Assembly: GCA_002269645.1 (NCBI GenBank)
Contig: NIVC01000045.1
Coordinates: forward strand, 62,001 to 126,000
Reading direction: 5' to 3'
DNA length: 64,000 bases
Source: Macrostomum lignano
Lineage: Eukaryota
Shown: one piece after another, positions 1 to 64,000 of the stretch
Layout: each line of letters starts with the position of its first letter
Position numbering within the stretch: position 1 is the first letter of the stretch
The notes under the pieces: generated by a model
Databases searched by the model: none
What the model saw: only the letters and a program-made list of their open reading frames with translations
Told to the model about the DNA's origin: nothing
Translations under genes and position numbers: made by a program

Positions 1-34780: not shown

Positions 34781-36547
34781 CCAGATAAATTTGCTGCTTC
34801 AATGCAGACTCCAATTGCCGACCATCTGCTTAGCCTATGCCTGTTATTGCTTGTCTACAGTAATTCAGTAATTCTTGTAGCTTGTAGCTTCTCTTCTAAT
34901 CCCGCAAAACAGAATGCAGTCATACTATTAACAGCCTGCAGATATCCACTTTGTCGTCTACAACTTTCATTAACATCAGCAAACTACAATAATTCACTCA
35001 GCAGAATACAGTTATCCCCTCAATAAACTTGCAATTAATCATTCACAGTTATTATCCACTAAAACTCTGTAGATAGTTATCCCATCGGCAGTTTGCAGCT
35101 ATACACTTATAAGTCTGGAGGAACTACCTCAGCAGTTTTTCGTTTTTCAACTTTGCAATCTTTTGCACAACACAGCTTTTAGCAATACTTTCAGCAGTTT
35201 AGCAACATCGTCTGCATTTTAGCGATTTCTTAGACCTTAGGCAATAACAATTATTGATGGGATAACTGATAGTCGAAGCTAATTATTACTAATTAATAAA
35301 AAATAGTTGCTTTTAATCAAAAAATGTTCGATTAGTCCAGGCACAAGCTAAAAATAAATGAAAATTAATTTAATATATTTTTATCTCCCACGTGCATACT
35401 CTGAAGCTTGTGAATATTTAATTATTTATAGCTCGCAGCATCAGCTCAAGAAGTTAAAGTTTAGTCTATGGCCATAGACGTATTATTATTTTTCGAGCTC
35501 TCACGGCGGGCGGGCACTCCTCACTCCTGTCCTTATCTGTGCTTCTCTCTTCCTCCCGGCCTGTCCTTGGCCTTGTGTGTGTTTTTACGGCCTTGTTTTC
35601 CTTCTCTCTGTCTGGCTGCCTCGAGCCTCCTTGCCTCACGCCACGACTGACGCCAACTTCGCCACTGCTCATCTGCCTACTACGTCTCACTGCCTCTTCT
35701 GTACTCATTGCCATTGATCATCACGTTACGTCGCCATTACATCACTCGTCTGTCGCTTGAACTCACATCCAATTTATCTTAAAAGAAACCATTGTTGCAG
35801 CCGCCAGTGCCCAGAAAGCCATAGTTTGTTATTTGCCAGTGACAACCAACTTACTATTTATATTGATAATAAAAACCGACTACGGCAGTTTCCTGCCCTT
35901 ATTGCCAAGTGCTCCGCTACACCAACCACTTCGCATAAGTTGACTTCAACTTATTTTGGGACTAAAACGGCCCTTTTAAGGGTCACGGCCAACATCAAAT
36001 AACGTGACAAGGTAACAGGAAGCTATGAGACATGGATAGTCGTGAAGTTCTGCGGGAAAAATTGATTGCCGTTATGAAAAACAAAATCCCTAAAAGGTAA
36101 ATTAATTGTACACACCGACGTCAATGTGCTCAAGTTATCAAGTACTTGCACTCTATAGTTTCAACTAAACAGCATCATTAGCCGTTACTTGATTGATGCC
36201 TGAAATTGGGAAATTAGGAAATCGTTTGCGTCTGGTTTGCTACATGAAACGAATCGAATCGCCTCGCCTCAAATACCATTGATTTTTTTTCAATCTCAAT
36301 TTAGCAAAATTGAAAGTGCTAAACTTCTTAACCATACAGAAGGCGCTCTCCCATTCAAATTAAAATAAAATCCTTTCCGCTGACAATTGCATATTGAAAT
36401 AGTTTTAATTGTTGTCTCAGCTTTCTGTCGGATCTGCGTACGAGTATTCTAAGATTAAACAATGAGCGGCAAGTCCGACTGTGTTTTCCTGCGGTGTTAA
36501 ACCTTCTCTTGAGATGGTATATTTTCAATCTAAATCACTGATGGAGT

Positions 36548-37990
36548 TCACGTAAATACAAAGGATGTAAGCTTTTGGATGTAAGGATGTAATACCGGAC
36601 GAACGGTATTCGCCTTTCCGGTAATGTACATGAGTGTAAACTGATAATCCTGTAGATATAGAATCCATTTTTGTAATCGCCGGGACAGTGGTTGTTTGTC
36701 AGCGAAAAGCGATTGCAGTGGCTGGTGATCTGAGTAGATGGTGAACGGCTGGTAAGAGGCATACAAGAAGACATGGAGTTTCTTGATCGCCCAATAGATC
36801 GCATAGGCTTCTCGTTCGATTGCCGGGTATCGTTGTTCAGTGGCCGATTGTGTCTTCGAGATGTAGGCCACAGGCTGTTGGTGTCCTTCGGAATCTGCTT
36901 GGGAGAGTACGGTGCCGATAGCCGGATCCGAGGCGTCGGTGTGGAGGACATACGGCTTGTAAGGGTCCGGGGTGGACTAGTCGGATGTCGGTGGTAAGTA
37001 TATTTTTGAGCACATCGAATGCTGACTACTGTTCCTTGTTCCAGATTATCTTTTACGTCTTGGATGCGTTGCGCAGGGCGTTGAGTAGTGGTGCGACTAT
37101 TGTGGAGTATCCCTTGATGTGCGTTCGATAGAAGTTCGCCATTCCTAGAAAATATTGTAGTTGTATCACTGTCGCTGGGATCGGAAATTTGTTGATTTTC
37201 TCAACCAGGGATGGTGCTGGTCTGATGCTGTCTTCAGAGACTTGAAAACCAAGAACTTCCGGTTTCGCAAAGACACATTTTCGAAGTGAAATTCTAAGTC
37301 CATGTTGCCTCAGTTTGTGTAAAAAGTGTTCGAGTTCAACCATCATGTCGTTGAAATCTCCAGAGATGAGCAGTATGTCATCTAGATATGCGATTAGGTT
37401 CGGTGAGTCCGCAGTTAGTAGCGAGACGAGACGACATATGATGCTGGGGCTTGATTTGAGGCCTTGCGGAAGTCTATTGAATTGCCAAAGAAGTCCGTTT
37501 GGCGCAATGAAGGCTGTATACTTTGAGCTCTGTGGATCTAGTTGAACTTTGTAGAAAGCGTCAGCGAGGTCACAGAGAGAAAACAGTTTAGCGCTTCTCA
37601 GCCGGTGTAGTAGATCAGGTATTTTCGGAGGTCGTATGCTTGGCGTGCTAATGATCTTGTTCAATCTGCGGAAGTCGGCAAGTTGGCGGAGTTGTCGTCG
37701 GCCTTGTTCACCGAGTGTTTTCTTTTCGACCAGTAGACATGGGCTGGAGTATTCGGATTCACTCGGGCTGAGGATGCCTTTCCGGACGAAGTTGCTTATT
37801 AGCTCGTCAAAGCGCTCCTGTAGGCCATGTGCGATTGGAAATGGCCGTGACGTGATTGGGTCGGAATGCTGGTGGACACTAATTTTGGCCGTGTATTGTG
37901 TCGTGCAGCCCATATCGGTTGGCAGGAGGGCCAGTGTGTCATGAAATCGGGATAGAATTTCAACCCCTTGTTTCCGTTGGTCCGGTGATA
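36548..37990 (-). pseudogene. pol: Reverse transcriptase-RNase H (frameshifted)
   Basis: ORF 37053-37913 (SPCLLVEKK, LADFRRLNK, DLADAFYKV, RLPQGLKSSP, YLDD, FLGMANFYR) and ORF 36548-36871 (RH). Confidence 0.9.
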
Positions 37991-38226
37991 AGTGTTGATT
38001 CTTCTTAATCTAGTTGGTCTTTGATCAAGTCTTCGTCGCTTTTTGTCATATCAGGTTTGACATCCAAGGCGTTGATTTCTGTTATGGCTGGCGCTGAGGC
38101 TAGCGTATAGTCTGCTGGGTCTGACAGTGCGCCGAGATGAGTTCTGGCATATAGCGTTACGGGTTGAAGTGTCGGATTCGAAATCTGAAGCAGTATGGAG
38201 CGTCCGGTTTTGTCAGTCTAGCATAA

Positions 38227-38835
38227 TTATGCTGCTAGAAGTAGCTTGTAGCGTTGCATCGTATGGTCCTTTGGTATAAATAGGACTGGCTGGCGGAGTG
38301 CCAGGTGTGGACAGTTCGGCTGACACCCACGTTGTTGTCTGTGCTGGGATGTGGGTGGCTTTCGGAAGTTGGACGTTGACTGTGTTCGTTGGAACAGCCA
38401 TCGTACTGAGCATCGGAAATGTCGTACCATCGATTTGGGCTTGAAGGTCTGGAAGGTCTCTACCCCAAGGATGAGATCATATTCTTTGGACATGTTGTCC
38501 AGAACGAAGGCAGACAGAAATCTTGTGTTCCTTTGAGCCAATCAGTATGCAGAAACTGGCTTGTTTCTTAATGTGGATCAGTGGATCAGTTGTCCGCCTG
38601 CACATTGCACGTGAAGTGAGTGTGGTGTGATCTTGGCGTTCAGTTTCTGTGCAAAAGTCGGTGAGATGCAACTGATTGAGGCGCCGCTGTCGATGAGAGC
38701 CGTGCATTTGTGTCTTGTCGCTGGAGGCATAGTGCACCATAGTGTTATCAACGTGCGCGTGGTGAGATGTTTGAGGACGGTGTTGTATGCGATTGGCCAT
38801 GGAGGAACCGGTGGTTTAGGCGCAGGTATTGGTTT
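38227..38835 (-). pseudogene. pro: Retroviral-type aspartic protease, in frame with env after TGA
   Basis: Continuing the env frame past TGA (38836-38) gives KPIPAPKPPVPPW...CTALIDSGASISCISPTFAQKL. An 8-nt (tgatccac) and a 4-nt (tctg) duplication interrupt the frame, then SAFVLDNMSKEYDLILG follows in the same frame. Confidence 0.8.
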
Positions 38836-40500
38836 TCACACCGTCGTAGGAGCTACGGATGTTGGTTCGGTCTGTTGTGCCCGTCGTGGTGGTGAGGAGT
38901 TTATTAGTACCATTGGTACTTGGTTTGGAGCTCGAGTGGGTGAGGATGCATGGCGCCGTCTGCTCCTTGGGCTATCTGTTGTTCGGAGGACCATCAGACG
39001 GTGTGTACGTCCGTATCGTACCGTGTTCGCGACGCAGAAGCGACCAATATTGCAGATGAAGATTAGTAGTGCGGCATACACGATGACCGCGGAGCTGAAC
39101 AGGAAACGTTCCATGTGGTTGTCGCGGAATCGTTCCCAATTAAAGATAGAGGTGCTCCAGAGATTCTTAAATGCTTGTGTGGCGTCCAGTCTGAAGTTTG
39201 AGGCGTCGGATAGCAGTTCTTGGCGAGTTTTGTTGTTGTTCATCTTGAAGACAGTAACTAGGAAATCTCTTGTTTGCATGAATTGTTCCATCATGTCTGT
39301 GACGGTGACCGGACTTCGCAGAGTGCTGTAGTTGACATCGCCAATGGGTGTGAAAATGCTCTGTCTCAGGTCGTTATAGAGTGATTGTAAAAGGTACGTT
39401 TCGTCCGTGACCTGATGTGAGTCTAGTTCGCGAATGTCACTGAAATTAGTCGTTGCTTTGAAGATAAAGGTGTCTTTGGTAGATAGTATCCATCTTGATA
39501 TTCGCACGGTATTAGTGGTGGTTTCGCGGTTGAGACGATGAGCGTGGTGGTATCCAGATAAGCTAGTACGCTCCTGTTCTGCAGCAGCTAAGAGTGCTGC
39601 AGTGCTGCAGCAGCTAAGAGTGTGCTGAAACGGTGTAACTGCAAATGTTAAAGCTAGTGTTTGGTCGTCGTTGATGAAAAAGTTGGAGTGCTGTAGTCCA
39701 TTCAGCGCACGAAACGGTATGAGTGAACAATCTGATTGTGGTGGTACGCTCCAAGACAGCGTTAGTTGTCGCTCGCCTGCTGCGTGAAGAGTGGCGACGG
39801 CCGGTGGAGTTAGTTGTGTCCACGCCGCTGTCAGAAGCTGATGTGGTAGATTAAAGCGCATCATCTGTTCCACAGTTGTCGGGATGATGCAACCTTTTGT
39901 TGAATAAACACAATGTTTGATTGGAAACGCCAGTGATTCCATCGGATCTGTTGGACTAGCAAAAGCAGCGATGTAAGTAATCAAGGTGGATGCCGTTATC
40001 GTTTGAGTACGGGAGGCAAGGCAGTTCTCCAGCAAAGATGTCTGTATGGCTGACCGGAATAGTTATTGGCCAGAAACTGTTGCTGCGATTTGTAGTTGGC
40101 CATCAGGTGAATTTCTGGACTCGACCCATTGTTGACAAGCGAGTGGCGTTATCGATTTCGATTTCACAGCTATTTGGGCTTCGCGAAAAGTGCGTAAGTG
40201 TGAGCCAAGACGATTGCAGTTGATTGGTATTTCTTCCAGATAACAAATGTTCATCATTATCCGGGTCTTCGCTAGGTTCGAGGTGTAGAGCCGTAGACGC
40301 ACTGGGATGGCTCTTGCTTCTTGTGGGTTGAAGGACTCGCACCGTATTTCGGTAGGGATCTTGAAAATTCGAACTGGGTCGTTGAGTGGGCAGACCATTG
40401 GTGTGTCGACGAATGTCGGGGTGATCGAGTGGTGCCGTTGCGTTACGTGTTTCGACACTTCCAATCAGAGTGGTGATCAGCAAACCAAGGAGTAGTACGC
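38836..40500 (-). pseudogene. env: Envelope-like type I membrane glycoprotein (class III fusogen-like), with one frameshift and one nonsense codon
   Basis: Signal peptide VLLLGLLITTLIGSVET and an NAT sequon (gag frame); frameshift ~40420 into a Cys-rich ectodomain (MVCP..C..ICY..NC..LACQQW..NC..HCVYSTKGC..LSW..DC..LTF..CC); TAA at 40063-65; RLNR; TM FLFSSAVIVYAALLIFICNI; basic tail. Confidence 0.7.
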
Positions 40501-41960
40501 CTGGTTGACCGCGAGTGTTTAGATGAGTCGTCTTGCAGGCCGGTTGTCTCAGAGGACGCTGAATTGTGGGCGCGCAGTCCGGGCATTCGGGAGTCCAGGA
40601 GACGACCTGGATGCCCATGACTTCGGTCTTGGTGCTCTGCTGCCGGAGCTTAAGGGTACGCAGAAGGTTGTACTGCGGTCCAGTCCCAGTGCAGTAGTAT
40701 GGTTCACTAGTTGCTGGAGTAGACACATTGACTTCCGGTTTTGATTCCATGGCCTTGTCGGCACCCGTCGGCTGCGGTTGTTCAGTGCTGGAGGGTGCGC
40801 CTGTCGTCACGACCTGTAGGGCGTTTAGCGAGGCGGCTGGGGCTCGCGGTGACGGCGATCGTGAGTGGCTTCCGTTTGGTCGGTTTGGGCCATAGGAATT
40901 TCTGTTGGAGAAGCGGCCCTGTCGTCTGTCTGAGTGTTGATATTTGATTGCGCGGCATTCTCTGGTATTGTGAGATGTTGTGCGATGGAATTTGCAGTAC
41001 TTTTTCCCAATACCACAAGTGGAAGGTGATTGTGAGCGCTGGCGTTGAGGGTTTGGGTCAAATCTCCTTTGACGACAGTCTCTGGCGATGTGGCCGACCT
41101 TGTTGCAGTTGTAACATTCGCGACTGGAAGGTCGTCTAGGTGGTTGAGGCATAGGCGTCTGGACAGCGGCAAGTGTGGGTTTTGTAGTCTGGTTCCCGGA
41201 TTCTAGGGCGGCTAGCCGTTTTGTGAGCTCGGCCATTTCGGTGGAGGCTGTGGCTTGAGTATTGTCTGCAATTTTTTCTGCTCGGATGGCCTGACTCAGT
41301 AATTCTTGTTCCGTTTGGATTGGGATGCGCATCAGTTCTCGGCGAATGTAGGGTAGCGTCCCGTTTAGAATGTTGGCAATCAGTGTCGTTGTGAAGTCAT
41401 TGCCCCGTTGGCAGATTACAGCCTGGTTGGGGGGTTCGTTAAGACCGTCGGGAATTGGTTCCGGTGCGATGGCGGGATAGACCGTGGGTAGTTTTTTGCA
41501 GACGTCGCTGAAGTATTGAGTGAACGATTCGCCGGGCTGCTGTCTTCGACTTGCAATTTGTTGCAGAAGTGAGGTGGATCCGTTTGTCAGGTCTCGAAAG
41601 CGGGCACGCATGTGCTCAAGCATGCCCGTGTAGGTACCTTGTTGCGCGGGCGTTAAATTGGAGAATTCGATTTTGAGCAAATCGTTTAAGAATCGCGGGA
41701 AAATTCGAAGCTTAGTATAATCATCCAAATTGAAAGTGCGGGTGGCCAGATCAAACTCCATGACAAACGTCGCGAAGCCGTGCAGTTTATCGATATCCTT
41801 CAGGGCTTCGCGGATTTCGTTGATCGTCGATGATGATTACTGAAGGCGTTGGTCTTTGGGCTGGCTGCGCGGGACCAAGCTGTTGTAGTAGTTGCTGTTG
41901 CTGCAGCTGTTGTTGCTGTGTAAGGTTTTGGATGAGCTCTTGCAGCTGGTTGGCGTCCAT
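40480..41960 (-). pseudogene. gag: gag (frameshift near 41820)
   Basis: MDANQLQELIQNLTQQQQ... then INEIREALKDIDKLHG leading into ORF 40103-41761, with CYNCNKVGHIARDC and CKFHRTTSHNTREC zinc knuckles. Confidence 0.8.
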
Positions 41961-42864
41961 GATGATTTCCGGTACAAGCAGATAGGCTGGTGGTGAATAA
42001 CCAGAGGGCCAAGCAGTTGGGGAAGTAGTTACGTCGGGAGTAGAGCCGGAAAGTCATCGGGTACTCGAGGTTGTTCTGTCAAGTGCTTGGTCTGTGTCAG
42101 CGGCTGGCGCTGGGTTTCGTTGCAACTTTCGCGATTTAGTTGTAGGGGATTGTGATGCTGCTGGTCGACCAGAGCGTAAGAGCATGCAGGATCCTGCTAT
42201 CAAAAGAAGAGATTCTGGTTTGTAATAAGAGTGTAGTGAAGATGAGAAATAATTGAATTAAGCAATATTTTGAGACTACACGAGCATTATAGAATATGGG
42301 TCGTGTTTAACTGGACTATCCCTTTGGTCATCATTTTGTAATATCGGTATGACTTGTAATGAGAATTTTGATATGTATGTACACGAGTGACTACTGTTTA
42401 AGTAGTATCAGACGATAATCAAACAGAATATGTGTGTATCAGCGTATTGATCAAAATTGTAGGCTGTAGAGCCTGTAGACTTCTTTGTAAACGAATACGA
42501 GCATCTATTGCAAAATAGGCTATACAACAGGGCCACAGACTACGGTATGGGCTTGCTAGGAAACGGTACGACGGGTGCCACAGGTGCGTTTGTGGGCTTA
42601 TTGCGAGACGATATAGCGGGTGCCACAGGTGCGTTTGTGAGCTTATTACGTGAGTTCGGTACACGAACTGTGATGCATAATGAGTTGCCAGCCAGGAATG
42701 AATGTCGCGACAGGGCGACCGTCGCAGCTTGTGCGACCTTTTAACAGGAATCGCCGATTTGCGATCTCCGACCAGCTCTTCGGGCAAAGCTTGTGTGGCC
42801 GGGTTAACGACTGAGTGCCACTACCAAATTAGTGGCACGTATTGGGGTCGTAATTCGAATTACC

Positions 42865-44446
42865 GAATTACGACCCCAAGAAACCCGTGGCTCTGGAGTG
42901 TGATGCTTCCCAAAAAGGACTGGGCGGAGTTCTGATTCAATACAACAGACCGGTTTTTTTCATCAGCAAGAGGTTATCAGAAGTCGAGAAAGAGTATTCT
43001 CAGATCGAAAGGGAGGCCCTTGCAATTGTCTGGTCAACTCAGAGGTGTCAGCGATTTTTAGCGGGACGTCATTTCAAGCTGATCACGGATCACAGACCAT
43101 TAACCTACATCTTTGGGCCGAACGAGGGCCTGCCTACGCGCGTATCAGCATGCCTTCAAAGATGGGCGATATCGCTAATGGCTAATGGTCGCTAATGGCA
43201 TATGGGTATACGCTCGTACAATCGGGAGCATCCAACTACCCTCAACGATCATATCCATTCAAGGGGTTAGAGACCAATCACAGGATTGCCCAGAGATCGT
43301 TCTGTTAAAAGAAGCCATCTGGACGAGCAACTTTAACGACCCGAGAATCCGCCCCTACAAGGCAGTCGCGGACGAACTGACGATCGAGTTGGACGTGGTA
43401 CTCCGAGAGATGCGAGTCATTCTTCCAAAGACGTTGCGGTTATCACATCACACAGCACACATCTAGGCATTGACCGAACCAAGTCACAGTTTTGGTGGCC
43501 CGGCTTGGATCGAGACGTAAAACGACTCATCGAAAATTGCAAGACGTGCAAAATGGTCAAGGCTGACAATCGAAACTACCTAAAATCTTGGCCGACAGCA
43601 ATGGACGCTGGAGAGCGCGTACATGCGGATTTTGCGGGTCCAATAGATGGCCAATATTTGTTGGTGCTGGTGGACGCCATGTCGACCTACCCTGAGGTGC
43701 ATCTGACCGCCAACATGGAGTCATCTACAGTCATCTCTAGGCTATGGAGAACTTTTTCGCAGTGGGGTGTGCCAAGGACACTTGTCACCGACAACGGCCC
43801 AAGCTTCGTCTCAGCTGAAACAACACAGTGGCTGAAAGCAATCGGGTGCAGCCATCTGACCACACCTCCATATCACCCTCAGAGCAACGGAGTCGCTGAG
43901 AGATTTGTTCGCACAGTGAAAGAATCTGTGTCAGCGTTGGGTCTGAGTCAACACAACATTGACAAGTTCCTACTGTTCTACCGATCATCCAAAGGAAATA
44001 ATGGTCGCACACCGTCGGAGAAGTTTCTAGGTCGAAACATCCGGACTCCTTTGATGACAGAGTTTTCTGGAGATGACGATGTGGTGTACAGGACACAAGG
44101 AGCTACGTCACTAGCCAGAATCGTCCTGCCTACACGCCGCAACACGGCAATCATCAAGCTTGAAAACGGCTTGTACAAGAAGGCTCACAGAGACCAGATA
44201 CGGAGCTTCAAGGGCAGCGATGACAAGGACATTGGCCCGGAACAAGCTACCACTGGTGCTGCTGGTGAGGTCGATCACCCTCCAGCTATGCGCCCTGGAG
44301 AAGAGGAGCAGGAGCAGCAGCAGCAGCAACCTAGAAGAAGTGAAAGACTGATGAACAGACCGACTGTGAATTATAAGGAGTTAACTGTAATTTTGAAGCA
44401 AGGAGGTGCTGCGGTCTGGCTTCTGCCCGAGCAGATTGAACTTTAA
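42865..44446 (+). mobile_element. pol: Gypsy pol fragment (RNase H + integrase, K02A2.6-like), 5'-truncated and frameshifted
   Basis: NYDPKKPVALECDAS, EREALAIVWS, TDHRPL; integrase HADFAGP, VDAMS, LVTDNGPSF, PPYHPQSNGVAERFVRTVK; tail RRSERL..RP..Y; purine tract aagcaaggagg followed by TG at ~44407. Confidence 0.88.
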
Positions 44447-44572
44447 TTTTTAATTGCCATAGACGAGTTTATTTGCCTGTACTGCGATTTTTGGCGCAAG
44501 TGTCAAAGAACCTTCGTAACACAAAAGAAATACAAAAGTATTCAAGAAGACTCTAATAAGAGTAACGGCTGC

Positions 44573-44759
44573 CAGTAGCGCAACCAGAAATTTTTTTAGG
44601 GGGGGGGGCGGATTCTGGAAGGTAAAGTCCCGGGAGGGGGGGCGGAGGGGAGGTTCTGTTTTTGGCGAAAATTCGCTTGGTCCCCCCTTCGATTTTTTTG
44701 GGTCTCCGCCTAAGGGGGGGGGCGACCGCCCCCCCCGCCCCCCCCTGGTTGCGCCACTG
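44573..44759. mobile_element. hAT-type MITE with 8-bp TSD
   Basis: TIR cagtagcgcaaccag / ctggttgcgccactg (14/15); perfect TSD acggctgc at 44565-72 and 44760-67. Confidence 0.88.
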
Positions 44760-44917
44760 ACGGCTGCAAGAGCCGAGAGTGCACGGCACACAACTTGCAT
44801 AAATATAACGCAATACAAAAGACCGACTTGTAACAATTAGGAAGAGGGGAGGGACCCTAGAATTGGATGGCCAGATAGGCTGAAGGGGGAGCGCGGGTAA
44901 CAAAGCGCGGGGGGTCC

Positions 44918-45112
44918 AAGTGGGAAGTTTGATGCTCGAATATCGACCGATGTGGAGAGGATAGGGAGGCTGGGAAGGAATGTCCCGTGCCGACCTGTGT
45001 ACTTCAGCGTGGGAAGTGGGAAGTGGGAAGCTTGATGCACGAATATCGACCGATGTGGAGAGGATTGGGAGGCTGGGAAGGAATGTCCCGTGCCGACCTG
45101 TGTACTTCAGCG
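44918..45112. repeat. ~92-bp direct duplication in a purine-rich, LTR-like segment
   Basis: aagtgggaag...gtacttcagcg at 44918-45009 and 45021-45112 with few mismatches. Confidence 0.8.
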
Positions 45113-45548
45113 GGAGGTACAAGTCAGTATCCGACGAAGACAGACCGGACTGTACTGTTAAAGTAGACGTCTGGGGAAGGATCGATCGAAGGGGGGTTGT
45201 CTAAAGGGCGAGAGCGGCCGGGGACGAGCAGGGGCTGTACTATCCAGACATACCAGAGCTTCTAAATGTCAGCCGTAGCCCCCAAAAGGACGAGGCGGCT
45301 GATGCGTGCCCTCTGCAGCGCGTATCTCTCCGCCATTGCCATGTAGTGTACACAAAAGCCCAATACCGTCGGCCTAATGCACATTAAGCAGTCAAATTTA
45401 GTTCCTTGTTAATCAACTTGCCTAAAATCGATCACCATGTAATCAAACAGGGATAAAAGCATCAATTCGTTCAGTCGATCGCGGTCTATCAAGCACAGAA
45501 GAGCGCGATATACAGATAATCTCGGGATTGAAAATTTGAGTTGTTAAA

Positions 45549-46291
45549 ATGTCCAGCTTCAAAGGAGGAGGTGGCCGGCCTACAGGACCTAGTCAGCAGG
45601 ATCTGCAGGCAGGACCCATGAGAAACCTGCTCGATCAGCAGGTGGTGAGCATGCGGAACGTTAAGCGCCCTCTAGCCAGCTCTGGCTCATCCGGATTAGT
45701 CGCCGGGCTCGTTTCGCACAGCGGCACTGAAGTGGTTACCGCTGACGGAAATCACTTGCTGATTCACAAGGGTGCGCTTTAATCTGTGCAGCTCGATTTT
45801 TTATATTTTCGAAGTTTCAGACGTAACCATTGGACAGTACGGGTACTATCCACCCTTAGGTAGAACGGCTACAGTCCCCCCTAAGCCAGAGGGAAGGCAA
45901 TTACTACTGATTCGAATTCTATGACCCCTAATCAAGCAAAAGGGCAATCACACTAGTTATACCGGTATGGTGAATTGTTTATTTATATTTTTCTGCCACT
46001 TAATGCCAGCCTTCTAGTAACTTCCATTGTAACTTCGATAAAAAAGGAGACAATTTCGGTCGCGAAAAGGGTGGCAACACGGTTGTGACTGACGCCAAGA
46101 ACATGTCGGGTGCCTGGAGGACGACCGGAGGCGCTGGCGGCGGATGGACTGGCACTAAGCCGGGCACTAGGGTGACGGACTTGGTGGAGGCTGGCGGCAA
46201 GGATTACAACCCTCTATGGAGCAACTGCCACAATGCTACCGAAAATGCGGCCAAGTTTTCTGCTGAAAAAAATGACTTTGAAACTTACTGA
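45549..46291 (+). CDS. Small permuted papain-like (NlpC/P60, LRAT/PPPDE-like) protein, ~155 aa, 2 exons
   Basis: Exon 45549-45771 (SHSGTEVVTADGNHLLIHK) plus exon ~46047-46291 (GDNFG...YNPLWSNCHNA). His precedes the Y-x4-NC motif, as in permuted NlpC/P60 enzymes. The acceptor is A-rich, so its position is uncertain. Confidence 0.55.
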
Positions 46292-46674
46292 AGGAGAGTA
46301 CAGTCAGTGGGACAAGTACTATCTTGTCCAAGTTTTTTTCAAATATCGCTTACGTTGTCTATAAGGTCGACTTTAATTTTAAACATATATCTTCTTTTCA
46401 TATAATAGCTTTCACACTACCTTGAGTATGTAGGTTTTTCTTAAACAAAAATTTATTTACTCAACCTTCATCCATTAAATCTGTAACTGTCCTAAAACTC
46501 TAATTATTCTAGCAACATTTATTGCACGAGGTTTCATACAGTGATTCAATATTTTTTTCTTTCCTTGACCAATATTTTACAACTCAGACTATTCAAAATG
46601 TAAGATGGTTTGCTTAGTTGATTGCGTGTGCGCACGTTCACTAGCTCTTATGTACATTTGCTCGCTGTACAATG

Positions 46675-48846
46675 GAGGGTTCATCGGAAGTCAGAGTTAA
46701 ACTCTGACTTCCGATGAGCATCATTGCTTAAAATTTCAAAACTCTTACGTAATCTACGCACTTTATGTACACTATCGTGAATTCTTATCAGTCGATGCTT
46801 CTAAGGGGGTTTGAGATAAGGTTACCTCCACCTCGCCTATGTCTCACCTTTAAGTCGCGCACCTGAAGTCACCCACCCCTTACTCTGCACCCACCCCTAA
46901 ATTAATTACAAATATAAATATTTGCGTGTCTAGAGATCAAATCTCAGATAGAGAAAAGCGGACGGCTGCAGAGATGGAGGCACCGCTCATTAATTGGAAG
47001 CATTTGCCCTGCAGTGAGCTGGGCAACGTGACTAAGGACGAATTGAATTTTGTTTCGGAGGCTTCTTACAATGACAGAAGGGACGACGAGTTCGCTAGAT
47101 TTCTCGAATTCATTCAAAAGGAGCCCGAGCCCGATGAGCATCTGCCGCTCCTGCAGGAAGGCGGCGTAGATATCAGCGCCATGGACATCGCCGAGATTGA
47201 CAGCCTACCAGCAGACAGCAGGAAGCAGATGATCAGCCATGGACAGCGGTTCAAGACATTCCTCACAGAGGAAAATCTTCAGTGCAATTTACAAACCATT
47301 CCGAATTCGGTGCTCAACCAATACATTCGCTACTTCTACTTTAAACTGAAGAAGATTGACGGCGAACCTTACTCGCCCGCATCGCTGGTGTGCATCAGGG
47401 CTGGACTGCAGCGCTATTTGCGGATGATCGAGAAGCTAACCGTTGACATCATCAATGGAGAAGACTTTTCTTCTGCAAATAGCATGCTGCGTGTGAAGGT
47501 TCGAGACTTTCACCAGAGTGGTGGGAGGACGCAGCAGTTTGAGCCAATCGAGGAGGGGGACATGAGGAAGCTGATGATCTACTTCCAAGGCAGCACAGCT
47601 GAAGTTGAGCAGGACAAATTCTTATTCTACATCATATACAGCTTTGGCGAGCGAGGCCAGGAGCACCTCAAGTTCTTGAAGGATAGAAGCTCACTTCAAT
47701 TGCACGTCGACTCTGATGGAAAGCCGTACTACTGTCTGCCTCCGTTGCCCTCGAAAAATAAGTCAGCAGATCCAGAGAAGGCCAAGAAGCAGCCGGACAA
47801 CAAGCAGGCCAGAATTTACGACGTGGAAAAGGTGGAGAAATACCTCAAGCTGCTTCCAGTTACAACGAAGGACAACAATCTGTTTCCTCGTCCTTTGGCC
47901 AGCCGCAACGATGGAGGCCCTGTTTTCTCCTCGAAGCAGAACCGTGGAGAGAATTATCTGAGTGGCTTCATGAGAAACTTGAGTACGAAGGCGGGACTTG
48001 CGAAGACCTACACGAATCATTGCATTCGGTAAGACTGATAAATTAATAATAGTAACTTTAATTATGTTATGATACATGTTATGTTACCAGTTACTCATGA
48101 ATCCAACTATATAAATTTGCACTCTAAAACAGGGTCACGCGAATATGCGATCTCGAGGCGGCAGGGCACAGCATGAGCGATATAATGAGCATTTCTGGAC
48201 AGCTGAGCGAGCGAACGACTAGGAGGTACCTAGCCAAGCGTCGCGACCGGTCGCTTCAAAAGACGAGTGAGTCTGTTCAGGTGGCGTTGAATCGTCATGA
48301 TCTAGAGCAAGAAGCTGGGCCACCCGAACATGCTGATGCTGTTGAGATTGTCGGTGAGACTGCAGTATCGACGGAGGTTAGTGTTAGCACTGAAGCTGCC
48401 TATTCTGTTGGTACGAAGTTTGCCTTCAACAATTGCACCTTTCACGGATGTTCCTTTAATTAGGCATGCAATCTTTACTTCTACAAAAATCAGCAAATTG
48501 TACTCGTAGAATTACTGAAAGAATAAGAACGACAGTCTAGTTTAATATTTTTTATTTAATGACTTTTAGTACTTTGCTCGACCAGTATGATGTTCATCAC
48601 CGACAAAAATTTACATGATATACTGACACCAGCTGTGCTTTTTGTACTGTCGATTTTGCAATTCTTGTGCCAGTTTAATTATTTACATCTTAAAATAAAC
48701 GTTTTGAATTGACTGATGCAAAATATGCTTTGCAAGATGCTGGATAAAAACTGGCTTGAATTAATTGGTTGCATTGGAATTGGAATTCTAGGCAATGGCC
48801 GGCCATTGCCATGGGTCATTGCCATGAGGAGAAATTTTGGGCAATG
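46675..48846 (+). mobile_element. Crypton-type tyrosine-recombinase DNA transposon inserted in the 5' LTR
   Basis: 2172-bp interruption relative to the intact 3' LTR; CAATG duplicated at both junctions (46670-74, 48842-46); encodes a DUF3504/YR-type protein. Confidence 0.85.
46974..48463 (+). CDS. Crypton tyrosine recombinase (DUF3504 / ZMYM-QRICH1-KCTD1-related YR), 2 exons
   Basis: Exon to 48028 (phase 2) plus exon 48133-48463, GT-AG intron 48029-48132. Motifs DGEPYSPASL..IRAGLQRYL, FGERGQE (Arg), YTNHCIR (HxxR), MSISGQ, RRY (Tyr). The start codon is uncertain. Confidence 0.85.
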
Positions 48847-48936
48847 ATAATATATAAGTGAATGCCTTGGCGCCCTGGGCAGCCAAGAGTTGGTCTACGC
48901 CTTAAGCCAATTTCTCGTTTTCGCTTGTTCTTACAT

Positions 48937-48948
48937 TGGTGGCAGCGG
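48937..48948 (+). promoter_or_regulatory. Primer binding site, tRNA-Leu
   Basis: TGGTGGCAGCGG one nucleotide after the 5' LTR end; complementary to the ...CCGCTGCCACCA 3' end of eukaryotic tRNA-Leu. Confidence 0.85.
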
Positions 48949-48953
48949 CGGCT

Positions 48954-49796
48954 ATGACTGAAAATGAAGGCAGTGCAGAGAGCCCTGCAGTGGCGGTGAC
49001 TCAGCCCCAAGCTAGTTTTGTCAACATGTTTTTGCGGCCGCCTTAATACCAGCATGGACAAGACTTTGAACTTTGGCTGGCGCGATTCAACAATTTCGCA
49101 TCATCTCTTCCTGTGGATCAGCGCAAGAATGCTCTGCTGTCATTCCTCGACGACAAATCATATCAAGCGGCCAGCAATTTGGATGCTGCCCTGTCCTACG
49201 ACGACTTTGAGAAGGCTCTGAAAAATCGATTTCGGCCATCAACATCCTCTGCTGAGCTGCAGGCGCAGTTCTTCAATCTGACTCAAAAGGACGGTCAGTC
49301 GGTTGCAGACTATTCCGATGCCCTGATCGTTGCGGCAAAACGCGCTTTCCCGAGTCTGATGGAGACGAAAGCAAGTGCCGAGCAGGAGACGTCGGTGACA
49401 GCGAAGGACGAGCTTCTCAAAGGTCGGTTTCTATCCGGATTGAGGGACCCAGCTGTGCGAATGCAGACGCAGATGCAGCCAAAGGCGACATTCGCTGATA
49501 CAGTTGAAACAGCGCGATTCGTGGAATCGATACAGTCGCAAGGAGGCACTGCTACGGCTCTAGCTGCTGAGGTTCTGGAAGCCTTTGCAGTCGGAATTCA
49601 ACGGTCCCTGAAGGAGCTGTCCAACAAGCTCAGCCGCTGGGAGTCAAAGGACCAGGATCATCGTCAGAGCGGCGACAGACGCAGAGTTGTGACATGCTGG
49701 AAGTGCGGTAAGCCGGGCCATGTTCAAAGATTTTGCACTCAGAAGTCGGGAAACTTCGATGGAGCGGCGACCGCCGGGGTGCCGTTCCGCAAGTGA
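48954..49796 (+). pseudogene. gag: gag with one in-frame TAA
   Basis: ATG 48954 is in frame with ORF 49113-49796; TAA at 49044-46; CWKCGKPGHVQRFC knuckle. Confidence 0.88.
49748..49788 (+). promoter_or_regulatory. -1 programmed ribosomal frameshift signal
   Basis: Slippery heptamer G GGA AAC (49748-54) in gag frame, 6-nt spacer, hairpin ggagcggc/gccgttcc. A -1 slip enters the pol frame (KLRWSG). Confidence 0.8.
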
Positions 49797-52700
49797 GAAT
49801 CCCGGCGCAACCAATCGTAGAGGTGTCCTGCTCAGCCACTGGTGCCAACATGCTGGTAAACTGTCGCATCCTGCCAATGTGTATCCCTGCCAGCTGTCTA
49901 GTTGACACTGGGTGTTCCCAGTCTTTGATGTCAAGTTCCCTGTTTCGCAAGCTGAATGACAGGCTCCTGCCTTTGACGACTCCGGTGCAGTTGAAGCTAG
50001 CAGACGGTAACTATTTGGCTGCCTGTGGTTGGCAGGAAGTGCAGCTAAGTTTCGGTGTGGCAACGGTTCGACAAAGAGTTTTAGTTGTCGACAATCTGGC
50101 CAAGGATTTTTTGCTGGGTGCAGATTTCCTGGCAAACTGTGGCTGCGTCATCGACTGCAATCGCCAAACGCTCACTGTGTGCGGTCAGCAAGTAAAAATG
50201 GAGTCATCGGCAGCAAGTAGCTGTGTATTCGCCGTTGAGGTAGCAGACAGGACAACCGTGCCCGCTGGTAACGAAATCGTTTTCCCAGCGAGATTGGCAA
50301 GTGAGTCAGATGCAGCTGTTGATGGTGAGTGCGGCATCTTTGAGCCTGACAATTCGAAGGACATCTCCACGGTCATGTGTGGAGCGCGCAGCCTCTCGGT
50401 GTTGCGAGGAGGACTCATCGCCGTTCACTATGTCAATACGGACACCAAGCCGCATACATTTTACCCCGGAACAAGACTGGGGACTTTTGAGCCGATGTCA
50501 GATGGTGCCGATGCAGAGTTGTCAATGCAAGTTGAGACAGTGAAAGGTCAAATCGCCGAGTATGTACCAAATGTGCACATTGATGAGAAAAATCTTACAG
50601 CCAATCAAGTTCAGTGTGTCAAAGATCTTCTGCATCAGTACCAGGATGTGTTCTCGAAAAGTCCAAACGACCTGGGCTGCACTTCACTCCTTGACCACAA
50701 AATTGACACCGGGTCGGCGAAACCTATCAGAGTGCCCCCTCGTCGATTGTCGCCGCCGAACCAGCGAGCTGTGTCAGAGATGGTCGAGCAGATGGTGAGA
50801 GACGACATCGTAGAGCCTTCGAATTCTCCGTGGTCGAGCCCGGTCATTCTGGTGAAGAAGAAGGACGGCAGTTTGCGCTTCGTGAACGACTTCAGACTGC
50901 TCAACTCCGTGACCGTCAAAGACAGTCATCCACTGCCTCACACCAGCGATCTGATCGATGCTCTCGCAGGATCCACAATGTTCTCAACGCTCGACTTCAC
51001 TAGCGGGTACACCCAGGTGATGCTGGACTCAGAGAGTCGCGCAAAAACAGCATTTCCTGCGCCACAAGGATTATTCCAGTACAAGAGACTACCGCAAGGT
51101 GTGTGCAATGGTCCTGCCACGTTTTCAAGGCTGATGGAACTCGTTCTGAAGGGCCTCTGATGGGAAGTGTGCCTGTCATTTCTTGACGACGTTGTCATCT
51201 TTTCGAAAGGATTCGAGGAGCATCTGCGGCGTCTTGAGCTTGTGTTGCAGAAATTCAGAACCGCTAACCTGAAGTTGAAGCCGACCAAGTGCCACTTGTG
51301 CTATCAGGAGATCTCATTTCTTGGCTTTCGAATCTCAAAAGATGGCGTGACCACTGACCCGGACAAGGCGAAAGCAGTGCAAGAGTGGCCAACGCCCGAA
51401 GATCGTTCAGAAGTGCGTCAATTCCTGGGGTTATGTGGCTACTATCGTCATTTCGTTAAAAACTACAGTGAGATTGCTGAACCGCTGTACAAGCTAACGC
51501 AAAAGGACGTGACCTTCAGCTGGACTCTCGAATGCTCAGCAGCATTTAATCGACTAAAGCAGTGCCTTACTTCCAGCCCAGTCCTCATCATGCCGACATT
51601 CGCAGAAGACGCTGAGTTCGTGCTAGATACCGATGCCTCTGGCGTGGCCATCTCCGGAGTTCTTCAAGAGCGCCGTGGTGGCAGGACGCAGGTGGTGGCG
51701 TACGGCAGTCGCATTCTGTCCAAAGCAGAGAGAAATTACTGCACAACGAGGCGTGAGCTGCTGGCAATTGTGCACTTCGTCGGTCACTATCGCAGCTACT
51801 TGTTAGGAAAAAGATTCACACTACGTACTGATCACGCCTCGCTGATCCATCTTCTGCGCTTTCGAGATCCCGATGGTCAGCTGGCACGGTGGCTGGATAA
51901 GCTAAGCGAATTCGACTACCAGACGGAGTATCGCAAGGGCGAGAAACATGGAAATGCAGACGCACTTAGTCGGCGACCGTGTCGAAAAGGACCTTGCCTG
52001 TGCAGTGGCTCTGCGCTCGCTGTCGAGTTCAATGACGACAGCGCGATTCGACGAGCACAGGCAGAGGATCGGTGCATGCAGAAGCTGGCGAACTGCTTGC
52101 GAGATGGTCAACCACCGGATAAGGCAGAGAGGGACGGCTGGAGCAATCGGCAGCGGCAACTGCTGTCCGAGTTTAAGCGGCTGACACTGGTGAACGGACT
52201 GCTGTGCCGCCGATGGGAATCCGAAGATGGCAGCGCCTTTTGTCAGCAGCTGCTGGTGCCAGAGAGTCTACAGCGCGATGTTTTTGTCGAAGCTCATGCT
52301 GGAACGAGCGGCAGCCACTGCGGACCGCAGAAGACCATTGAAAAGATCAGGGCGCGACTCTACTGGCCTGGAATGACAGCAGATGTGACTGACTGGTGTG
52401 CTGCGTGCCTCGAATGCGCGACGCTGAAAGATTCTGGCCAGCACAGGCGGGCACCTCTACAGAGCATGGCGGTCGGCAGCGTTGGCCAGCGACTGGAAAT
52501 GGACTTCATGGTGGGCCTGCCGAGGACCGATCGTGGAAATTCAGTCATCCTGGTAGTCATCGACACCTTCAGCAAGTGGACTGAGGCCTTTCCACTGCCG
52601 TCTCAAGACGCTGAGACCACAGCCCGGACGTTTGTCAACGAGTGGGTGGCTCGCTTTGGAGTCCCGCAGTAGGTGCACACCGACCAGGGTCGGAACTGGG

Positions 52701-53402
52701 AGTCACAGCTGTTTCAAGAGACGATGCGGCTGCTGAAAATCGACAAGACTCGGACGACAGGCTACCACCCTGAAGGAGACGGCGGTTGCGAACGGATGAA
52801 CCGGACACTGGTACAGCTGCTGCGTGCATGGGTGAACGATAATCAGCGAGACTGGGATCTTCATCTGCAGATTGCACTGATGGGCTACCGCACTTCAGTC
52901 CACAAGTCGACTGGTCAGACACCTTCGGCGATGCATTTCGGCCGGGAACTGCGACTACCACTGGACTTGGCATACGGAGGTCTGGCGCCGGATAGGCAAC
53001 GTCCTTGTGAATGGGTGGCCGAGCTGCGGAGCCGGCTGCAGACATCGCACGAGAGGGCGCGACAAAACTTGGAGGCAGCGCAACTGCACCAGAAGGCAGC
53101 GTACGACAGGAGGTGCCATGGCGAGGCATTCAGCGAGGACGATCTGGTCTGGCTGCACAATCCGGCGCTGAAGCGAGGCGAGAGCCGAAAATTTCATCGA
53201 TGGTGGACTGGGCCATGGCGCGTTAAAAAGCAGATCTCAGACGTCACCTACCGCATTCAGCACGAGGCCAATGCACGACGGCGAAGGGTGGTGCATTTCA
53301 ATCGCCTGAAGCCATGCAACACGGCCAGTCCAGCTGCAGCACCTCAATTGCAACCAGCGGCGCAACTGCACAATCCTGACGAGGACGACCTGAGATTTGA
53401 CG

Positions 53403-53640
53403 GCGTCCCAGCCGGCGCCCCAGCCGGCGTCCCAGCCGGCGCCCCAGCCGGCGCCCCAGCCGGCGCCCCAGCCGGCGCCCCAGCCGGCGCCCCAGTCGGC
53501 GCCCCGGTCGGCGCCCCAGCCGGCGCCCTAGCCGGCGCCCCAGCCGGCGCCCCAGTCGGCGCCCCAGCCGGCGCCCCAGTCGGCGCCCCAGCCGGCGCCC
53601 CAGTCGGCGCCCCGGTCGGCGCCCCAGCCGGCGCCCCTGC
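53403..53640 (+). repeat. In-frame 12-bp repeat (~20 copies) encoding (P-A/V-G-A/V)n in the integrase tail
   Basis: Unit CCAGCCGGCGCC with CCAGTC/GGCGTC variants. Confidence 0.95.
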
Positions 53641-53920
53641 TGATGTTCCAGAGCATCCTGAGCAGCCTGTATTGCGCCGAAGTGAGAGGGCCCGTGCCCC
53701 GCCAGAATTTTTTGGTGAAGTGTATACTCATTGAATGCAGATTTTCTTAGAAATTTTTTTTTGAAACATTGACATTGCTTAAGTTTTTTTTTTTAATTTC
53801 CTCTTTTATTTCCCTCAAATACTTATTCGTTCAAATATTCGATCACAATTCGTCGAACTCATACTCGTTACTTTTTTTTAACACAACGAAAAATGCAGAA
53901 AGTGAGTGGAACACTTTTTT

Positions 53921-53933
53921 GAAAGAAGGAGAG
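53921..53933 (+). promoter_or_regulatory. Polypurine tract
   Basis: GAAAGAAGGAGAG 3 nt before the 3' LTR TG. Confidence 0.8.
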
Positions 53934-54549
53934 CATTGTAAGATGGTTTGCTTAGTTGATTGCGTGTGCGCACGTTCACTAGCTCTTATGTACATTTGCT
54001 CGCTGTACAATGATAATATATAAGTGAATGCCTTGGCGCCCTGGGCAGCCAAGAGTTGGTCTACGCCTTAAGCCAATTTCTCGTTTTCGCTTGTTCTTAC
54101 AAAAATATTCAGCTTCTATTTCACCGAGTGGCATATAAACTTCAAATTCTCCCATAATTATTTATTTCTCTAAGCTAAACTCGATACGGCTCGATAAATA
54201 TTATTTAAAAAATAAATAAACACGTTGATTTACGTGTCGGGCCAGGCACAAACATGCTTAACTATCAACTGCCTTTTGACTGTCTTCACTTTACCACACT
54301 GGTTTACAATTAAAGCAAAAAAACTTAAAAAACAAAATCCTGGAAAACCACGCTAAAAAGTAAGACACTTGTCTCTCAGTAGTTTGCCAGAAAGGTTTTC
54401 CAACAAAAAATGGTATTTTACGTACAAGTTCGATATTTATGTATTTGTTTTGAGACCCGAAAAATTCTAACACTGCAAGAACACGACAGGTTTATAGGAA
54501 AATCCGAAAATTATAATCAAAACTGGCGGCAAAAGCGATTCATTTAAAC

Positions 54550-54634
54550 CAAGGGTCGGCAAACTTTTACTTCAAGGGCCAGATAAGGAGTTTAGATCAT
54601 TGCTGCGGGCCAGATGAGAGTGGAAAGGAGATTA

Positions 54635-54675
<41 letters not shown>

Positions 54676-55029
54676 AAAAAAGAGGAGATGACAGAAGAAA
54701 GGAGAGATGAGAGACGCGATACGAGAATAGATGAGATAGAAGGTACTCTTCTCGTAGAAGATAAAATTAGATACGATCATGTAGATAGAGCTAGGATAGA
54801 GATGAGAGAGGAGAGAAGAAAGTTGAGGAGATGAGAGATGAAAGGCGGGAGATGAGATGAGAGAGGAGAAAGAAGACGATTTGAGATGAGAGAAAAGAGA
54901 GAAGAAAAGAGAAAGGAGACAACTTATAAAACACACAGACCCTGATTGGGCCGGATTGCTATTGTGAAGTTTCAAAGGACCCGAGGTCCGGATAGAGAGG
55001 CTTCGCGGGCCGGAGGTTGCCGACTCCTC
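54550..55029. mobile_element. Non-autonomous hAT (Charlie-like) element with 8-bp TSD and internal (GA)n
   Basis: Termini caagggtcggcaaac / ggttgccgactcctc; TSD atttaaac at 54542-49 and 55030-37. Confidence 0.85.
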
Positions 55030-55990
55030 ATTTAAACAAACCTTGGATGACTAAAAGATGGTTAAATAACATGAAACTATAATTATTGAAATCTAGAGTA
55101 TATTTTCAACTAAGCTGGTTTTAAACAAAAATAAACTGTTTATCGATAATCTAATATACTAAAAATGAAAAAAAACATTTCATGCTTGCTTGCTTAAATA
55201 GACTAAAAACAAAACTGAACTAAACTAAGTAGGTACATAAATTGACACAAAAAATAATGAAAAATGTCATTATGCGTTATAATGAAAAGTGCCACATAGT
55301 CTTAGCCGAAATGACAATTTGTGGCTTCAAACTCGCCACTGTCAGTTCTGTTGAGCTTTTACCTCTACTAAGGTTAGTAACATTTCTACCCTGTACAATA
55401 ATTTCTCAAGCAAAAATATACCCTTGGCTTGAAATTAATTTGGGAATGCTTTGCAGCATGTCACGAGCTCTGCATTCACTCGTTGAATAATAGAAAAAAA
55501 ACATTATGCGTGGGCACTGAAAATAATAAAAAGACAAGTGTACAAGAAAAAAATATTCGACAGAGAAACAAGAAGCGAATGCAGCGAGCCCCAGAAAAAA
55601 TGAAATGAAAGGAGCGAAGGGTTGAGCAGAGTGTGCGGGGAGCAGTTGCTTGGATACCTAATAGCCTCACTCCGACCCCCACTGCTCAGCTTACTCTCGG
55701 CGTTAAAGACCTCAATAAAATAGGTCAGTATCTTTCCATTGCTTCAAATGAGATTACCTTAGAATTGTAGTAACAAGAGGGTTGCTCTGAGAGAAGCCTT
55801 TATAGCCCATTGCTTACGTCGCCTCCAAACCGTCATTGCCAGGGGGTGTCATCGCTATTTAAGGCGCGGGTGTGCGGCAGGGGTGCCAAGGCTTAAGGCT
55901 TTTATTAACTCCACTAAAACTGTGATACAATGCAAAAAAATTGTATTTTACGCCAACTTACGTTTCTAGATTGAAGGCTTTCTTGATTAC

Positions 55991-56716
<726 letters not shown>

Positions 56717-59700
56717 ATGCAGATATAGCTTGACATTTCGAGTAAAAAGAAGCCCTCAAAGTAAATTGTTGCCATGAAAGCAGAAAATTCATGGGCAGCT
56801 TTGTGTTGGACAAGAGATACTTAGCCTTAGCCATCCAAATTAAAAAAATGTGCTACTGCTAGGCAAAAAAAATTTATGGCTCATAAAGATCAATGGAGCT
56901 CCCCGAGTTTACCCATTTTCACGAATGCAGCTCAGAGCTGCTTAGCTGCAACGCAACTTGGTTCAATTCATGCGAGCAAGCGGGGCTGCGGGGTAAGGGT
57001 GGCATTGGGTGCTAGTATATTCGTACGACGAGATGAGCCCACTAGTGAACTCATTTGAAAATTGCCCAATTGTCAGTGGCGCCATCGGTTGTTGAGTTGC
57101 GGTTTCGACCTGATTTAAAAATAGAATTCGCTCTCATGCTTGCAAGATATAAAGGCTCTGTCGAACAAGAGTTTTCGGGCAAGCTTTCTTCATCTGCCGA
57201 AATTGAAACAGTTGCAGAAACTACCGAGAGTCTCACCAGTTTATGTAAGTAATCGACAGCTTTTGTTTAATTGCTATTGTTTTACACAAATATAGTACAT
57301 CCGTGTCACCAACAAGTTGAAACGCTGAATGCCTGCTTAACCTTAGATATAAGTAAAAGAGTGAGAAATTGCTTGGTCTTTTTTATTCCAAAATGTCTCC
57401 TCCCTAAAAGTACTGCTTAATTTGTATGTTTTCTGCATTGAAGTTTTGCATAGAGAAGCATTAATGTTATTAATTCCCGTGAAAGTTAATGATAGGGTCG
57501 CTGTTGAAAAACTACCTCGTTAAGAATTAATTCCGTTATGAGTAGTTAAAATTTTTCATCTTCGATTGAATGTTACGCCCGTATTTTCGATTTTACTTTA
57601 ATTGTCTCAACTTGCGGCGTCAGTCTTTTCAGATATTTGATTACATTCTATTGTTTAAATTTATATGCTTGGTCACCATTTGATTTAATTTCCAGGATAC
57701 TGATTTGTTGTTAGGGCAATTCGATCATCATAGGGAAAAAGAATCCACAGCTACGAGCGTATATCAGGCAATTTCTTGCTGAAGTCATGAACTCACAGTA
57801 AACCGAACACTTTTTAGCTTTGAGTTCTAGTTTACGCACCCGTGCACATATTAATGTCATATTCCAAGTTGTTTTTTTGGTACAAGGAGTACTTTACTAC
57901 ACATTACGTTACTTTAGTCGTCCTTGATTTGCTACTATCTAGTAAATTTTGGAAAACAAATTTCTTGGTCGCTACTAATAGTAGTATAGGACAAAATTTT
58001 AAATTTCATTTTTTTGCTGGTGTGCAGCATAATGTTTAGTTGGGCATTGTCACTCCTGCCATGCTACCGTGTAGAGAAGAATTTACATTTGCTCTTTAAC
58101 TCCGCGGTAAGCGTTGAAGCAATTTTGCCTGTATCATAGATGCTCATTTTTTTCGTAAGCGCGGACCAATCTTGAGACTAATTGAGCACAACACAATTGA
58201 CTAATTCATTAGACGACCCGACACGTTTTGCTCGGGTGTGTTCTAAAAAAAACTTGGAATTCAACTTTTTTATAAACATCTTTTAGATTTTTACCCTTAC
58301 CACATCTTACACTGTACAGGTAAATTTACGAGCATTAAAGCCTTTTGGTATTTAGCTGCATCAGCGCAGTTTGGTCTGATGTGTCCCGTAAAGAATGTCG
58401 AGTAAATTTAAGTGCAACCTATGCATGTACCACAGATACTGATATGCAAAGCTCGATAAACGTTGGAATTTAGACGTAGATACCATAAACATACGATTAG
58501 TCAATACACAAATAAAGGAATGGGTACTCTGGATTGTAACAAATATATTAGTAGTAGAATTATCATGAAGCTAAATTTTTCAAAATTTCTACGAGTTTTT
58601 TCTAGACTTCCAAATATGCCATCTTCCCTGTTATTTGTACAGGTCCCACGGTATTGCCATCATTTATACCGTAAGTGACAACTGCAGCTTACCTTGTGGC
58701 ATGGCTAGCATTGACTTACTTGACTTAGCTGCAGGACGGTCCGTAGACACAGCGGGGAGGCAGGGGTCGCCCATTCCGCTAGCCCCTGAAGGCCCGCAGA
58801 CAGGCAGAGGCGTGGGGCCGGTCAGGGTGATCCGCCGGTTTTATATTTACAAGTTGAAAAAATACTAATTGCAAAGAAGACTCCGTTTGTCATTACTAAA
58901 AGTAGTTTGTTGCAAAGTTAAGATAGATATAGACAAGAAAAATTAAGAAATTTATTGGATAGCAGGTTTGAGTTTCTTGCGATTAGTAAGATATTGTTTT
59001 TGTTTAGGCACCATTTTGACTGGTTTTCAACGAGTGTTAATAGTCCTACCTTATCCGTTCACCTTGAGAATGTCACCTTGATTTTGTTCCTAGAATACTG
59101 TACAGTTTTATCGATTTCAGCGCATTCGTGGCTCATATTGATAGTTCATGACTGTACTCAAATCTTGTTCTGTAACCCATAAAATTTCTCCAATTAGATT
59201 GATCCCAAGCTGCTCTTCATCGGCGGAGCATTCGGAGTCTGAAAACAGCGGCCACACTGGCTCGCGATCGAGCCGGCTCGGTTACTGAAAATTTCTGGTC
59301 ACCTGCAGGCTAATCATCAAATTAGTTAGGTGAGAATCAAAAAGTTGATTTTTTGTGAAAGCGTTGCAGAGCTGAATATTTCCATTGTTGAGTGGCATTT
59401 TATAATTCTAAATTTGTTGGCAAAGAAACGTTTGCTGGAGTTTTCTGATTACCTAATTCATGTAATGCCCGCAAGTAATAAATGTACGATTATTACACTC
59501 TAATATCTACTAATCTTTTACAATAACGTCTGAACATTTTTATGCAGCAGAACGCAATCCTTGTTGCCTATGGATCTTAAAGCTCGTCCACTGCTGTCTG
59601 CAGTCAAAAAATTATTTTCCTTGATTTTTATTAAACTCGCATATTTTTACAAGTTTCTACTTAAAAAGAGCCCTATTGTCATATACATACAGAAACCCCT

Positions 59701-60319
59701 TCAAGGAGAATTTTTCTAAAAAATATCGCCAGAAATACACAAAGATCCAAAGGATATAATAGTGTAGCAGGCTATCGTACGCTAAGTGAATAAAGCAGTA
59801 TGAGTAGCGAGTATGTACATGTATGAAATATTGCCATTATCCAGTAAATCCACTAATTTATCGCAGGCGATTTTGTAGCTTCATAAAAACGCCACGCGTG
59901 ACTTCATGGTCTTAAGATTAAGAAACTTAAAGAACGTTTTATTCACCTTAATCTAAATTTCGGTTCGTTCCCAGCCGTTTAACACTGTCATTTGTGATAG
60001 GAAATCTGCTGGAAACAGCGTTGATATTACATAATTGTAGATAAGAAAGCTCTTTATCTAATCTAAAATAAACTGAACTCAAGACAAGCGTAATACTATT
60101 TTTTGTTTTTGTTTCGTAGTTCACAGCATAACTGGGTGGGCCTAGGTGAATTAACGCATTAAATTGAGTTGGCCAATAATACATCTAAAATTCCCGTTTT
60201 CTATTAAAAGTATTTTCCATGGAATAGCCGGAAAAGCAACCATATTTAACAAAATAATCACAGCAATCGTAATGCCACAGTTTAAGAGCAACGTTCAATC
60301 CGTCTCTTTTCAGCTCGAC

Positions 60320-63300
60320 ATGACCACTCAAAAGTACTCACAATTTCATGCGATGGCGGCCACAAGCAAAAGTGACGATAAGTGCTGGATTAAAGATCCA
60401 AAGAGTTTCTGGGACGATAAAGGCATCGATTGGAATCCAAGCAAAAGGCTACTTTTCCGAGCAAAACAATACGACTTTAAACGCGTGCTTGAAACTCTCA
60501 ACGAATTTGGTTCCAATCTGAAACTACTACTGGATGACAATCTCAGAACAGCTGCTCACTATGCAGCCATGCATCGTGACGGTGAAGGTGCACTAGCTGC
60601 TATAGTTGAAAGTTATCCTCTCTGCCTGACAAGTCCTGACGTTGACAAAATAACTCCGCTACATTTGTCAGCTCGCTACCACTCAGCAAAGTCTTGGGAA
60701 TCGCTATTCGACCGCACCAAGTCTGCAGTCAGTCTGTCTCGACTGAGAGACTCAAACGGTGATACTTGCGCTCATTGGGCTGCTCGAAACTCAAAGGACA
60801 GCAGTATTGTACTTACAGTGAAAAAGAAGGCTTCCAGCGTCTGTTGGAAGTGGAGAAACAATAGAGGTGAAACAGTGCTGCACCATTTGATGCAATATTG
60901 CCCAGACACGAACACTGTCGCAGAAATCTTAAAAGAAATCGGTCCACGTAGCGATCTGCTACTTGAGACGGATATTGACGGGAATACAACGGCTCACTTT
61001 GCTGCTAGAAGTAAATTTGATTGCGTTAACAACGTAAATTGGTTTAATGATAATAGTTGGTTAATTTCTCGCAACGACAAACAGGAAACAGTCCTACAAT
61101 TAGCCCTTAAAAATAGCAGCAAGGAAACAGCGAAAATTTTTATCAAACAGGCTTCTTCCCTGTATATCCGTTGGTACAAGCTAAAAGACGATCAAGGAAA
61201 CACATGTTTACATGCTCTGGCTCGCGCAGGACGAGATGACGTGCTACTGGAGGCTGTAAAACACGCGATACAGCAGAGTGAACAATCTGCGAACAGAGAA
61301 CCAGTTCAAACGTCAGGGCAAACAAGGAGATGGCGGCTTAATCAAACCGGGAGCTCTAGCACCCCTGGAACTGCCAGTGCACAACCTTCAAAGACGCCGC
61401 AGGCTAGCGAAAATGCCGATCCAAGCTGCCTGCTGAGTGAAAACAAACGCAAATCCACCGTTCTTCACTACGCCGTCGAAAATTGCAGCTTTGAGACTGC
61501 TAAGGAGCTGCTCAGTAAAATTAAAAATTTTCAAAATTTTCTGCAGGCAGACAAATCCGGCAACACAGTTTTCCACATTGCCGCGAAAAGAAAAGATAAA
61601 GCTGAAATTCTAAACTTCCTGATTAAACAACTACTCAAAGTAAGAAAGGTAGATCAGGTCCTTAATATTTTCAGTGCAAGAAACAACAAAAATCAATCAG
61701 TTCTTCATTTGGCAATCGATACAATGGACACTGCTGATTTTTCTGACGCTGAGGCTCAAGATGCTCCCTATTTGGAGAAGCTGAGTATGAACCAACTCAT
61801 AGAAAAGATGCGAAAAGAAGTGCTCCAGCGCACAGACAGAGCAGGAAACACGCTGTTGCATTCGCTTATGCAGAGCCAATTCACCTATGATGGATTCGAA
61901 CAGGACATTTTGGATCGATTCAAGTTGCTGGTTGATCAAGGAGTGAAAGTGACTGCTCACAACAACCTCAATCTAAACTGCCTACACGCGACAAAACTCG
62001 ATGCTTCAGTTCTGTGCAAATTGCTGTCGAAAGAAAAAGCAGCAACGCTCTTTAAGGACCTGTTAGTTAATTCAAAAACACATGCTCACCTCATTCACAC
62101 TTTCTCAGGTCAGTATGATCTCAGTCCTGAAGACAAAGAGATAAGCAGCCTGCCAGACGGACAGACAATGTTGGATGTGATTGAAAAGATATCGAATACG
62201 CGTAAAGACGTTCTTATTAAGCAGAGAGTTAATCCGCAATCTTGCGACAACGCAGAGCATGGAGAGACATGCTTGCACTTTGCTTGCGCATACGGACATC
62301 AGGAAAATATTTTCTTTCTATTGTGGAATGGTCTGAGCCTTTGGTCTGAGTCCCATTCAGGACGGACTTGCGTTGACTACGCCTTCGAAAACGGAAACTT
62401 TGATGATCTTGTCGAAGCAGCTTGGTGCTACAATAAAGCATATGATGAGGAACAGGAACGGAACTCCGTTACGAACGGTTCAGACGATACAAAATCTCAA
62501 AACACTCGCAAGGCGATAAAAATGACAGACATTTGGCGTTTGCTAGATCCGCCTCAAAGAGCGCTTCAGCTTCCTTACAGACAAGCTGCGAGAATGACTC
62601 TGGTGTCAATAACCAACGACTATGGAACTACAAAGTTAGCAGCTCCGAGCTCCAACACAAAAAAGCAAAAAACCGACAAGATGGTTTTGATCAGAGCGCT
62701 CGAAATGGACTCCAGAAAGATATTTCGCGCGGCTCTGAGTCTAAAAATGATCACGCGAGAAACGGAGACACTATTCATTCCAAGCTTTATTGACACACTT
62801 AAGCGAGAGGAAGGCATCCGGAAATCTTTTTCGCGACAGAACATGTTCAAGAATATGCCTCACGTTGATGCCACCTCGGAATTGGCACTGATAGACTTGG
62901 CCGCGTTCTTCTACCGCGACGAGATCCTGCCCGATCTGATTTTGACTCGACAGTTCGAGCTGATTCCGTGCTGCCTCAGCTTGCTCATCCAGCTTGATCC
63001 CGAAATCATCAAGATGCGAGCCAAGGCAAAAGGCAAGCATGAGCAACTGCTGCAACTGCAGAAGAAAGTCACAAACATTGCAATGAACGCACTGAATGAG
63101 CTGTTTATTAACGCCAACAATATCGAAAGCGAGCTACTCTTCAAGTATATTGACGGAAAAATATTGCATCCTGATGGTATTGGTGAAAATGGAGTCGTTA
63201 GCAAAGATAAAAGTTTCAAAGGACCCAAATTTCCATATAGGAGCGGAACTGGAGACAATGCTCGTATCAAATACGGAAGCGTGCTAGAGCTGGTAAAAGC

Positions 63301-64000
63301 CACCAACAGCCCAGATCTGTTTGCCACTGACTGCATCTACTCGTGGACGAAAAAGAAATGGAGAAAGCCTATTTCCCAGTGCTCAAAAGGACACGGCAGC
63401 TCTCAAAATTGCTGCCCTAGCTTTTTCAGCTGCAGGCCAAGATTTTCAAGACCTGATTCTCCACGAGCCAAGTTCTGTACCCACACTGCCGCATTCGTTG
63501 TGTTCCTTGGATTCTTCGGCTGGTACATTCTGAACTTTCAATTCAGCTTTCCACAGCCACAGTTCGATGCAATTTTGGTAGCATATCTGCTTTCATTCAG
63601 TTTGCAAGAAGCAACTGAAATCTGGAGACAACGCAAAGCAAGAGAAAATTGCAAGATTGGCCCGCATGTACGGTCTGTTCCCGCATACCTGGTTGACTGG
63701 CTTAATATTGTGGATATTTTGGCAGTTTTATTCCTTCTAGCTGGTCTGATTGCACGGTGGTCCTATTTTTTCGGTGGTTTTAAGATGCATGACGCCTATT
63801 CCTGCCAGATGATATTGAGCACTTCCTTTGCACTTTTCTGTTTGCGATCAGTATCGTTTCTTAGTTACTTCGAGGGCGTCGGACCAATGATCAACATGCT
63901 CTGGAGTTTAATTTTCTACGACTTGATACCGTTCCTGACAATTTTGTTCGTCATATTTTGGTGCTTTGGTGTCTTCTTCACGTGCCTGCTGTTTTCTTTT
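60320..64000 (+). CDS. Ankyrin-repeat TRP-family cation channel, 3'-partial; single uninterrupted ORF/exon of >1200 codons
   Basis: Manual translation from ATG 60320 (acceptor at 60313) gave no stop up to the window end. Many ANK motifs (TAAHYAA, TPLHLSA, TVLHYAV, TCLHFAC); TRP pre-S1/S1 SPRAKFCTHTAAFVVFL; S3 YLVDWLNIVD; S4-S5 linker GVGPMINM; S5 DLIPFL. Confidence 0.9.
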   Translation, partial: MTTQKYSQFHAMAATSKSDDKCWIKDPKSFWDDKGIDWNPSKRLLFRAKQYDFKRVLETLNEFGSNLKLLLDDNLRTAAHYAAMHRDGEGALAAIVESYPLCLTSPDVDKITPLHLSARYHSAKSWESLFDRTKSAVSLSRLRDSNGDTCAHWAARNSKDSSIVLTVKKKASSVCWKWRNNRGETVLHHLMQYCPDTNTVAEILKEIGPRSDLLLETDIDGNTTAHFAARSKFDCVNNVNWFNDNSWLISRNDKQETVLQLALKNSSKETAKIFIKQASSLYIRWYKLKDDQGNTCLHALARAGRDDVLLEAVKHAIQQSEQSANREPVQTSGQTRRWRLNQTGSSSTPGTASAQPSKTPQASENADPSCLLSENKRKSTVLHYAVENCSFETAKELLSKIKNFQNFLQADKSGNTVFHIAAKRKDKAEILNFLIKQLLKVRKVDQVLNIFSARNNKNQSVLHLAIDTMDTADFSDAEAQDAPYLEKLSMNQLIEKMRKEVLQRTDRAGNTLLHSLMQSQFTYDGFEQDILDRFKLLVDQGVKVTAHNNLNLNCLHATKLDASVLCKLLSKEKAATLFKDLLVNSKTHAHLIHTFSGQYDLSPEDKEISSLPDGQTMLDVIEKISNTRKDVLIKQRVNPQSCDNAEHGETCLHFACAYGHQENIFFLLWNGLSLWSESHSGRTCVDYAFENGNFDDLVEAAWCYNKAYDEEQERNSVTNGSDDTKSQNTRKAIKMTDIWRLLDPPQRALQLPYRQAARMTLVSITNDYGTTKLAAPSSNTKKQKTDKMVLIRALEMDSRKIFRAALSLKMITRETETLFIPSFIDTLKREEGIRKSFSRQNMFKNMPHVDATSELALIDLAAFFYRDEILPDLILTRQFELIPCCLSLLIQLDPEIIKMRAKAKGKHEQLLQLQKKVTNIAMNALNELFINANNIESELLFKYIDGKILHPDGIGENGVVSKDKSFKGPKFPYRSGTGDNARIKYGSVLELVKATNSPDLFATDCIYSWTKKKWRKPISQCSKGHGSSQNCCPSFFSCRPRFSRPDSPRAKFCTHTAAFVVFLGFFGWYILNFQFSFPQPQFDAILVAYLLSFSLQEATEIWRQRKARENCKIGPHVRSVPAYLVDWLNIVDILAVLFLLAGLIARWSYFFGGFKMHDAYSCQMILSTSFALFCLRSVSFLSYFEGVGPMINMLWSLIFYDLIPFLTILFVIFWCFGVFFTCLLFSF

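Follow-up and report, generated by a model that had tools for sequence, protein, structure and literature searches.

The 64-kb window, the whole stretch of DNA analysed here, carries on its minus strand a decayed Ty3/Gypsy copy with the order gag, internal signal peptide, envelope (Env), transmembrane (TM) helix, tail, protease (PR), reverse transcriptase (RT) and RNase H (RH). This copy is a dead member of one family, family A, and is more broken than a sequence-only reading of the same DNA had stated. Very probably, it represents an ancient Env-carrying Ty3/Gypsy clade whose intact members translate Gag, Env and Pol as one ORF.

Layout of the window copy

The domain order and topology that the sequence-only reading had proposed for the window copy hold, with hydropathy and Pfam domains in agreement. 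The features are as follows.

44835..45305, minus strand: what remains of family A's 5' untranslated leader, 89-90% to the leader of copy C2285
42186..42836, minus strand: the 5' leader's 3' portion, matching copy C1884 at 93% as far as 42836
41837..42185, minus strand: polyprotein N-terminus (MLLRSG..., then MDANQ at 41960), interrupted by a stop (42056-42054) and, near 41836, by a frame break
40499..41836, minus strand: Gag, with capsid-like region, two Cys-His knuckles and low-complexity linker; 44% to family B aa 167-550; PF00098
41069..41119, minus strand: CCHC zinc knuckle, PF00098, E 2.8e-7
40454..40498, minus strand: hydrophobic core of the internal signal peptide, Kyte-Doolittle 2.48, the top of its ORF; same element in 7/7 families
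39606..40420, minus strand: N-terminal portion of the gB-type Env ectodomain, covering profile positions 5-283 and carrying a frame break near 40420 and a TAA at 40065-40063
39585..39605, no strand: junction of a 1.18-kb deletion, a 21-nt filler with a short duplication
39103..39584, minus strand: C-terminal portion of the Env ectodomain, with its frame broken near 39475
39046..39102, minus strand: TM helix, Kyte-Doolittle 2.36, the top of its ORF
38836..39045, minus strand: cytoplasmic tail, ending in a TGA (38838-38836) read as a decay stop
38476..38835, minus strand: aspartic protease with indels, DSG at 38691; PF13650, E 9.7e-6
37056..38009, minus strand: RT, PF00078, E 7e-23; 80% to family B RT
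36602..36976, minus strand: RNase H, PF17917, E 1.5e-35
36395..36574, minus strand: final 180 nt of the 3' LTR, 96-97% to the LTR ends of C1884 and C2285

An unrelated Gypsy fragment separates the leader remnants at 44835..45305 from the remainder of the copy. As had been read from the letters, the gag frame runs past the zinc knuckle (PF00098) and AASLNALQVV into a signal-like stretch (core 40498-40454), and the Gag linker contains the protease-site-like motif LNALQVV. An Env profile built from distant families, with the rows of families A, B and C excluded, matched 3 of 1285 six-frame window segments (E 1e-30, 5e-21 and 8e-5); since all three lie within Env, the identification is not a matter of chance.

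Decay of the window copy

About 390 Env residues, the integrase (IN) and nearly all LTR sequence have been lost. The ORF probably starts at 42185, judging by its opening MLLRSG (family B opens MKLRSG), rather than at 41960 as first placed, and its N-terminal region is interrupted by the stop and the frame break listed above. The Cys-rich segment described earlier as an ectodomain of ~550 aa is present, but that length counts the TM helix and tail; about 440 aa of ectodomain remain. Likewise, the single frameshift placed before Env exists near 40420 and is accompanied by further damage, namely the break near 39475 and the TAA at 40065-40063, which had gone unmentioned. The 1.18-kb Env deletion (junction 39606/39584) takes out profile positions 284-425 of 578, which comprise the furin-site region, the Thr-rich insert and the central helix region, and the '408-aa ORF' of Env includes about 40 residues out of frame. 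More indels lie in protease, RT and RH. A 3.4-kb deletion (junction 36602/36574) took the integrase, the 3' UTR and the greater part of the 3' LTR, so that RNase H now abuts the LTR end; no 5' LTR occurs in the 64-kb window. The protease stops at 38580 and 38544 are uninformative, as they fall in an out-of-frame stretch between indels.

The frame had also been thought to read through a TGA into the protease. A programmed read-through stop setting the Env:Pol ratio would account for an in-frame TGA at the border of Env and Pol that recurs in copies C114 and C1272. These two carriers, however, have the same flanks and deletions as the window copy and are duplicates of its own locus; the other four of the six covered family A sister copies have a sense codon at the site, and every intact family lacks a stop there. 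Programmed read-through is refuted by these comparisons and keeps practically no probability; on the evidence of the sister copies, the TGA is decay.

Intact sister copies

The continuous gag-env-pro-pol ORF expected of intact copies was found in sister families of the host genome (G000), as were the integrase and LTRs missing from the window. These natural copies hold a single uninterrupted ORF of 2458-2866 aa with the domain order CA-NC-signal-Env-TM-PR-RT-RH-IN, confirmed in 7/7 full-length ORFs (families B, D, E and F) and in three further family B copies. Open frames of at least 2458 aa hold 16 of the 128 Env matches in G000, and several families have young multi-copy insertions.

Family B is the closest intact family, with four of eight copies fully open. 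Its LTRs measure 577 nt (TG...GA), LTR pairs differ at 0-4 substitutions over about 575 columns, and a 4-bp target duplication flanks 7/7 copies with both flanks testable; a TGG-type primer site and a short purine-rich tract are present. The family B ORF is covered, free of indels and stops, by contigs from four public sequencing runs; the assembly itself may derive from some of these runs. Among the runs with family sequence, 14 are guessed to be RNA and none is listed as RNA.

Family A has an LTR of about 574 nt (TG...CA) with a primer site, and its RT is 80-86% identical to that of family B. None of its seven copies is intact, and the full-length ORF is known only from sister families; copy C1884 retains a 1411-aa open frame that runs from the linker through signal, Env and TM helix into the protease. 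A 555-nt direct repeat around C1884, considered as the family A LTR, was rejected: other copies lack it, and its position is outside the LTR. Gag-signal-Env fusions also occur in the distant database proteins P0003, P0004 and P0006.

Pol and membership in Ty3/Gypsy

Pfam gives the Pol order PR-RT-RH-IN on P0001, a natural full-length ORF, and the order holds on 7/7 full ORFs; the window copy is without IN. The best solved-structure match of the RT is Ty3 RT (E 2e-60), followed by a match at 3e-43 and by retroviral enzymes at 9e-36 or weaker. The LTRs, primer site, polypurine tract and 4-bp duplication characteristic of Ty3/Gypsy elements are all found in family B. In an RT tree of the Env-carrying families and five other Gypsy RTs of G000, drawn without named reference elements, the Env-carrying families form one group (96/94) apart from the five. 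Env lies between Gag and Pol, and its gB-type ectodomain between signal and TM helix, two features of the gB-type GAG-ENV-POL errantiviruses, among which the clade falls in the operational sense of PMC13524379. Belpaoviridae with Env in the polyprotein are instead recognised by a C-terminal class II Env and a YVDN-type RT, whereas Env here is internal and class III, and the RT motif is YLDD.

Env is a gB-type fusogen and an old component of the element

By profile and predicted fold, Env is a class III fusogen of the herpes gB type. Its profile matches EBV gB (E 2e-15) with the furin site and Cys aligned, and PF24664 was matched in 8 of 14 Env rows; Pfam found no family on the window Env pieces or on family B Env. 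The AF2 model (pLDDT 67) matches the folds of herpes gB (E 3e-19) and nyamivirus G (E 2e-24), with low Foldseek TM-scores of 0.16-0.41 and a pTM of 0.50 that leave its domain arrangement unsure. A model from a single sequence (pLDDT 36) was discarded. Alike in profile and fold, the flatworm Envs differ from herpesvirus gB and Nyamiviridae G in their 9-15% identity, in the internal signal and single TM helix inside a polyprotein, and, in families A, B and C, in a furin-site linker lengthened by a Thr-rich insert (about 200-290 aa). The furin-type site occurs in 7/7 families; in EBV gB it lies in the same linker, which is Ser/Thr/Pro-rich there as well.

Word-based protein searches with Env returned the family's own record or nothing, a profile protein search gave two matches, and no locus turned up when metagenomes were scanned with P0003 or with a piece of family B Env. 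In an atlas search, the top match of Env was a Monjiviricetes fusion cluster (0.89); recognition was low, and the match is a lead only.

Breaks bound the window Env at either end (the frame break near 40420 and the TGA at 38838), as might be expected if a viral gene or nested element had later been inserted into an ordinary gag-pol copy. Yet most sister copies lack both breaks, and at least eight families carry Env in frame at the same place, with RTs only 32-86% identical to that of family B. The Env and RT trees recover the same family groups; in the branching among these groups they disagree. Three RT rows that looked like Env-less members of the clade were rejected, being 5'-truncated copies of family H, which has Env. 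Later insertion is refuted by the intact ORFs of sister families and the break-free sister copies and is exceedingly improbable; Env is part of the element, as first read, and the shared positions and trees show its long co-inheritance with Pol.

Relation to known elements

The single Gag-Env-Pol polyprotein with internal signal and TM helix stands in natural intact copies; its supposed novelty among LTR retroelements does not. GAG-ENV-POL Ty3/Gypsy elements with gB-type Env have been published for Nematoda, Bryozoa and Platyhelminthes (Chary and Hayashi, eLife 2026, PMC13524379), three phyla in which, according to that paper, they are not monophyletic. With the gene order already in print, the headline claim is not new. 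The paper cites Sacco et al. 2022 for the flipped order of ENV and POL, and its errantivirus table has nine flatworm rows, one for the host genus. That entry, Platyhelminthes_Rhabditophora_Mlig_errantivirus_2, has an LTR of 863 nt and the primer-site 12-mer TGGTGATCTCGC; family E of G000 has an LTR of 864 nt and the primer site TGGTGATCTCGC, and by this agreement a member of the clade is probably already catalogued. The families described here share with the published elements Ty3/Gypsy Pol, gB-type Env, gene order and flatworm host, whereas families A and B (LTRs about 575 nt) differ in primer sites: their 12-mers occur in none of the seven supplement files, and the window's family A looks uncatalogued there. 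The main text of PMC13524379 treats GAG, ENV and POL as three ORFs and does not contain 'polyprotein', 'single ORF' or 'fused'. Within the literature searched, 'gag-env-pol' appeared in PMC13524379 only, and no mention of Env or polyproteins was found in the accessible portion of PMC12801592, on LTR families of the host genus.

Atlas virus, of the nematode Belpaoviridae, likewise has Env inside one polyprotein, of 2828 residues and with no stop codon (10.1101/2021.11.23.469668). Its order, however, is Gag-Pol-Env, with a C-terminal class II phlebovirus-like Env and a Bel/Pao Pol, and Pol stays joined to Gag (10.1101/2021.11.23.469668).

The nematode endogenous retroviruses (NERVs) differ in host, which here is a flatworm. 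The abstract of Sacco et al. 2022 (J Gen Virol) reportedly describes a continuous gag-env-pro-pol ORF with an Env like Nyamiviridae glycoproteins, features that would match the intact ORFs and the nyamivirus G fold match found here. In flavivirus-like polyproteins, a capsid is followed by an internal signal, a lumenal glycoprotein and, behind a TM helix, cytosolic enzymes; the fusogens of flaviviruses and alphaviruses are class II. The likeness to flavivirus and alphavirus polyproteins drawn earlier applies to topology and fails for the fusogen, which is of class III gB type; it is an analogy alone, with no homology expected.

Proposed topology and expression

A cytosolic Gag, lumenal Env and cytosolic Pol, as proposed from the letters, fits the charge, hydropathy and sequon data in 7/7 families. 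Net charge is +2 to +5 before the signal core and -2 to +1 after it (7/7 families), basic residues follow the TM helix, and sequons fall on 46 of 200 Asn within the ectodomain compared with 49 of 530 outside it (p 3e-6, over families that are not independent). Families A, B, C, E and F show a clear protease-site motif; D, G and H do not. We infer the cytosol-lumen-cytosol topology, the cleavages, particle formation and cell-to-cell spread.

Intact members would translate a single ORF, about 2450-2870 aa long. Gag (CA, NC and linker) would be made in the cytosol, after which the internal signal would begin ER translocation and be cut by signal peptidase. The fusogen would fold in the lumen, become glycosylated and be cut at its furin-type site; the TM helix would halt transfer, leaving tail, PR, RT, RH and IN in the cytosol, where the element protease would release domains at sites resembling (V/A/Y)N(S/T/A)(I/L/V). 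Signal cleavage should sever Pol from Gag, so Pol may be packaged via the Env tail. Under this proposal, which is possible but on balance doubtful, signal peptidase separates Gag from everything downstream and no Gag-Pol fusion exists; PR-RT-RH-IN would be packaged as the Env trimer's cytoplasmic tail, with Gag tied to the membrane by its signal anchor until the protease acts. Membrane budding with Env and a fixed 1:1:1 Gag:Env:Pol ratio would be needed, and the furin-flanked, mucin-like insert of families A, B and C would shield the fusogen. No statement of Env-tail packaging of Pol was found in the literature searched.

Most LTR elements make Gag in excess of Pol and package Pol as Gag-Pol. 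This habit counts for an alternative with the same layout, in which Pol comes mainly from elsewhere than the single ORF, splicing, frameshifting or early polyadenylation giving a Gag-Pol fusion or excess Gag; an AATAAA near the signal in 2/7 families points the same way. Against it, AATAAA after Gag is not conserved across the seven families, an in-frame -1 slippery heptamer between NC and signal is found in none of them, and contigs of four runs, aligned to family B, show no Env-skipping joint, a weak point since the runs are only guessed to be RNA and assembly into contigs loses rare variants. We consider this alternative unlikely. Env-tail packaging, if true, would be a route through Env instead of Gag, and replication would depend on membrane budding with Env.

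Implications

What these data add is direct evidence that in at least eight related families of a laboratory-tractable flatworm, Gag, Env and Pol share a single reading frame. Their compact gB-type fusogens, without known partner proteins, are useful for tracing how class III fusion proteins evolved. The layout also opens a testable question, namely how enzymes are packaged and the Gag:Pol ratio is set in a reverse-transcribing element that has a membrane-crossing glycoprotein between Gag and Pol.

The window copy and its decay

The Ty3/Gypsy copy lies on the minus strand of the window, as established from stop-to-stop frames, read-through translation with X at stops, and Pfam. Its domain series comprises gag with a zinc knuckle, a hydrophobic core, a Cys-rich segment, a TM helix, a tail, a TGA, protease, RT and RNase H. 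Pfam gave no family for the Cys-rich segment of this copy; a profile built from distant families only matched 3 of 1285 six-frame window segments, all within it. Together, the frames, Pfam and these confined matches bear out the order proposed in the sequence-only reading, with env between gag and protease. Decay exceeds what that reading described. The ORF probably starts at 42185; the Gag N-terminus carries one stop and one frame break, a frame break lies close to 40420, a TAA interrupts Env at 40065-40063, Pol carries indels, and integrase, the 3' UTR and the greater part of the 3' LTR were lost with a 3.4-kb deletion. Within Env, a deletion of 1.18 kb removes both the furin linker and the central helix region, and this Env therefore could not work.

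Features of the window (coordinates; strand; feature)
850-1656; plus; myosin-tail exon
5840-15073; (CTAT)n array, 9.2 kb
15650-18605; plus; ankyrin-repeat ORF, then Mab-21 C-terminal domain ORF
39102-39046; minus; TM helix, after the Cys-rich segment
40498-40454; minus; hydrophobic core, before the Cys-rich segment
42854-44446; plus; remains of RNase H and integrase from an unrelated Gypsy element (Pfam)
49712-53731; plus; another Gypsy pol, of ordinary type, interrupted by few stops (PR, RT, RH, IN)
60155-64000; plus; second long ankyrin-repeat ORF, >1280 aa

Other minisatellites are spread over the window. The Gypsy remnant stands head to head with gag, divides the family A leader, and recurs in copies C114 and C1272.

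Sister copies in family A

A DNA search matched 22 places in the genome. Family A, to which the window copy belongs, comprises seven copies (92-99% nucleotide identity), none of them intact. C114 and C1272 share the flanks and deletions of the window locus, and the three are duplicates of one locus. The TGA at the tail/protease border, previously interpreted as read through, is a stop in these two duplicates and a sense codon in the four other covered copies, and the Env TAA is a stop in one of six; both represent decay. Copy C1884 retains a natural 1411-aa open frame that takes in linker, signal, Env and TM and reaches into protease. A 555-nt direct repeat (99.8%) on both sides of this copy (L027 3170-3724, L028 4816-5369) is not its LTR.

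Three family A derivatives (C4060, C2285 and C3805, in loci L029, L031 and L034) retain signal and Env but have lost ~1 kb of gag, namely capsid and knuckles. In C4060 and C2285, RT and RH are missing as well and protease adjoins integrase. These gag-deleted derivatives are possibly non-autonomous forms.

Intact elements in family B

Family B is related to family A (68% nucleotide identity; 80-86% amino acid identity in RT) and comprises eight copies, four with a single open frame of 2859-2866 aa. Its full-length protein, P0001, is ordered CA-like domain, two Cys-His knuckles, linker, signal, Env, TM, tail, PR, RT, RH and IN.

Pol domains of P0001 (residues; domain)
1633; PR
1976-2131; RT
2222-2329; RH
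2440-2613; IN

Integrase and full-length LTRs, neither of which the window copy has, are both present here, in elements of ~13.4 kb with 577-nt LTRs. Paired LTRs differ by 0-4 substitutions and end in GA, not CA. The primer site is TGG-type, and a 4-bp target duplication accompanies 7/7 copies having both flanks; C270 and C4280 have one flank in common and may be one site. The ORF is also spanned, free of indels, joints and additional stops, by contigs of four public runs and is therefore no assembly artefact, although the assembly may have been built from some of these runs. A database record assigned to Macrostomum lignano contains the identical protein, which makes the host a flatworm. One continuous ORF is found intact in families B, D, E and F, and in no copy of A.

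Three primer sites occur among the related families: TGGCTCCCCGAC in B (L057 5258), TGGTTCCCTGAC in A (L031 near 1182) and TGGTGATCTCGC in E/F (L094 441). Those of A and B presumably resemble tRNA-Glu and tRNA-Asp ends. The leader between primer site and ORF measures ~2 kb in B (L057) and ~2.9 kb in A (L031), and the 3' UTR ~1.6-1.7 kb.

Identity and inheritance of Env

Env is a class III, gB-type fusogen. An Env profile of 14 rows (A2) matches EBV gB (E 2e-15) ahead of other herpes gB; in the EBV alignment the furin site, the central helix and the downstream cysteines coincide. PF24664 is matched by 8/14 rows, below the curated cut-off where shown. The family E ectodomain, modelled with AF2 (pLDDT 67, pTM 0.50), retrieves herpes gB from PDB (E 3e-19); in BFVD it hits nyamivirus and rhabdo-like glycoproteins (E 2e-24). 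TM-scores are low, at 0.16-0.41. A Thr-rich, mucin-like insert of ~200-290 aa in the furin linker, bounded by basic sites, is confined to families A, B and C (L039, L105, L028); its length varies among family A copies.

A protein search of the genome gave 128 matches to the Env C-terminal part, 16 of them in open frames of at least 2458 aa. With 16 further tiles included, seven full-length ORFs were examined (1 B, 3 E, 2 F, 1 D), all with the order CA-signal-Env-TM-PR-RT-RH-IN, although RT of the non-B ORFs is only 32-39% identical to family B. Broken copies of families C, G and H have the same domain order. Env is present in all seven family A copies and in every full-length ORF examined. The genome's top RT matches are these same Env-carrying families, and in an 18-row RT tree 13 rows form one group (96/94) against five other Gypsy RTs. 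Three of the 13, seemingly Env-less in their tiles, proved to be truncated copies of family H, which has Env. The same family groups (A/B/C, D/G, E/F) appear in both the Env and the RT tree, but they join differently in each. Gag, signal and gB-type Env also share one chain in the more distant database proteins P0003, P0004 and part of P0006. Insertion of Env at a later date is ruled out by the same in-frame order across families and the matching family groups; given this order, the single RT group and the database chains, Env has long been inherited as part of the ORF.

The Gag-signal-Env protein P0003 (1009 aa) is deposited under a bacterial metagenome bin. This looks like mis-binning, and its source is probably a eukaryotic element of the same type in a different host.

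Comparison with described elements

Among solved structures, Ty3 RT is closest to the element's RT, and the Pol order is Gypsy-like. The abstract of Sacco et al. 2022 reportedly already states a continuous gag-env-pro-pol ORF, so the single ORF is not counted as new. The sequence-only reading knew no such architecture among LTR retroelements; the accessible part of Chary and Hayashi (PMC13524379) already describes errantiviruses of Nematoda, Bryozoa and Platyhelminthes with gB-type Env arranged GAG-ENV-POL, and attributes the nematode finding to Sacco et al. 2022. The words 'polyprotein' and 'single ORF' do not occur in that part of its text. Its sole Macrostomum entry, as given there, has an 863-nt LTR; family E resembles it (864-nt LTR, same primer 12-mer), but element lengths are ~1 kb apart. 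The LTRs of A and B differ from it in length, and their primer sites, also different, are absent from its supplements. Atlas virus, as far as its available text describes (10.1101/2021.11.23.469668), also encodes a single polyprotein, but with Env at the end rather than between Gag and Pol. The feature is thus real, well supported and for the most part known: the window contains a dead copy from a new family, and elements of its kind have been described.

Predicted topology and processing

In 7/7 families, the pre-Env hydrophobic core is basic on its N-side (+2 to +5) and neutral or acidic on its C-side, the ectodomain contains a furin-type site, and the TM is followed by basic residues. Between signal core and TM, sequons are enriched (46/200 Asn versus 49/530 outside; p 3e-6, overstated since the families are related). 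These features fit a topology in which Gag would lie in the cytosol, Env in the lumen and Pol in the cytosol. In family B, a VNSI/YNTV/VNTI/VNTL-like motif follows NC, precedes both PR and RT, and occurs again between RH and IN, which would suit candidate protease sites; the motif is unclear in D, G and H. Across seven families, neither a slippery site nor a poly(A) signal is conserved after Gag. Signal cleavage would part Gag from Pol and leave Pol on the Env tail. From this arrangement, packaging of Pol via Env is predicted as a tentative route, rather doubtful at present, and it is this route that, if true, could still surprise.

Follow-up and report, generated by a model that had tools for sequence, protein, structure and literature searches.

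Errantiviruses of Nematoda, Bryozoa and Platyhelminthes have been described as carrying only env genes of the gB type, in the order GAG-ENV-POL (Chary and Hayashi, eLife 2026, PMC13524379). In the part of that paper used here, nine flatworm elements are listed, among them Mlig_errantivirus_2 of Macrostomum lignano with 16 copies, and the mechanism by which these errantiviruses enter cells is described as unknown. Endogenous retroviruses of nematodes are also reported to have env before pol, encoding a glycoprotein resembling those of RNA viruses (Sacco et al. 2022, J Gen Virol, PMID 35550022), and Atlas, in the corresponding part of its preprint, is a Gag-Pol-Env polyprotein with a class II Env. 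Searching the literature for 'gag-env-pol' retrotransposons gave nothing beyond PMC13524379, and the phrase 'gag-env-pro-pol' appeared in none of the papers listed; the available text of PMC12801592 and of the Atlas preprint holds nothing further on the env family considered below.

The DNA analysed here is a stretch of 64 kb (the window), and we are highly confident that the region of interest within it is the env gene of a Ty3/gypsy LTR retrotransposon that belongs to the gB-type GAG-ENV-POL kind and is present here as a dead copy. The element lies on the minus strand at about 42185-36580, with env placed between gag (upstream) and protease-RT-RNase H (downstream), as seen from a reading of the frames, from Pfam and from tblastn, and it is a broken copy of a kind of element that has already been described. 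With the gB-type errantiviruses, as they appear in PMC13524379, it has in common a Ty3/gypsy pol, a gB-type env between gag and pol, an ectodomain lying between hydrophobic segments and, as we infer, a cysteine pair near the fusion loops, but the window copy is dead, deleted and truncated. The nematode endogenous retroviruses (PMID 35550022) are reported to be alike in having env before pol and differ in having been described from nematodes.

Much of what can be said about this copy depends on comparison with its relatives. A HMMER scan of 1.84 billion representative proteins gave nine matches at E<=0.001 for the window env read through its lesions, the best of which, P0002 (E=1e-153, 53% identical), is a single record of 2,852 residues containing, in order, Gag, a signal segment at 659-677, an ectodomain, a transmembrane segment at 1483-1501, PR, RT, RH and IN. 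Gag, signal and Env are continuous in five of the nine matches (P0002, P0003, P0005, P0006 and P0007), and Env, transmembrane segment and protease in four (P0002, P0003, P0005 and P0009); the continuity in P0003 and P0005 carries little weight, however, since both resemble spliced gene models to which unrelated exons have been joined. In P0004 the sequence stops after the tail, with no protease, and P0008 is a stand-alone env with a signal peptide of its own. A continuous gag-env-pro-pol ORF has reportedly also been seen in nematodes. Between domain II and the furin site P0002 carries a mucin-like linker of about 190 residues (roughly 995-1185) that is rich in Ser, Thr and Pro (S+T+P content 46-62% in 50-residue windows), an insert absent from P0005, P0008, P0011 and P0012 in the alignment designated A3; an RIRR site at 1192-1195, before the central helix, aligns with the furin site of EBV gB. 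A word-indexed search of 5.8 billion proteins returned no matches for the window protein, none among shorter proteins for P0002 690-1500, and three, itself included, for P0008. The LTR coordinates of Mlig_errantivirus_2 listed with PMC13524379 leave about 8.9 kb inside, which is roughly what an ORF of 2,852 codons would need, and from an interior of that size this element too may be single-ORF. The terms 'polyprotein', 'single ORF', 'fused' and 'mucin' are absent from the main text of that paper, whose supplements or figures could contain this family.

Reading from its 5' end, the broken gag (40511..42185, minus strand) starts with an ATG at 42185, runs into a stop at 42054-42056 and changes frame near 41836; it includes a capsid-like part at 41833-41150 and a CCHC zinc knuckle of the nucleocapsid at 41069..41119 (PF00098, E=2.8e-7), and is 55% identical to P0002 160-390 in a frameshift-aware alignment. 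Beyond env, and on the same strand, come an aspartyl protease (38444..38802; PF13650, E=9.7e-6) with the motif LIDSGA and its Asp at 38691, broken by frame changes and 68% identical to P0002 when aligned in the same way; a reverse transcriptase (37221..37904; PF00078, E=7e-23; 81% identical to P0002); and the connection domain with RNase H (36581..37220; PF17917, E=1.5e-35), containing two stops and one frame change. The pol order is therefore PR-RT-RH, cut before IN, as against a complete PR-RT-RH-IN in P0002: integrase is absent from the window copy, with 7 of 507 residues aligned to P0002, and the element stops at RNase H. By its sequence the carrier is Ty3/gypsy; in the PDB, P0002 matches Ty3 Gag-Pol best (E=1.9e-91), and none of the nine Pfam families matched by P0002 is a Pao-specific domain.

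No part of 36400-42900 has a second copy within the 64-kb window, as would be seen for a pair of LTRs, and there is no convincing PBS match at the element; a copy cut at both ends would be expected to lack both. The PBS of Mlig_errantivirus_2 gave 20 matches at two or fewer mismatches against 16.6 expected, none of them near the 5' end of the element, and there are no tRNA genes in the 64-kb window. Upstream of gag lies a 5' non-coding remnant (42186..42879, minus strand) that contains a 45-nt tandem repeat at 42548-42650 and, beside another gypsy fragment, a pair of perfect hairpins at 42815-42879. TATA, polyA and heat-shock element patterns were absent from the minus strand of 42150-42860, while Rfam, applied to 36000-43200, yielded two weak matches, both far below the gathering scores. 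On the plus strand at 42722-44446 a third gypsy element is represented by an RNase H-integrase fragment, which meets the env element's 5' end in a back-to-back arrangement; a perfect 16-bp hairpin marks their junction.

The wider surroundings are eukaryotic and animal-like, comprising myosin exons, micro- and minisatellite arrays and several gypsy fragments. The host may be a flatworm such as Macrostomum, to judge by genome traits and by the hosts published for this type of element. Exons for a myosin heavy chain tail, with short introns, occupy 850-3924 on the plus strand (PF01576), followed at 5840-15073 by a (CTAT)n microsatellite 9.2 kb long, with about 2,325 units, of which there is an inverted 0.7-kb copy at 55991-56718; several minisatellites with units of 18-63 nt occur between 19325 and 34782. 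At 15650-18608 (plus strand) a long ankyrin-repeat ORF precedes frames in which a Mab-21 C-terminal domain is recognised (PF20266, E=6.3e-7); together they are possibly a gene or pseudogene for an ankyrin and cGAS/Mab-21-like innate immune receptor. ORFs at 46854-48463 (plus strand) have a QRICH1-like match (E=2e-4) and, by eye, tyrosine-recombinase-like motifs; we take them to be perhaps a Crypton-type element. Finally, a second gypsy element at 49047-53734 (plus strand), which has no env, shows gag and an overlapping pol frame with a GGGAAAC heptamer in the region of overlap; it has two in-frame stops, and its integrase tail carries a 12-nt repeat.

Turning to env itself, the minus strand from 40464 to 38839 reads as 542 codons with a single TAA at 40063-40065, and all of the motifs on which the original prediction was built are indeed present there in one frame: CPL..IP..C at 40392-40341, ICY and NC at 40245 and 40218, ACQQW..SPDGQL from 40137, HCVYSTKGC at 39912-39891, LSW...DC at 39729, LTF...CC at 39612 and RLNR at 39537-39526. 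A putative internal signal sequence (40454..40510, minus strand; hydropathy peak 1.65) sits in the gag frame, at its end and at the very edge of the region covered by that prediction, the change from the gag frame to the env frame falling between about 40450 and 40420; the same segment is found in P0002, P0003, P0005, P0006 and P0007. The N-terminal half of env (39613..40419) covers the short N-terminal strands of domains IV and III, the fusion domain I and most of domain II, and is 50.6% identical to P0002 690-960 (269 of 271 residues aligned), with nine cysteines in common. The end of domain IV, a domain V-like arm and an aromatic membrane-proximal region follow at 39103..39477, at 62% identity to P0002 1323-1480 (158 of 158 aligned). 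In naming these segments we presume that what is generally known of gB carries over through the profile alignment to EBV gB. Hydropathy bounds the ectodomain by the signal segment at one end and a transmembrane helix (39046..39102; Kyte-Doolittle peak 2.36) at the other, after which a basic, Pro-rich cytoplasmic tail (38836..39045) ends in a TGA at 38838-38836 that is in frame with the protease, at a position where P0002 has no stop. Neither the gag/env nor the env/pro junction has a slippery heptamer, and P0002 is open at both, so that programmed recoding there was ruled out. Domain I contains an insert of about 37 residues (39890-39770, minus strand) that in alignment A3 is common to the window copy, P0002, P0006 and P0007 and missing from P0008, P0010, P0011 and P0012, and that on this alignment is a marker of this env sub-lineage. 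By eye, the Nematoda_c2 env rows compared from the supplement of PMC13524379 lack this insert, and the six Schmidtea rows compared appear to be of a different subtype from the window env.

That the glycoprotein belongs to class III, and is gB-type as had been proposed, is a conclusion that comes through family transitivity, by profile comparison, and it is strongest for the half of the protein that has largely been lost here. The profile used, A3, was made from 11 sequences, namely the P0002 ectodomain, the window N-terminal half and nine relatives or parts of relatives; another alignment, A2, in which full-length long proteins were included, was scrambled and was dropped. Against the PDB, A3 matches EBV gB (3fvc_A) at E=2.6e-20 over profile positions 17-488, and 20 of its 21 matches at E<=10 are to herpesvirus gB, the last being an unrelated chain at 0.35; four cysteines from the C-terminal half of EBV gB align with P0002 C1250, C1295, C1313 and C1349. 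A five-member profile made without P0002 still places gammaherpesvirus gB at the top five of seven PDB matches, albeit weakly (E 0.004-0.017), whereas a profile of four N-half-only sequences has no PDB match, the window env alone (either read through or as two open pieces) matches nothing in Pfam or the PDB, and P0008 alone gives one unrelated PDB match at E=0.88. With a profile built without either the window or P0002, three window env pieces come out at the head of the 1,285 six-frame pieces (E of 1.1e-41, 1.1e-18 and 5.9e-4; next best 0.6), from which it follows that the motifs are not due to chance; one made only from P0008, P0010, P0011 and P0012 finds two of them (1e-11 and 1.3e-7; next 0.53), these controls being partly independent only, as most of the profile rows came from the window query. 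Direct BLASTP of the window env against P0008 gives 24% identity over 262 columns (E=1e-13).

In relation to herpesvirus gB itself (EBV gp110, PDB 3FVC), the likenesses are in the spacing of the cysteines, the S/T/P linker and the furin site that precede the central helix, and the crown strands; the homology is only remote, however, the linker of P0002 is far longer, the fusion-loop positions are aliphatic rather than aromatic, and the element has no gH/gL partner. The approximate positions of the loops, loop 1 at 40194..40209 and loop 2 at about 40047-40021 (both minus strand), come from the profile alignment to 3fvc_A, in which the loops are substituted; EBV loop and furin numbering was taken from the available text of PMC12859058. 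The counterparts of the EBV loops are aliphatic in both the window copy and P0002 and are flanked by a cysteine pair (40218 and 40023), although the alignment is weak in this region. Such a pair would fit a remark in PMC13524379 that some of these envs have a cysteine bridge near the loops.

It had also been suggested that the glycoprotein was shortened, that the crown domain was deleted or divergent, and that no cysteines lay between an RxxR site, RLNR, and the transmembrane helix. Shortened it is: tblastn and frameshift-aware alignment both place a gap of about 350-360 codons relative to P0002 (roughly residues 961-1322) at a junction on the minus strand at 39570..39621 that carries a 26-nt direct repeat. 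By profile alignment to EBV gB, the lost segment comprises the end of domain II, the S/T/P linker of about 190 residues, the RIRR site, the long helix of domain III and the first half of the crown domain IV, together with three conserved cysteines. The crown suggestion was thus correct for half of that domain, but the trimer helix and furin site have gone as well. The first 36 codons past the junction belong to another frame. In the homologous frame 39584-39474 encodes a crown strand, a remnant of domain IV at 68% identity to P0002 over 37 residues (tblastn, E=7e-10), which includes a conserved cysteine at 39506 and is left through a frame change near 39477. RLNR is therefore an off-frame reading of this stretch and not a furin site, and the absence of cysteines holds in the wrong frame only. 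There is a general caution here: where an element has decayed, RxxR motifs and missing cysteines taken from a single frame may be misleading. Because the segment was really deleted from this copy, the shortened protein is not a natural mini-fusogen. Short repeats or perfect hairpins occur also at both ends of the element; with the junction repeat, they resemble the templated insertions described for alternative end joining. The copy decayed after it had inserted: about 1.1 kb was lost, probably through error-prone break repair, and with it the linker, the furin site, half of domain IV and the helix of domain III; point lesions broke every frame.

As to those lesions, over 41994-36560 frameshift-aware alignment to P0002 called six stops together with 13 frame changes, of which ten were kept: two cancelled one another where gag aligns poorly, and one lay beyond the truncation. 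There is a seventh stop near the start of gag. Five lesions fall in env and its junctions, and four frame changes are clustered within 38581-38304. A neighbouring plus-strand gypsy pol aligns in a single frame over 1,203 columns, which tells against general assembly indels, and assembly error was rejected as a general cause. An intact five-domain ectodomain with uninterrupted ORFs is seen in the sequence of P0002 and is lacking from the window copy, which is accordingly filed as a defective derivative and, judged by its reading frames, cannot make a fusogen. The original prediction saw here a potentially infectious element or a domesticable fusogen; as the copy is broken throughout and has neither integrase nor a 3' LTR, it is not the former, and as env is in no better condition than gag and pol on either side of it, there is no sign of the latter.

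A different history for the deletion would be that it arose while the element was active, in a derivative lineage that had lost env function and in which pol, sharing the ORF, had to stay in frame, a second frame change 107 nt farther on being retained for that reason. We regard this as unlikely, and the corollary that such a derivative would transpose within cells, with no need of fusion, as similarly unlikely. It would explain why the two frame changes on either side of 39584-39477 compensate one another, so that 40062-38839 stays open for 408 codons, and loss of env from a single-ORF element would indeed have to look like this. On the other hand chance suffices, the probability that 36 codons contain no stop being about 0.18; frame changes cluster elsewhere too, as in the group of four noted above; and the junction has a local duplication like those at both truncation ends, suggesting chromosomal repair. 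The same 408-codon open piece, which retains its transmembrane helix, is what could be said for a fusogen that the host uses, whether domesticated or short by nature, yet it has no signal peptide, begins after a stop inside domain I, includes the off-frame stretch and lacks the trimer helix, while what is found is not an intact env amid decayed gag and pol but an env broken at five places; we consider this reading extremely improbable.

The original prediction called the glycoprotein captured and likened it to those of Jingchuvirales and of invertebrate LTR elements. Similarly hard to sustain is a capture from Jingchuvirales, whether as a recent acquisition of a chuvirus glycoprotein or as an RNA-virus EVE inside an ordinary gypsy element. 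The glycoprotein of Monjiviricetes and Jingchuvirales (PF24664, Monjiviricetes_fusion), with its captures by mosquito BEL/Pao elements, does belong to the same gB-like superfamily, and three of the 11 family members (P0008, P0011 and P0005) match it, P0008 alone being shown above the cut-off (31.4 against 27 bits). However, neither the window pieces nor P0002 match PF24664, and the carrier here is Ty3/gypsy rather than BEL/Pao. Moreover, env stands in the same place in P0005-P0007, where it is only 22-29% identical, and relative to P0002 the env (51-62%), gag (55%) and RT (81%) of the window copy have been diverging together, so that the association of env with this element is old; an ancient association of env with pol is also argued for in PMC13524379. 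A recent capture is therefore, in our estimation, very improbable.

By itself the window copy is a fossil, and of little weight; the parts worth following are the single-polyprotein topology and the mucin-like S/T/P insert, of about 190 residues, of P0002. In the intact lineage which that protein represents, Gag, Env and Pol lie in one ORF with two hydrophobic segments. Gag would stay in the cytosol, an internal signal following basic residues would thread Env into the ER, and signal peptidase would cut the signal, leaving Gag anchored to the membrane; the transmembrane helix would stop transfer, and Pol would hang in the cytosol as a tail on Env until freed by the element's own protease. Furin would cut at RIRR and prime the trimer, which would fuse the enveloped particle with a neighbouring cell (by analogy, from soma to germ line). 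Signal cleavage, topology, use of furin and fusion are what we infer for this lineage from protein sequence. The fuller proposal, which we advance tentatively and at rather less than even chances, is of a still-active retrovirus-like lineage, probably of flatworms, in which Gag, a gB-type Env and Pol form one membrane-threaded polyprotein that would be processed in the manner of a flavivirus polyprotein, by signal peptidase, furin and the element's protease, and in which Env would bear a mucin-like shield of about 190 residues and non-aromatic, disulfide-pinned fusion loops. That one frame holds Gag and Pol with a herpes-like fusogen between them raises the question of how gB-type errantiviruses are processed and how they enter cells without gH/gL. 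If the proposal is true, anchoring of Gag by the signal peptide and carriage of Pol on the Env tail would couple assembly and protease activation to Env trimerisation; the element would then replicate by a design of its own, one that could be studied in the host.
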